Shown here: positions 1 through 64,000 of the stretch, one piece after another
How the letters are laid out: the number at the start of each line of letters is the position of its first letter
How positions within the stretch are numbered: the first letter of the stretch is position 1
NCBI GenBank assembly: GCA_019058315.1
Contig: JAHPZH010000001.1
Coordinates: forward strand, 1,137,432 to 1,201,431
Direction: 5' to 3'
Length of the DNA stretch: 64,000 nt
DNA from: Candidatus Helarchaeota archaeon
Lineage (GTDB): Archaea > Asgardarchaeota > Lokiarchaeia > Helarchaeales > RDOG01
Program-made: the position numbers and the translations under genes
Notes under the pieces: model-generated
Databases searched by the model: none
Told to the model about the DNA's origin: nothing
Seen by the model: the letters and a program-made list of their open reading frames with translations, nothing else

Positions 1-326
1 AAAATTTTGAGACAGTAAGAAAATGCACTAATTGTGGTACCAAATTCATTCAATGTAATATATGCAAAAGATCTATAGGTAAAGAAGAGATTGTATATTG
101 TTCTTTTTGCAATACTCCATATCATAAATCTGAATTCCTCGAGTGGTTGAAAGTAAATGCTAGTTGTAAGGTCTGTAAAAGAGAAATGGATATGTGGGAA
201 TTTCAGAGATATTTAGAAGAATTGGAAAACGGACAGATAGATATTTCAAAAAAATGCAATAATTGCCATAAATCTATACCAAAAGATGCGAATTTTTGTA
301 TTTATTGTGGTGTTAAAACTAATTAA
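1..326 (+). CDS. 5'-truncated RING-like/zinc-ribbon protein, paralogue of the next gene (not in the ORF track)
   Basis: Frame 3 reads ...KCTNCGTKFIQCNICKRSIGKEEIVYCSFCNTPYHKSEFLEWLKVNASCKVC...CNNCHKSIPKDANFCIYCGVKTN and stops at TAA 324-326. It is collinear with the C-terminus of 286..1125. Confidence 0.85.
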   Translation, partial: NFETVRKCTNCGTKFIQCNICKRSIGKEEIVYCSFCNTPYHKSEFLEWLKVNASCKVCKREMDMWEFQRYLEELENGQIDISKKCNNCHKSIPKDANFCIYCGVKTN

Positions 327-1125
327 TCAATTCAATTATATGATTTATATGCCAGTTTATACAGATTTAGCACGATTTCAAACGATGATAAGCTTATTTA
401 TTTTTTTCATAATAGTTGGGATAATCAGATATTTAATTAGAAGGAATTCAGGGAAGATAATATTTGATATAATTTTATTATTTTTTATTTTAGGTTGGAA
501 TGGGATTGTATGGGAGGTATTTTATCAAGGGAAAACTTATGTCTTTTTTGCAATGGGGTATTCAATTTTAACTTTGAGCATTCTACTCTATTTAATAATT
601 TTTAGAAAACGTGTCTATCCTGAAAAACCTGAACCAGTTATTACACAAGAATATTCAGATACTTCAACAACAGTTATTGGATTAGATAATGAAATAGAGC
701 AACCATTATCTTTGGAGGTAAGTGATGACCAATTAGATGATGATTTAATAGATTATTTCAATCCAATTGTTTGCCCAACATGTGGTAAAGAAAATGTAGG
801 TGGTACAAAAGTTTGTGGCTCTTGTGACACTGAATTTCCTATATGTATTATTTGTAATAAACCGATAAATAAAGATGATATTGTTTTTTGCCCATTTTGT
901 AAGCAAACTTATCATAAATTAGAATTTTTTGAGTGGTTAAAGACAGAAGAAGCATGTAAAAAATGTTTAAGAGCATTAGAATTATCAGAAATTTTGGAAA
1001 TTTTTAAGCAAGAAAGTGAACCTATTGAAACTTCATTTTTATGCCCTATCTGTAAAAAATTAATCCCGAATGATTCCCATTTCTGTATTTATTGTGGCAG
1101 TCGAATTCATGACTATTCAGATTGA
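286..1125 (+). CDS. Membrane-anchored RING-like and double zinc-ribbon protein (true start probably ATG 340 or 349)
   Basis: Three hydrophobic segments, an acidic linker, CPTC..CGSC, then CIIC-x-CPFC-x4-H-x6-W-x6-CKKC, then CPIC..CIYC. The annotated start overlaps the upstream paralogue. Confidence 0.75.
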   Translation: MRIFVFIVVLKLINQFNYMIYMPVYTDLARFQTMISLFIFFIIVGIIRYLIRRNSGKIIFDIILLFFILGWNGIVWEVFYQGKTYVFFAMGYSILTLSILLYLIIFRKRVYPEKPEPVITQEYSDTSTTVIGLDNEIEQPLSLEVSDDQLDDDLIDYFNPIVCPTCGKENVGGTKVCGSCDTEFPICIICNKPINKDDIVFCPFCKQTYHKLEFFEWLKTEEACKKCLRALELSEILEIFKQESEPIETSFLCPICKKLIPNDSHFCIYCGSRIHDYSD

Positions 1126-1155
1126 GGAAATGGATATTTACATTAAATTTTTTAA

Positions 1156-2778
1156 TTATTGTTGAATATCAAGCATTAGTCGTTTGAATTGCTCAGGTGG
1201 ACATCCCTCTTCTTTCAAAGCTTTGGTCAATTTAGCAATCATTTTCTTTTCTATTTCTAATGTTTCTGGTTGCCCTGCAAGATTATTTTGAAAATTCGGA
1301 TCTTTTTTCCTATCAAATAAATAGTTTTGCTTATTTTTTTTAGACTGTCCTCCACCCATAACCATAAAAATTGGTGCAGGAATTTTCCATTGAGGTATTT
1401 TTACTCCAGGAATATAATATCCAGATTCGATATCTTTCGCGAAACTTTGAACTAACTCTTCAGCTTTTTCAAAACTAAGTTTTAGACCAAAAATTTCAGA
1501 ATATCTACAAATAGTTCCAGGAGATAACATAAGGGGAAAAACAGATGAATATTGATATATTTTCTTATTAGCATTAAAACCTCTTATATATGTATGATCC
1601 AACGTTGTTAAGCATGCACCGCTTCCAAAAATTCCATATAACATATAATCTCTTATGGTTTTGACCTCGTCTTTGAGTACTGGTATAAGTGATTTTCCAT
1701 CTATAAACATATTTTCATCTAATTTTTTACCTAATACATCTAATATAGTAGCTCGAATATCAACTATAGTTGAAAATGTTGTATCTATTCGTCTATTGCC
1801 CTTGATTTCAGGATGATAAATAATTAGAGGAATATTTGCAACATCTTCGAAGATTGGATGACCTTTACCGTATTGTTTGATTTTTTTATGTGGTTCAGCG
1901 AGTGCATGCCCATGATCTGTGGTCACAATAACACATGTATTTTTCCATAAATTGTATTGATCCATTTTCTCCCATATTTTGCCCAGCCATGCATCTACCA
2001 TAGATATTTTTCCACTATATTGGTTTCTAACAAATTGTAATTCTTCTTCTGAGGCTTCTTCAAAAAATTTCTTTAACATTCTAGCATTTTGGTAAGGAGG
2101 CCAGCAGGTAAAATTTTCATTATATGGTCCGTACATGGAACGATATGGTTCTGGGATATACCAAGGTTCATGTGGATCAAAACTTTCAATATGTAAAAAG
2201 AATTTTTCATGGGAATGATTCCTATCTAACCAATTACAAGCTGCTTGGATAACTTTTGGGGCATGAAAATCTTTTTCATCTTCAAAATGTTTTACATTTC
2301 TATAATAATGGGCATTTAATTTCGCAGGAGGTCTCCATTTGAGGTATGCTTTTACCCAATTAGGAAAGTTTTCTGGATCCTCAAGAGGTTCGCTAGAACT
2401 CACATCATACTCGTGTCCACGTATGAGATTTGTGAAAGAGTAATTCTCGTGGTATCCATGAACTCCCGTCCCCGGTTCCCAATAATGATAATGATCCGTA
2501 ACTAATGCAGTTACAGCTCCTAATCTTTCTGCTTCGTTCGGTAACAAACGATCAAATGGTTCTACAGCCCCCCAAAACTTCCATAAAAACTCATTCTTTC
2601 TTCCTGAAAAGAGTTCCCTTCTAGCAGGCATACAAGGAGCAGACCCTATAAAGTGATGATCAAAAACCACCCCTTTTTTAGCGAGTTTTGTAAGATTAGG
2701 AGTTTTGACTATTTTATTATCATAAGATTCAATATAGGATTTATTTAAACTATCTAAAAGGATAAAAATAACATTCAT
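1156..2778 (-). CDS. Sulfatase (arylsulfatase/alkaline phosphatase superfamily)
   Basis: N-terminal NVIFILLDS, Cys-type CxPxR motif (CMPAR), DPHEP and TTDHG motifs. Confidence 0.9.
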   Translation of the reverse strand: MNVIFILLDSLNKSYIESYDNKIVKTPNLTKLAKKGVVFDHHFIGSAPCMPARRELFSGRKNEFLWKFWGAVEPFDRLLPNEAERLGAVTALVTDHYHYWEPGTGVHGYHENYSFTNLIRGHEYDVSSSEPLEDPENFPNWVKAYLKWRPPAKLNAHYYRNVKHFEDEKDFHAPKVIQAACNWLDRNHSHEKFFLHIESFDPHEPWYIPEPYRSMYGPYNENFTCWPPYQNARMLKKFFEEASEEELQFVRNQYSGKISMVDAWLGKIWEKMDQYNLWKNTCVIVTTDHGHALAEPHKKIKQYGKGHPIFEDVANIPLIIYHPEIKGNRRIDTTFSTIVDIRATILDVLGKKLDENMFIDGKSLIPVLKDEVKTIRDYMLYGIFGSGACLTTLDHTYIRGFNANKKIYQYSSVFPLMLSPGTICRYSEIFGLKLSFEKAEELVQSFAKDIESGYYIPGVKIPQWKIPAPIFMVMGGGQSKKNKQNYLFDRKKDPNFQNNLAGQPETLEIEKKMIAKLTKALKEEGCPPEQFKRLMLDIQQ

Positions 2779-2877
2779 TTTCTCATAAACTCCTAATTTT
2801 TTAAATTAAATCAACTTTAATAGATTTAATTAATACCTGATGTCCTTAAAAGAACCTGTTATTTATGCTGTATTAGG

Positions 2878-4074
2878 TTATATTTTAACTAATTTATAAT
2901 TTAGATTTCCGATTTTATTTTTCACTGCAGCATTAAACTGGAATGAAGTATCAGAAAGAGGCATGAGTGTATGGAATTTTTCTATTCCTGGTCCTAAGGA
3001 GTCTACCCATTTTCCGTCTTTATCCATTTTTGGAACTCCTGGCGCTGCAGTTTCTGCATCAACACATGCTTTATCAACTGCAACCGGGTCTACCGATCCA
3101 AAGATTCCCAAATCAGGGACAATTGGTGGCCCTGGATTGGAAGCACAATCACAATTTAAGACAACATCTAGGGCAAAATTTATGTAACGTATATTCTCTG
3201 GTCCAAACCCTGTAATTACTCCTTTAGCATTATCAATAAACCGATCAACAAAATCTGGAACATTTCTCCAATTTGAATTTATTGCTCGTTTTACCTTACA
3301 ATAATCATTACATGCCATACATCCGACACAAGAATCATCAATCATCAAAGTATCACTATTATATTTAATAGCACCAACTGGACAAACTTCTAAACAAATT
3401 TTATCACAGTCTGCATTCGCACATTTTTTCGGATTTATTTGAATACCATCGAAATGTGCGCGAAATTTATTCCGTTTAGTAACACATCCAATTCCTAACT
3501 GTTTAAGCGCACCACCAAATGCAGCCTGTCCGTGTCCTTTAAAATGGGCTATTACGATCATCTTATCGAAATCAAACAATCCTTTCCCAACAGAAACGTC
3601 TTTAAAATGGATACCATCAATTTTAATTATTTTTCCATCAATACCTTTTTCTCCATCTATAAATTTCAAAGGAGCACCAATTGTAGATTCTGAATAACCA
3701 TGTAATTGTGCAATATTTTCATGTTCTGATTCAGTTTTTCTAACACCCATGCAAATTACATGCTCATCTGACATTTTAATATGCTGTACTTTCATACCTA
3801 GTCCCATTGTTTCAATTAAAGTCGGAATACCACCCAAAGATTTTACAAAATCAACCACTTCATGTACATAGTCATGACGTAAATAACGAGTGTTATATCC
3901 CTCTCCAACATGGACTTTTATAGCAACTTTATCTCCAGGATTAATATTATCTAAAATTTTTTCTAAAATCAGACGGGTCTTTATTAAATTGTTAGTAACC
4001 ATATTTTTTTTTGTGTTTTTAAGAGCAACCACTTCATTTGGTAATGCCCAATATACAATAGATTCGTTTGACAT
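2878..4074 (-). CDS. DUF362-domain protein with 4Fe-4S ferredoxin insert
   Basis: VAIKVHVGE, HFKGH..FGGALKQLG, ferredoxin Cys clusters, CDC and DPVAVD motifs. Confidence 0.85.
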   Translation of the reverse strand: MSNESIVYWALPNEVVALKNTKKNMVTNNLIKTRLILEKILDNINPGDKVAIKVHVGEGYNTRYLRHDYVHEVVDFVKSLGGIPTLIETMGLGMKVQHIKMSDEHVICMGVRKTESEHENIAQLHGYSESTIGAPLKFIDGEKGIDGKIIKIDGIHFKDVSVGKGLFDFDKMIVIAHFKGHGQAAFGGALKQLGIGCVTKRNKFRAHFDGIQINPKKCANADCDKICLEVCPVGAIKYNSDTLMIDDSCVGCMACNDYCKVKRAINSNWRNVPDFVDRFIDNAKGVITGFGPENIRYINFALDVVLNCDCASNPGPPIVPDLGIFGSVDPVAVDKACVDAETAAPGVPKMDKDGKWVDSLGPGIEKFHTLMPLSDTSFQFNAAVKNKIGNLNYKLVKI

Positions 4075-4123
4075 AATAAATCACAAAAAATTATTTGATT
4101 TAGTTATTTCTTAAATTAATTAT

Positions 4124-5395
4124 TTAATCCGCATCAATCCTTTTAATAAATTCTATTAAGATTTGATAACAATTCCAAAGATTATTAAATTCTATTTTTT
4201 CAATTGTATCATTTGTAGTATGATAATGGGTGGGAAATCCTTTTTTTGGCATACTTATAATTGAACAAGCTCTAATCTTATTTTGTGAATAAGCCATAGA
4301 ATCCGTATATGCCTCAATTGATCCTTTTAGATAGGGTATTTTTAAGTCCTCAAATATTTTAGATAAGAAAGCTATTAATTCTTTAGAATGTTTAACAATA
4401 AACATTGACTCTGATGTAACTAATTTTAATATTTGTCCTTTCCCTCCAAGCATATCTAAATTAATAGCAAAGGCTTGATTCTTATTTAATTCATTACAAT
4501 ATTTTTTAGAAAATCGTTTACTTCCTCGATCACCCCACTCTTCGCAACCATGAGAAACAATCCAGATTTCTACATTTTTCAATTTATTATCTTGTAAAAA
4601 TTTAGCTATTGATATTAGAACTGCAATTGCGCTTAAATTATCATCTACTCCCATAACTGGTGTATTAGAAACAACATTAAATGCAGTATAAATTAAAATA
4701 GGGCTGATTAAGGATAAAAAAATAAGAAGAATTAAATCAATTTCTTGTAAAAAAAGAAAATAATATGATAAAAAGTGTAAAACTATTTTTAAAATAAAAA
4801 TCCCAACCATTAAATGATTTATAATAACTGAAAAAGCCATAAATATACCGAAAAGAATGGGAGATTTTTTGAGTATTTTAAATTCACAATTTGAATCATG
4901 ATGTCCACCAAAAATTATAATTCTTTTTGCTTCATTTTCTGGTTTAAATTTCCCCAAAACATTGAAAGACTGATTTTTTTTAAAAAGAGGGTCGATTAAT
5001 TCGATATTACGAAATAAATTACTTTGGATTATAATTACAGATATCAAAACTAGAATTAAAGAACTTATTAGAAGCAATTTATTTGGATTAAAGTAATATA
5101 TCCAATAAAAGATTGTAGAAATGACCAAATTTAACATTGGAATTCGAAAAGTTGCTTTATAAGAACTTGGATGGCAATAAAATTCTTCTATTTTTGTATC
5201 ATTAGTGTATTTTTTTAATTCATTCTCAACATAATTTGCGCATTCAGCTTCTTTTTTGGAACATGGAGATCTTGGTCCTATTTTTTCACATATATCTTGA
5301 ATAATAAAATGCATGTATTTGATTATTTCATTTTTTTGTTCCATAAGAATTCCTTGAGAGAATTTAAGAATCTTATAATTAAATTTACTATTCAA
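4124..5395 (-). CDS. Membrane-embedded M28 family peptidase (true start may be MEQK)
   Basis: GGHHDS, GVDDNLS, GCEEWG, NLDM and YHT motifs with intervening TM helices. Confidence 0.85.
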   Translation of the reverse strand: MNSKFNYKILKFSQGILMEQKNEIIKYMHFIIQDICEKIGPRSPCSKKEAECANYVENELKKYTNDTKIEEFYCHPSSYKATFRIPMLNLVISTIFYWIYYFNPNKLLLISSLILVLISVIIIQSNLFRNIELIDPLFKKNQSFNVLGKFKPENEAKRIIIFGGHHDSNCEFKILKKSPILFGIFMAFSVIINHLMVGIFILKIVLHFLSYYFLFLQEIDLILLIFLSLISPILIYTAFNVVSNTPVMGVDDNLSAIAVLISIAKFLQDNKLKNVEIWIVSHGCEEWGDRGSKRFSKKYCNELNKNQAFAINLDMLGGKGQILKLVTSESMFIVKHSKELIAFLSKIFEDLKIPYLKGSIEAYTDSMAYSQNKIRACSIISMPKKGFPTHYHTTNDTIEKIEFNNLWNCYQILIEFIKRIDAD

Positions 5396-6608
5396 GACTA
5401 TTTACAATAATTTCTAATAGATCGAAAACTTCAATTGTTTTCTCAGAGTTCAATTCTTCTACTCCATCTTTTAAATTTCTCAAACAAAAAGGGCATGCCG
5501 TAACTAGCATTTCCGAACTTGTTTCAAGAGCTTCTTCAATTCTGGTTTTAGCAATATTAATTGCCAATTCAGGATTTCCAGATTTCAAACCTCCCCCAGC
5601 TCCGCAACACCAAGAATTTTCTTTTATTCGTTTCATTTCGATAAATTCAAGACCTGGAATATGATTTAAAATATAACGTGGAGCATCATAAATTTTTGCG
5701 TGTCGCCCTAGATGACATGGGTCGTGGTAGGTAACTTTTTTTGGAATTTCGTTGATAAGTTTCAATTGTCCATTTTCTAGTAGGTTTTGGATTAATTCTG
5801 TCACATGTAAAACTTTAAAGTTAAAATCTGGTAAAATTTCAGGATAATCTAGTTTAAGTGTTCTATAACAACCTGCACAGTGGGTGATAATATGTGTGGC
5901 CTTTGTCTTCTTAATAGCATCTAAATTATGTTTTGCTAAAGTTTTGGCTAAAGAAATATTTCCTGTTCTTAAAGCAACAGACCCACAACACCATTCATCA
6001 ATTCCTAAAGCAGTATAATTGACATTTGCTACATCTAGAATTTTTATTAGGTTTTGTAAGATATCAGACATTCTATAAGGTTCTGTACAACCCGTAAATA
6101 GAACATATTCAGCTTCTTTTGGGAATTTTTTATCCTTAGGAATCCAATTTACTCTATCTTCATGATTTTCAAAATAAGGATTATAATTTTTTTGACAATA
6201 ATCTAGAATTTCCGAATGTCTAGGAATTGTAAAACCAGCATCAACTAATTCTGCTCTTAATGCTTCCCAAATTTTTGGATGATCCATTATTTGTGAAATC
6301 GGATGTAAAAGAGATGGATGATAAGAATAATTACAAACAATTTTACAAGAACCACAAATCATACATTGGAAAATAATATCTGCCAATTCTTGACTTAATT
6401 CAATATCTCCTTTTAATAAGCCATTTGCAAGCATTATTTTACCACGAGCAAAAAATGGTTCCCATTTTACTGGAATAACTTCACGAACAGGACAAACCTG
6501 ATAACGACCTACTAAGGGTCTTATAGCAGTCCTGCAATCTCCGCATCTATAACATGTTTCTATTAGATCTCTGACTTTTTCTAAATGTTTGTATTTTATT
6601 TCACTCAT
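5388..6608 (-). CDS. Fe-S oxidoreductase, GlcF/HdrD-like (two CCG domains)
   Basis: CxxCxxC clusters, WCCG twice, CAGC, YHDPCHLGR and ACPFC. Confidence 0.9.
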   Translation of the reverse strand: MSEIKYKHLEKVRDLIETCYRCGDCRTAIRPLVGRYQVCPVREVIPVKWEPFFARGKIMLANGLLKGDIELSQELADIIFQCMICGSCKIVCNYSYHPSLLHPISQIMDHPKIWEALRAELVDAGFTIPRHSEILDYCQKNYNPYFENHEDRVNWIPKDKKFPKEAEYVLFTGCTEPYRMSDILQNLIKILDVANVNYTALGIDEWCCGSVALRTGNISLAKTLAKHNLDAIKKTKATHIITHCAGCYRTLKLDYPEILPDFNFKVLHVTELIQNLLENGQLKLINEIPKKVTYHDPCHLGRHAKIYDAPRYILNHIPGLEFIEMKRIKENSWCCGAGGGLKSGNPELAINIAKTRIEEALETSSEMLVTACPFCLRNLKDGVEELNSEKTIEVFDLLEIIVNSLE

Positions 6609-8113
6609 TTTTTATCTCCCATTTCAAGCATAAATTTACCAGGACTCAAAATATTATTTGGATCTAGAAGCTTTTTGATTCCTTTCATAAAATTGTAGTA
6701 TTGATCCGTAAAAGCCCCAGTTTTTACTAATTCTCGCGAAGCAATATAACCAAGCATATAATGCATTGCACCAGCTTTTATTACAGTAGCCATTTGTTCC
6801 TTCCATAAATTAAGATTTAGTTCCCTCAATTCTGGGTCAGGAGATGTAACAAAACCTATTGCAAGCTCAACGTTGTTTTCACCAGATAAACCGACAGATC
6901 CACAACCTGTTCCAGCAGGAATTCCAGTCTTTTCTTGTATTTTTGCAAAATCATTAGCATTTTTAGCACCCCATTTATCAATTGCATTTATAATTTCAGG
7001 AAATCTTTTAATTGGGCAGTGAGCTTCGGTACTTAACGATTGAGACCCTTTAGGAATTCCAAATGTATTCTGATAAAAAGAATAATTACCATTTAATTCA
7101 AATGGATATTGAAATTTCGCAAAATTTCCATCTTCTATTTGGGGACCTAGAGGTTGCCCCTTATTTTTTATTACTATTTCATCTAAACTTTCAATATTTG
7201 CCTCTAATTCCCTTTCAGAAAAAGCTTCTGTCGTATAAAAAATAGCAGCTTTAGTCATTTTTTTCCATGGAAAGTAAGTTGGTGGATCCATAGCAGACAT
7301 ACCCATTACAAAGTAATCTGGAAAATAAAAACCATCATAAATTCCAAACCCTCCTTTATTTAACCACTCAAGAAAAATCTTAACACCATATTTCATATTA
7401 CTTCTTTTTAAAACAAAAGTTTTAGCTTCATAAAACGGAGGTTTAGGGTAGATCCGAAGTGTGGCATTCGTTTTAATACCGTAAATTCCATTATCTCCTA
7501 GAAATATTCCCGAAAAATCTGGACCAAAACCATACCGGCTAAATGGTTCTTTAACATATTTACTACAAAGTGACCCTGTATTTATAATGTCTCCTTGGGG
7601 CAAAACAACTTCTAATCCCACTACATGTCTGCAAACAGAACCATATTTTGCTCCCCCACCACCACCAACTGAATTATGGCTCAAACCACCACCAATAACT
7701 GCTGACATTCCAGACCCTGGTCCCATAGCACCAGTGTAGAATCCTTTTTTAAGAAGTTCTGTATTTAATTCGGCCCAAGTGATACCACATTCAGCTGTAA
7801 CAACTTGATCCTCTATATTTATTTCGATTATTTTATTCATACTGGTCATATCAATAACTATGCCCTTATAATGCGGCACAGCTCCACCAAAAAGTCCAGC
7901 CCCACCACCTCTTGGAACGACTGGAATTTCTTCTTTATTTGCAATATGAAGAATATCCGAAATTTCTTCGGAAGTTCTTGGTCGAATTACAAAATCAGGT
8001 AATTCTTGATATATACAATCGCCAGTTTTACTATAGCAATATCTAACGTATTCGTTATTAGTAACTGAGTCAATACCAACTATCTTTTGTAATTTCTCAA
8101 AAATTGAAGTCAT
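6605..8113 (-). CDS. FAD-linked oxidoreductase, GlcD/D-lactate dehydrogenase-like
   Basis: PRGGGAGLFGG FAD motif, GLEVVL and C-terminal LDPNNILSPGK; overlaps the CCG gene by 4 bp. Confidence 0.9.
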   Translation of the reverse strand: MTSIFEKLQKIVGIDSVTNNEYVRYCYSKTGDCIYQELPDFVIRPRTSEEISDILHIANKEEIPVVPRGGGAGLFGGAVPHYKGIVIDMTSMNKIIEINIEDQVVTAECGITWAELNTELLKKGFYTGAMGPGSGMSAVIGGGLSHNSVGGGGGAKYGSVCRHVVGLEVVLPQGDIINTGSLCSKYVKEPFSRYGFGPDFSGIFLGDNGIYGIKTNATLRIYPKPPFYEAKTFVLKRSNMKYGVKIFLEWLNKGGFGIYDGFYFPDYFVMGMSAMDPPTYFPWKKMTKAAIFYTTEAFSERELEANIESLDEIVIKNKGQPLGPQIEDGNFAKFQYPFELNGNYSFYQNTFGIPKGSQSLSTEAHCPIKRFPEIINAIDKWGAKNANDFAKIQEKTGIPAGTGCGSVGLSGENNVELAIGFVTSPDPELRELNLNLWKEQMATVIKAGAMHYMLGYIASRELVKTGAFTDQYYNFMKGIKKLLDPNNILSPGKFMLEMGDKK

Positions 8114-8147
8114 TTTAAAGCCTCAATATTTAAAATTTATAAATAAT

Positions 8148-8969
8148 TTAAAGATTAATTTCTTTTAACTCGTATTCTGGACCTCCCAAGCCATATTCGG
8201 TAGCGTATTTAATGTATGGGAGGTAATCAATATCTTTATTTTTATATTTGGGCTCAACATCTTTTAATAAACTAAATCCATAGATATCAAGAACTGAAGG
8301 ACTATTACCTGCAAGTAAATATCCTAAATCAACTGCTTTTCCTCCATGTCGGAATTCATTAGCATGAATCATAGTCTGCACTGCATCCATAATAATTAAA
8401 TGAAATCTGGTTTTATCTTTATTCATTAAAAGCCAGTTTGTTTCAGCCATAATCTTCCATGGATTTTTCACGATTTTCATATGCATTTTAATTCGTTCAA
8501 ATTTACTTAGATACCCAACAATCATTTTAAGAGCTCCTGTCATACGAAAATGTGGATGAGATTTAAGAATTGGCAGTGAAATTATAGAATCAGCTTTAAA
8601 AGGAAGAACAGACATTTTAACTTTAAAACCTCGTGGAGATTTGAAAGTCTTCATGGGTTCATTAAATAAAATCTTAAATTGAATGCCATGTTTTTCACAT
8701 AGACGTGTTATTGAAGTATCTTGAACCCTTTTTGACCTTACATCAATACCTTGCCCGTCCCCACAGATTATTTCATGTCCTTTATCTTGAAGATAGGTTA
8801 TGACTGTTTCTAAAATATCGGGATGTGTTGTTGTTGGGTACTCTTCAAATGAAACTTGATTCGGTTTGATAAAAACGGTTCCTTCGATTTGATTCTTAAA
8901 CAGGTCGAGAACTTTTACAGCAAATTCTTTTCTTTTCTCGCTTTTTGAAAAATAAATGATTTCTGTCAT
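8148..8969 (-). CDS. DUF362-domain protein
   Basis: VFIKPN, TTHP and LPILKSH..MTGALK motifs. Confidence 0.8.
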   Translation of the reverse strand: MTEIIYFSKSEKRKEFAVKVLDLFKNQIEGTVFIKPNQVSFEEYPTTTHPDILETVITYLQDKGHEIICGDGQGIDVRSKRVQDTSITRLCEKHGIQFKILFNEPMKTFKSPRGFKVKMSVLPFKADSIISLPILKSHPHFRMTGALKMIVGYLSKFERIKMHMKIVKNPWKIMAETNWLLMNKDKTRFHLIIMDAVQTMIHANEFRHGGKAVDLGYLLAGNSPSVLDIYGFSLLKDVEPKYKNKDIDYLPYIKYATEYGLGGPEYELKEINL

Positions 8970-9023
8970 AAAAATCAGATTTCATAATTTAATTAAATAA
9001 ACGAAATTGATTTATTAAAATTA

Positions 9024-9203
9024 TTAATCTTCATCCGAGAAATCATCAAAAAATCGAACTCCGCATTTAGGACCAGCGACCATGAATTGTGAGGTAAATT
9101 TGGAATCTAAGCTCTTTGATATATTATTTAAAATTTTCATAATTAAGGTATACCAAGGAAATTTGACTTTATTGGATTTTAATTCAATCATCTCTAACGT
9201 CAT
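9024..9203 (-). CDS. Possible small hypothetical protein (59 aa, below the ORF-track cutoff)
   Basis: ATG at 9203 to TAA at 9024 gives MTLEMIELKSNKVKFPWYTLIMKILNNISKSLDSKFTSQFMVAGPKCGVRFFDDFSDED. It fills the gap and is co-oriented with the downstream minus-strand cluster. Confidence 0.45.
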   Translation of the reverse strand: MTLEMIELKSNKVKFPWYTLIMKILNNISKSLDSKFTSQFMVAGPKCGVRFFDDFSDED

Positions 9204-9322
9204 TTGATATTTTAATGAAATTTATAGAGATTATACTAATTTCTATATATAATTAAATAATATTGATAAAAGAATTTTATTCAAAATTTTCCAACTTAAA
9301 ATTATAATAGAAGTAATAATAA

Positions 9323-10390
9323 ATGAAAAAGGAATTTAAACTCAAAGCTCCTGGTAGGGTTTGTCTTTTCGGTGAACATCAAGATTATTTAGGACTCCCC
9401 GTCATATCTGCCGCAATCTCTTTGTATATTAATATTAAAGCTAAAAGCAATGATAAAAAGAAATTCAATTTGAATTTTTTAGATCTAAATAAAAGAGAGA
9501 GTATAACTATAAATGGACAGGAACTTGAATACCAAAGTAGTCGAGATTATATAAAAAGCGCATATAATATCCTTTTGAGAAAAGGTTATACTTTCAATCA
9601 AGGTTATAATTGTAAAATTTCTGGTAAAATACCTATGAGTGCTGGAGCAGCGAGTTCTTCTGCTTTAACAGTTGCTTGGGTTGCTTTTTTATTAAATTCA
9701 ATTAAAATTCAATTATCATTAACTGAAATTGCAAGTATTGCCCATGTTGCTGAAGTTGTGGAATTTCAAGAGTCTGGGGGAAACATGGATCATATCACAT
9801 CAGCATTTGGAAATTTGTTATATATAGAAAATAGAGGACAAATCTTTATTGAACATCTAAATGCTAAAATTGAAAAGATTGTATTGGGAGACTCAATGGA
9901 GAAAAAAACTACTGTAGAAGATTTATTTAAAGTTAAAAAACAAGTATTAAAGGGAATAAACGATTTAAAAGAAAATTTTCCAAATTTCGATTTAAATTCA
10001 ACGAAATTAGATGAAGTTGAAGAATATCTCGATAATTCAGAATCTTCAAAAAAGATTTATGCAAATATCGTTAATCGAGATTTAACCCAAGCAGCTAAAA
10101 AATTATTAAAAGATGAGCATTTTGATAAAAAGAAATTAGGAAAGTTATTGAATGAACATCACAATCAATTAAATGAAAATTTAAGAATCTCTTCTAAAAA
10201 AATTAATTCTATGATAGATGCTGCTTTAGATGCTGGAGCTTTAGGTTGTAAAATTAATGGAAGCGGGTTTGGGGGGACAATGTTTGCATACGCCCCTGGA
10301 AACGAAAAAAAAGTTGCAAAAGCAATAGAAAAATGTGGGGAAAAATCATATATCGTAAAAATTGTTGACGGAGTTAATTATAACATTTAA
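9323..10390 (+). CDS. galK: GHMP kinase, galactokinase-like
   Basis: APGRVCLFGEHQDY, PMSAGAASSSA and KINGSGFGG. Substrate is inferred. Confidence 0.75.
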   Translation: MKKEFKLKAPGRVCLFGEHQDYLGLPVISAAISLYINIKAKSNDKKKFNLNFLDLNKRESITINGQELEYQSSRDYIKSAYNILLRKGYTFNQGYNCKISGKIPMSAGAASSSALTVAWVAFLLNSIKIQLSLTEIASIAHVAEVVEFQESGGNMDHITSAFGNLLYIENRGQIFIEHLNAKIEKIVLGDSMEKKTTVEDLFKVKKQVLKGINDLKENFPNFDLNSTKLDEVEEYLDNSESSKKIYANIVNRDLTQAAKKLLKDEHFDKKKLGKLLNEHHNQLNENLRISSKKINSMIDAALDAGALGCKINGSGFGGTMFAYAPGNEKKVAKAIEKCGEKSYIVKIVDGVNYNI

Positions 10391-10454
10391 TTTCAAATAT
10401 AAATAATTAAATAAAAGAAGATTAAGCAATAATTAACAATAAAAGTGATCGAAT

Positions 10455-11312
10455 TTGAATAAACTCAAAAAGCTATATGATGAGGATTTTTTACAAGATT
10501 TTTTATTCAAGCTTGTAGGTGAGTTAAAAACCAAAGTAATAGCTGAAGATTTGAGCGAAAATATTACTTCTTACCTCGATAAATTCATTACAGTTAAAAA
10601 AATTACTAAAGTTCAACTTGATGCAATAAATTCTGTCTGTGATTCTTTATTAAAGAATCAAAAAGATAATATTACTTGTCTGAACTTAAAGGCAATTCTC
10701 AATTATTACTTTGAGGATATAGTTAATGCTTTGAGAAGTATTAATAATTCATTAAAAATTAAAAAAGAACAATTTATTGCAAATTATATTATGAGCAATA
10801 TATTGATTGAAAAAGAAAGCTATGGCCTAGCATTGAAATTTATTGACAAAGCTTTATCAATTAAACCTGAATGTCAAACTTGTTTTATCTTAAAGGGAAT
10901 AATTTTACATCATCAAGATAAATTTAATGATGCAATCTCTAATTTTGATAAAGTATTAAATGATTTTGGTCCAAATATTAGTGCAATGGCTCACAAAAGT
11001 CTAGATTTGCGTATTTTGAATAAAATCGATGAAGCTTTAGATTTGAGCGACTCTGTTTTATCTATTGATGAAGATAATTTATTTGCTTTAATTAATAAAG
11101 GTCTAATTTTAGCTAAAAAACAAGAATATGGAGAAGCTATAACTGTATTTAATAAATATGCCGAAAAACGAAGAGATATACGTATACTTACTCATTTAAA
11201 AAATTGTTATCAAAAAATGAATGATCCTAAAAAAGCATTTGAATTTGAAAAGGAAATAACCCAAATAGTTGAAAAGAAACGAAAAAAAACTGAAAAAAGT
11301 AAGAAAGAATAA
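10455..11312 (+). CDS. TPR repeat protein
   Basis: Repeated A..F.KAL...P and NKG..L helix-pair patterns. Confidence 0.8.
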   Translation: MNKLKKLYDEDFLQDFLFKLVGELKTKVIAEDLSENITSYLDKFITVKKITKVQLDAINSVCDSLLKNQKDNITCLNLKAILNYYFEDIVNALRSINNSLKIKKEQFIANYIMSNILIEKESYGLALKFIDKALSIKPECQTCFILKGIILHHQDKFNDAISNFDKVLNDFGPNISAMAHKSLDLRILNKIDEALDLSDSVLSIDEDNLFALINKGLILAKKQEYGEAITVFNKYAEKRRDIRILTHLKNCYQKMNDPKKAFEFEKEITQIVEKKRKKTEKSKKE

Positions 11313-11411
11313 AGTATTTGATAGAGCCAAAACAGAAATTTTAGTCAGAAAATTAAGAAAAAACGATTTAATTCAGTATTTAGGTGTTAAACTCTTCGAT
11401 AAGAATAAGAA

Positions 11412-13031
11412 GTGGAGGATTTTAATATGAATTTTATCGGAAACCTTTCTCGAATTAATGCTCGTAGAAATCCGGACAAAGAAGCGATTGTTGAGATTGA
11501 AACTAATCGACGTTTTACGTGGAAAGAATTCGAAGAGATAACTAACGGTTTTGCTAATTTCTTACTAGATTTTGGATTAAAAAAAGGAGATCGGGTGGCA
11601 CTTTATCTCAATAATTGTGTCGAAATAATCCTCTCCTATTTTTCATTGCCTAAAATTGGCGTGATCGTGACACCCTTAAATTTTCTGGCTGCACTGGAGG
11701 AATTAAAATATTGTATTAATGATAGTAAACCAAGAATTCTAATATATTCACCAGATTATGCAAAAAATGTAGAATTCTTGAAAAGTGAATGCCCATCGAT
11801 TGAACGGTATATACCAGTGAATGATTTTATTAAAATTGCAAAAAAATATCCTGGAACAAGACCAAAAACTAAACCAAAAATAAATATCAGGAAGAACGAC
11901 GTGGCGATTTTTCTTTATACTGGTGGAACGACTGGAAAACCAAAGGCTGTTCAATTGACTCATAATTCAATCATTAATACAGTTGGATATTTTATCTCAA
12001 CTTTATTTGATAATGTAACTCAACAATTTAAAGAACCAGAAATCGAGAATACAACAGATTCGAAGAAAATAATTAGTAAATTTGGAGATCTTGAGGCAGT
12101 AAAGCTATTATCTTCACTTCCAATATTCCATATCGCTGCAACCGGGTCAATATTACTTGCTATCATGTATAGCGCGACAATTGTCATTTTAAAAAAGTTT
12201 TCAGTCAAGAAATTCCTCTCTGCGATTGAAAGAGAGAAAGTTACAATAGCTACCGTAGTTCCAACGATATTACATCGGATTGTTAATCATCCGGATAAAG
12301 ATAAATACGATATTTCATCATTAAGACAAATCGGTTATGGTGCAGCACCAATTTCACCAAAAACGCTTAGAAAATCGTTGGAATTCTTCAAGAACGTTGA
12401 TTTTATTCAAATATTTGGACAAACAGAATCTACCGGAGTTATAACTGGATTGAGCCCCTTAGATCATAAATTAGCTTTAAAAAATCCAGAATTATTGAAA
12501 TCTGCTGGAAGGATTATAAAAGGGATAGAAGTGAAAATCGTTGATGATAATAATAATGAGCTGCCTGAAGGTGAAATTGGAGAAATTTGCATTCGTGGAA
12601 ATAATGTCATGAAAGGTTATTGGGAAAAGGATGGTTTAACCGAAAAGACAGTGGTCGATGGATGGTTATATTCTGGTGATTTGGGAAAATTTGTTGATGG
12701 TTATCTATATATTGTTGGTAGAAAAAAGGACATGGTAATAACTGGCGGTGAAAATGTTTATCCTAAGGAAGTTGAAAATGTGATAATCAGGTATCCAAAA
12801 GTAAATGAAGTTGCAGTTATTGGACTTCCGGATGAAGATTACGGCGAAATAGTCGTTGCTTGCATAGTTCCTAAAGAGGGACAAGATCTGACTGAACAAG
12901 AAATCATCGAATTTACTGGTCAACATCTAGCAGGGTTTAAAAAACCAAAAAGGGTATTTTTTACGAAAAATTTGCCCAAATCTGCTCAAGGAAAAATATT
13001 AAAACGGGTTCTTCGTGAAAAATATCAATAA
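11412..13031 (+). CDS. Long-chain acyl-CoA synthetase (AMP-binding)
   Basis: YTGGTTGKPK, FGQTE, SGDLG, GGENVYP and PKSAQGK motifs. Confidence 0.92.
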   Translation: MEDFNMNFIGNLSRINARRNPDKEAIVEIETNRRFTWKEFEEITNGFANFLLDFGLKKGDRVALYLNNCVEIILSYFSLPKIGVIVTPLNFLAALEELKYCINDSKPRILIYSPDYAKNVEFLKSECPSIERYIPVNDFIKIAKKYPGTRPKTKPKINIRKNDVAIFLYTGGTTGKPKAVQLTHNSIINTVGYFISTLFDNVTQQFKEPEIENTTDSKKIISKFGDLEAVKLLSSLPIFHIAATGSILLAIMYSATIVILKKFSVKKFLSAIEREKVTIATVVPTILHRIVNHPDKDKYDISSLRQIGYGAAPISPKTLRKSLEFFKNVDFIQIFGQTESTGVITGLSPLDHKLALKNPELLKSAGRIIKGIEVKIVDDNNNELPEGEIGEICIRGNNVMKGYWEKDGLTEKTVVDGWLYSGDLGKFVDGYLYIVGRKKDMVITGGENVYPKEVENVIIRYPKVNEVAVIGLPDEDYGEIVVACIVPKEGQDLTEQEIIEFTGQHLAGFKKPKRVFFTKNLPKSAQGKILKRVLREKYQ

Positions 13032-13071
13032 AATTTATTCAATAATTGATAATAGATTTTATTCTTTAAAT

Positions 13072-13389
13072 TTACTTATTTTTAGATTTTTTCTCCTTTA
13101 ACATATCTTCCTCAAACATTTTATGGATATCTTCTAGAATTTCCTCCTCTTTCTCACCAATTGGCTTATTTGTCATTAAGATTTCAAGTTTTCCGACCCA
13201 ACCACAGTTCTTACATTCATATTTTGCTACTTGGCTACAATGTCCAATCACATCAAGTTGGAAGGGAGTCCATGTAACATTAGGGCTTTTACATCTAGGA
13301 CAAATTCTAATCTCAACATACTTTCCCTCTTCAGCCAGATCATTTAGAATTTTATCTAATTTTTTTATATTTAGTTCGGATGGGTCCAT
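13072..13389 (-). CDS. Small zinc-ribbon protein
   Basis: CPRC...CKNCG pair. Confidence 0.7.
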   Translation of the reverse strand: MDPSELNIKKLDKILNDLAEEGKYVEIRICPRCKSPNVTWTPFQLDVIGHCSQVAKYECKNCGWVGKLEILMTNKPIGEKEEEILEDIHKMFEEDMLKEKKSKNK

Positions 13390-13502
13390 TTATTATCACA
13401 ATTTTTTTAAAAATTTGAGTCTACTAATATTACATTTATTTTAAAATTCATAAATAGTTAATTGTATTCGATTTTACTTTGAGATCTAAATTTGTGATCT
13501 AA

Positions 13503-13778
13503 ATGAATAAAGATATTTTATTATTACATCCGAAAGACAATGTCATTACAGTATTAAAAGAAATACCAGAAGGTTCTGAAGTCGAGTTTGAAAGAGAGGG
13601 TAGAAAATTTATTATAAAAGCAAATAAAAAAATACCTATTTATCATAAGATTGCTATTCAAGATTTAAACATCGGAGAATCCGTATATAAATATGGAGAA
13701 GTAATTGGGATTGTAAAAAAGGAAATTAAAAAAGGTGATCATGTACACCGGAGAAATTTAAAAAGTACTTTTGCATAA
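13503..13778 (+). CDS. UxaA-family dehydratase small (SAF domain) subunit
   Basis: HPKDNV, HKIAI, KYGEVIG and GDHVH motifs; adjacent to the large subunit. Confidence 0.88.
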   Translation: MNKDILLLHPKDNVITVLKEIPEGSEVEFEREGRKFIIKANKKIPIYHKIAIQDLNIGESVYKYGEVIGIVKKEIKKGDHVHRRNLKSTFA

Positions 13779-14994
13779 TTTACGCGAGGCGGTTTTAATG
13801 GAATTTAAAGGATTTGAACGAGAAAATGGCTTGGTTGGAGTTAGAAATTATGTTATAGTTCTTCCAACAGTTGTATGTAGCAATCAAGTTGCGATTAATA
13901 TAGAACGAAAAGTTGATGGTGTAATTGCACTTCCACATCAATTTGGTTGTGGACATATCGATAATGATTACCAACATTTCTTACGGAGCTTATCAGGATT
14001 AGGCAAAAATCCTAATGTTCATAGCGTTTTAATAGTCGGTCTTGGTTGCGAATCAATCTCAGCTGAAGCATTAACAAAAGAAATTGAAAATACCAATAAA
14101 AGAGTCGAATATTTGAATATCCAAGACCAAGGAACTATTAAAACTACCGAACAAGGTATCAAAATCGTTAAGGAGATGTTAATTGAGAGTCAAAAAGAAA
14201 AACGAAGATCGTTTGACTTATCTAATTTGATACTTGGAACTGAATGTGGTGGATCTGATCCTACGTCTGGTATTGCTGCAAACCCTGCTGTAGGAATTGT
14301 GGCTGATATGATAGTAGAAGCAGGTGGAACAGTAATTTTGCCAGAATTTATCGAATGGATAGGTACAGAACACATTTTAGCAAAACGTGCAATAAATGAA
14401 GAAGTTTCAAAGAAGATCATAGAACCAATTAAAATGTTCTTAAATACAGCGAAAGAAATGGGTGTTGATTTCAAAAAAATTTCTTTAATGGCTCCCGGTA
14501 ATATTAAAGGAGGATTATCCACCATAGAAGAAAAATCGTTAGGAACAATCTGTAAAGGTGGCAAATCTCCAATTCAAGATGTTTTAAAATATGCCGAACC
14601 ACCCCCTAGAAAAGGACTTTATCTAATGTTTGAACCGGGTCTAGATGTAGAAAGTATGACTGGTATGGCGGCTGCAGGCGCACAAATTATTGTGTTTACA
14701 ACAGGTAGAGGTAGTCCTACAGGAAATCCGGTGTGTCCAGTTATTCGAGTTACCGGAAATCCTCAAACATATGAACGAATGAAAGATAATATTGATATAG
14801 ATGCAAGTACAATTATCTCAAGAGGAGAAACCATAGAAACAGTTGGAAAAAAAATATTTAACGAAATAATAGAGGTTGCAAACGGTAAAATTACAATAGC
14901 TGAAAAATTAGGACACCATGAACTTGCATTCTTTCGACCACCATTAACAGGATTTATGTCTGGTGGTCAACAACAAATATCTCAATTCTTTTAA
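13771..14994 (+). CDS. UxaA/GarD-family dehydratase large subunit (true start probably ATG 13798)
   Basis: GVRNY, GLGCE, ECGGSD, PGNIKGGLSTIEEKSLG and FTTGRG motifs. Confidence 0.9.
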   Translation: MHNLREAVLMEFKGFERENGLVGVRNYVIVLPTVVCSNQVAINIERKVDGVIALPHQFGCGHIDNDYQHFLRSLSGLGKNPNVHSVLIVGLGCESISAEALTKEIENTNKRVEYLNIQDQGTIKTTEQGIKIVKEMLIESQKEKRRSFDLSNLILGTECGGSDPTSGIAANPAVGIVADMIVEAGGTVILPEFIEWIGTEHILAKRAINEEVSKKIIEPIKMFLNTAKEMGVDFKKISLMAPGNIKGGLSTIEEKSLGTICKGGKSPIQDVLKYAEPPPRKGLYLMFEPGLDVESMTGMAAAGAQIIVFTTGRGSPTGNPVCPVIRVTGNPQTYERMKDNIDIDASTIISRGETIETVGKKIFNEIIEVANGKITIAEKLGHHELAFFRPPLTGFMSGGQQQISQFF

Positions 14995-15005
14995 GATTGT
15001 TTTAA

Positions 15006-16598
15006 TTGACCCAAACAACTTTTTTAGAATTAGCAAAAGTTTGTGAAAAGTTAACAAAAACAACTAAAACACTGGATAAAACCAATATTGTAAGTAATTT
15101 CTTGAATAAACTAGATAAAAATGAAATATCTCCAGCTATTTTTTTAATTATTGGACAAATTTTTTCAGAAACTGATCCTCGTACTCTCGATATTAATTGG
15201 AAAAGTTTGGAACCTGTATTAAAATCATTAAAACAAAAGACCTTATTTCAAGAAAAATTAACAATAACATCAGTCTATAAAATTTTTTCAAAAATTGCTC
15301 TAATTTCAGGTAAGGGGTCTCAACAAAAGAAAAAAGATATTTTGATTTCACTATTTAGTCAAGCTTCATCTTTAGAGAGAAAGTTCTTAATAAGAAATAT
15401 ATTCGGAGAAATGAGACACGGTGTTAAAGAAGGAGTAATGATTAAAGCTATTAGCGAAGCAAGTGGCATAGATTATTCAATAATAAAAAGAGCTTATATG
15501 ATAAATGGTAATATTGGTGAAATTGGAAAAATTGCCATTGGAGATGGAGAAGAAAATATTAAAAAAATATCAATTAGACTATTTCAACCAATAAAACCAA
15601 TGCTTGGAGAAATTACAGAAGATTTAAATGATGCATTTAATAAACACGGCAAAAAAATAGCTTTAGAATACAAATATGATGGTGTTAGAGTTCAAATCCA
15701 TAAATCTGGAAATGTTGTTAAAATTTTTTCTAGGCAATTGAAAGATATTACATCAAATTTTCCTGAACTTGTTAAAAAACTGATGGATAATATTAAAGAT
15801 GACAGCTTAATAATTGAGGGAGAACTAATTGCAATAGATTTTAATGGTCGACCACTTCCATTTCAAGACTTAATGCATCGTTTTAAAAGAATTTATGACA
15901 TTGAAAAGGTAAAAGAGAGTATACCTGTAAAATTACTATTATTTGATGTAATACTTCATAAAGGAGAATCTCTTTTAAACATATCTTACCAAAAACGTTG
16001 GGAAAAATTGGTTAAAATTGCAGAAAATTTAGATTTAGCAAAGAGAATTATTACAGAAAATATTGCTGAAGCAAATAATTTTTATAAAAATGCAATCAGT
16101 GAAGGTCATGAAGGAGTAATGATAAAATCTCTTACAAGTTCTTATCATCCTGGGGAAAGAAAAAACGATTGGCTAAAATTAAAATCAGAGATTCGGTTAG
16201 ATTTGGTTATCTTAGCTGCCGACTGGGGATCAGGAAGGAGACATAAATGGTTATCTAATTATCATCTAGCCGTTATTGACGAAAATGAAGAATTTCAAGT
16301 TATTGGAAAGACATTTAAGGGTTTTAAGGATGTAGAATTTGAAAATATTACCAAAGAATTATTGAAAATAAAAATCAATGAAAATAAATTCACAGTTTTT
16401 GTAGAACCTAAAATTGTTGTTGAAGTAGCATTTAACGAAATCCAAAAAAGTCCGCAATATAAATCGGGTTATGCTCTAAGGTTTGCTAGAATCAAAAGAA
16501 TTCGGAATGATAAGAGTCCTTATGATGCTACTAATATTAATGAAATTAAATTCATTTATAAAAAACAATTTGAAAAAAAGGGAAAATTAGAAATTTAA
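15006..16598 (+). CDS. lig: ATP-dependent DNA ligase
   Basis: EYKYDG adenylation motif, EGE, FDV, EGVMIK, WLKLK and LRFAR..RIR.DK. Confidence 0.95.
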   Translation: MTQTTFLELAKVCEKLTKTTKTLDKTNIVSNFLNKLDKNEISPAIFLIIGQIFSETDPRTLDINWKSLEPVLKSLKQKTLFQEKLTITSVYKIFSKIALISGKGSQQKKKDILISLFSQASSLERKFLIRNIFGEMRHGVKEGVMIKAISEASGIDYSIIKRAYMINGNIGEIGKIAIGDGEENIKKISIRLFQPIKPMLGEITEDLNDAFNKHGKKIALEYKYDGVRVQIHKSGNVVKIFSRQLKDITSNFPELVKKLMDNIKDDSLIIEGELIAIDFNGRPLPFQDLMHRFKRIYDIEKVKESIPVKLLLFDVILHKGESLLNISYQKRWEKLVKIAENLDLAKRIITENIAEANNFYKNAISEGHEGVMIKSLTSSYHPGERKNDWLKLKSEIRLDLVILAADWGSGRRHKWLSNYHLAVIDENEEFQVIGKTFKGFKDVEFENITKELLKIKINENKFTVFVEPKIVVEVAFNEIQKSPQYKSGYALRFARIKRIRNDKSPYDATNINEIKFIYKKQFEKKGKLEI

Positions 16599-16631
16599 AA
16601 TATATCAAAAAATAAATCTAAAATAGTAATT

Positions 16632-17294
16632 TTATTGTCGTACATTAATAACTTTTATAAATTCTGCCGTTTCCTCTGCATTATCAGTTATATTTTCAAA
16701 AACATTTATCATTTCGTATATTGTGCATGCAACAAAGGGAGAAAATGTTTGTTCTAATGTTAATAATTTTTTCTTGATTTGCATATTGATCTGGTCAACT
16801 TCATGTTCTAATCTATTAATTCTTGCAATACTTTCAAATATTTTTGGTGAGGAGCCACCAAGCTGCTTACCGATGGTCTGATCTAATATCTTTACGCATT
16901 CTAGAGTTGTTTCGCTCATTTCTTTTAATTCTTTACAAATAGGAGTTATAACATCTGATGTTAAAATGCTGAGACGACGTGCAGAAGCATTAGTATTATT
17001 TGCTACACTATCTAATCTCTTAATTAGATGTGCAAGGTCTTCTCTAATACCAGGAGTTAATTCGCCTTTTGTCAAATCAAGCATAACTGTTCTTCGAATT
17101 TCATCAGCTTCGTTTTCTAAATCATTAATTTTTTTAACTAATTTCGGAACTTCTTCAGTTTCACCCTTACAAATTAGCTTTACGACATTATTTAATTCAA
17201 AAGCACAATCGTAGACTTTTTTTGAGTGTAATTGTGTTCCTTTAATTATTTTGGCTTCTCTTCTAGTTCGAAACCAGTCAAGTAATGTTCCCAT
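16632..17294 (-). CDS. DUF47/PhoU-like phosphate transport regulator
   Basis: Twice-repeated LEN/HE.D motif (LENEAD, LEHEVD), REDL and ENITD. Confidence 0.85.
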   Translation of the reverse strand: MGTLLDWFRTRREAKIIKGTQLHSKKVYDCAFELNNVVKLICKGETEEVPKLVKKINDLENEADEIRRTVMLDLTKGELTPGIREDLAHLIKRLDSVANNTNASARRLSILTSDVITPICKELKEMSETTLECVKILDQTIGKQLGGSSPKIFESIARINRLEHEVDQINMQIKKKLLTLEQTFSPFVACTIYEMINVFENITDNAEETAEFIKVINVRQ

Positions 17295-17542
17295 TTAATC
17301 ACTTTTAGAATTTATAAAAGAAATGTTAAATAATTTATGATTTTAATTTCTATCAAATGTTTTAATTTACTACCTTAAGTACCATAAAAATTTTTTTATT
17401 TAATTAAAGCTTCATTTTGAAATACAATAATAAACCATGGAATAATTCTGTTATTTTAATAGAAAATATATAATTTTAATTATTAAAATTTACCAAGATG
17501 AATTTAATGAAATTTTTTTGATTTAACTATTAATAAAATCAA

Positions 17543-19231
17543 GTGGAGAGAAATGAGTCAATCATTTTATCCATAGGAGAAATTATATTGAAGAAAAAGT
17601 CAGTTTTATTATTCTCTTTGATTTTAATATTTGGTTTACTTATTTCTCTACAAAATATTCATTCATCAATAAATGAACAAATCATTTTGAAAATTAATCA
17701 TAATATTTCTATTCAATTATTTACAAAAGCATGGGAAAAAAATGGTAATCCTGTTTGTATTGACCCATTTAAACAAAGTTCAGTTCATATGATTACTATT
17801 GAAAATGGTTCTGCTTTTCTAATATGGAAAGATATGAGAAATGATGAGGGCGATATATATGGTCAAATTATCGATTCAAATGGATCTGCACAATGGCAAA
17901 CAAATGGTAGAATTCTTGTTAATGAAACAGGGGTACAAAATTCACAAGGCTTAATATATTCGGGTCTAAATTGCGCAATTTTCGTTTGGGAAGATAATAG
18001 ATCTTCAAATCGCGATATTTACGCCCAAAAAATTAATTTAACTACAGGAAATCCAATTTGGAACACCAATGGAACCATAATTTGTAATGAAATCAACGAT
18101 CAAATTGAACCTGATTTGGTAAGCGATGGTAATGGAGGTGCAATAATTACTTGGATTGATAATAGAGATAACAGTTCAACTTTGTTTGTTCAAAGAATTA
18201 ATTCTACCGGCTCAATCAAATGGACTCCCAATGGAACTTTAATCTGTAATAAAACGAACACAAATATTAATTCCCCTCAGATATCAATCGATGGCTTAAA
18301 TGGATCAATTATAGCTTGGTATGATAACAGAACGGGTAATAGTAGTATATATTGTCAAAAAATAAATTCATCTGGTTCCACTGAATGGACAGATAATGGA
18401 ACTATAATCTTAAATTTAAATAATTTAACCATTTTTAATCTACAAATATGCACCGATGGCTTAAATGGTTCAATTGTGGCGTGGTGTGATAATCGAACTG
18501 GATTAGATAGAATCTATGCTCAACGTATAAATGGAAGTGGTATTTCTCGATGGATCGTAAATGGAACTCCAGTTTGTAATTTGACTAATGGAGAACAAAG
18601 AGAACTCGAAATACATGAAGATGGACAAGAAGGTGTAATTTTAGTCTGGAAAGATTTTAGAGCGGGTGCAGGAAATAGTGATCTGTATTCCCAAAAATTA
18701 AATTCTACAGGTGGTAAAGAGTGGGATACTAATGGAACTGCAATATGTAAAGCTCCAAATCATCAATATAGTGCTCAATTAATTAGTGATAATGAGGGGG
18801 GAGCAGTTATAACATGGTTGGATAATAGAAAAGCTAATTATAGAAGAATTTACGTACAGAGAGTTTATCAAAATAAAGACATAAATTGGACTGAAAATGG
18901 TGTTTTAATATGTGAACAACCTAAAACATCGTTAGCCTTTCCTATAATAACATTGGAAGAAAATGTTGGTGCTTATATCTCTTGGTTAGATGATCGTATA
19001 GATGTTAATTTCGATATTTATATTCAAAAAATATTTTTGAATGGAAGTTTGCTATATTCTGAAAAAGATCAAACTCAGACTTTACCTATTATACCTAAAC
19101 TAATAGAACCATTTTATCAGCAAACGTGGTTTTATGTATTATTAATAATTCTATTGATAGATATATTATTAATTTATTATTATTTTCGAAGACAAGAAGA
19201 AGAGGAGAAAGTTTTTGAAAGAAAGGTATAA
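17543..19231 (+). CDS. Membrane-anchored extracellular repeat protein, probably a beta-propeller glycoprotein
   Basis: N-terminal hydrophobic segment, eight ~55-60 aa repeats (hhhW.DxR...hhxQ.h...G...W..NG..hC), many NxS/T sequons and a C-terminal TM helix. Confidence 0.75.
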   Translation: MERNESIILSIGEIILKKKSVLLFSLILIFGLLISLQNIHSSINEQIILKINHNISIQLFTKAWEKNGNPVCIDPFKQSSVHMITIENGSAFLIWKDMRNDEGDIYGQIIDSNGSAQWQTNGRILVNETGVQNSQGLIYSGLNCAIFVWEDNRSSNRDIYAQKINLTTGNPIWNTNGTIICNEINDQIEPDLVSDGNGGAIITWIDNRDNSSTLFVQRINSTGSIKWTPNGTLICNKTNTNINSPQISIDGLNGSIIAWYDNRTGNSSIYCQKINSSGSTEWTDNGTIILNLNNLTIFNLQICTDGLNGSIVAWCDNRTGLDRIYAQRINGSGISRWIVNGTPVCNLTNGEQRELEIHEDGQEGVILVWKDFRAGAGNSDLYSQKLNSTGGKEWDTNGTAICKAPNHQYSAQLISDNEGGAVITWLDNRKANYRRIYVQRVYQNKDINWTENGVLICEQPKTSLAFPIITLEENVGAYISWLDDRIDVNFDIYIQKIFLNGSLLYSEKDQTQTLPIIPKLIEPFYQQTWFYVLLIILLIDILLIYYYFRRQEEEEKVFERKV

Positions 19232-19379
19232 ATCGCTAATATATTTGATCATTATAACTGCTATAGGCTTGGTTCTAGGGGTCTTATTTGGATTTATCAC
19301 CGGTATTGCATCTTCTGCACTTGGAATTGTTGAATTTGAAGAAAGGGATAATAAAAATGAGGTTAAATTATGGAATTAA
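19215..19379 (+). CDS. Small single-pass membrane protein (54 aa, not in the ORF track)
   Basis: GAGGAG at 19202-19207, TTG at 19215 and TAA ending 19379 give MKERYKSLIYLIIITAIGLVLGVLFGFITGIASSALGIVEFEERDNKNEVKLWN. It overlaps both neighbours. Confidence 0.65.
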   Translation: MKERYKSLIYLIIITAIGLVLGVLFGFITGIASSALGIVEFEERDNKNEVKLWN

Positions 19380-20512
19380 TTAAGATAAAGAGAAAACCCA
19401 GACGATCCAATCTTCTTCTTATTTTTTTATTTATACTAAATTTTTCATGTGGTGCGTATATAGGAATTGAAATGGGGGGAAAACAAGAAACCACTTATCT
19501 TACAGTAAACTTATCAATGGTCTATTCATCCGAGAAAAAATCTTGGATTAATAGTATTATAGATGAATTTTTCTTTCATATGTTAACCAAATTTGGAATA
19601 ATAGTAAAAATGGACTTTCAACCTATGGGTTCACGTTCTATGGTAATTTCAACAATTACTGGAGAGATAAAACCAACGATATTCAGCCCTGCATCTAGTA
19701 TATGGCTAAATTATACTAATATCAAATTAGCAAGTATGGGAAAACGACCTCTAATTTTTCCTGATGCTGTTCAAACGACGATATATTCTCCCATTGTTAT
19801 TGGAACTTGGAACTTATTTAATTTAAATCAAACTTGGAATATAACTGGGTTTAAATCTCTTCAAAAGATTCCAATCCTTAGATGGAGTCATACAGATCCA
19901 CAACTTTCAAATAGTGGCACAATGTCAGTTTTAATGGAAGTTGCCGCTTTTTTAGGTAAAAATGTAACGGATGTTGAATTTGGGGATCTTTTTGATCCCG
20001 AAATGCGTGCAAATATGGCATGGGCTGAATCCAGAATTCCATATTATGGTGCTAGTACAGGATTTTTAGCGAAAAAAGCTCTAGATGGAACATTAGATGT
20101 ATTTATGGTTTATGAAAATTTAATAATTGATATGAATAAAAAAGATTTAGCAATCGCACGAGGGGGTGCAATGGCAGTATATCCTGAAGAGGGTACATTA
20201 TTAGCTGATCATCCTTTTTGTATATTAGCAGGTGATTGGGTAGATCCATTGGAAGCTTTTGTAGCCAAACAATTCTTGAATTTCATAAAAGAACCCGAAA
20301 TTGTCGCCGAAGCTATTAAAAAAGGTTTTCGGCCAATAGATAACTCAATTCTTTATGAACAAAAATTCTCAGAAATCTTTAATAAAACATTCAATGAGGA
20401 CCTGGCTGGTGTGAAAAAAGTAATTCCATGTAATATATTTGACCCGAATGTAAAATTTGAGATATTAGAAGAAATTCCTGAATTATGGACAGTAGTACGC
20501 GCTGGAGGATAA
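19370..20512 (+). CDS. ABC transporter substrate-binding protein
   Basis: N-terminal TM anchor; YSSEK, SPASS, DPQLSNSG, VYENL and YPEEGT..DHP motifs; lies upstream of a permease. Confidence 0.8.
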   Translation: MELIKIKRKPRRSNLLLIFLFILNFSCGAYIGIEMGGKQETTYLTVNLSMVYSSEKKSWINSIIDEFFFHMLTKFGIIVKMDFQPMGSRSMVISTITGEIKPTIFSPASSIWLNYTNIKLASMGKRPLIFPDAVQTTIYSPIVIGTWNLFNLNQTWNITGFKSLQKIPILRWSHTDPQLSNSGTMSVLMEVAAFLGKNVTDVEFGDLFDPEMRANMAWAESRIPYYGASTGFLAKKALDGTLDVFMVYENLIIDMNKKDLAIARGGAMAVYPEEGTLLADHPFCILAGDWVDPLEAFVAKQFLNFIKEPEIVAEAIKKGFRPIDNSILYEQKFSEIFNKTFNEDLAGVKKVIPCNIFDPNVKFEILEEIPELWTVVRAGG

Positions 20513-20518
20513 ACTCAT

Positions 20519-22306
20519 TTGTTAGATTCGAAAGAAACAACTCAAATAATTCAAAGCAGAGATTTGAATTGGACAAGTAGGCTAGATAGGGTACTTTCCA
20601 CAAAAAAAATGGGCAAATTTGTAGATGGTATTTTTCTAACGGTCTTCTTTGGTTTTTTTATAATTCCTATTTTATTTATTTTCGTTTATGCTCTACTAAA
20701 TTGGGGTGCAATTGACATAGCAGTATTAAATAATCCAATTTCAGGTTCTGCAAGATTTAATGAAATGATTATTGCGTTATTGAGATCTCTCTTAGTAGGG
20801 GGAATTGTGGTGTTGATCGATATATTGATTGGTCTCCCGATGGCTTTAATTTTAGCTAGAAGAGAATTTAGAGGAAAGCGAATATTAGATACATTAGTAG
20901 ATTTACCACTTGCTGTTCCAACGGCAGCTTTAGGCTTTTCAATTTATCTTTTCTGGGGATCTCCTAATGGTATAGCATCAATATTCGGAATAAACCAAAA
21001 TATAGTCCAAGTACTTGCTGGTTCTGCTAGAGGAGGTGGTTTAATTGATGAAGGATTGTTAATGATAATTTTAGTTCATGTTGTATTTACTTACCCTTAT
21101 ATTACTAGAAATTTAAAGGTAGTAATTTTAAATGTAGATGAAGCATATGAACATGCTGCTAGAAGTCTAGGGGCTCAAAAATATACTATATTTCGAACAA
21201 TAACTGGTCCCTTAATGAAGGAGGGACTCATTGCGGGAGCTATTTTAGCATTTGCCAGAAGTTTGGGAGAAACGGGTGCTACTTTGATGGTTTATGGTAC
21301 AGATGCCACAGCACCCATACAGATAGTATCTTTAAGAAATTTAGGACAATTTCATGGAGCAGCTTTTTTGTCAATGATTTTGGTTGCAATTTCTTTATTT
21401 TTATTATTTTTGGTTAAAGTAATAACTCGAAAGGTAGGTTTGCCAATTCAAAAAGTCTGGTATGGATTTGAAAAATTTCTTTCTAAACGATCATTAAAAA
21501 TTACTCGTGATACTCTTGTATTAATAATCTTCTTTTCGGTTGTCTTGATTCCTGCTCTTTTTATTATTTTTTATCTAGGGACTCATTTTACAGGAGTAGA
21601 AGGTGCATTCTATAAAGTATTTTTTGATCCCGATAATAAGTGGGCAAGTATATGGATGAATTTATTAAATTCGCTATCAATTGCTGGAATTGCTACTTTA
21701 TTAAATTTATTAATTGGAATTCCCCTTGCCTTTATGATTGTAAGGAGAAATTGGGGGAAATTTAATAATGTTTTAGACACCATTGTTGATATTCCACTTA
21801 CAATTCCATCAAGTGCTTTAGGTTTCTCATTATTCTTATTCTGGGGAACCCTTGGCCCATTTGGTCCAAATGGGATAATAAAGTTTCCAAATGGGATATT
21901 TTCGCCAGGATATGCGCTTATTGTTATTGTTCATGTTGTATTTACTCTACCATATATGGTTCGAGTACTTGTTGCGGTTATAACAAATTTAGAACCTGGA
22001 TATGAAGAGGCATCAAGGACTCTTGGTGCTACTTCATTTGCTACATTTCGAAATGTTACCCTACCATTAATAAAAAATGGTCTAATTGCAGGTTCAATCA
22101 TGGTTTTCACAAGATCTTTAGGAGAAACTGGTGCAACTGTAGTAGTTATGGGATTAGTTAGAACGATCCCTGTAACAATTGTAGATTGGGTAGAGGCTAT
22201 GGAGCTTGAGGCTGCAGCATTTGCAAGTTTTATTTTAATAGTATTATCATTCATCTTAATTCTAATTTTAAGAAGGGTTACTGGAAAAGAAAAAGGATTA
22301 GTCTAG
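20519..22306 (+). CDS. ABC importer permease, fused double domain (ModB/CysT/FbpB-like)
   Basis: Two EAA-type loops (EHAARSLGA, EEASRTLGA), two DL/IPL..P motifs and two RSLGETGAT motifs. Confidence 0.9.
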   Translation: MLDSKETTQIIQSRDLNWTSRLDRVLSTKKMGKFVDGIFLTVFFGFFIIPILFIFVYALLNWGAIDIAVLNNPISGSARFNEMIIALLRSLLVGGIVVLIDILIGLPMALILARREFRGKRILDTLVDLPLAVPTAALGFSIYLFWGSPNGIASIFGINQNIVQVLAGSARGGGLIDEGLLMIILVHVVFTYPYITRNLKVVILNVDEAYEHAARSLGAQKYTIFRTITGPLMKEGLIAGAILAFARSLGETGATLMVYGTDATAPIQIVSLRNLGQFHGAAFLSMILVAISLFLLFLVKVITRKVGLPIQKVWYGFEKFLSKRSLKITRDTLVLIIFFSVVLIPALFIIFYLGTHFTGVEGAFYKVFFDPDNKWASIWMNLLNSLSIAGIATLLNLLIGIPLAFMIVRRNWGKFNNVLDTIVDIPLTIPSSALGFSLFLFWGTLGPFGPNGIIKFPNGIFSPGYALIVIVHVVFTLPYMVRVLVAVITNLEPGYEEASRTLGATSFATFRNVTLPLIKNGLIAGSIMVFTRSLGETGATVVVMGLVRTIPVTIVDWVEAMELEAAAFASFILIVLSFILILILRRVTGKEKGLV

Positions 22307-22316
22307 GTTTATTTAA

Positions 22317-23426
22317 ATGCCACATATAGTAATAAAAGACATTAGAAAAACGTATGATAAAGGTAGAGTTATTGCTAACGATGACATAGATTTGGAAATT
22401 TATGATAAAGAATATCTCACGCTTCTTGGCCCTAGTGGATGTGGAAAAACTACATTATTAAGAATAATTGCTGGGCTTGCAGAGCCCGATTCAGGTGAAA
22501 TTTATTTTAATGGGAAACTTTTAACCGATATTCCTCCTGAAGATAGAGACATTGGTATGGTTTTTCAACATTTTGAGATTTTTCCCTTTTTAGATGTCTG
22601 GGATAATGTGGCGTATTCGGGACGAGTGAATAAATGGAAAAAGGATAAAATAGAAGATGAGACTTTAAAAGCTTTGAAAATGGTAAATTTAACTAATCGT
22701 GCTGGGGATTTTCCCGAAGAGTTATCGGATCCAGAATTGCAGCGAGTGGGAATTGCTCGTGCATTAGCTACTGGTTCTAAACTTCTTTTATTAGATGAAC
22801 CTCTTGGTGCGTTGGACCAACGTTATAGGGATGAATTCCGGCATGAATTGCGAAAATTGGTAAATGATCTGGGTTTAACTGCGATTCACGTTACCCATGA
22901 CCAAGATGAAGCTATGATGATATCGGATCGCATTGCTGTTATGAGAAAAGGAATAATATTTCAGGTAGGAACTCCTAGTGAATTATATGTTAAACCAAAT
23001 TGTATATTTGTAGCAAATTTTATTGGCGAATCAAATTTTCTTGAAGGTGAAATATCAGAAATTAACAATTCTCATTCAATAATTACTTTACGATCAGATG
23101 GTCCAAAGGTTATTTCAGCTAACACTAAATATAAAATTGGACAAAGAGTGGTATTAAGTATAAGAAAAGAGCTAATCAAAATTAAACCAATTGATAAAGG
23201 AAACCAATATACCACAGAAGCTGTAATAAAAGAAATCACATTTCTTGGATCTTATTTAAGATTAAATTGTGAACTTGCTAACGGTGATTTTGTCGAGGTT
23301 AAGGTGACATATCCAACGAAATTCCCAATTAAAGTTGAGGATAAAATCCTATTAAAAATGCATCCTAAAAATTTGTTAACTTTTGAATATCCACCTGTAT
23401 TAGCTGATGAATTAGCTTTAGAGTAA
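22317..23426 (+). CDS. ABC ATPase subunit A (PotA/MalK-like with TOBE domain), degenerate signature motif
   Basis: GPSGCGKT, FQ Q-loop, LLLDEP and VTHD are canonical; the signature reads LSDPE. Confidence 0.92.
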   Translation: MPHIVIKDIRKTYDKGRVIANDDIDLEIYDKEYLTLLGPSGCGKTTLLRIIAGLAEPDSGEIYFNGKLLTDIPPEDRDIGMVFQHFEIFPFLDVWDNVAYSGRVNKWKKDKIEDETLKALKMVNLTNRAGDFPEELSDPELQRVGIARALATGSKLLLLDEPLGALDQRYRDEFRHELRKLVNDLGLTAIHVTHDQDEAMMISDRIAVMRKGIIFQVGTPSELYVKPNCIFVANFIGESNFLEGEISEINNSHSIITLRSDGPKVISANTKYKIGQRVVLSIRKELIKIKPIDKGNQYTTEAVIKEITFLGSYLRLNCELANGDFVEVKVTYPTKFPIKVEDKILLKMHPKNLLTFEYPPVLADELALE

Positions 23427-23448
23427 TAAGAAATAAAGGTGTAATGTC

Positions 23449-24558
23449 TTGTCAGAAGTTAAATTAGTAAATATATCAAAAAAATATGAAGATAGAGAAT
23501 ATATTTCTAATTTGAGTTTTAATGTTAGACCAGGGGAATATTTTACTATATGTGGTCCTACAGGGGCTGGTAAAAGCTCAATTTTGAAAATTATTGCAGG
23601 TTTAATTGATCCAGATGAGGGGAAAATTTACATAAATAATAAATTTTTTAATAATATTCCAGCCCAAGAACGTGGGATAGGCATGGTTTTTGAACATCAT
23701 ACATATGCACTTTTTCCTCATTATAGCGTCTTAGAAAATACCTCTTATGGTCCTCGTGTTAAAGGTGGAGATTTAGATGAAATTAAAAAGACAGGTATGG
23801 AGTTCTTGGAAATGGTCTTACTAGATGAGAGAGCGGACGCATTTCCTAGAGAATGCAGTGGAGGTATGAAACAAAGGGTTGCTCTAGCTAGAGCCGTAAT
23901 GTCGAGTGATCAATTATTGCTTTTAGATGAACCACTTTCTGCTTTAGATGCAAAAATAAGGATGTCACTACGCAAAGAACTAATGAAGTTAATTAGAGAT
24001 CTCGGTATTACTTGTATCCACGCAACACAAGATACAGAAGAGGCTTTAATGGTATCAGATAGAATTTTAGTATTAAATAAAGGACAAATTGAGCAAATAG
24101 GAACTCCATTTGAGATATATGAGCATCCTAATAATCTTTTCGTTGCAAGATTTATGAGCACTTGTAATTTTATTGAGGGAAGAATAAAAAATATAGTTGA
24201 TAATTCATATTCTGAGATTCTTCTTATTAATGATCAAATCATTAGAGTAAAAGATTCATCATTTCCTATTGATCAAAAAGTTGTTGTAGCAATTAAAGCT
24301 GAAAATATAGAAGTAGAATCTGGTAAAGCTGAATTTCTGAATGGAATTCAGGGAATTATTGAAACTTCCAGATTTGTTAGTGGTAATAATATTGATGAAA
24401 TTCGCTTAGAGACAGGAGATGTTTTTATTTCAAAAAAACATGCCACCGAATTATGGTTTTCACCTGGAGATGAGGTTACTATCCATTTTGAACCAGAACG
24501 AGCGATTCTATTTCCATATCCTAAGATTGGTCTTAAAAAGGCGATTGAAATTGATTAA
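23449..24558 (+). CDS. ABC ATPase subunit B, degenerate Q-loop and H-switch
   Basis: GPTGAGKS, CSGGM and LLLDEP are present; FE replaces FQ and ATQD replaces VTHD. Confidence 0.92.
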   Translation: MSEVKLVNISKKYEDREYISNLSFNVRPGEYFTICGPTGAGKSSILKIIAGLIDPDEGKIYINNKFFNNIPAQERGIGMVFEHHTYALFPHYSVLENTSYGPRVKGGDLDEIKKTGMEFLEMVLLDERADAFPRECSGGMKQRVALARAVMSSDQLLLLDEPLSALDAKIRMSLRKELMKLIRDLGITCIHATQDTEEALMVSDRILVLNKGQIEQIGTPFEIYEHPNNLFVARFMSTCNFIEGRIKNIVDNSYSEILLINDQIIRVKDSSFPIDQKVVVAIKAENIEVESGKAEFLNGIQGIIETSRFVSGNNIDEIRLETGDVFISKKHATELWFSPGDEVTIHFEPERAILFPYPKIGLKKAIEID

Positions 24559-24584
24559 GGAGATAAATAGATGGAGATAAATTT

Positions 24585-25082
24585 ATGAAATACAAAGAAT
24601 CATTAATATTAATTGTAGCATATCTTATAATTTCACTGTTAATGATGTTTATTCCATTTCATACTACTTCATTTTTTAAGACTCTTTATTTTATAGGGAT
24701 TATAATTTATATTGCTACGGGATTGTTATTCATTTTTTGTATGAGTATAGGAAAAGAAGAAGCGATAAAATTTGGCTTCATAGTTGGAATCAGCTCGTGG
24801 ATTCTTTTATTATTAAGTAGTTCAAATAGTACAATATTAAATATTAATATAATTGAAACTTGGCATCTAATTAATACATTAGAGAGCCTTAACATAATTA
24901 ATCCAGTTGTGGATGTGGATCTCCCCTCTTACATTATTTCTGAACTTTTGTATGGTATGAATGTGAATTATGTCATTAACTCCATAGGATTAATAATTTT
25001 AACAATAATCGGATGTTTAATTATCACATATGCGTTTATAAAAATTAGAGAGCAAATGAATAAAGTTTTAAACCTTCGATAA
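24585..25082 (+). CDS. Hypothetical membrane protein
   Basis: About four hydrophobic segments; GGAG upstream. Confidence 0.65.
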   Translation: MKYKESLILIVAYLIISLLMMFIPFHTTSFFKTLYFIGIIIYIATGLLFIFCMSIGKEEAIKFGFIVGISSWILLLLSSSNSTILNINIIETWHLINTLESLNIINPVVDVDLPSYIISELLYGMNVNYVINSIGLIILTIIGCLIITYAFIKIREQMNKVLNLR

Positions 25083-26075
25083 TTTGGCTCTTGTTAAAAT
25101 CTGAGTATAAAGTGATTTTGTCACCGGTGTTGGAACATTTAATTCTTGACCTAATCTAATAATTGTTCCACCAAATAAATCTCCTTCATTTTTCTTACCT
25201 TTTTCAATATCTCTTTGATAACTTGTTTTTATGTCGGGATAAGCTTTACAAAATTCAATTGTTTTTGAAATAATATTATCTGACAATTTTATTTTCTTTT
25301 TTTCTGCAATCTCAACTATTTCTTGCATGACTTTTGTTAATAATTCCAGTGATTCATTATTGAAAATAACGCCACCTAGAGTTTTTCCAGTAAAAGCTGT
25401 TACTAATGCAAAAGAAGCGACAAGGAGATATTTTTCCCATATTATTTGATATGGATTATCTCTCCAATTAAACATGGAAAGAGTCGGATCTGGAGCATTT
25501 GGAATATTATATTGGCCAAAACCTAAATCCTTAAAAAAATCAAATACCGGTTGTGGATTAAAATCTGGAAATTTTGGATCTTTTCCACAATAAAAAAATC
25601 CTGGATTACCACTTTGTGTCACTACACCTGGTTTTTCAATATGTGATCCTACATAAACACAAGATGGAAAAACAATACATTTATTGAGATTTTTTCTAAT
25701 TCTTTCATAAATATCAATACCATTAAGGAGAGGTATTATGATAGTATCTTCTTTAAGAAATTTTGCTAATTTGATGACTAAATCATCTAGATCATAACTT
25801 TTCACACAAATAATGCATAAATCAGGAAATGGTATATTTAATAAATTATCACTCGCCATAGTTGGTTTACAAATTATTCCTTTTTCTTCAGGAGTATTAA
25901 TTATTAACCCGTTTTTTATAATTTCCTTTAAATGAGCCCCTCGGGCTAAAAAATAAATTTTTTTCTTTTTATCTACAAGTTTATTAATTTTATAAGCTAT
26001 TTTTCCACCAAAATAACCCCCAACACCACCTACTCCACAAATTAATACATCATTAATTTTCTTATCTTTATTCAT
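25068..26075 (-). CDS. panE: Ketopantoate reductase (PanE/ApbA family)
   Basis: GVGGVGG Rossmann motif, VKSYD, LLNG, WEKY and TSYQRD. Confidence 0.85.
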   Translation of the reverse strand: MNKDKKINDVLICGVGGVGGYFGGKIAYKINKLVDKKKKIYFLARGAHLKEIIKNGLIINTPEEKGIICKPTMASDNLLNIPFPDLCIICVKSYDLDDLVIKLAKFLKEDTIIIPLLNGIDIYERIRKNLNKCIVFPSCVYVGSHIEKPGVVTQSGNPGFFYCGKDPKFPDFNPQPVFDFFKDLGFGQYNIPNAPDPTLSMFNWRDNPYQIIWEKYLLVASFALVTAFTGKTLGGVIFNNESLELLTKVMQEIVEIAEKKKIKLSDNIISKTIEFCKAYPDIKTSYQRDIEKGKKNEGDLFGGTIIRLGQELNVPTPVTKSLYTQILTRAKLSKV

Positions 26076-26214
26076 ATAAGCTCAACCAGATTAAATTTAA
26101 TTCTCTGAAATTTTATCATTTAGACTTTTCAAGTTTATTTCTTTATCTCTTTTTTGATTAAATTTAAATAAAAATTCCGATTCTATTATTCATCTTAACT
26201 GGAAGAAAAATAGA

Positions 26215-27471
26215 ATGAGAAAAGATACTAATTTATTATTATTAGCAATTACACTTTATTCCATGGGACGAGTTGCCATCTTTATCTTCGCTCTAACAAA
26301 AGCAGATCGTATTGCTAATCCTATTATTCCTACAATTATGATGGCATTTTACTTTGCTTTCTCAGCTATTTTTGGAATTTTCTTTGGAAGCCTCTCAGAT
26401 AAAGTAAAAAAAAGAAATATCTTCAATATTTATGGCACTACAATAGCGGGTGTAGTTTATTTATTCTATTTTTTTGTTTTTGATCCTATTTTGTTAATTA
26501 TACTTCATATTTTTGCGGGAATAACATTTTCTGCTTCAGTCCCAACATCACAAGCATTATTTTCCGAATTAGAACCTGAAATGGAGCGGGGGAGATTAAT
26601 GAGCTATTATAATTGTATTAGCTCAGTTGGTTGGGCTATTGGTTCACTAGTTGGGGGCTATATTGCAGAAATAAGCGGAGATTTTGTATTTATTTTCTGC
26701 TCAATTACCACTTTTTGTGCTGGTTTTGTTGTATTTTTTGTTCAAGATGTTCCATTCGAAAACAAAGTATCTAATATATCAAATAATCCAATCAACCATC
26801 AATCAAATTTTATCGATGAAGATGTTAAACGGATTCTAATTCTTATTGCTGTAGTTTTGCTATTTCGTCATATTGCAAGTCAAGGTTCAATTGTCTCGCT
26901 CCTGCCCAATTGGTTAACACGTTTAGGGGCTACACCCTTTGAAAGCTCAATCATTCTTTCTATAAATATGATTACACAAACAATTGTTATGATACCCATA
27001 GGAACATTAACAGATAAAGTCGGTCGCAAAATTATTTTAGGTATTGGTGTTGCCTGTACTGGTTTAGCAGCATTTCTTTATTCTTTAGCAACTAATCCTT
27101 GGCATGTTATACCATCTCAAATTTTAATTGCAATCTCTTGGAGCACATTAATAACATCAGCAACAGCAATAGTAACTGATATTACAGAAAGAGAAAATAG
27201 AAGTACGGGAATGGGATATTTAACTGCGGGATTAGCTATTGGTGGTACTATTGGGCCCTTAATTTCTGGCTCGTTGCTTTATTATTTATCTAATAGTTTA
27301 AATTGTACTATCTCATTTGGTGGATTATTTGATCCCCTACTTAATTTTCTTACTAATGGAAATAGGGTTTTTATTCTAACATTCCAACTAGTTAGCTTAT
27401 TTTCTATTTTGGGTATACTTATTCTTTTGAAACTAAAAGAAGATAAAAAGAAACATCAATATAGTTTGTAA
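26215..27471 (+). CDS. MFS transporter
   Basis: About 12 TM segments with motif A copies GSLSDKVKKR and GTLTDKVGRK. Confidence 0.9.
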   Translation: MRKDTNLLLLAITLYSMGRVAIFIFALTKADRIANPIIPTIMMAFYFAFSAIFGIFFGSLSDKVKKRNIFNIYGTTIAGVVYLFYFFVFDPILLIILHIFAGITFSASVPTSQALFSELEPEMERGRLMSYYNCISSVGWAIGSLVGGYIAEISGDFVFIFCSITTFCAGFVVFFVQDVPFENKVSNISNNPINHQSNFIDEDVKRILILIAVVLLFRHIASQGSIVSLLPNWLTRLGATPFESSIILSINMITQTIVMIPIGTLTDKVGRKIILGIGVACTGLAAFLYSLATNPWHVIPSQILIAISWSTLITSATAIVTDITERENRSTGMGYLTAGLAIGGTIGPLISGSLLYYLSNSLNCTISFGGLFDPLLNFLTNGNRVFILTFQLVSLFSILGILILLKLKEDKKKHQYSL

Positions 27472-27556
27472 ATGAAATTTCTTATTACTTAATGTTTCAA
27501 AACCAATATTCAATAAGTACTTGTTAACTATCAACTATTTTAGAATAAAAAAGTAA

Positions 27557-28870
27557 TCATTTGAGTTTTATACTTAGATAATTTTCTTCCAATTTTAGTA
27601 AATCATTAAAGATCCTTTCTGCTTGTCCATATGTTTGAATAAGAGGTTCTGAAACTATTGCCTTTAAAGCTAAATCTTTAGATTTTTGAAAAATACTTTC
27701 TAGACATAAATCGATGATTGGAAGTTGAGTTTTGATGTATCCAACTAATTCTAATGGATAATCTCCAAGAGGAATACCAGTAAGACCATCTTTATTTATG
27801 ATTGCAGGACATTCAACAACTAGATCACGGGGGAGATTTGTAATGATATCATCATTAGGAATATTAACAGATTGTTCAACATAATTGGAATTATTAATTA
27901 TCCCTTCAATTATAGGAATTGCAGATTCATCACCTGGCTTAACTAATCGGGATCCCTTTCCTTTTTCAATGCTTCTTTTAAGCTTTTTATAATTAGATTC
28001 CAATAGATCTGCATATACTTTCCAAAATCGCCTGATTGCAAAAGTATCTGCTTTTTCCCAAGCCCAATGGATATATTCTCCGTAATGTGAATCTGTTGTA
28101 TATGGACAATATCCATATTTCTCTAGAAAAAATCCAATAAACTTAAAACCATCATAAGCATCAACTTTATAGAGAAATTCTGGTCCTTTTTTATGAATAT
28201 CAGACATTGCATCTTTTCCAGTATCCTTATATTTACATTCTGTAATAACGCCAAAATGGTTTAACCCATAACCTTTAGCATTAATATTTTTTATAGGAAC
28301 TTTTAAAATTCTTGATAACATGGGAATAAAATGCATAAATTCATGACATAGGCCCACGAATTTAAGTTTTGGAAACTTTCTTTTAATCGCAAGACAAACC
28401 CGTGTCATGGGATTAGAGAAATTTATAAAAACAGCATTTGGACATATTTTTTGTACATCCCCACAAATTTCTAAAATGGGTGGAATAACTCTTAAGCAAT
28501 GAAATAGTCCTCCAGGACCACCATTTTCTCCTGATACTTGTTTACATCCATGTTGTAGAGGAATTTTATAATCCAGATCCAGTAATTCGAAACGTGGTGC
28601 TATTTCTATTGAATTTATAATATAAGTTGCATTTTTTAATGCAGTAGGACGATCAATTGTAGACTCCAAAGTAAAATTAACTTTTTTTCGTTCGATAGCT
28701 GATTCACACGCTTTCGTTACGAGTTCCAAATTCTTTGCATGAATATCATGTAAACATATAGTACTTCCTTCTAACACTTTGCTATTAATTACACTACCTA
28801 CAGTCTCCATTCCAAAGGTTAAAGAACCAGCACCTATCAGAGTGATCTTTTCTTTCGACATTTCTATCAT
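27557..28870 (-). CDS. Family 4 glycoside hydrolase (NAD-dependent, alpha-galactosidase-like)
   Basis: IGAGS, GENGGPGG, NFSNP, GLCHE and GLNHF motifs. Confidence 0.9.
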   Translation of the reverse strand: MIEMSKEKITLIGAGSLTFGMETVGSVINSKVLEGSTICLHDIHAKNLELVTKACESAIERKKVNFTLESTIDRPTALKNATYIINSIEIAPRFELLDLDYKIPLQHGCKQVSGENGGPGGLFHCLRVIPPILEICGDVQKICPNAVFINFSNPMTRVCLAIKRKFPKLKFVGLCHEFMHFIPMLSRILKVPIKNINAKGYGLNHFGVITECKYKDTGKDAMSDIHKKGPEFLYKVDAYDGFKFIGFFLEKYGYCPYTTDSHYGEYIHWAWEKADTFAIRRFWKVYADLLESNYKKLKRSIEKGKGSRLVKPGDESAIPIIEGIINNSNYVEQSVNIPNDDIITNLPRDLVVECPAIINKDGLTGIPLGDYPLELVGYIKTQLPIIDLCLESIFQKSKDLALKAIVSEPLIQTYGQAERIFNDLLKLEENYLSIKLK

Positions 28871-28961
28871 TTCTTTAAAACTTGTTTAGATCTGAGGGAG
28901 ATTTATTATCAAATTAATATAAAATTAACTAATTAATAAAATCTAGCAAGAAAAAAGATTA

Positions 28962-29435
28962 TTAGTCAAAGCTTAAGCTTTCGACAAAGCTGTTTACCTT
29001 ATCTTTATAATTTCCTTTTTTTACTAGTTTACCTAAAATACCAAAATTTGATATATATTCATTATTTGGAGTAATTTCCCGCAAAGCATCCATTACATGC
29101 TGCCTCTTATCTCCCCCTGAGGTAATAAAAAATGAAATTTTCTTTTGTTCTAAAGGATTTTCCTTGATATAGGTTCGAATAGCTGGAGTCATATTACCAG
29201 CCCAAATGGGAGTCCCAATTAATATGAAATCATATTCAATAGGATTTTTCTGTGTTTTTATTTGAGTTAATTTTTTACGTAGTGCGTCACGGCCAGCGCG
29301 AATCCAGTTTAGAAGACCCATTCTTTTTTTAAGATCAATGATTTCATCAATATCGGCGTTAAGAGCTTCAGCTAAAGCCTCAGCTATAGTTTTCGTATTT
29401 CCTGTCCTAGAATAATAGACTACTAAGGTCTTCAT
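28962..29435 (-). CDS. Flavodoxin family protein
   Basis: YYSRTGNT and GTPIW motifs. Confidence 0.9.
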   Translation of the reverse strand: MKTLVVYYSRTGNTKTIAEALAEALNADIDEIIDLKKRMGLLNWIRAGRDALRKKLTQIKTQKNPIEYDFILIGTPIWAGNMTPAIRTYIKENPLEQKKISFFITSGGDKRQHVMDALREITPNNEYISNFGILGKLVKKGNYKDKVNSFVESLSFD

Positions 29436-29518
29436 TTTATTACCTGTGAGATTTATTGTAGATAATTTTTTTTCAATTAATTAGTAAAATAATCTAATAT
29501 GTGCTATGAATATAATTA

Positions 29519-31075
29519 TTGAAAAAACTTTTTTTGTTAATTATTATTAAAGACTTAAGTAAAATAATTAAAAAAAAATTCCAAATGGTGGATTTAATAA
29601 TGATAAATAGTGAAATAGTTAAAGAATTGGAAAAAGTTGTAGGAGATAAATATGTTTCAGACAAGCCAGAAGAACAATTTTTATATCATTATGATTTTAT
29701 CACAGCAGAACCTGAAGGAATATGTGACATAGCAATTGTTCCTAACACAGCCGAAGAAGTTCAAGATATTGTTAAAATAGCTAATAAATACAAAGTTCCA
29801 GCTGTACCCTGGGTATCGGGAATCAATTTTGGGTCAATTGCTACTCCGAGAAAAGGAGGTATTGTGGTTGATTTAAGACGATTGAATCGTGTTCTTGAAG
29901 TAAATGAGGATGATATGTATGCTGTTGTCGAAGGAGGAATAACTTGGGCAGATCTAAAGGGATATCTTAATGTACATAACCCTACTTTAAGACCCGGTGT
30001 CACATGGTCCCCACCTGGAACTGGCGTGATTCCATCATGTTTATGTTATGGAATGTTCGATTTGGGAATGATTGGAGGAACAGGTGCTGAATTCATAAAT
30101 GGAATGGAAGTAGTATTGGGTTCGGGAGATTTAGTGAGAGTTGGTTCATGTAGTCTTTCCGATTATTGGTATGGTCGTCAACCATTGCCCGATTTAGCCG
30201 GTCTTTTTATTGGTTGGGAGGGATCAACGGGAATCGTGACCAAGGCAGCCATTAAATTATGGCCAATATTACCATATAGAGCTGATTATTATGCAGTAGG
30301 TTTAAGAATGGAAGATGGGGTCCCTCCAATGCTTAAGCTCTCAAAGGCGGGGCTTGGTATTGTTGATATTTGTATTTTAAATCATGGCTGGTCTCAATCT
30401 CTACAGGGATTTGATCATAAAAATGTTCCAAAAGATCCAGTAAAAGCTAATATACCTGATTTTATCGGTCTGGTTACAACACAAGCATATACAGAAAAAC
30501 AACATAAAGCACAATGTGAGGCAATAGAAGAAATTTTCAAAGAAGCTAAAATACAAGCTGTTACCGCAGACGTTGGAATTCAAATGCTTTCAAAAAAGCA
30601 ACGAGGCATAATGGAAGATATGACTCCTGCAACTGGTGGTCAGACTCCAATCCAGTTTTGGGGTTGCTGGGATTTTGCTCGTGGCGGTGGAGGTCAATGG
30701 ATTGGATCCTATTGTTCAACTCGAGATGTTGTTAAATATTATCAATTATCCAGGAATATATGTGTAAAATACGGAAAAGCCCCTCAATTTTATAGTAGAA
30801 TTCTATTTGGTGGGCATTATGTCGTAGCTCGAACAAATATTAACTTCAATAAAAATGATCCTCAAGATATTGAAAATACAAGGAAAATACTAAAAGAAAT
30901 TCACGATGCTGTTCAAGGATTAGGTGGAGTAGTGATGTATAAACCACCCAAGTGGGCCGTCCAAGTCTATAAAGATAAGACACTTCCTGCAACACGTGAA
31001 CTTATTAAAAAAATCAGACGAGTTCTAGATCCTAATATGATATTAAACCCCGGACAAGGTGTTGGAGAAGATTAA
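29519..31075 (+). CDS. FAD-linked oxidoreductase, GlcD-like (true start probably near 29600)
   Basis: GIVVDLRRLN, GMEVVL, GWEGSTGIVT and LDPNMILNPG. Confidence 0.88.
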   Translation: MKKLFLLIIIKDLSKIIKKKFQMVDLIMINSEIVKELEKVVGDKYVSDKPEEQFLYHYDFITAEPEGICDIAIVPNTAEEVQDIVKIANKYKVPAVPWVSGINFGSIATPRKGGIVVDLRRLNRVLEVNEDDMYAVVEGGITWADLKGYLNVHNPTLRPGVTWSPPGTGVIPSCLCYGMFDLGMIGGTGAEFINGMEVVLGSGDLVRVGSCSLSDYWYGRQPLPDLAGLFIGWEGSTGIVTKAAIKLWPILPYRADYYAVGLRMEDGVPPMLKLSKAGLGIVDICILNHGWSQSLQGFDHKNVPKDPVKANIPDFIGLVTTQAYTEKQHKAQCEAIEEIFKEAKIQAVTADVGIQMLSKKQRGIMEDMTPATGGQTPIQFWGCWDFARGGGGQWIGSYCSTRDVVKYYQLSRNICVKYGKAPQFYSRILFGGHYVVARTNINFNKNDPQDIENTRKILKEIHDAVQGLGGVVMYKPPKWAVQVYKDKTLPATRELIKKIRRVLDPNMILNPGQGVGED

Positions 31076-32327
31076 TATGCCGAAAAAGAAGAAAACGAAG
31101 ATTAAGTTCCTTCCAGGAAGAGGTATTACAAAATTAATCTCTGTTCCTGATCAATTAGAACTTGATAGGAATAAACATTTAGAATATTACCAAGATTTAG
31201 TTTATCAATGTGGTAAATGTGGGACATGTAGAACTGTATATCAAACTAAGGACTGGCCGCGAATATGCCCCTCTGGAGAAGTAGGGAAGTTTGAATCTTA
31301 TTATTTAGGTGGAAGAAACTTACTCACCTGGGCACTAACATCTGGTCGGCTTAAATGGTCCGAGAACATGGCCAAAATATTTTTCCATTGTACACTTTGT
31401 TTGGCTTGCACTCAACAATGCCAAATTCCGGAAATTCATAACTATGCTGGAGAATGGCTAATGGCAATGAGAGAAGAATCTGTTAAACAAGGATATGGAC
31501 CTATGCCTGAGCATAAAAAATATACAGAACATGTAGAAAAAGAATATAATCCGTACATGGAAAAACACGAAGATCGACTAAAATGGTTACCTTCACATGT
31601 TAAATTAACACCCAACGCTAAAATAGCATACTTTGTAGGTTGCACATCAAGTTATAGAGAAATGAATGTAGCAAAATCAACTGCTGAAATATTGGACTCA
31701 TTGGGTGTCGAATTCAACATTCTTAAAGATGAACATTGTTGTGGATCGCCTGTTTATATGACAGGGCAAGCAGAGAAAGCAAAACTTTTAGCTGAGTCAA
31801 ATGTTAAGATTTTTAAGGATGCTGGGATTGAAAAAATTATTACTTCATGCGCAGGTTGTTATAGAGCATTAAAAGAAACTTATCCTAATAAATTTGGTTT
31901 AGATCATGGCATTGAAGTTTTACATTTACCTGAATTTCTTTTAGACAAATTGAATAATGAAGAGCTTAAATTAACCAAAGCATTAAATATGAAAATAACC
32001 TATCACGATCCTTGCCACATTGGACGGCATATGGGAGTCTACGAACCGCCAAGAGAGATATTAAAGAAAATTCCTGGAATAGAACTGGTCGAAATGGGTC
32101 GGAATAAACAAAATGCATGGTGTTGTGGTTCGGGCGCTGGTGTGAGATCCGGATTTAAGGAATTATCGGGTTTTGCTGCTGAAGAGAGAATTGATGAAGC
32201 TAAAGGAACAAAAGCTGAAGCATTAGTATCCTGTTGCCCTTTCTGTTTAAATCAATTTAAAAATAATATTAAAAATAATGAAATAAAAGCTTTTGATATT
32301 GCCGAATTGATAAAACAAGCAATTTGA
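31059..32327 (+). CDS. Fe-S oxidoreductase, GlcF/HdrD-like (two CCG domains)
   Basis: CGKCGTC, CTLCLAC, CCG twice, YHDPCHIGR and CPFC. Confidence 0.9.
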   Translation: MLEKINMPKKKKTKIKFLPGRGITKLISVPDQLELDRNKHLEYYQDLVYQCGKCGTCRTVYQTKDWPRICPSGEVGKFESYYLGGRNLLTWALTSGRLKWSENMAKIFFHCTLCLACTQQCQIPEIHNYAGEWLMAMREESVKQGYGPMPEHKKYTEHVEKEYNPYMEKHEDRLKWLPSHVKLTPNAKIAYFVGCTSSYREMNVAKSTAEILDSLGVEFNILKDEHCCGSPVYMTGQAEKAKLLAESNVKIFKDAGIEKIITSCAGCYRALKETYPNKFGLDHGIEVLHLPEFLLDKLNNEELKLTKALNMKITYHDPCHIGRHMGVYEPPREILKKIPGIELVEMGRNKQNAWCCGSGAGVRSGFKELSGFAAEERIDEAKGTKAEALVSCCPFCLNQFKNNIKNNEIKAFDIAELIKQAI

Positions 32328-32444
32328 TAAAAAGGTTCCACTAACTCTTTTTTTTTTGGTTTTAAATCCTATTATATTATGGAAATGATTTTTTGAGAAA
32401 TAATTTTTATAACTGTTTTTGATTTTTATATTAGAATTATTCAA

Positions 32445-32711
32445 ATGATAAATTCTTTAAAAATAGGTAGAACCCTAATTTTCTATAATTTTACAGGAGA
32501 AAGATATGTTTTGACACCAGAATTTAAAGTACTTACGTATATTCATCCAGTAAAAAAGTCAAAAAAAGATTTTCATCCAATTGAATTTGAAGAAATGGTC
32601 AATGAACATCTCAAAGAAGGTTGGAAAGTAATAAATTGCGACAGTATATTTTTGGCTGGTGTAAGTCCACAAAATGGAATACATTATTGGGCTTATTTAA
32701 TAAAAGAATAA
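32445..32711 (+). CDS. Small hypothetical protein, DUF4177-like (true start probably TTG near 32510)
   Basis: EFKVL...EEMVNEHLKEGWKVI pattern; GGAG precedes the internal TTG. Confidence 0.55.
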   Translation: MINSLKIGRTLIFYNFTGERYVLTPEFKVLTYIHPVKKSKKDFHPIEFEEMVNEHLKEGWKVINCDSIFLAGVSPQNGIHYWAYLIKE

Positions 32712-32714
32712 AAT

Positions 32715-33059
32715 TCATTCAATTTTTATTTTTTTTAAATTCATTTTATCAATTAAAGTTCCTATATCTGGAAAAGTCCCATAGTGTATAATTTTATTAT
32801 TATAGATAAAAACAGGAAAAGATTTGATTCCCTCAGTTTTTAATAAATTTTTAACTGTCTCATCCTTTAAAAAACTAACACTTCTTAAAAGGACCCTTTC
32901 AACATCTAATTTTAATTTATTTTTTAAATCTTTAACAACTCTGCTTCTTCTAATAAGCTCATTTCGTAGTGAATTAACAGAACGTTGACCTGGAATTGGA
33001 GCGGGAAAACCGCAAGTACCACCAGTTGGATCTAGTTCATAAATATATAATTTTAACAT
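32715..33059 (-). CDS. ArsD-like thioredoxin-fold protein
   Basis: LYIYE..GGTCG N-terminus and EGIKSFPVFIYNNKIIHYGTFP C-terminus resemble ArsD. Confidence 0.55.
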   Translation of the reverse strand: MLKLYIYELDPTGGTCGFPAPIPGQRSVNSLRNELIRRSRVVKDLKNKLKLDVERVLLRSVSFLKDETVKNLLKTEGIKSFPVFIYNNKIIHYGTFPDIGTLIDKMNLKKIKIE

Positions 33060-33224
33060 AAGATTTCTCAGATTATTAATTTATTCGATTGATAATAAGC
33101 ATAAATATACTTTATTTTAAATACATAAAATTAAAAAATTTTTTTTAGTTTACGTTTTATAGTCACTTTTAATCCATTTTTTGAGAACAGATAGGTAATT
33201 AATTTTATAAAATAAGGAAATAAA

Positions 33225-33512
33225 ATGTTTAAAACAGAAGAATTCAAAAAGATAATGAAGAAGTATTCCATTAATGTAGGGGAAGTAATTAAGGATCTAT
33301 TATTAAAGAATTTACCTAAAGAAGAATTACAAAAAGAGTTAATAAAAGTTAAGGAAAGAGTAGAAAGAATTAAGTTGGAGCAACAAGAATATATTAAAAG
33401 CCTTCAAGAAAAATGTCCACATAAGCATATAAAAGAGTCAGTTTACAATGATATTAAACATATATTTTGTAAAGATTGCTTAAAACAATTAAAAATCGAA
33501 AAAATTTCGTAA
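33225..33512 (+). CDS. Hypothetical coiled-coil protein with C-terminal CPH...CxxC
   Basis: ORF track; putative zinc ligands. Confidence 0.6.
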   Translation: MFKTEEFKKIMKKYSINVGEVIKDLLLKNLPKEELQKELIKVKERVERIKLEQQEYIKSLQEKCPHKHIKESVYNDIKHIFCKDCLKQLKIEKIS

Positions 33513-33551
33513 TCTCTGCAATACCGAAAAAAAATAAGGATTAATTAAGTT

Positions 33552-36029
33552 TTAAGGAGAAATCTTCAGAAATGGAGCAGTATTTGAAGACTTAATCTTT
33601 TTTATTTCTTCTGGTGTTCCTGAAGCAATAATTTTTCCACCTTCTGGTCCGCCTTTTAGACCAAGTTCGATAAGCCAATCGACATAGGATAAAACATCAG
33701 GATCATGTTCAATAATAATAACTGAATTGCCTTGATTCACTAATTCATCCAGCAATTCTATTAATTTAGCTATATCATGAAAATGAAGTCCAGTTGTAGG
33801 TTCATCCAATATGAATAAGTCATTACCCTTTCTAGCTTTCCCTAATTCTTTTGCTAGTTTTATCCTTTGAGCTTCACCACCACTCAATGTAGTAGCTGGT
33901 TGACCTAAAGTAATATAGCCCATACCAATTTTTTCCAATATTCCTAAAAATTTAGATATTTTCGCATCATCCTTAAATAATTTTAAAGCTTCACTAACTT
34001 CCAGATTTAAAATATCGTGAATATTATATCCATTATATTTCACATCTAGAATTTCAGGTTTATAACGTGTCCCATTACATTCTTCACAAGGAATTTCAAT
34101 ATCACTTAAAAAGAAAATTTGGAGATCAACAACTCCATATCCCTTACAGCTTGAACATCTTCCCTTATCACTGTTAAATGAAAAATGCCCTTCTGAAAAT
34201 TTTTTCTTCTTTGCCACTGCTGTTTTAGCAAAAATTTTTCTTATTCTATCCCATATCCCAATATAGCTTGCAGGAAAAGAATTTCTATTACGGCCGATGG
34301 GGGCTTGACTAACAACATGGCAATTAGACAAATTATTCCATCCAGTAATTTCAATATTTCCTAAATTCTCAGGAATATTATCGTTAACTTCATCTTCATC
34401 TTTAATTTTAAAATATTTTTTTATAACAGGAACTAATGTATCTGAAATAAGAGAACTCTTCCCTGACCCTGAGACACCGCAGACTCCAACCATTACACCT
34501 AGAGGTATTTCAACTTCAATATCTTTTAAATTATTTGTAGTTACATGTTTCATTTTCAATTTTTTAGTAGAACTAGCAACTTTGCGTTTTTTATTAGAAG
34601 TTTTTTGAGGTAATTTTAATAAACCAGCCAAATATTGACCTGTCATAGATTTTTTATTTTCTTTTAAGTTCTCTATAGTCCCTTGAAATACAATCTTTCC
34701 TCCTTCTTTGCCAGGTCCTGGACCCATATCAATAACTTCATCCGCAATAGAGATTAAATTTGAATCGTGTTCAACAATTATTACCGTATTTCTCAATTTT
34801 TTCAAATCTTTTAATATATTTGACAAATTTTCTTTTTCAATTTCATGCATTCCCATCGTAGGCTCGTCTAAAATGTAAATTAATGAACTTAAACCAGAAT
34901 CAAGATGTGCCATTAAGGATAATCTTTGAAGTTCCCCTCCAGATAATGTTGGAATAGGCCGATTTAGGGTAAGATATGATAATCCTACGAGTTTTAATTT
35001 ATTTAAATTCTTTTTTATTAATTTTATCAGTGCTCTTCCATGACTAGTTATAATGTGTTTATTATCTAAATTATCGATAAATTCGATTAATTGTTCAGCA
35101 TCCATTAAGTTTAATTGTCCAATATGTTTGTCAGCAATAGTTACTTCTCTAGCTTGTTGATTTATCCTATATCCATTACATTCGGGACATTTTATTTTAG
35201 TCATAAAATTTTCTTCTATTTTAGATCGCCTATATGCGCTTATACTTTTTTCCATCGCTCTCTTTAAATGAGGTATAATACCCTCATATTTAGTTTCTAT
35301 CAATCCTTCAAATCTTCGAGATTTCCATTTTAGTTGCATAGTTTTATCTGTTCCATAGAGGAAAATATCTTTAATGTTTTGAGGTAAATCTATATAGGGT
35401 GTGTTTATATCAAAATTGAGAGCTTCAGCTAGAGCTTTTGTAAAATTTTTCATGTCTCCAAAAGCTCCAGATCCAGCTTTACATATTTCAAGTAGATTTT
35501 TATTGGGGTCAGTGATTATTTTTTCCTCTAAGAAGTCCATAATAAATCCACGTCCTTTACATTCTAAACACATTCCAGAAGGCTCATTAAAACTAAAGTG
35601 TTTTATTTCTTTTCGGATTACCCTCATGCCACAATTTTCACAATCTAAATTCTTATTGACTGCAACTTTACAAATAGGACATAAAATTTTGCCTTCGGTA
35701 GCATAAAATCTGCGAAGATCTGTATAAATCGTAGTTTTAGTTCCTACTGTCGATCTTGGATTTGCTAAACGCACAGTTCGTTGTTCAATAGCTATTGTAG
35801 GTGATAAACCTAAAATGGAATCAAATGGTTTTTCATCTTGTACTTTTGGTGGAAATCCAATAGCTTCCAGATATCTAGCCCTACCCTCTTCAAATAATAC
35901 ATCAAAGGCTAAAGAGGATTTTCCAGAACCACTTACCCCTGTAATTGCAATAATTTGGTTTTTAGGTATGTTAACATCTAAATTCTTTAAATTATGAATT
36001 CTAGCACCAGTAATTTTAATTTCGTCCAT
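33552..36029 (-). CDS. uvrA: UvrA-family ATPase (short, class II/DrrC-like)
   Basis: GARIHNLKN, two GVSGSGKSS motifs, two LSGGE motifs, zinc fingers, 825 aa. No uvrB or uvrC in the window. Confidence 0.88.
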   Translation of the reverse strand: MDEIKITGARIHNLKNLDVNIPKNQIIAITGVSGSGKSSLAFDVLFEEGRARYLEAIGFPPKVQDEKPFDSILGLSPTIAIEQRTVRLANPRSTVGTKTTIYTDLRRFYATEGKILCPICKVAVNKNLDCENCGMRVIRKEIKHFSFNEPSGMCLECKGRGFIMDFLEEKIITDPNKNLLEICKAGSGAFGDMKNFTKALAEALNFDINTPYIDLPQNIKDIFLYGTDKTMQLKWKSRRFEGLIETKYEGIIPHLKRAMEKSISAYRRSKIEENFMTKIKCPECNGYRINQQAREVTIADKHIGQLNLMDAEQLIEFIDNLDNKHIITSHGRALIKLIKKNLNKLKLVGLSYLTLNRPIPTLSGGELQRLSLMAHLDSGLSSLIYILDEPTMGMHEIEKENLSNILKDLKKLRNTVIIVEHDSNLISIADEVIDMGPGPGKEGGKIVFQGTIENLKENKKSMTGQYLAGLLKLPQKTSNKKRKVASSTKKLKMKHVTTNNLKDIEVEIPLGVMVGVCGVSGSGKSSLISDTLVPVIKKYFKIKDEDEVNDNIPENLGNIEITGWNNLSNCHVVSQAPIGRNRNSFPASYIGIWDRIRKIFAKTAVAKKKKFSEGHFSFNSDKGRCSSCKGYGVVDLQIFFLSDIEIPCEECNGTRYKPEILDVKYNGYNIHDILNLEVSEALKLFKDDAKISKFLGILEKIGMGYITLGQPATTLSGGEAQRIKLAKELGKARKGNDLFILDEPTTGLHFHDIAKLIELLDELVNQGNSVIIIEHDPDVLSYVDWLIELGLKGGPEGGKIIASGTPEEIKKIKSSNTAPFLKISP

Positions 36030-36038
36030 ATTAATCGC

Positions 36039-37172
36039 TCAAATTTTAATTTTATTTAAATTTTTGAATGCTTCCTCTTCCAGATGAATTATATCATTAG
36101 TAAGTTTTTCCAATTTATTAAAATTTATTAAATTTAGGCAATGATTTTTATCTTTATCCATGGTATTTTTAATTTCTTGAGCAAACACACTCCATAAATC
36201 TCCAGATTCTTTAATCATTTCAAATGATTCATTTAAAAGAGAAATTTCTTTATGATTCCAAGCATTAGGGCCATTTACAATTTCCTCATGATCAGATAAT
36301 TCTTTCAAAAATTTAGAATATAGTTTTCTGAAAAGACCTCCACCAGTACCATATTCTTCAATAAAACCATAAAGATTTTCAAGAGTAATAAAAGCTTTAG
36401 ACACAGGTTTACCAGAATAAATAATCTTATCTTTTAAGACATCTTGCCATTTCGTAATGGATTTAGCAAATAGCTTCATTCCCATTAAACCCTGGTTATT
36501 AACAGAAGCTGCCCTTAAATGGTTTGAAACTTGTTGTAGTGCTAGCTTTACTGCCACTGGAAAGGGTGGTTTCTTTCCATCAACTCTTTTTCTAATTATA
36601 AATTGTGTATTGTTTGGTTGCATGTATTTTGAACCGAATTTAGAATTTCTTGCTTTTTTTAGTTCTTCTAAAGGAACTTCGAGTATTTCTTTGAAATTAT
36701 TGTCAAAAATGTATGCGAGATTTTTTTCTTCATTGTACCCACATAATATTACGGAATGCATTCCAAAATGGAATTCATCTTCCCAATTAAAATATGCAAG
36801 AAGTCCCATATCCACTAATATAATGAGCGGAATATCTTGATTTAGTAAATTCTTTGAGGATTTCCATGCCTCATCTGGTGATTTGAATGTTTCTTTTTTA
36901 ATGCTCAGACCTAAAATTCTGCATGCTAAGCTATTTTCAGTTATCGTTCCTTGTTTACCTCCGACAAAAAATGGTAAATTCATATTAAATGTTGCATCTG
37001 GATTTAATCGTTTTGTATTATCAACAAAAATAAATCCCATTGTTGCATCTAGACCAAATATCATGGGTTCGCTAATTGAAATTCCTGTATACTCAATAAC
37101 ATCTCTCATAGATGATGATTCACAATGTTCTCCAACTATATGGTTAAAATCTTCTATTATTTTTTTAACCAA
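36039..37172 (-). CDS. BtrH N-terminal/DUF4872 papain-like protein
   Basis: GEHCES, ISEPMIFGL and HFGMHSVILCGY motifs, GTGGGLFR. Confidence 0.8.
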   Translation of the reverse strand: MVKKIIEDFNHIVGEHCESSSMRDVIEYTGISISEPMIFGLDATMGFIFVDNTKRLNPDATFNMNLPFFVGGKQGTITENSLACRILGLSIKKETFKSPDEAWKSSKNLLNQDIPLIILVDMGLLAYFNWEDEFHFGMHSVILCGYNEEKNLAYIFDNNFKEILEVPLEELKKARNSKFGSKYMQPNNTQFIIRKRVDGKKPPFPVAVKLALQQVSNHLRAASVNNQGLMGMKLFAKSITKWQDVLKDKIIYSGKPVSKAFITLENLYGFIEEYGTGGGLFRKLYSKFLKELSDHEEIVNGPNAWNHKEISLLNESFEMIKESGDLWSVFAQEIKNTMDKDKNHCLNLINFNKLEKLTNDIIHLEEEAFKNLNKIKI

Positions 37173-37174
37173 AT

Positions 37175-37768
37175 CTAATTCTCTCCTTTTTTTTCTAATT
37201 CTGCTAAAGCCAACTCGACAAATTTTAATTGTGCATCAATTAACATAATTGGTCTAATAAAAAGAGATTTTACATAAAAAGGTGGATTTGGTATTGGTAG
37301 AACTTTAAATCTTTCATTGATAAGCTTTTTATCTCTTTCTAATGACTTTAAACATTTTTTAAAGGCTTCAATTTGTTTTTTTTCATTCAATTGTGGAAGA
37401 TTTGATAATGCTAAGTCAAAATTTCTCCTAAAATCCCTTCCTTTGCTAATTGTATTGTATATAAATTCTCTTAAAACTTCTTTACCAGCATCAGTTATTT
37501 TATAAATTTTAAGGTTTCTGCCTTTTTTAATTTCATTTCTATGTTTAACAAGACCTTTTTCTTCTAATTTGATTAATATGCGATATATGCTTGACTTCCC
37601 AATATCTGTCCAATTTCTCATTTGTCTTTCTTCGATTATTTGATCAATTTCGTAAGGATGCCTATCTTTTTCGCCAACCAAGCCTAAAACAATTATATAA
37701 GCAGGATTTAACTCTTTTAAAATCTTGAACACCTTATCAATAATAATCTTATATGAGAGTATTCTCAA
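37175..37768 (-). CDS. PadR family transcriptional regulator
   Basis: HPYEI, SIYRILIKLEEKGLV and KIYKITDAG winged-HTH pattern. Confidence 0.88.
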   Translation of the reverse strand: MRILSYKIIIDKVFKILKELNPAYIIVLGLVGEKDRHPYEIDQIIEERQMRNWTDIGKSSIYRILIKLEEKGLVKHRNEIKKGRNLKIYKITDAGKEVLREFIYNTISKGRDFRRNFDLALSNLPQLNEKKQIEAFKKCLKSLERDKKLINERFKVLPIPNPPFYVKSLFIRPIMLIDAQLKFVELALAELEKKGEN

Positions 37769-37865
37769 TTAAGAATATTTAAACTTTTCTGAAAAGGATT
37801 TATATAAATAGCTTTATATTAATGTGACTATTTTATGCTAGTTTACTCCAGAAAAAAAGTAAATA

Positions 37866-38393
37866 TTACTCTTCTTGTTCTTTTGGATAAATATTAATAA
37901 CAATTTCCCCATACGGATCCCCTTTCATAAAGCACTTTGTTTCTTTTGCTTCAATTGTATAAGGATTACCAACATATTCTTGAATTAATTCAACGATTTC
38001 TCCAGATAAGATTGCTAGAAAGCCACCAAGGGTTTTATTCCCTAATTTTTCTTGATTAACGTGTCGTACTCCGGCGCAAATTGGACATTTTTTCATTCTA
38101 AGAACTAATTTTCCAACACCTTTAGAACCAATTGAGAATTCTGGTTCCTCAAAAAAATTTTTATAATCTTTTCCTAAAAGACCAAAAAATGTTGTTGACG
38201 CTAGAAAAGCAATGTCATTAATATCTTTCGATATAATCATTTTCATCGATTTTCCTAAAAAAATCGGTTTTTCCATTATCTCACCAAGCATATTTTTAGC
38301 TTCAGAGCGTACCATATTTTCAATTTCGTTTAATGCTTTTTCATAATCATTATTAAAGATTTCAGCATATGCTTTGATAATGTGATTTACCAT
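37866..38393 (-). CDS. V4R-domain-like protein (reading frame is open upstream to about 38500)
   Basis: CPIC...ETKCFMKGDPY pattern. Confidence 0.7.
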   Translation of the reverse strand: MVNHIIKAYAEIFNNDYEKALNEIENMVRSEAKNMLGEIMEKPIFLGKSMKMIISKDINDIAFLASTTFFGLLGKDYKNFFEEPEFSIGSKGVGKLVLRMKKCPICAGVRHVNQEKLGNKTLGGFLAILSGEIVELIQEYVGNPYTIEAKETKCFMKGDPYGEIVINIYPKEQEE

Positions 38394-38514
38394 AAGGTTG
38401 ACAATATAAAAATTGAGTTTCTCGGTCTTATGATAATAAATGCGTTTACCAATATCTGCTAGACGCCTTCTAAACCAGCTTAATTTTTCAACAGGTATTA
38501 TCTACACTTCCAGG

Positions 38515-39129
38515 TTATTCTAAAATTCGAAGACGATGTTCGCAATGGGCTGCTCCGCTTCCTCGGGAAAATACTGTAGTTACCTCCACTTTGTTATATT
38601 CTAAGTCTCTTTTTTCTGCTAAAAGATTGAGGTATGTTTCCAAAAATCCACCTATTGGACCACAATATTGAACATGTTCCTCGGTTTCAAACTGCAATTC
38701 ATAATCCATACAAAGACCACAAGATTTGTCGATTATTCTAAAATAATTTTCTCCTTCCTTTTGAACTTCAACTTTTCCCCATGCCAATTTAAATATCTCC
38801 TTAATAATTTTATCAAGTTTATTTTCTTTTGCTATCCAAACATTAAATAAATCCTTTCCAATGTTGTTTCCGATTATTCTAAGATATTGCATCGCACCTT
38901 TTACGCCAAATCCTTTTTCAAAAAAACTTATAACACCCGGATAAACCATTGTTATTAGGACATTGCCCATCTTCATCTTTAACATTTCTCCAGGAGTTCC
39001 CCTCCTAAGAAGATTTAGGCTCTTATCCATTAAAACGCCTCCAAACTTCTCCAAGCTTACTCCCAAGAGTATATCGCCTAATAAAACAAAACAAAAACAT
39101 ACTAACCTTCCCAAATAGAATAGTTTCAA
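38515..39129 (-). CDS. V4R-domain-like protein (true start probably the internal MDKS)
   Basis: WGKVEV, CGLC, YCGPIGGF and CEH motifs. Confidence 0.65.
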   Translation of the reverse strand: MKLFYLGRLVCFCFVLLGDILLGVSLEKFGGVLMDKSLNLLRRGTPGEMLKMKMGNVLITMVYPGVISFFEKGFGVKGAMQYLRIIGNNIGKDLFNVWIAKENKLDKIIKEIFKLAWGKVEVQKEGENYFRIIDKSCGLCMDYELQFETEEHVQYCGPIGGFLETYLNLLAEKRDLEYNKVEVTTVFSRGSGAAHCEHRLRILE

Positions 39130-39273
39130 TATTTTTGTTATAATTACTTAAATTAATTATATAAATAATTATTTTAGCCTAGTTAATAATTTTTAAAAAG
39201 TAGAATATTTAATTTCTTTTTAAAAGCCAAAAATTATTTAAATATTTAAAAAAAAAGTAATCCTACCCTTTTA

Positions 39274-39624
39274 GTGGGGTTGAAAAAAATGGGAGATAAC
39301 GCAAGACTATTTTCATTATTGAGCTTTATATCTGGACTTATCGGAATATTTTTTATTGGTATTCTTGCTGGAATAACGGCAATAGTATTCGCGTCAATAG
39401 CTTTCGAAATGTATGACGATGAAAGTCATGAAGCAAAAGCAGGGCTTGTGCTTGGTTTAGTCGATATTTGTATAATGGGATTGATAATAATCGGAGTTAT
39501 ATTATCCAGTGCAAGATCAGGTGTTTTTTATACTCCTGTAATGGGATTTCTTTTTCTCTTTGGTCCTTATGGATTTATGGCAATGGCTACTGGTGGTATA
39601 CCTATACCCTTTATGTACTATTAA
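39274..39624 (+). CDS. Small membrane protein, DUF4190-like
   Basis: S..SG..G....G..A..FA...A...AKAGLVLG helix pattern. Confidence 0.6.
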   Translation: MGLKKMGDNARLFSLLSFISGLIGIFFIGILAGITAIVFASIAFEMYDDESHEAKAGLVLGLVDICIMGLIIIGVILSSARSGVFYTPVMGFLFLFGPYGFMAMATGGIPIPFMYY

Positions 39625-39647
39625 ATCTAAAATATGGAGAGATATTT

Positions 39648-40067
39648 ATGTTTGGAGAGAGAAGATTTGCGATAGGTAGTATAATATGTGGTGTAATAGG
39701 ATTATTTTATTGTGGTCTAATACTAGGCTGTCTCGCACTTACTTTTGCAGCAATCTCAATTTTCAAAGATTACAGGGGAGATGAAGCAACTTCTGGATTA
39801 GCACTCGGAATTATCTGTGTGTGTGCATCACTTGTTCAAATTATGGGGCTTAATTATGCCTTCCAACAATCTAAAGCCTATATACTGTATTCATTAGTAA
39901 TGACTGATTACTTTCTTGGAGGAAGTATGGCTAGTTTTGATGTAATACAATACTTTGTAATATTATCAGAAATGACTTCTGCACATATAAGAGCTATATC
40001 GGTAGCTGGTGGTCTAGGTGGTCCTATTCCTTTCTATTGGTTCTATTGGGCAGTATATTATGCCTAA
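39648..40067 (+). CDS. Small membrane protein, DUF4190-like paralogue (ORF track 39468..40067; likely start MFGERR)
   Basis: GGAG upstream of ATG 39648. Shares EATSGLALG and C-terminal GGPIPF with the preceding gene. Confidence 0.6.
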   Translation: MFGERRFAIGSIICGVIGLFYCGLILGCLALTFAAISIFKDYRGDEATSGLALGIICVCASLVQIMGLNYAFQQSKAYILYSLVMTDYFLGGSMASFDVIQYFVILSEMTSAHIRAISVAGGLGGPIPFYWFYWAVYYA

Positions 40068-40269
40068 CCTTATTTTTTTTTTAATAATATTAAGATTTTT
40101 CTTTAATATTGGATTTAAAAAGAAAAATTATATAATTTGACTTAAATTTAGTTATATCATTCAAAAGTTATATTGGAGAAGAAAATAAAAAAAATAAATA
40201 TTATTTTATTTACCTAGAGTCAAATTAAAATAAGATACATGTTTTATTAATTATATTTTGTGAGAAATT

Positions 40270-41379
40270 TTGACAGTAGGAATTATCAAATCTACAGAAG
40301 AAGAAATACCGAATAAACTGATTAAATTATTAGAATTGATAAAATATAAACCCTCTAAAGATCAAATATTTTTAAAACCTAATATTGTAGATTCGGCAAA
40401 ACCAAACTCAGGGGTCAATGTTCATCCACTTGTTGTTGAGACACTCTATAATTATTTTCAAGATCAAGGATATAAAGTAATAATTGGAGAAGGACCTTTA
40501 AATGTAACCGCAAAAGGAATTAAATCAATATTACGTGGTGCAGGTTATAAAAAATTACATAAAGAAATTGGTATAGTAAATTTAAATGATGAGACTACTG
40601 AGAGAGTTGAAAAAGATTGGAAATACGGCAAATTACGTCTACCAAAATTAGCATTTACTCATGAATATATCGATATCGCATGCATGAAAACACATTGGAT
40701 AACAACAGTAACACTGGGGCTAAAAAATCAAAAAGGGCTACTCCTTGCAAAAGATAAAAAGTTATTCCATAAAAAAGGACTTCATGAGCCTATTTTAGAA
40801 TTAAATAAGATTTGTACTCCAGACTTAACAATAGTGGATGGAATATATTGTGTTGAAGGAACAGGACCTACTGTAATAGGCGGAGGAAAAACAAAGAAAA
40901 TGGATTTATTAGTTGCTGGAAAAGATATTCTTGAAGTAGATAATGTTTGTTGTAATATTATGGGATTTGATGTCGAAAAGATCAAGCATATTCCAAAAGT
41001 TAGCTTTGATACTGTTGGAGTGCCGATATCTGAGATAAAGACCGAATTTAAACCCCCTAAAAGTTATTTAGATGCCCCAATAGGAAAAACATTAATTCGA
41101 CTTTATGTTCATGATTCAAGCTGTACGCCAATGGGAGATATAATGATTCAAGCATTTGGTAAATTAACTATGAATCAAGAATTAATGCAAAAAATTCATA
41201 AATTTGAAAGAATAGATATTTCAACAGGGGGAGCCGAATTCCCTGATGATAAGGCAGATGTAAAAATTTGCGTTGGAGAATGCTCAAGATCTATTGCAAA
41301 AAAATATGATTTGATTCATGTAAAAGGTTGTCCAATTGATCCTGATGATTTTGTAAAAGTGTTAAATGAAAATCTGTAG
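40270..41379 (+). CDS. DUF362-domain protein
   Basis: FLKPN, MKTH..VTLGLKN, EGTGP and C-terminal VGEC...KGCP. Confidence 0.82.
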   Translation: MTVGIIKSTEEEIPNKLIKLLELIKYKPSKDQIFLKPNIVDSAKPNSGVNVHPLVVETLYNYFQDQGYKVIIGEGPLNVTAKGIKSILRGAGYKKLHKEIGIVNLNDETTERVEKDWKYGKLRLPKLAFTHEYIDIACMKTHWITTVTLGLKNQKGLLLAKDKKLFHKKGLHEPILELNKICTPDLTIVDGIYCVEGTGPTVIGGGKTKKMDLLVAGKDILEVDNVCCNIMGFDVEKIKHIPKVSFDTVGVPISEIKTEFKPPKSYLDAPIGKTLIRLYVHDSSCTPMGDIMIQAFGKLTMNQELMQKIHKFERIDISTGGAEFPDDKADVKICVGECSRSIAKKYDLIHVKGCPIDPDDFVKVLNENL

Positions 41380-41447
41380 AAGTCATAAAAATCATTAATA
41401 TTTCTTTTAAAATAAAAAATAGAAAAAAATAAAAAAGATTTAAGTTT

Positions 41448-41690
41448 TTAATCTTCGCTACTCACTGCAAAGAATCCAAGAATCCATAAGATAAGAAGAA
41501 TATCACGCAGAGGATCGTCTGAAGGTAGTTCTAAGATTATATATAAGATAAAAATGTCTATAAATGCACTTTCATTAATCTCAATACCAGCTCCACCACC
41601 GCTAGGACCAGGTAGGAAAATACCTAAAATAATTCCCACTGTAACCAGCCCAATTACCCCGATGATCACCATTTTTGCATAAACATTCAT
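41448..41690 (-). CDS. Small hypothetical membrane protein
   Basis: Three hydrophobic segments; AGGTGG upstream. Confidence 0.6.
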   Translation of the reverse strand: MNVYAKMVIIGVIGLVTVGIILGIFLPGPSGGGAGIEINESAFIDIFILYIILELPSDDPLRDILLILWILGFFAVSSED

Positions 41691-41718
41691 TCATTTACCA
41701 CCTTTCCAATATGATAAA

Positions 41719-42426
41719 TCAACGCCTTTTTAAAATCCAAATCAGAACCGCTGTTGCTATCGGAAATATTATAATGAACAGTATGAACCAATCTACATAA
41801 GAACTCGCTGATTGCCCTACCGAATGTTCAAAGAATGCCCAATTTCCAAGAACATTAAATGTAGTGAAAATTAAAAATATATTCTGGTTAGGTAAAAATG
41901 TATCTAAAAGAAACATTTGAGTACTTAAGCTCCTTAAATGCCATTGCGCATCGATTGTTATAATAAATACGGCTATAAAAGTTGATACTACTGCCCCAAC
42001 TACAGTAAAAGCAATGAATCCAACTAATAATAATGGACTTATGTCTGTTTCACCAATAAGATATCCCATTATACCGCCAAGGATTAAAAACATGAAGAAA
42101 AATCCCAAGAACCACAAGAAATAACTAGAGGGAGATTGACCATAGATAGCATGTTCCACTTCTCTCATATTCCCTATTAAAGTTATAAATATGGTTTTAT
42201 TAAATGTTAAGTCTCTTGGAATTATAAATGGGTCAGTTTCACCCAAGCCATCATAATATGTAAGACGGCATGATTCAATTGCAGCTGCTTGTGTAACTCT
42301 TTGTCCAAAATGCCATTGTGAATCCATAGTGATGATTTGAACAGTAGCAAGTGTCATCGTTAGTGCACCAATAAAAACAAATAATGTAATACCTATACCT
42401 CTTAGTCCAGCCATTTTTTTCACCAA
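41719..42426 (-). CDS. Hypothetical membrane protein with internal duplication
   Basis: ITMDSQWH..EHAIYGQSPSSYFLWF recurs as ITIDAQWH..EHSVGQSASSYVDWF. Confidence 0.7.
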   Translation of the reverse strand: MVKKMAGLRGIGITLFVFIGALTMTLATVQIITMDSQWHFGQRVTQAAAIESCRLTYYDGLGETDPFIIPRDLTFNKTIFITLIGNMREVEHAIYGQSPSSYFLWFLGFFFMFLILGGIMGYLIGETDISPLLLVGFIAFTVVGAVVSTFIAVFIITIDAQWHLRSLSTQMFLLDTFLPNQNIFLIFTTFNVLGNWAFFEHSVGQSASSYVDWFILFIIIFPIATAVLIWILKRR

Positions 42427-42863
42427 ATTTTTTCTTTTTTTAATATAATAGAATTAATGATATTTAATTTTTAAAACTTATAATTTTAAGTTTTTAAAAA
42501 ATATATTGAATGAGATTTATATAATTAATTATTTAGAAAATAGTATTTTAATTAAGGAATTATCTGGAAATTAATTATAACATAATATTTTTAACATCTT
42601 GCTTACGATAAAATTTGACTTTTCAATTACTTAAAAAAATTTTCTAAATTAGATTAATAAAATCATAATTCTTACCTCCCAATACAATATGCATTACCAG
42701 TTGCCATAATAATATCATAAAAATTCTTATGATTACTGTTCTTATTAAGTTTATTAAATTAATAAATTTTAAAAAAACACACAATAACTATTTATATATT
42801 AATCAGAAATTATTTTAAAGCGTTGAAATTGGGAAATTAGGTTAAAAATGACAAAAAATAGAG

Positions 42864-43997
42864 TTGGAAAAGTGGATTAAAATGAAAAAAGATTTAATTG
42901 AGTCTTGTGTTGATTATTTAGAGAATTTTCACAGAGTATCAGGTCCAGAAACTCCGAATTTCGATGATTGGAGGGTTACTCCTTTCCCATTTTCAATAGA
43001 TAATGTTCATCCGCTAACTAAGTCAATATGTGATAGAAAAATTGGGTTTGTTGATGGAGGAAATTTTGAAATTTTTAAGTCAGCATCCTTTTGTATCCAT
43101 TTAATAAGAGTTTTTTTTAGTATTTTTAAAGGAAAGAAGCGATTAAAACCAAAAAAAGTTCCTGGAATTGTGGAATTTTATGTCGTAACCATAACAACAG
43201 TCAATGCACTTGGAGAATTAATATACAAATCAAAAATATTCCCATTTAAAGATGATTTTTTAGATTTTATCCCAGATGATTCAAAATTAATGATAAAACA
43301 AAATGATAAGACAATTAGAATAGGAAAATTTCGTCCTAATATTGAAATAATGGGTGCAGTTGGCCGTCAATTTGCAGAATGGAAAATGACTGAGAAAAGT
43401 ATTGAACTCGAGTTAGATTCTGGAGATATTTTTGTCAGAGATGGTTCCTTACAGACAGGTTATAAAGGAGAGTTTCATTTTTCTAATAAAGCATATGAGC
43501 AAGCATTGAAAAAGAATGTGTATTTAACTGCATTAGCTAAAACAAGCCGACTTTTAACAAATTTAGGACGAAGTGTTTCTTCTGTAATTTGGCGTTTTGG
43601 ACAAAAAAAATGTTCTGATCAAGCTTGGTATTATTATCCGATCGCAGATATCCGAAATCCAGACCATAAGGCTGAAATGTATCATGTCAAATTTCATGCA
43701 TCAGCCTCACGTTCATTCAGGTTTGAAATTTACAAAAAACAAGCAAAAGAAATGTCAATTTCTGAAAAAGAATTAATTTTTAAGAATATTATGGCAAATT
43801 CGAATGATATTGGATTTATAGGTTATCCCTTTGGTCTAATTGATGTAGATAAATTTTCACATGTAAGTAAAAAAGAAAAACCTTATCATAACACTTTATT
43901 TATTTCTGAAATATCTAAGAGAGAAAATTTTCAAGATTTTATTGATGAAGTTAGAGGAATTGATGCTCATGACATTATTAATAAGTTGAGGTGGTAA
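42864..43997 (+). CDS. nurA: NurA 5'-3' nuclease
   Basis: FVDGG, VRDGSL, ALAKTS and GYPFGLIDVD motifs; first gene of the operon. Confidence 0.88.
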   Translation: MEKWIKMKKDLIESCVDYLENFHRVSGPETPNFDDWRVTPFPFSIDNVHPLTKSICDRKIGFVDGGNFEIFKSASFCIHLIRVFFSIFKGKKRLKPKKVPGIVEFYVVTITTVNALGELIYKSKIFPFKDDFLDFIPDDSKLMIKQNDKTIRIGKFRPNIEIMGAVGRQFAEWKMTEKSIELELDSGDIFVRDGSLQTGYKGEFHFSNKAYEQALKKNVYLTALAKTSRLLTNLGRSVSSVIWRFGQKKCSDQAWYYYPIADIRNPDHKAEMYHVKFHASASRSFRFEIYKKQAKEMSISEKELIFKNIMANSNDIGFIGYPFGLIDVDKFSHVSKKEKPYHNTLFISEISKRENFQDFIDEVRGIDAHDIINKLRW

Positions 43998-43998
43998 T

Positions 43999-45594
43999 AT
44001 GACAGAAGAAGAAAATAAACTTGAAGAAGCAATTGTAGGACAAATTGTTTCAGGAAAATTTGGTGAAATTTTTGTAAGACAAAAGAAAGAGAAAGTAATT
44101 GAACTGGGAGAGCTTTTAAAAATTAAACACGAGAATGGTTATGGATTATTCCAAGTAACGCAGTTGTATTTCGGAAGTCAAATTCCAAATGACACCCTAG
44201 AATTAATGGCAGGATTGAATTTAGAGGGTAAGGGGACTAATCTGGAATTTTATGAACCCGAAATTAGAAATTATGTTTTAGCAGAAGTTAAAGGGTTATT
44301 AAACATAACGGAAATTGATGATAAAAAACAAATTGCTTTACCAAAAACCCTACCCGAATTTTTTTCTGGGATTCAAAAAATTACAGAGGACGATTTAGAT
44401 TTCATTAAACCACCAGAAAATCCAATCTATCTAGGGAAAGTCAGATCAGGTTCTAAAATTTTAAATATTGATTTAAGTTTATCAGCGCAAGATGTCCTAA
44501 AGCATCATATTTTAATTCCAGCCACTACAGGAAGGGGAAAAAGTAACCTTGTAAAAGTAATGTCTTCCAGTGTCATCAAAGATACTAGCTGTGGAATGTT
44601 GATATTAGATCCTCATAATGAATATTTTGGAGTTAATGATATTGGATTAAAGGATATTAAAAATGTAAAAGATTATTTGAGTTATTATACTCCAAGAGCT
44701 GGGGCTATACCAGGAGCTAATACTTTAGTAATTAATACAAATGATATTAAAGCGAGGCATATAAATCAAGTTTTAAATCTAACAGGTCCCCAAAAGGATG
44801 CAATTTTTAGCTATGAAACTAGATATAGAACTAACTGGTTAGATACATTAATGCAAGAGGAACAACCAACAATTAATGCCATTCAACCTATTACTTTGCA
44901 TGTTACACAAAGAAAAATAGGGCTTCTTCTAAATATTTCAAGATTCGATGTTGGTGGAACTATTCAAATCAATTATAACGGAATATTTCAAAAAACAAGA
45001 GGCCATGCCACAATCAACACTATTTTAAAAGAAATTGAAGAGGGTAAAACCGTTATTATAGATACTTCAACTCTTGGAGGTAATATTGAGCTCTTTGTTA
45101 ATACAATAATAGTCGAAAAAATATTTTCGGCATATCGTAATTATAAAATGGAAGGAAAATTGGATGATAAACCAGTGGTATCTATTGTGATTGAAGAGGC
45201 ACCTAGAGTAATTGGAAAAACAGTACTTGAAAATAGAGAAAATGTGTTTGGAACAATAGCAAAAGAGGGAAGAAAATTTAAAGTAGGATTAATTGCTATT
45301 ACTCAATTACCAAGTGTTATAGCACGAGAAATTCTTGCGAATATGAACACAAAAATTATACTTGGAAATGAAATGGGACCCGAACGGCATGCTATTATTG
45401 AGAGTGCAGCACAAGATTTATCTAAAGATTCTCAGGCAATCGCAAGTTTAGATATTGGAGAAGCAATTATAACCTCAAACTTCACAAAATTTGCAATTCC
45501 AATAAAAATTCCAATTTTTTTAGACTTCATCAAGGGAATTAATGGAGAAGATAGTAAAAAGAAAATAAAAAAGAGTTATCCTGGTGTAAATTAA
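43999..45594 (+). CDS. herA: HerA helicase/translocase
   Basis: HAS-barrel N-terminus, [18 protein letters not shown] and EGRKF..ITQ.P. Confidence 0.92.
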
Positions 45595-45673
45595 AAGTTT
45601 TATTCAAATATTAAAAAGAGTAATAATTTTTTTAAGATTTCAGATAATAGAAGAGACCAGTTGGTAATATAAT

Positions 45674-46945
45674 ATGAAATTTGCCCATATAGCTGATTGT
45701 CACTTAGGTTGTTGGCGAGATGCGGATATAAATAAACTATCTATGGATAATTTTGAAAATATTATAATAGATTGTATCAATGAAAAAGTAGACTTTATAA
45801 TAATTGCAGGGGACATATTTGAAACTAGTTATCCACCTTTAGCAATATTGACTTCAGCAGCTAAAATCTTTAGAAAACTAAAAGACGCAAAAATACCCGT
45901 CTACGTAATTTCAGGTAGTCACGACTCTTCTCCAACCGATAATACAATTCTAAATGTTTTTACTGAAGCTGGATTATTATTAAATGTCATGAAAGCAAGT
46001 TGGGATAAAAATGGAAAGATAAATTTGGTTTTTACTGAAGATCCTAAAACAAAAATAAAAATAACTGGAATTTTAGGTAGAAAAAGAGGCTTAGAAGCAT
46101 CAATTTATGAAGATTTAGAGCGAAAATCATTAGAGAATGAACCAGGATTCAAAATTTTCTTACTTCATACCGCAATATCTGAATTAAAGCCTAAATATTA
46201 TAAAGAAGAATCATCTCCCCAATCTTTAATCCCTCAAAATTTTCAATATTATGCAGCAGGGCATATTCATCAAGTTATTCCTTCATTTGAGATAAATGAA
46301 GAGAAAATACTTAAATCCGAGATTCTATATCCAGGTCCAACTTTTCCCACAGATTTTGAAGAAATGGAAAAGAATATTGGAGGTGGTTATTTTATAGTTG
46401 AACCAATTAATTCTAAAGTGAAAGTAAATTGGAGAAAATCCATAAATTATAAAGTAATTTCATTTAAATTTGATGCCGAAAATAAAAATTTGGCTCAAGT
46501 TACTAAAGAACTTGATAAATTTATTAAAGAGAATGATTTTAATGATAAGATCGTAACAATTAGAATATTTGGGGAATTAAAATCGGGAAATACAATTGAT
46601 CTTAATTTAAATGAATATATTTCTCAAATGAGAGAAAAAGGAGCTAAATCAGTTTTAAAAAATACAATAAAATTCTCCTCAAAAGATTTCGAAATAGGAC
46701 GTCCACCAGTAGGAAATTCAAGAGAAGAAATTGAACAAATTTTTTTCAAAGAAAATCTTAATACAGGAATAGTTAGTGACTGGACTGAACAAATGGAGAT
46801 GAAAATTGCTAAAGAAATCTTGAAGAAAATCAGCATTTCAAAGGATATGGGAGAAAAAGTCAAGGATTATGATGCAAAAATAAGTAATTCATTATTAAGT
46901 TTATTTGGATTAAAAAAAGAATGGGAGGAATTCGATGATAATTAA
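45674..46945 (+). CDS. mre11: Mre11 nuclease
   Basis: ADCHLG, AGDIF, GSHD, LLH and AGHIH phosphoesterase motifs. Confidence 0.92.
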   Translation: MKFAHIADCHLGCWRDADINKLSMDNFENIIIDCINEKVDFIIIAGDIFETSYPPLAILTSAAKIFRKLKDAKIPVYVISGSHDSSPTDNTILNVFTEAGLLLNVMKASWDKNGKINLVFTEDPKTKIKITGILGRKRGLEASIYEDLERKSLENEPGFKIFLLHTAISELKPKYYKEESSPQSLIPQNFQYYAAGHIHQVIPSFEINEEKILKSEILYPGPTFPTDFEEMEKNIGGGYFIVEPINSKVKVNWRKSINYKVISFKFDAENKNLAQVTKELDKFIKENDFNDKIVTIRIFGELKSGNTIDLNLNEYISQMREKGAKSVLKNTIKFSSKDFEIGRPPVGNSREEIEQIFFKENLNTGIVSDWTEQMEMKIAKEILKKISISKDMGEKVKDYDAKISNSLLSLFGLKKEWEEFDDN

Positions 46946-48965
46946 AAGAATTCAATTGGAAAATATAAGAAGTTATATCGGCTTAGATTTGAAATTTCCA
47001 ATTGATTCAATTCTATTATGGGGGGATATTGGCTCAGGGAAGTCTACTATCTTAATGTCAATAGCTTTTGCATTATTTGGATTTCATAATAATATTAGTG
47101 GTAATACATTACTTCGTCATGGTAAAAATAATGGAAAAGTAAGATTGACTTTTCAAATAGAAGATAAGGAAATTATTATTGAAAGAACCTTAAAGCGCTC
47201 AAAAACGTCCATTAATCAAGATAAAGGTAAAATAAGAGTAAACAGTACAGAATCTGAGAAATCTCCAAGAGAAATAAAAGCAAACGTATTAAATTTGATA
47301 GGATATCCTGATGATTTATTAAATAAAAAAGAATTATCGATCTTTCAATATACTGTTTATACTCCTCAAGAAGAAATTAAGAAAATTCTTTATGATTCTG
47401 CTGATAATAGACTTCAGGTTTTAAAAAACGTCTTTGAGATAGAAAAATATAAGCGAATCCAAAATAATATTTCGAATTTTATTACTCAAATTAATTCTAA
47501 AAATAGATATCTTAAAGGACTTACAAGTGACTTATCAGACAAAAAAATTCAGCTAGATGAATTAGATAAAGATATTATTCAGAAAACTAAAGAATTAAGG
47601 ATAAAAACTTCTGAATTGAATATTTTAACGAACCAGAAAAAAACGAAAAAGGCTGAGCTTAAAGAGGTCATGGATAAATTTAATGAATTTAGCGACATAA
47701 AGGAAGATCTGGCTAAGAAGAGCGCTTTTGCTTCTTCATCTAAAAAAAGTATGGATAAGTTAAATAAATCCATAGATAATACAAGAAGTAAAATTGACGA
47801 ACTCAATAATAAAATTGGTAAATTTGTTAATTTAAAACCACCTACAGAATTAAATCTTAATCAATTAACTAAAAAGAAAAAATCCTTAGAATCTGAGATT
47901 TCGAAAGAGAGGAAAAATGAGGGTAGAATATCAACAAGAATTGAACAACTTGAGAGGATTTTAGAGGATAAAATATGTGAAGTTTGTGAACAAGAAGTCC
48001 AAGATGTTGAAAAATTTGAACATAGAATTTTGGATTATAAAAAGTCTCTTAATAAATTAATAGAAGAATTAAATAAAAATGAGGAAGAAAAAAAAGAAAC
48101 TGATTCAATAATTACAAAATTGACAGATTATACAAGTGCTCTAGAGAGGAATAAGATTTTCATTAACCAATTAGATGAAAAAAAAGAAGAATTTGAGAAT
48201 CTAAATGGGGATATTGATAATGAAATCGAAGTTTTTGATAAATTAACTAAAGAAATCGCTGAATTAGATGAAGTACTTGATAAATACAAAGGTATTGAAG
48301 ATGAAAAAAATGTTAAAGAACAAGAACTTGAGCAAATTGAAGATAATTTAAATCAAGTATCTAAAGCAAAATCAGCATTAGAAGCTGATATTAAAACTTT
48401 TGATAGATATAAAACAAATTTAAAGGAAGAAATAGAAAGTAAAGAAAAAGCACAAGAATTTAGCATTAAAATACTTCAAATTAAGGAATGGTTACAACAT
48501 TTATCCGAAGTATTACAAAGTATTGAAAAAGAAGTAATGGTTAATATTTGGAACCAATTTAATACTGCATTTCAAAATTGGTTTAATTTATTAATTGAAG
48601 ATGAATCAATTCAGGTTAAAATTGATGATTCATTTGCACCTGAAATAATCCAAAATGGATATATAACAGATTATGAGCAAAATTTAAGTGGTGGTGAGAA
48701 AACTTCAGTAGCATTAGCGTATAGGCTTGCTCTCAACAGGATTATTAATTTAGAAAATGAACAAATTAAAACTAAGGACCTACTAATATTGGATGAACCT
48801 ACAGATGGTTTTAGTAGTCAACAGCTCCAAAATATTAGGGATATTTTACATAAATTAAATACAAAACAAACAATCATCGTTTCACATGAACCAGAAATTG
48901 AAAGTTTTGTAGCCCATACTATTAAAATTGACAAAAAGAATCATGTATCAAGTGTTATTAAATAA
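46935..48965 (+). CDS. rad50: Rad50 ATPase (short coiled coil)
   Basis: GDIGSGKS, YTPQ, central CEVC zinc hook, LSGGE, LDEPT and VSH. Confidence 0.92.
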   Translation: MIIKRIQLENIRSYIGLDLKFPIDSILLWGDIGSGKSTILMSIAFALFGFHNNISGNTLLRHGKNNGKVRLTFQIEDKEIIIERTLKRSKTSINQDKGKIRVNSTESEKSPREIKANVLNLIGYPDDLLNKKELSIFQYTVYTPQEEIKKILYDSADNRLQVLKNVFEIEKYKRIQNNISNFITQINSKNRYLKGLTSDLSDKKIQLDELDKDIIQKTKELRIKTSELNILTNQKKTKKAELKEVMDKFNEFSDIKEDLAKKSAFASSSKKSMDKLNKSIDNTRSKIDELNNKIGKFVNLKPPTELNLNQLTKKKKSLESEISKERKNEGRISTRIEQLERILEDKICEVCEQEVQDVEKFEHRILDYKKSLNKLIEELNKNEEEKKETDSIITKLTDYTSALERNKIFINQLDEKKEEFENLNGDIDNEIEVFDKLTKEIAELDEVLDKYKGIEDEKNVKEQELEQIEDNLNQVSKAKSALEADIKTFDRYKTNLKEEIESKEKAQEFSIKILQIKEWLQHLSEVLQSIEKEVMVNIWNQFNTAFQNWFNLLIEDESIQVKIDDSFAPEIIQNGYITDYEQNLSGGEKTSVALAYRLALNRIINLENEQIKTKDLLILDEPTDGFSSQQLQNIRDILHKLNTKQTIIVSHEPEIESFVAHTIKIDKKNHVSSVIK

Positions 48966-49006
48966 ATTTTTAGTGTTTAAATCAAATTTCGAAATTTATA
49001 TTAAAA

Positions 49007-49107
49007 GGGTGAGTCTCACCCTCACCGTAAAAGGGGAATGTAGGGAGGAGGGGATTTTAAAAAAGAGTAGTGAGGGGAGACTCCCAATTTCAACAACCCT
49101 ACTACTT
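49007..49107. other. GC-rich structured intergenic element, candidate small RNA
   Basis: GAGTCTCACCCTCAC (49011-49025) pairs with GTGAGGGGAGACTC (49070-49083) with one bulge. Alternative local hairpins and several G-tracts are present in an otherwise very AT-rich gap. Confidence 0.45.
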
Positions 49108-49301
49108 TAATGAAAAAAAATTATTTGAATTCATATTTAAATTTACCTAAAAATTCGAAATTTTTTTTGGATTTTTTAAAGACTTTTATCGGAATTTTTA
49201 ATTTAATTTTAAAATTCTTAAAAAATTTTATCAAAATTACGAGATTTTTTGAATGATTCAAATAATTTTATAAAAAATACAAATCAAATATGTATTAGAA
49301 G

Positions 49302-50180
49302 GTGAACAAAATTAAAGAAGCTAAGCTAATAAGCAAAATGCAGCCAAGAAAAATGCCTCCTGATATAGAATTTGAGTATAAAAATATCAAGGTAGGTAAT
49401 TATAACTTAACTTATTGGGATGAAGGACCAAAAGATAGCTTAACGATTAGTTTTCTTCATGGTTATACGGGAGATATCGATGGATGGTATTATCAAGTTT
49501 CGGAATTTTCAAAAAACTACAGATGTCTGGCACATAATCACAGATGTCATGGGTCTTCCGAATCTAAAAATGAACCTGTAAGTATTAAAGATTTAGCAGA
49601 AGATTTCCTTGAATTATTAGATAAATTAAATATTTTGGAAAAAATTATTGTAAATGGACACTCAATGGGAGGGATGATAGCACAGCGATTTGCATTAGAT
49701 CATCCCGATAGGGTTAAAGCCCTAATTTTAACAGATACAGCTCCAAAATTACCTATTGAGGATGAGATGATTGATCAAGTTAAGAATATGGGAGTATATG
49801 AATTAGCAAAAATGATGGAGAAAATGTTTTCAATTCCCGTAAGAAAAAGACCTCCAGAATTACGTGAATACTATAAAAATTTATCTGAGTGGGAAGTAGA
49901 GAAGAAAAAAGACCTCCCTACTTATATGGGCGTTAATTTTTTAAAAGCACTAGGTGATTGGGATGTTGTTGAGCAATTACATGAGATTAAAGTTCCTACC
50001 TTAATAGTATTTGGAGAAAAAGACACATTAACAGATAAAAAGGCATATAGTAATTTATTAAATGAAAAGATTCCAAATTCAATACTTGAAATAATTAAAG
50101 ATGCTGGCCATGGACCTCCTTTGGAACAAACTGATGAATATAATAGAATTATTGGTGAATTTATCAAAAAATACGAGTAA
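49302..50180 (+). CDS. Alpha/beta hydrolase
   Basis: FLHG, GHSMGG nucleophile elbow, GEKD and AGH. Confidence 0.92.
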   Translation: MNKIKEAKLISKMQPRKMPPDIEFEYKNIKVGNYNLTYWDEGPKDSLTISFLHGYTGDIDGWYYQVSEFSKNYRCLAHNHRCHGSSESKNEPVSIKDLAEDFLELLDKLNILEKIIVNGHSMGGMIAQRFALDHPDRVKALILTDTAPKLPIEDEMIDQVKNMGVYELAKMMEKMFSIPVRKRPPELREYYKNLSEWEVEKKKDLPTYMGVNFLKALGDWDVVEQLHEIKVPTLIVFGEKDTLTDKKAYSNLLNEKIPNSILEIIKDAGHGPPLEQTDEYNRIIGEFIKKYE

Positions 50181-50181
50181 T

Positions 50182-51648
50182 TTATTTTTTTTCTTTTTTC
50201 AATTTATTCTGATAGTACTGATACATTTTAGATAGAACATTTGCTGCGGTTTCTGGTTGTGAATATATTACAATTTGCTTTTTGTACTCTTCTTGAACCT
50301 CTTCTGAAGATAGCGCGACTGCAACAATGGGTTTTTTACCAATATCAACTAATTTTTTAATATTTTTAACAAAACGCATATCTGTTTTTTCAAATTCTTT
50401 AATTAGCACTTGTAAATCTTCTTCAGGAATATTTACAATTTGTTGATATTTTTTTAAATTTTCAAATGCTAACCCAGTTAACACACCAAGCACTACGATT
50501 CCATCCATTCCAGAATCAGATAGAATTTTTAAGCTTTTTAATTGATTTCTACGATCTAATGTACCCACGAGATCAATGGGATTACTTTTTGACCAATATG
50601 GTGGCAAAATCTTATTTAAATCTTCAATAGCCACCTCTGAAAGTGGTGGAACTTCGAGGCCAACTTGCATTAAATGGTCTGCGCACACTACAGCCCATCC
50701 TCCACCCCAGCTTAAAATTCCTATTCTTTTTCCTTTAAGAGGAGGTAATTTACTGAAAGCTTTTGCAAGATCTAATAATTCTAAACTCGTGCTAGCTTCA
50801 ATAACTCCTGCTTGCTTGAACATAGATTGAATAATTACCCAAGAACCTGCAATAGAGCCTGTGTGAGAGTGGGCAGCTTTAGAGCCTGCAGCAGTTTTTC
50901 CAGCCTTATAAACAATAATTGGTTTATGAGGAGTTATCTTTTTGGCAACCTCTAAGAATTTTTTTCCATCTCTTAGTCCTTCAATATAACATAAAATTAC
51001 TTTTGTATCTGGATCTTGACCTAAATATTCGAGATAATCTTCCGTTCGCAACATAATTTCATTTCCAGAGCTGACAAATTTTGAAAATCCAATTCCTTGC
51101 ATTTCTCCTAAAGACATCAATTGGGTACCAAGATTTCCAGATTGTGAAATAAATCCTATATTTCCGGGGATAGGGTTAATAGGAGGCATTAATCCGTAAA
51201 ATTTATGGTGGGGATTACATATACCCATAGTATTTGGTCCTATAATTTGAATCTTATAATTATTAGCAATTTTAATAACCTCTTTTTCCAAATCTCTACC
51301 ATCATGACCTATTTCGCTAAAACCACCCGCAATTATGACACAAGATTTAACACCAGCTTCACCACATTCTTCTAAAACATTAAAAATCTTTGTAGATGGC
51401 AAAGCAACATAAACCAGATCAATAATGCCTCTAATATCTTTAATACTTGGAAAAGAGCGAATACCATAAATTCTTTTATGTTTCGGATTTACAAGAAATA
51501 ATTTTTCCTTGTAACCTCCAATCACTATATTAGCAGCTATAATTGCCCCCCATTTCATAAAGTTGGGACTAACACCAATAATTGCAACATTTTTTGGTGT
51601 AAAAACTGAAGAAAAATCGAGTTTCCAATTAACCAAATTTAACACCAT
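50182..51648 (-). CDS. acdA: ADP-forming acetate/acyl-CoA ligase alpha subunit
   Basis: IIGPNTMG, SQSG, SHTGSIAG (phospho-His) and NPIDL. Confidence 0.88.
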   Translation of the reverse strand: MVLNLVNWKLDFSSVFTPKNVAIIGVSPNFMKWGAIIAANIVIGGYKEKLFLVNPKHKRIYGIRSFPSIKDIRGIIDLVYVALPSTKIFNVLEECGEAGVKSCVIIAGGFSEIGHDGRDLEKEVIKIANNYKIQIIGPNTMGICNPHHKFYGLMPPINPIPGNIGFISQSGNLGTQLMSLGEMQGIGFSKFVSSGNEIMLRTEDYLEYLGQDPDTKVILCYIEGLRDGKKFLEVAKKITPHKPIIVYKAGKTAAGSKAAHSHTGSIAGSWVIIQSMFKQAGVIEASTSLELLDLAKAFSKLPPLKGKRIGILSWGGGWAVVCADHLMQVGLEVPPLSEVAIEDLNKILPPYWSKSNPIDLVGTLDRRNQLKSLKILSDSGMDGIVVLGVLTGLAFENLKKYQQIVNIPEEDLQVLIKEFEKTDMRFVKNIKKLVDIGKKPIVAVALSSEEVQEEYKKQIVIYSQPETAANVLSKMYQYYQNKLKKEKK

Positions 51649-51717
51649 AAATTCATAGCTGTTGACTAAAGAATTATTTCCAAGATTTAAGTTAAATTCA
51701 GATTAATCACTTATATT

Positions 51718-54378
51718 TTATAATTCTTTTAAGAGTTTTAAAGCTTCTTCGTAATCTGGATCGATTTCAAGAGCTTTTTTCACGCATTCTTCGGATTCTG
51801 CCTTGTTATTTAGCTTTTTATGAGCAATTCCTAGGTAATACCAAGCCTCTTTAGATTGAGGACGGAATCCAACAGCTATTTTTAGATATTGCATTGCTTT
51901 TTGATGATTTCCTAATTCTAAATAAGATTTTCCACAATCAAACCGGGGAGAATAATCATCCTCTATATATATTGCCCTTTCAAAATATTCGATTGCCTCT
52001 TGGTATTTTTTAAGACCATTAAGGGCCCAACCAACACTGTGTAGTGCATGTTGATCCATTGGATTTAGTTCTATAGCTTTTTTACAATATTCATAAGCTT
52101 TTTCATATTGACCCCATTGACCATAAGTCCAACCAGTATTGTTCCACACTAGATTGCTATTAGGAAAAATTTTTAAAGCCTCTTCTCCAGACTCAGCAGA
52201 TTTTTCATAATCTTTTATTTTACAATAGGCTAAGATTAAATTGTTCCATGATGTTTCCCATTCGTTATTAAAGTCAATGGATTTTAGATACCACTCAATT
52301 TCCTTTTCATAATTACCCATTCGACGATATGCAAAACCAATATTATACATAATTCTATTATTATCCACACCTTCTGGATCTTTCCTTAGAATCTCCAGGT
52401 AATTTTCAATTGCTTTTTCAAATTTTTTCTGATTTAAATATTCATAAGCTAACTTATCTTGATAATAACGATCATCTGGATGGGATCTAACGTTTTCTAT
52501 TAAATCGTTTAATAATTGTTCATTTTTTGATTCTTCTAATTCCTCTAAAAGCCTTTTTACATCTTGGTTATCGGGCTGAAGTTCTAATAATTTTTTAAAT
52601 GATTCATAAGCTCCTCTAAAATCTCCACTTTCTTTCTGGGCAATCCCAAACATGTTCCAATATTCTGGATTGTCCTCATATTCGTCGGAATACCTTAATT
52701 CATCAAAACAATTTGTCATCCTTTCATAATCTTGTTTCAACTTAAACAGTGCAAATCCCATATCAAATAAAGATGGTTGATGCCAATATTGAAGTTCAAG
52801 AGCTTTTTCTAATTTCTCTTTGGCTTTTTCATACTTTCCTAACTTGTTATAAGCCCATCCAATTGAATGCCAAGAGTATGCGGCATTAGGATCAAGATCT
52901 ACCGCTTTTTGACAATACTCCAAAGTTTTATCATACTGTCCAATCTGACCAAGACTCCACCCTAAACCATTCCAAGCATCAGCCATTTGAGGATCAAGTT
53001 CGGTTGCTTTCTGAAAATAATTTGCTGCTTTTTGCCAATCTTTAATGTCAATATAATTATTTCCCTGAGTATACCATGTGTCTGCATCATTAGGATTCTC
53101 TTCCAATTCTTTCTCTTTTTCTCTAATATATTCTTTAGACCTTAAACTATTAAAGAATTCGTTAAGGAATTTATTGATGGTAGAGTCTTCTATATTAGTA
53201 GAATTTCTAAGCGTTCTTAATTCTTGAGTGCTTAAAATCAAATTATTTCCTAAAAAGATTATTGTTTCTTTTTTAGATTCTTCAACCATATTTATAATAG
53301 CTGCAGAAAATACTCCTGTCGTAATCTTATCCTTTATTTTTTTAAGGAATCCTAAATAGGCAGATTTAACCTCTGCTTTATCAATAATCAAATGTTGAAA
53401 TAACAAGGTCAAGACTGAGAGGGATATATCACTTAATAATGCAGTGGAGGAGAATTCATAATTTTTCTTGGAAATTACTTCAATGATTTTATCAATTGCT
53501 CTTTTTACTCCTTCATTTGATAATATTTTAGCAGCCCCTCTGATTATTTTCTCATCTTTCTCTTCAAGTGCCTCTATTAGCAGATTCTCAGCCTTTGGGG
53601 TCTTAGATCTCCCAAGTGCCCACATTGCCTCCCATTTTATGAATTCATCATCACTTTTGAGTAATTTAATCAAGGGATCAATTGCTCTTTCACCTCCGAT
53701 TTCCCCAAGAGCTTTTATAGTTCGTAATACTACATTTCTATTCTCATCTTCTAGCAATTTAAGCAAAGGTTCTATAGATTTGTTATCCCCAATCCTTCCA
53801 AGAGCACCTACTGCCTCTCGTCTAATAAAACTATTTTTATCCTTAAGGGACTCAGTTAAAGAATCCAAAACGTCAGGGAATTTCAGTTTTCCCAAAGTTT
53901 TGATAGCTTCTAATCTGACCATTTCTGATTTATCATTTAGAAATTTGGCGATATCTTTAGCAGATATTTGGGCATCTAATATACCTAGCGTCTTGATTGC
54001 TTCAATACGAACTTTTTCTTCAGGATCTTCTAATAATTTAATGAGAGGATCGATTGCCTTTGTAATACCATCTATATTTCGGATGGAAATAATGGCAGCA
54101 ATTCTTACATCAACATTTTTATCGTTTAATAAATCAATAAGATGATGTTCCTTCCCTTCTGGATTCCTTCCAATTGCAAAAGCCGCCTCTTCTCGAATTT
54201 TTTCATACTTATCTTTTGAAGCTTGAACTAAAGTTGAGAAAATTTTTTTTCCACCAATTTCCCCTAAGACTTTTAACGCTTCTTTACGAATAAGATAATT
54301 ATATTCATCAGAATTATTGTAAATTTCCTTTAATTTATCAGTATCTCTTTTTTCTTTCGATGACTTTACAACAAACAA
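51718..54378 (-). CDS. HEAT (PBS-lyase-like) repeat plus TPR repeat protein
   Basis: The N-terminal half has L.D....VR..A..ALG repeats; the C-terminal half has many W...G...Y..A....KA.EL.P repeats. Confidence 0.88.
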   Translation of the reverse strand: MFVVKSSKEKRDTDKLKEIYNNSDEYNYLIRKEALKVLGEIGGKKIFSTLVQASKDKYEKIREEAAFAIGRNPEGKEHHLIDLLNDKNVDVRIAAIISIRNIDGITKAIDPLIKLLEDPEEKVRIEAIKTLGILDAQISAKDIAKFLNDKSEMVRLEAIKTLGKLKFPDVLDSLTESLKDKNSFIRREAVGALGRIGDNKSIEPLLKLLEDENRNVVLRTIKALGEIGGERAIDPLIKLLKSDDEFIKWEAMWALGRSKTPKAENLLIEALEEKDEKIIRGAAKILSNEGVKRAIDKIIEVISKKNYEFSSTALLSDISLSVLTLLFQHLIIDKAEVKSAYLGFLKKIKDKITTGVFSAAIINMVEESKKETIIFLGNNLILSTQELRTLRNSTNIEDSTINKFLNEFFNSLRSKEYIREKEKELEENPNDADTWYTQGNNYIDIKDWQKAANYFQKATELDPQMADAWNGLGWSLGQIGQYDKTLEYCQKAVDLDPNAAYSWHSIGWAYNKLGKYEKAKEKLEKALELQYWHQPSLFDMGFALFKLKQDYERMTNCFDELRYSDEYEDNPEYWNMFGIAQKESGDFRGAYESFKKLLELQPDNQDVKRLLEELEESKNEQLLNDLIENVRSHPDDRYYQDKLAYEYLNQKKFEKAIENYLEILRKDPEGVDNNRIMYNIGFAYRRMGNYEKEIEWYLKSIDFNNEWETSWNNLILAYCKIKDYEKSAESGEEALKIFPNSNLVWNNTGWTYGQWGQYEKAYEYCKKAIELNPMDQHALHSVGWALNGLKKYQEAIEYFERAIYIEDDYSPRFDCGKSYLELGNHQKAMQYLKIAVGFRPQSKEAWYYLGIAHKKLNNKAESEECVKKALEIDPDYEEALKLLKEL

Positions 54379-54506
54379 TTAATTCATCTTCCATTATTTA
54401 TTTTCTTTCAATAATAATAACTAAAAGTTGATTTCTTTTTAAAAAACTTTCATTTGATTATTTTTTAATCAATAATTAAAGTTTATATCATGAAATAATA
54501 CTTTAA

Positions 54507-54538
54507 TTAATGCAATTAAAAAAATTTAATTACATTAA
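54507..54538. promoter_or_regulatory. Imperfect inverted repeat in the divergent promoter region, possible operator
   Basis: TTAATGCAATTAAA-aaaa-TTTAATTACATTAA (13/14 pairs) lies about 20 nt after a TTTATA box at 54482. Confidence 0.3.
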
Positions 54539-54581
54539 ATTATAAAATTTTCTAGAAATTGGGTTCGATGGAGAAAAAAAC

Positions 54582-57500
54582 ATGAATTTCGGTGAAACCT
54601 ACTTATTTTATTTAAAAAGTGCAGATGAGAAGTATTATCGAGTTTCTATCTATGAAGAAGAAGAAAGAACGTATTATTACAGACGAGAATACAAGAAATT
54701 TCGGTATTGTATGAGAATTTTATATGATAAAAAGAATGGAAACAGGTTTAAAAAACTCGATGTTGAAAAAGATAAACAAAATAAGGCAAGATCCCCATTT
54801 TATAAGCGTATTGGCAAACCTAGAGCAGGTTATGATCCTTATTATGTGTCATATTATGATAAATTTGAAGAACTAATCCCCGAAACCCCCGAACAATTTC
54901 TAGAAGTTCTAGGTTTAGAAGATTGCGAATATATTACCGAAGATGAATATGTTAATGCTATTTTTTCATCAATTAAAGATATAGTTGCCCCTGAAGACTA
55001 TGTAAAAAAAGAGAGACGATACCCACACGACTTAAAACGACTTTTAATGATAGCCATGGCAGGCGGCAGACCAACTCAGCGTAATTCGGCCATGAAACGA
55101 ATTTTAAAATGGAGCGATCAAGCTTCTGAGTCATATCATTTCCTAATAGAACATGGTTTGCAAGAAACTATGTTTGGGGCATTGATTTTAGCTACTAAAT
55201 ATAAGATTCTAGGTCTCGAAGATGTGGTAAAGAAAATTGCTGATTCAACAGACGAAGAAAGGGCTTGGATAGAAGGTTATAGCTTCAAATTTGCTCCAAT
55301 TTATGCTAATTTATATTTACATGCTATAACGAACGGTCAACAACCATACATTTGGAAAGACATAGAAAAAATAGCTAATTTAATGCCATCAGATTTTGAA
55401 AACGCTATAAATTTCTTTACAAGTTACACAAAAAAGCCAGATAATGCTTCCACTTATTCTTTTGGTTATGATTTTAAAAAGAAGTATAATGTTGATGACA
55501 ACAACTGGCTACTTATACCAGAATATTTGAAGAATAAAACCATGGATGAAAAATATGAACTTCTTTTAAATGTGGCTAATGGTATTAAATTGACTTATGA
55601 TTATTCAAAATTACATTTTTTATTCAGAACTCCATTTAAAGTTGCTGAGTTAGGCAGGTTTTTGGATCTTCTAGCTTTTATAATGCATCTTATAGACCGA
55701 GACAATTGTACTTGTGGAACTTGTGCTTATTTAAGGCGAAGAGCTAAGCGAGTATTGAAAGAATGGGGAAGGGAAAAGTCTGAAGATTATATTAAAACTG
55801 TAGCCTTATTTTTTGCGCTTCAACCAGAATGGGTTGCCCCATCTTATTATTCTGAACGTTATAGATGGCAATTATTTTACAATAGGCGTATTATTAGGGA
55901 TTTACTTTATGGTAAAAGTAAAAGATCGGGATGGAATGGTCAACTAGTCCGAGGAGACTCGCCCGATATTTTATCTGACGAGCATTGGCAGACTCGTGAA
56001 GAATTCTTCCCCGAATTGTGGAATGAATATCCAAATTATGTGTGGTGGATTTTAGGGAAGACCAAAGTTCCTGCAATTTTAGATTTTTGTTTAAGAGTGC
56101 TTAACCAATCAGATAAGGGTAAAGAATTTCTTAATTCATTAAATCTAAAAGATGTTGTTTCAACACTAGAAATACCATATAATAGAATCCAAGATTTCTT
56201 TTATGAAATTTTGATGAATAGATTAAAAGCGATTGATAAATTACCAGAAGATTTAATTAGTATATTAGTAGAAAGTAATGGACCAAGGGCTTGGGAGCTC
56301 GCTGTTCAGCTTGTAAAAGACAATAAAGCAGAATTAACAGAAGATCAATTCATAATGCTTTGTATAAAGCCCAATCAACGTTTAATAGACTTTTGTAGAG
56401 ATCGTTTAGTAGGATTAGACGAAAATAAAAAGAAAAATATGACAATTCGTATATTTGAGCTTATTAGCATTGAAGAAGATGTTTATAGAATCAATCTTGG
56501 GCTTATAAAGAGTTTAATTGAACGAGCTGAATTGCCAATCTCTGGAGAAACATTAGTTCCACTATTGAGAAGTAAAAATACATTAGGTCAAGAACTAGTA
56601 TCAAGTCTGATAGAAAAACAAGCTCCAAAAGCAGGATTTCTTACTAAAGAGGCTTATATTTCAACTTTTGAAAATTCAGAGGTTTCCTTGGATCTTTGCA
56701 AAATGGTGTCAAAATTTTTAGATAAGGATATAGAAACCTCAACTTTTTCACTAAAAGAAAGTATAGAAATTATTTCAAGCCTATTACAATGTCCTCATGA
56801 AGAAATATTCCTAATCTATGATAGATTATCTGAAAATTTGATATCAAGGACTCCTGAGGGTTCAAATTTATTGCTAGACGGTATAGTTAAAAACTTGGTT
56901 AGAAAGGAAATAAGTCAGAAATTAAGAGAAACATTCCTAGAATTATTAAGGAAGACAAATATTGATATTTGGAAATCAATAGATTCTGAAATTGTTAATA
57001 ATATATCGAAATTAGAAGATCCAGATATTGCGATAATTGGAAATTTAGTTCTAAAATATCAAACTGTAGCAATGCCTGCCAAAGAAACTATTGATGTAGT
57101 AGTGGGTTCGGAAGCCCTTGTAATAAGAAGATATTTAATAGATATATTAGATCTCATCTCTTCAAGGATTGATATAGAGATAAATATTTTAACACCAATA
57201 ATTGAAAGCGATTTTAATGATCTTTTTACTTGGACTTCAGAATATATTAAGAAAGCTGCAATTGATGTCTCAATAAAAACCAAGTATCTACGTAAAATTA
57301 TAGATTCACCTGTAGTTAGGGTTCAGGAATTTAGTTTTAATGTTTTAAAAGAAATTTACAAAGAAAAACTCCCTTATGATATGATTCTCCACTTACTTGA
57401 ACACCCTTCGGAATATGTTAGGGGAGCTATCGCTGAAGAAGTTTCTGATATTAAAGTTTTTGAAAAATTAGTTAATGAAGAACCAGATCTTTTTCTTAGA

Positions 57501-57698
57501 TATATTAAATCAGTAATTTATTTACCGAATAAGCTTGCAAAAGCGAAAGATCGTCTTTTTGAATTGATGATTGATTTTGCTAACTCCTCTCCAAAATATA
57601 AGAAGAATATCAAGGATATTCTCTTGAATGTGGGTGGAGGAGCTATTATTAAAGATAAGGAGCGTGCACTTAAAGCATTTGTTAAGATAACTGATTAA
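54582..57698 (+). CDS. Large alpha-helical (ARM/HEAT-like) retron-associated protein with a possible degenerate WGR-like N-terminus
   Basis: Long helical C-terminal region with IIESD, IIDSP and LLEHP repeat-like turns; N-terminal DEKYYRVSI..MRILY strands. First gene of the operon with SWIM and RT. Domain calls are from recollection only. Confidence 0.55.
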   Translation: MNFGETYLFYLKSADEKYYRVSIYEEEERTYYYRREYKKFRYCMRILYDKKNGNRFKKLDVEKDKQNKARSPFYKRIGKPRAGYDPYYVSYYDKFEELIPETPEQFLEVLGLEDCEYITEDEYVNAIFSSIKDIVAPEDYVKKERRYPHDLKRLLMIAMAGGRPTQRNSAMKRILKWSDQASESYHFLIEHGLQETMFGALILATKYKILGLEDVVKKIADSTDEERAWIEGYSFKFAPIYANLYLHAITNGQQPYIWKDIEKIANLMPSDFENAINFFTSYTKKPDNASTYSFGYDFKKKYNVDDNNWLLIPEYLKNKTMDEKYELLLNVANGIKLTYDYSKLHFLFRTPFKVAELGRFLDLLAFIMHLIDRDNCTCGTCAYLRRRAKRVLKEWGREKSEDYIKTVALFFALQPEWVAPSYYSERYRWQLFYNRRIIRDLLYGKSKRSGWNGQLVRGDSPDILSDEHWQTREEFFPELWNEYPNYVWWILGKTKVPAILDFCLRVLNQSDKGKEFLNSLNLKDVVSTLEIPYNRIQDFFYEILMNRLKAIDKLPEDLISILVESNGPRAWELAVQLVKDNKAELTEDQFIMLCIKPNQRLIDFCRDRLVGLDENKKKNMTIRIFELISIEEDVYRINLGLIKSLIERAELPISGETLVPLLRSKNTLGQELVSSLIEKQAPKAGFLTKEAYISTFENSEVSLDLCKMVSKFLDKDIETSTFSLKESIEIISSLLQCPHEEIFLIYDRLSENLISRTPEGSNLLLDGIVKNLVRKEISQKLRETFLELLRKTNIDIWKSIDSEIVNNISKLEDPDIAIIGNLVLKYQTVAMPAKETIDVVVGSEALVIRRYLIDILDLISSRIDIEINILTPIIESDFNDLFTWTSEYIKKAAIDVSIKTKYLRKIIDSPVVRVQEFSFNVLKEIYKEKLPYDMILHLLEHPSEYVRGAIAEEVSDIKVFEKLVNEEPDLFLRYIKSVIYLPNKLAKAKDRLFELMIDFANSSPKYKKNIKDILLNVGGGAIIKDKERALKAFVKITD

Positions 57699-57710
57699 GG
57701 AGTTAAAAAA

Positions 57711-59354
57711 ATGAGTATATCATACCAATTTAATTATGCAACACCTTCCACTTTTGTCGAAAGTGCAGATCTTACTTCATTAGTCTTTTCTACAGATTTA
57801 AATCGCCCTGAAAAAGTTTCATTCAAAGGACGTTTGAAAAACATCTTGCTTTATAGGGACGCAATGCTTGCATTACGTCAAGTTGTAGTTTCTGACCTTA
57901 GAACACCAGTTAAAGATAGATCAGCTTACCTTGAGTGGGAAGGAAAATTTGTTGAACAACTCGCAAGAGAACGCTTAGGTAAAGTAGAGTCTATGAGGGA
58001 AGAAGTATTAAAAGATATAAAATTGCTAGAGCAAGAAAGAAAAGATATCGAAGCTTGGGAAAAAGAGAATTGGAAACAATATTACAAATTAGAAAGACCA
58101 TTTTGGAAATTCATTCAAAATAGGGATAAGGATTTGTGGTGGGTTTTAGATCCTGTAATTTCAGTTCAACCTGATATCGTATCATTTGAGGCTTTTTCTA
58201 AAGATGAATCTACATATGCCAGCTTGAGTGTTAATAGAGATGAATTTGTGATGGAAGAAGAACCGACGCTTGGAACCACTAATATTGACTTTAGTAAAAG
58301 GCTGGCTGATGAATTTCTTAGAATTAGAACAGACAATCCATTAGATTTATCTATTGCTCCAGAAGGGTTTACAGTTGAAACTGGAGAAAGACCAGCTTAT
58401 TTAGAAAAGAAAATAGATTTACCCGAGAGTTGGGTTAGAGGTTTTCTCCAAGTATCCTCAGCTTCAGCATTACCTGGTTATGATTTCAACCTCTCAAAAG
58501 TTGATGTTTATGTTATTTGTAGCTATTTAAGACGAAGAAGAGCTCGTTGGTCTCCTCGCTCTCTACGATGGGAATTAAAACCAAAATATAACATAAGAGT
58601 TGTATTTGAGCCTTGGGAAGAGGTAATTGAACTATCTGCTAAATATTTTGGTCCCGAACCTCAAATAATTCGCACATGGGGTAGAAGAAGGTTATTTCTA
58701 CTTGAAGGCTTAATCCCACATGCCAAAAAGTTTAGAGTACATTTACTGGGTAAAGGACTTCCAGCTTTTTACATCGCAGAAATGCCCGGTATGGTCTTTA
58801 CCTTGGGATTATCAGGTTGGGTTGCAAAAGACTGGTCTGGTGGAGCTGTTTTTAATGCATTATCAGGATTTATCGGAGATACAGTAGTAAAAGATATTGT
58901 TACAAAATTTAAGGAAAATAGACAATACGAGATAGATAAATTACCAAGCGAATTTAAAATTGATCAAAAAGATATAAATTCAACAATTGGCTATCTTTAT
59001 CGCCATGGTAGAGCTTATTATGACTTAGTTAGCTCCAAGATTAGATATAGAGAATTATCTCAAATCCCCTTCCCGAAACACTTGACAGAACCTTCACAAC
59101 TTGAAAAAGATGCTCGGAAATTCATGCCAAGTCTAAAAAATTTCAGAGTTAAACATAACCCAGATAAATCGATCGATGCAACTGCCAAGATGAGAGTAAA
59201 GGATAAAATAAAAGAAATTTCCTTGACAATGTCAGGAGATGGGCAGGTTAAAAAAGCAGATTGTCATTGTAGGGCATTTCAACGCAAAAAACTAACTGGA
59301 GGACCCTGCATTCATTTATTAGCCCTTCAATTCAAAACATTAGATTTGGATTAA
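57711..59354 (+). CDS. SWIM zinc-finger protein, retron-associated
   Basis: C-terminal CHC-x12-CIH (CxC-xn-CxH), LDPVISV..D..SFEAFSKDES and LPESWVRGF motifs; AGGAG RBS. Confidence 0.85.
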   Translation: MSISYQFNYATPSTFVESADLTSLVFSTDLNRPEKVSFKGRLKNILLYRDAMLALRQVVVSDLRTPVKDRSAYLEWEGKFVEQLARERLGKVESMREEVLKDIKLLEQERKDIEAWEKENWKQYYKLERPFWKFIQNRDKDLWWVLDPVISVQPDIVSFEAFSKDESTYASLSVNRDEFVMEEEPTLGTTNIDFSKRLADEFLRIRTDNPLDLSIAPEGFTVETGERPAYLEKKIDLPESWVRGFLQVSSASALPGYDFNLSKVDVYVICSYLRRRRARWSPRSLRWELKPKYNIRVVFEPWEEVIELSAKYFGPEPQIIRTWGRRRLFLLEGLIPHAKKFRVHLLGKGLPAFYIAEMPGMVFTLGLSGWVAKDWSGGAVFNALSGFIGDTVVKDIVTKFKENRQYEIDKLPSEFKIDQKDINSTIGYLYRHGRAYYDLVSSKIRYRELSQIPFPKHLTEPSQLEKDARKFMPSLKNFRVKHNPDKSIDATAKMRVKDKIKEISLTMSGDGQVKKADCHCRAFQRKKLTGGPCIHLLALQFKTLDLD

Positions 59355-59359
59355 ATAGA

Positions 59360-60748
59360 GTGGTGAAAATGGGTAGAAGAGAAGAATTATACGAAGAAAT
59401 TAAGAAATCATCCAAAGAAGTTGTAACTCTAAGAGAAATGATAAAATTTGGATTTTGGCCAAAAGATATTCCACTACCAGAAATAAATATGGAAATGGTA
59501 GAAAGAAAGAAGGAAGTAATTAAAAAAATTAGGGAATTAAACAAAGAATTGGTAAGAGAACGAACTTTTGATGATGTAGTGAAAGAAATTCGAAAGGAAA
59601 GAATGGCTGAATCTAGAAAAAGAAAAAAATTACGACGTGAAGAAAAAAAGAGATTATACGAAGAACGTAAAGCTGCTTGGGCCAAAAAGCGAGAGGAAGA
59701 AATAGTTCATGTTGGGAATAAGTATTCTGGAATGTTACATAAAAACGAGACCAATATAGAAGCTCTCAAACGTTTTAATTTACCCATAATTCAAAATCAT
59801 ATTGATTTAATTAAAGAATTGCAGATTGATCTCTCTACATTACGATGGCTAACATATCATAGAGATGTAGTTAGTATTTCCCATTATGTTCAATTTGAGG
59901 TTCCCAAGAAATCAGGTGGAATGAGAACAATTTCTGCACCGAAACCTAAAATTGCTGCTGCTCAAAGATATATTTTTGAAAATATTTTATGTAACATACC
60001 ATCATCTAATTGTGCTCATGGTTTTATACAGAAAAGATCAATATTAACTAATTCTAAAGTTCATATTGAAAAAAATCCAAATTTAATTATTAACATAGAT
60101 TTAAAGGATTTTTTTCCATCAATTACGTTTATTAGAGTTAGAGGTTTATTTCAAAAATTAGGCTATTCAGGACAGATCGCCACATTATTAGCAATGCTTT
60201 GCACGGAACCCCATAGAAAAGAAGTTCAAGTAGATGGCGATAAATATTATGTGGCTCTTGGAGATAGAGTGTTACCTCAAGGTGCATGCACAAGTCCAGC
60301 CATCACTAACGTAATATGCTGGCGGCTTGATTCTAGATTAAATGGCTTGGCACGTTCAAAAGGATTTGGCTATTCACGTTATGCTGATGATATAACCTTC
60401 TCTATTCCAAATAAAGAATTCAGGAGTGAAATTGGTAAATTTGTAAATACAGTCAATAAAATTATAAAAGATGAAGGTTTTAGGATTAATAAAAAGAAGA
60501 TTAGAATCCTTGGTAAACATAGAAGACAAGAAATTACTGGATTAGCAGTAAATGAAGGTTACCCGACCATATCCCGTAAATGGCTTCGAAAGCTTAAAGC
60601 CATTTTATATAATTGTAAGACCAAAGGAATAGAAAGTCAAAATATATCCTATCAAACATTACAGGGAATGGTCTCTTTCGTTAATATGGTATCGCCGAAT
60701 AAGGCAAATAAATTTAGAGAGGTATTAAGTAAGATTAAACCAAGTTAA
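59360..60748 (+). CDS. Retron-type reverse transcriptase with charged N-terminal extension
   Basis: PKKSGGMRTI, AHGF, NSKVH (region X, NAxxH-like), DLKDFFPSI, LPQGACTSP, YADD and ITGL (region Y, VTG-like). No maturase, endonuclease or Cas1 domain. Confidence 0.92.
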   Translation: MVKMGRREELYEEIKKSSKEVVTLREMIKFGFWPKDIPLPEINMEMVERKKEVIKKIRELNKELVRERTFDDVVKEIRKERMAESRKRKKLRREEKKRLYEERKAAWAKKREEEIVHVGNKYSGMLHKNETNIEALKRFNLPIIQNHIDLIKELQIDLSTLRWLTYHRDVVSISHYVQFEVPKKSGGMRTISAPKPKIAAAQRYIFENILCNIPSSNCAHGFIQKRSILTNSKVHIEKNPNLIINIDLKDFFPSITFIRVRGLFQKLGYSGQIATLLAMLCTEPHRKEVQVDGDKYYVALGDRVLPQGACTSPAITNVICWRLDSRLNGLARSKGFGYSRYADDITFSIPNKEFRSEIGKFVNTVNKIIKDEGFRINKKKIRILGKHRRQEITGLAVNEGYPTISRKWLRKLKAILYNCKTKGIESQNISYQTLQGMVSFVNMVSPNKANKFREVLSKIKPS

Positions 60749-60762
60749 TTATATAGGAAAGT

Positions 60763-60959
60763 TGGAAACCTTGGCTATTAGTTGCGGTGTCACGCCGTGC
60801 ATGCCGGACCGTTTACCATCCTTCACCGGTCCTTTCATCACTGCCGGCACTATCGACACTATCACAATTTGCGAAGCCAACCTAAGAGGTTCAAATTGCG
60901 ATAGTGTCACGTGCCGTTGAGTAGAAAGTCCCGATCTTGGACTTGATGCAAGGTTTCCA
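60763..60959 (+). ncRNA. Retron-like msr-msd ncRNA, copy 1
   Basis: Terminal 11-bp IR TGGAAACCTTG/CAAGGTTTCCA, unpaired G at 60774, internal hairpins and a 17-bp stem at 60855-60908. Begins 15 nt after the RT stop. Confidence 0.75.
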
Positions 60960-60985
60960 TTACTTTCTTTCAAAGATTTTAAATA

Positions 60986-60993
60986 TTTATAGA
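60986..60993 (+). promoter_or_regulatory. TATA-like box for ncRNA copy 2
   Basis: TTTATAGA about 30 nt upstream of the copy 2 5' end. Confidence 0.45.
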
Positions 60994-61018
60994 AAATTTG
61001 CAAACCTAAAATAATTAG

Positions 61019-61211
61019 AAGACCTTGGCTATTAGTTGCGGTGTTACGCCGTGCATGCCGGACCGTTTACCATCCTTCACCGGTCCTTTCGTCACTGCCG
61101 GCACTATCGACCCTATCGAAATTTGCGAAGCCAACCTGAGAGGTTCAAATTCCGATAGGGTCACGTGCCGTTGAGTAGAAAGTCCCGATCTTGGACTTGT
61201 TGCAAGGTCTT
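61019..61211 (+). ncRNA. Retron-like msr-msd ncRNA, copy 2
   Basis: Terminal 9-bp IR AAGACCTTG/CAAGGTCTT, unpaired G at 61028 and variable stem at 61109-61162. Confidence 0.75.
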
Positions 61212-61218
61212 ACCTCTC

Positions 61219-61226
61219 TTTTTTTT
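61219..61226 (+). terminator. Oligo-T terminator after ncRNA copy 2
   Basis: T8 tract shortly after the closing stem. Confidence 0.55.
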
Positions 61227-61236
61227 AAAAAGATTA

Positions 61237-61250
61237 CGAAAATTATATAT
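61237..61250 (+). promoter_or_regulatory. BRE-TATA-like promoter for ncRNA copy 3
   Basis: CGAAAA-TTATATAT centred about 29 nt upstream of the copy 3 5' end. Confidence 0.55.
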
Positions 61251-61274
61251 ACATAAAAATAGACAAAAATAACT

Positions 61275-61471
61275 GGAAGATCTTGGCTATTAGTTGCGGT
61301 GTCACGCCGTGCATGCCGGACCGTTTACCATCCTTCACCGGTCCTTTCATCACTGCCGGCACTATTGACCATAGTATATTTTGCGAAGCCAACCTAAAAG
61401 GTTCAAAATACACTATGGTCACGTGCCGTTGAGTAGAAAGTCCCGATCTTGGACTTGTTGCAAGGTCTTCC
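61275..61471 (+). ncRNA. Retron-like msr-msd ncRNA, copy 3
   Basis: Terminal 11-bp IR GGAAGATCTTG/CAAGGTCTTCC (one U-G pair), unpaired G at 61286 and variable stem at 61367-61420. Confidence 0.75.
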
Positions 61472-61472
61472 C

Positions 61473-61479
61473 TTTTTTT
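61473..61479 (+). terminator. Oligo-T terminator after ncRNA copy 3
   Basis: T7 tract directly after the closing stem. Confidence 0.55.
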
Positions 61480-61603
61480 AATCTATCCACGATTAAATTT
61501 TATTAATTTTCAAAATTAATTAAAAAACTACTAATTTTTAAATCAAAATCAGGAGTAAATTAAGAAATATGGAAGAAAAAGTAAACGTTATTAACCCATA
61601 TAT

Positions 61604-62653
61604 CTAAGATGGGGCATATTTCCTTATTTTATTCGAAAATTTTTTAATTTTATTAATAGAGCTTGGATAATTTACAATCAAAGTTTTTTCAATAATTTCT
61701 AATATATCCTTATTAATTTTTTTACCAAATTTTTTTAAATCAGCATCTGAAACGGTTTCAGTATTTATGATATTTAGCAATTCTACAATTCTTTCAAATA
61801 ATAAATTAATTTCATCAACATATACTGCCCTGGCTTGGAAAGTGTCTAAATCCTTTATTTTTTTCACTAAATTATTAAAATATTTATTATTTTTTATACC
61901 AATTAGGGTATTTTTTTCAAGATCAATAATCACAGAATCTATTACAAAAAGCCCAAGAAGATCTTGAGGGACTCCAACAATATCAACTAGGGTCTCAGCA
62001 AGAGTGTTTGCCCAATAATTTGTTTTTAAAATGCGATTTGGTGTAAACAATTTTAAAGAATCAATTAATAATTTAATCAGAGCTCGATCGCCAGAGATAA
62101 CAATTCGTCTTCCAATAAATATAGAATAAATCACTTTTGCAAAATTTTTCTTTAAAGTATTAAATAAAAAACTAAGGCTTATTTGTCTTGGTTTAATATT
62201 ATATTTTTCTTTAAAGTATGCGATTTTAGACTGATCTATTTCCTCATCCCCCATTCTTTCATTTATTATTTGAATAGTTTTGTCTACATATTTTTCAAAA
62301 GGTTTAAGATACCTATAATTGATTAATTCAGAATTTATATGCTTATCCTTATATATATTCAAATATTGCTCACTTAATTGACTTAGAACAATTTTTAAAG
62401 CATCATCATCGTCATTCTGATCTGCAATAATTATCAGATTAAGGTCATGTTTAATATCAATTGAACGATAGAGGATTTTTGATTTGCCTAATATTATCGC
62501 TTCTACCTCATCACTACTTATATTTTTAGCAATCATAGAAACCGCTGATAAAAATGAACCAAATAAACTTGGTTGCATGGAAATTTCAGTGTCAAAACTC
62601 CTTGAAAATATACAAACAGAACGGTTATTTATTAAAACCATTTTTATAGGCAA
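61604..62653 (-). CDS. Longin-like plus DENN/folliculin-like domain protein
   Basis: The N-terminus LIN..SVCIFSRSF...LFGSFLSAV..I has a longin pattern. The C-terminal VIYSIFIGRRIVISG..LLIDSLKLFTP, DIVGV and VIIDLEKN resemble the cDENN core. Confidence 0.65.
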   Translation of the reverse strand: MPIKMVLINNRSVCIFSRSFDTEISMQPSLFGSFLSAVSMIAKNISSDEVEAIILGKSKILYRSIDIKHDLNLIIIADQNDDDDALKIVLSQLSEQYLNIYKDKHINSELINYRYLKPFEKYVDKTIQIINERMGDEEIDQSKIAYFKEKYNIKPRQISLSFLFNTLKKNFAKVIYSIFIGRRIVISGDRALIKLLIDSLKLFTPNRILKTNYWANTLAETLVDIVGVPQDLLGLFVIDSVIIDLEKNTLIGIKNNKYFNNLVKKIKDLDTFQARAVYVDEINLLFERIVELLNIINTETVSDADLKKFGKKINKDILEIIEKTLIVNYPSSINKIKKFSNKIRKYAPS

Positions 62654-62885
62654 TTATAATTCCTCTAATAAAACAAAGCCTAATTAATGTTTTATTTGTT
62701 CTTTTTCAGTTGGTTAACTTAATTTATACTTTTTAAATTTCAATATTTCTAATCTTTCATTGATTATAAATAATTTGAAAAACAAATTCTTTTTTTTCAA
62801 TTTATCACAAAACAGACAAGAATTTTTTTGAATGGTATCTTGATTGTTTTTCATAAAAAATAAAATTTTTAAAAAGTGAGAAATT

Positions 62886-63410
62886 ATGCCAATAGTATCA
62901 ATTAAGAAAAAAGATAAGGTTATTGAACCCGAGATAGATCCTACTGCATGGATTTCAAAGCATGCAGTAATAGTTGGGAAGGTTTCAATAGGTCCAGGAA
63001 CTGTAGTTTATCAAGGCGCAGTAATAAGAGGGGATTTTGCAGCTGTCAAAATCGGTGCGAATAATGTTATTCAAGATGATGCAGTCATTAATACGGCAGA
63101 TGGTTTTAAAACAAAAATTGGTGATAACAACTTAATTGGTTTTAAAGCTATTGTTCATGGAGCTACAGTTGGTAATAACGCAGTAGTTGGAATTGGTTCG
63201 ACAATTATGATCGGTGCAAAAATTGGAGATGACGCATTAATAGGCGCAGGTGCGTTTATTGGAAACAATAAAGTTGTTCCTCCAGGCAAATTCTGGATTG
63301 GCACTCCTGCAGTAGAGAAAGGTGAAAATAAACAAGGTGCTATGTGGGAGATTGGCCGAAAATCTTGGAGAGAAAATGTAGAAAAGCGTTTCAAAGGAAC
63401 AGAAGCATAA
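62886..63410 (+). CDS. Gamma-carbonic anhydrase-like (YrdA/CaiE/PaaY) hexapeptide-repeat protein
   Basis: IRGD, IQD and hexapeptide repeats, GTPA. Confidence 0.88.
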   Translation: MPIVSIKKKDKVIEPEIDPTAWISKHAVIVGKVSIGPGTVVYQGAVIRGDFAAVKIGANNVIQDDAVINTADGFKTKIGDNNLIGFKAIVHGATVGNNAVVGIGSTIMIGAKIGDDALIGAGAFIGNNKVVPPGKFWIGTPAVEKGENKQGAMWEIGRKSWRENVEKRFKGTEA

Positions 63411-63608
63411 AAATATATCTTCTTAATAACTTAAACTTATATTTTTTTACCTTTTTTAAAATCTAAATCCAAAAATCGTTGAAAGAAAATTGATTTAAGG
63501 GATTTTCATAAATAAAATTTCTTCTATATTATAATAGAAAATATTTTCAAAGCGATTTACAAATAAAAATTAAAAAATAAAGTCTACTATTTAAAATTTT
63601 AAATTTCA

Positions 63609-63878
63609 ATGGAGAAGTTAGATTTGCCAGCTTTATACAAAAGTAAAGAAAAAGGAAAGATGCTTTTTTTACAAAGGGATAGATGCAAGGCTTGTAATCT
63701 TTGCATTAATATCTGTGCAGTAAAAGCAATAATACCAGATACAGAACTAAATAGCAGAGCAGGTTACCCACCAGCACCAAACCCTGAATCTAAGGGATGT
63801 ACATACTGTGGAACTTGCGAATTAGTATGTCCTGATTTCGCTATATATATTACTGATTTGAGTTTATTGGAGGAATGA
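63609..63878 (+). CDS. 2[4Fe-4S] ferredoxin, delta subunit of a 2-oxoacid:ferredoxin oxidoreductase
   Basis: CKACNLCINIC and CTYCGTCELVCPDFAI; lies upstream of an alpha subunit. Confidence 0.88.
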   Translation: MEKLDLPALYKSKEKGKMLFLQRDRCKACNLCINICAVKAIIPDTELNSRAGYPPAPNPESKGCTYCGTCELVCPDFAIYITDLSLLEE

Positions 63879-63879
63879 T

Positions 63880-64000
63880 ATGTCAAAATATAAAGATTAT
63901 GATGGAAAACCTGGAAAAACGGTTTTAATGGGTAATTCGGCCATGGCTGAAGGATGTATTGCAGGAGGGTGTCGATTTTTTGCAGGATATCCAATAACTC
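63880..64000 (+). CDS. 2-oxoacid:ferredoxin oxidoreductase alpha subunit, 3'-truncated (not in the ORF track)
   Basis: GGAGG RBS, then MSKYKDYDGKPGKTVLMGNSAMAEGCIAGGCRFFAGYPIT (GN.A.A.G and YPITP motifs). Confidence 0.88.
   Translation, partial: MSKYKDYDGKPGKTVLMGNSAMAEGCIAGGCRFFAGYPIT

Follow-up and report, generated by a model that had tools for sequence, protein, structure and literature searches.

Retrons are described as systems in which one reverse transcriptase (RT) is combined with one template RNA. Type XIII retrons are bacterial defense elements. To our knowledge, the retron that was discovered first (Mx162) belongs to type XIII, a class with no known mechanism, and function of a retron in an archaeon has yet to be demonstrated. 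Type XIII contains Mx162, Mx65, Sa163 and Ne144 (PMC7736814), termed Retron-Mxa1, Mxa2, Sau1 and Nex2 respectively, with RTs of retron clade 10 (Mestre et al. 2020). The RTs of this type contain the motifs NAxxH, VTG and YADD. They have a SWIM protein as a partner, and many, but not all, have a WGR-like/HEAT-ARM repeat protein (cluster 216 and its relatives) encoded ahead. The priming G of a retron is located inside, or immediately 3' of, the inner end of the msr arm, usually in the context TAGC and otherwise in the contexts CAGA, CAGC, GAGC or ACGC (Simon et al., PMC6868368). Retrons account for 4% of the archaeal RTs in one survey (PMC8632793). Tandem arrays of retron-Eco1 ncRNAs, termed multitrons, have been engineered, and each unit of a multitron gives its own RT-DNA from an internal priming site (10.1101/2023.07.17.549397); the words 'natural', 'naturally', 'native' and 'in nature' do not occur in the text of that paper. 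UG27 RT systems have ncRNA arrays that are copied into short cDNA hairpins, according to the passages on these arrays in the report (10.64898/2026.09.22.753630).

The locus described here is located in a 64,000-nucleotide stretch of DNA, which is analyzed as a whole and is called the window. It resembles the type XIII retrons in the clade of its RT, in its SWIM and WGR/HEAT-ARM partners, and in the plan of its ncRNA, which has a closing a1/a2 stem, a G-C at the inner end of this stem, short msr hairpins and one long msd hairpin. It differs from the known type XIII retrons in that its host is an Asgard archaeon, its ncRNA follows the RT gene at the 3' end of the operon, and this ncRNA occurs as three copies whose msd stems differ. 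The candidate priming context is UGGC in the window vs TAGC, CAGC or GAGC in the published retrons, and the units are about 197 nt long vs the 241-nt transcript of Mx162 (PMC6868368). Like the multitrons (10.1101/2023.07.17.549397), the window has tandem msr-msd units that would be served by one RT, but the multitrons are synthetic, are made from a type II-A retron and carry editing donors, whereas the array in the window is natural, is conserved across species, and varies only within a stem of fixed length. Like the UG27 systems, as the passages on them describe these, the window has a natural tandem array of structured ncRNAs beside an RT and two accessory proteins. According to the same passages, however, UG27 has a class 2 Unknown-Group RT, which is mostly phage-encoded and has other conserved motifs; a closing a1/a2 stem or a branching G is not described in these passages (10.64898/2026.09.22.753630). 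The UG27 proteins show no relationship to the SWIM and HEAT proteins in the window. Descriptions of natural retron ncRNA arrays or of Asgard retrons are not found in the literature searched. The sequence comparison supports the view that the novelty here is a type XIII retron in an archaeon, with its template RNA downstream of the RT and in triplicate.

The operon in the window is, as judged from its genes, a type XIII retron (WGR/HEAT, SWIM and RT) of an Asgard (Promethearchaeota) archaeon. RT_XIII gives the best match to the window RT among the 51 RT models of PADLOC. This RT contains NSKVH at 231, YADD at 341 and ITG at 392, so that YADD is present and the other two motifs are conservative variants of those of clade 10. 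The SWIM partner is also present, as is the WGR/HEAT-ARM protein ahead of it, which has no match in Pfam (Table 1). The sole SSU rRNA fragment of the genome scores 752 bits with the archaeal model vs 574 bits with the bacterial model. The two named closest homologues of the RT, which are 90% and 48% identical to it, are both from Promethearchaeota metagenome-assembled genomes (MAGs), and the contig of the 90% identical homologue (locus L009) has a hexapeptide-transferase gene downstream of the array in common with the window. A quick FastTree analysis of 93 RTs, with a biased amino-acid composition and a best-hit set as the bacterial sample, separates 13 Asgard RTs from 80 bacterial RTs by a branch with 99% support. 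A 349-aa open reading frame (61604-62653, − strand) with no match in Pfam or PADLOC is located between the array and the hexapeptide-transferase gene (62886-63410) in the window. It represents an insertion or deletion difference between close relatives, because the transferase gene directly follows the array in L009. Just upstream of the retron operon, a divergent 886-aa protein with HEAT and TPR repeats (51718-54378, − strand) is encoded. It partially matches the type XIII HEAT-ARM model PDLC02919 (1.7e-23), and may be either an unrelated repeat protein or a further accessory protein.

The region 60763-61471 consists of three GC-rich units of about 197 nt each, which are separated by AT-rich spacers of about 60 nt. 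It starts 15 nt past the stop codon of the RT gene on the same strand. Tandem Repeats Finder (TRF) reports this region as a single array with a period of 258, 2.8 copies and 88% matches, and the units are spaced by 254 and 258 nt. The GC content of the units is 49-52% vs 31% for the window. When the entire genome (5.8 Mb) is searched, three copies of the unit are found, all of them in this array. A coding repeat is rejected, because spacings of 254 and 258 nt break the reading frame (254 is not a multiple of 3). The features of the locus are summarized in Table 1.

Table 1. Features of the type XIII retron locus, numbered from the first nucleotide of the window
Feature	Position	Strand	Evidence or remark
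WGR/HEAT-ARM accessory protein, type XIII retron, 1038 aa	54582..57698	+	PADLOC WGR_XIII 4.1e-47, HEAT-ARM_XIII 8.2e-15
SWIM zinc-finger protein, signature type XIII partner, 547 aa	57711..59354	+	PADLOC SWIM_XIII 6.8e-172; Pfam SWIM 6.7e-05, residues 512-539
Retron reverse transcriptase, type XIII, 462 aa	59360..60748	+	PADLOC RT_XIII 7.8e-164; Pfam RVT_1 1.6e-21
ncRNA unit 1 (msr-msd)	60763..60959	+	Fold z -6.9 vs shuffles; 236.5 bits with covariance model
Unit 1, closing stem	5' arm 60763-60773, 3' arm 60949-60959	+	11 bp, all Watson-Crick
Unit 1, junction	candidate priming G 60774, C 60775, opposing G 60948	+	Read from sequence
Unit 1, msr hairpins	about 60781-60800 and 60806-60832	+	Predicted fold
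Unit 1, long msd hairpin	60843-60916; variable upper stem 60855-60871 / 60892-60908	+	Predicted fold
Unit 1, small 3' hairpin	60928-60942	+	Predicted fold
ncRNA unit 2	61019..61211	+	229.4 bits with covariance model
Unit 2, parts	5' arm 61019-61027, candidate priming G 61028, long hairpin 61097-61170, 3' arm 61203-61211	+	Closing stem of 9 bp
T8 run after unit 2	61219..61226	+	Possible archaeal termination signal, inferred from sequence only
ncRNA unit 3	61275..61471	+	Fold z -6.4 vs shuffles; 239.2 bits with covariance model
Unit 3, arms	5' arm 61275-61285, candidate priming G 61286, 3' arm 61461-61471	+	11 bp including one U-G wobble
Unit 3, long hairpin	61355-61428; upper stem 61366-61383 / 61404-61421	+	Predicted fold
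T7 run after unit 3	61473..61479	+	Possible archaeal array terminator, inferred from sequence only

All three units are closed by inverted repeats of their own with arms of 9-11 bp, as claimed by the earlier note, which also correctly reported a compensatory change from A-U to G-C. This change is located between the closing stem of unit 1 and those of units 2 and 3, and the same comparison reveals a second compensated pair (G-C to A-U) and one change from C-G to U-G. Short inverted repeats are frequent per se in AT-rich DNA (177 pairs in 3.5 kb), and the signal that is not expected by chance is therefore the presence of these repeats in the same register in every unit, together with their covariation across genomes. 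This covariation is seen in an alignment of 66 units fitted to the covariance model (see below), in which many sequences are related to each other. In this alignment, 88.4% of the cells pair, a share that falls to 56% on shuffling and to 37-47% with slid partners. Of the 65 pairs, 62 are changed on both sides, and the covariation score is 0.70 vs 0.18 after shuffling and about 0.1 with slid partners. All ten pairs of the closing helix covary. Double changes are observed at seven of the ten closing pairs when six units are aligned by MAFFT alone. When the 16 complete Asgard units are placed in a register that is anchored at the junction and needs no alignment, several pair types are found at stem positions 3-7, and stem positions 1-6 are paired in all 16 units (one spurious extra row being discounted). 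The long hairpin consists of a 17-bp upper stem and a lower stem, and it covaries as well, as expected for a predicted msd hairpin.

The minimum free energy structure predicted for the entire array joins the 5' arm of unit 2 to the 3' arm of unit 3, whereas in the centroid fold each unit folds separately. The arms of these two units are cross-compatible, and because units 2 and 3 can pair with each other in a read-through transcript, it may matter whether the units are transcribed or processed separately. T runs comparable to that after unit 3 also follow the last units of three other Asgard loci (L014, L016 and L040).

The covariance model R1, which was built from six Asgard units only, matches 50 of the 80 bacterial type XIII loci that were fetched as the best-hit set with the RT alignment. 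The matches are on the strand of the RT gene and upstream of it, and the matched loci include those of Mx162-group myxobacteria, with Myxococcaceae, Archangium and Hyalangium among the hosts. The bacterial matches are mostly located immediately upstream of the RT gene and in some cases upstream of the accessory genes. None of the 50 matched bacterial loci has a unit downstream of the RT gene, and the ncRNA follows the RT gene in all nine Asgard loci with a unit. These matches indicate that the units are homologous to the msr-msd RNA of type XIII, and that this RNA has been shifted in Asgard archaea to the operon's 3' end. Thus, the ncRNA in the window is contiguous with the RT gene as in other type XIII retrons, as recognized from the Asgard-built model and from the shared covarying structure, but it is downstream and not upstream of this gene. 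The interpretation of the repeats as retron RNA, which had been proposed from the window alone, holds, because the upstream genes fit the type XIII models of PADLOC and the units are homologous to the bacterial type XIII ncRNAs. In six bacterial loci (L048, L121, L100, L096, L090 and L073), the ncRNA is located 1-5 kb upstream of the RT gene, probably before the accessory genes, indicating that the place of the ncRNA in the type XIII operon varies. Rfam contains a retron msr family (RF00170). Scanning of 56000-64000 with Rfam release 15 gives no family at E ≤ 1, and the units are outside any curated RNA family.

When R1 is applied with its filters off to the remaining Asgard loci, only one extra unit, which is weak (L017, E 0.015), is detected. 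Searches for direct repeats and BLAST searches with the msr recover two units that are missed by R1, which are the first units of L014 and L040. Locus L018 (RT_XIII 1.5e-158) has no unit downstream of the RT gene. A 120-nt periodic repeat in L018, read by eye on the opposite strand, resembles a convergent TPR-like repeat gene rather than an RNA array. The contigs of L011 and L012 (closest long-contig RT relative, 57% identical) stop 210-230 nt past the RT gene, and no unit is recognized in these contig-end regions (7417-7625 of L011 and 5114-5345 of L012). It is possible that these contigs end at an assembly break in a repeat array.

A G followed by a C is located directly inside the 5' arm, and a G precedes the 3' arm, in all three units of the window. 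In the 66-unit alignment, the column of this first G contains G in 49 units, and the next column contains C in 60 units. In all 16 complete Asgard units, the 5' arm is followed by UG-G-C and the 3' arm is immediately preceded by G. Clean bacterial examples have the same junction, in which the stem is followed by G and C, and a G is followed by the stem. An automatic finder of the best stem reports a G after the arm in 40 of 68 cases, and this figure is an undercount, because the finder often locks on the outer part of interrupted bacterial stems. The G is located at the position published for the priming G and in an xxGC context, and the tetranucleotide of the window, UGGC, is absent from the published variants. 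These results support the conclusion that the flagged G is the counterpart of the conserved G-C that follows the 5' arm in the bacterial type XIII ncRNAs, in the position of a priming G.

The earlier note described this G as unpaired in all copies. The G is indeed present at 60774, 61028 and 61286, but its unpaired state depends on the model. Both RNAfold and RNAalifold pair G60773-G60774-C60775 with GCC at 60803-60805, forming a 3-bp helix. Covariation is uninformative on this helix, because it is invariant among the Asgard units. In the 66 units, the two pairs that involve the junction G and C are kept in 95.9% of the cells, and both partners are changed in some cases.

Copying of a G-U pair from RNA into cDNA yields a C-A mismatch, and therefore a stem that also folds as DNA should avoid G-U pairs. 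Among the 66 units, G-U pairs account for 1.2% of the pairs in the upper part of the long hairpin and 2.3% in its middle part vs 10% for the closing stem, 13% for the small 3' hairpin and 17-19% for the msr helices. The Fisher p value of this contrast is about 1e-37, which is overstated because the sequences are related. The depletion of G-U pairs in the long hairpin suggests that this hairpin is the msd and that the 5' hairpins are RNA-only, and the presence of G-U pairs in the msr identifies the + strand as the transcribed strand. The near absence of G-U pairs fits the long hairpin having to fold as cDNA as well.

It is likely from these sequence features that this locus is a type XIII retron of an Asgard archaeon with three complete msr-msd templates, each of which would prime its own msDNA from its G. 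By analogy with characterized retrons, the one RT would then probably make three different small DNAs. Each unit would fold independently, and its a1/a2 stem would set the G-C at its inner end opposite the second conserved G. The RT would bind the nearly identical msr hairpins of each unit, as expected from homology with the characterized retrons, use the 2'-OH of G60774, G61028 or G61286 as its primer, and reverse transcribe the 3' part of the unit, in which the long hairpin lies, to give a branched msDNA. The outcome would be three msDNAs with a common scaffold and loop and with different upper-stem sequences. Priming at the flagged G, production of msDNA and a role in defense, if any, would follow from the same analogy.

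The three units of the window differ at 27 columns, 21 of which are paired columns that form 12 pairs. In seven of these 12 pairs, which are mostly located in the upper 17-bp stem, both partners have changed and pairing is still maintained in each of the three units. The spacers are unalignable between the units, while the units are about 90% alike. L009 and L010, the RTs of which are 90% and 74% identical to the window RT respectively, have at least two units each after the RT gene. At the 34 columns of the upper stem, unit 3 of the window is identical to the last unit of L009 (34/34), vs only 22-23 matches of this stem to units 1 and 2 of the window. The upper stem of L010 unit 2 matches the type of window unit 3 at 24 columns vs 13-15, and matches its neighbor, L010 unit 1, at 18 columns, whereas that of L010 unit 1 is closest to the first unit of L009 (28/34). 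Outside the upper stem, the units group by genome: units 2 and 3 of the window match at 138 of 143 columns, and units 1 and 2 of L010 match at 109 of 128 columns, vs 75-81% identity to the units of other genomes. Because the upper stems match by array position across genomes, the duplication is older than the split of the lineages of the window, L009 and L010. The parts that face the RT evolve together while the stems are kept distinct, and this pattern is hard to reconcile with decaying duplicates. The msr sequence shared within a genome could result from gene conversion rather than from selection on every copy.

When the msr copies are counted per locus, arrays of two to three units are found in six of the nine Asgard loci vs five of the 47 bacterial loci. 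Among the Asgard loci, the window, L014 and L040 have three units each and L016 has two units. L009 and L010 have at least two units each, because the array of L009 is interrupted by an N gap and the contig of L010 ends inside unit 2. L013, L017 and L019 have a single unit. The bacterial arrays, all of which are upstream of the RT gene, have three units in L092 (2257-3061) and L053 (5220-5804), and two units in L044 (2943-3409), L066 (1026-1518) and L067 (5331-5765). Their hosts are Bacteroidota (three-unit array of L092), Saprospiraceae, Verrucomicrobiales, Acidobacteriota and Pyrinomonadaceae. When the units of six arrays (L092, L044, L053, L066, L014 and L016) are compared side by side, the msr is nearly identical between units, whereas the upper msd stems have different sequences but are perfectly paired and about equal in length, and the apical loop is largely conserved. 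In the four bacterial arrays among them, the upper stems are entirely different between units at about the same length. The claim that the copies are maintained and not decaying is thus borne out by the compensatory differences, by the orthologous units at 90% and 74% RT identity, by the diverged spacers and by the recurrence of arrays.

The N gap of L009 is a run of 100 N (1437-1536) inside the array with overlapping sequence on both sides, so that the copy number is two or three. Assembly of MAGs may often collapse or break tandem ncRNA arrays. In L040 (G266:C21), the type XIII RT gene (about 972-2442, − strand) is broken into two adjacent frames with internal stops, which cover profile positions 11-259 and 255-430, and three well-formed ncRNA units follow it. 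This split gene could be a frameshifted pseudogene, the result of a sequencing error or a programmed shift.

Upkeep of all copies does not require that all of them are copied. It is conceivable that one unit only, most likely unit 1, which is next to the RT stop codon, acts as a primer-template, and that the others persist by gene conversion or as RNAs with a spare, decoy or regulatory role, which bind the RT or effectors but are not copied. The grouping of the units by genome outside the upper stem is what gene conversion could produce, the arms of units 2 and 3 are not orthogonal, and one unit suffices in three of the nine Asgard loci and 42 of the 47 bacterial loci. However, gene conversion would homogenize the upper stems as well, whereas these stems stay distinct, paired, equal in length and orthologous by position. 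In addition, the closing stem, the G-C and the opposing G are kept in every unit, and the depletion of G-U pairs in the long hairpin holds across the array members. Use of one template only is therefore considered unlikely.

It is also conceivable, with a rather small probability, that the units are genuine type XIII ncRNAs that are not constitutively reverse transcribed in this archaeal lineage, and that they act as RNA scaffolds or are copied only on infection. A precedent is a type VI retron, which is reported not to make msDNA at high levels before infection (10.1101/2025.10.22.683967), and no report of archaeal msDNA is found in the literature searched. On the other hand, the RT retains YADD and the retron motifs, the near absence of G-U pairs in the long hairpin points to a constraint that acts on the complementary DNA strand, and all Asgard units conserve the context of the priming G. 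A recent, now decaying segmental triplication, or a terminal repeat of a mobile element such as a MITE, unrelated to priming in either case, would account for the tandem layout and the identity of about 90% between units, but is hardly credible, and a MITE, a transposon end or a decaying duplicate is ruled out by the copy number (three copies in the genome, at one locus), by the compensatory nature of the changes and by the conservation of the units between unalignable spacers, with orthologous units present in genomes at 74-90% RT identity.

If, as we consider likely, the three units are three complete templates of one RT, multiplexed retrons may exist naturally in Asgard archaea and in a minority of bacteria. 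In such retrons, the RT would make two to three msDNAs, the stems of which are kept different over speciation, and it is tempting to speculate, although this is rather doubtful, that these msDNAs represent distinct DNA baits that widen the range of the viral DNA-modifying or DNA-degrading activities sensed. More modestly, the differences in the stems and arms might serve only to let neighboring units fold independently. Template arrays have so far been reported as an engineering device, the multitrons, and nature appears to do likewise, with two to three templates per RT that have long been kept. The tolerance of the RT for differing stems in natural units may serve multiplexed DNA production. 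Because the variation in the array is confined to a stem of fixed length in the predicted DNA product, it gives a handle on what the stem of type XIII msDNA is read for. These results place a complete and apparently long-resident retron lineage in the Asgard archaea, where retron biology is unexplored.
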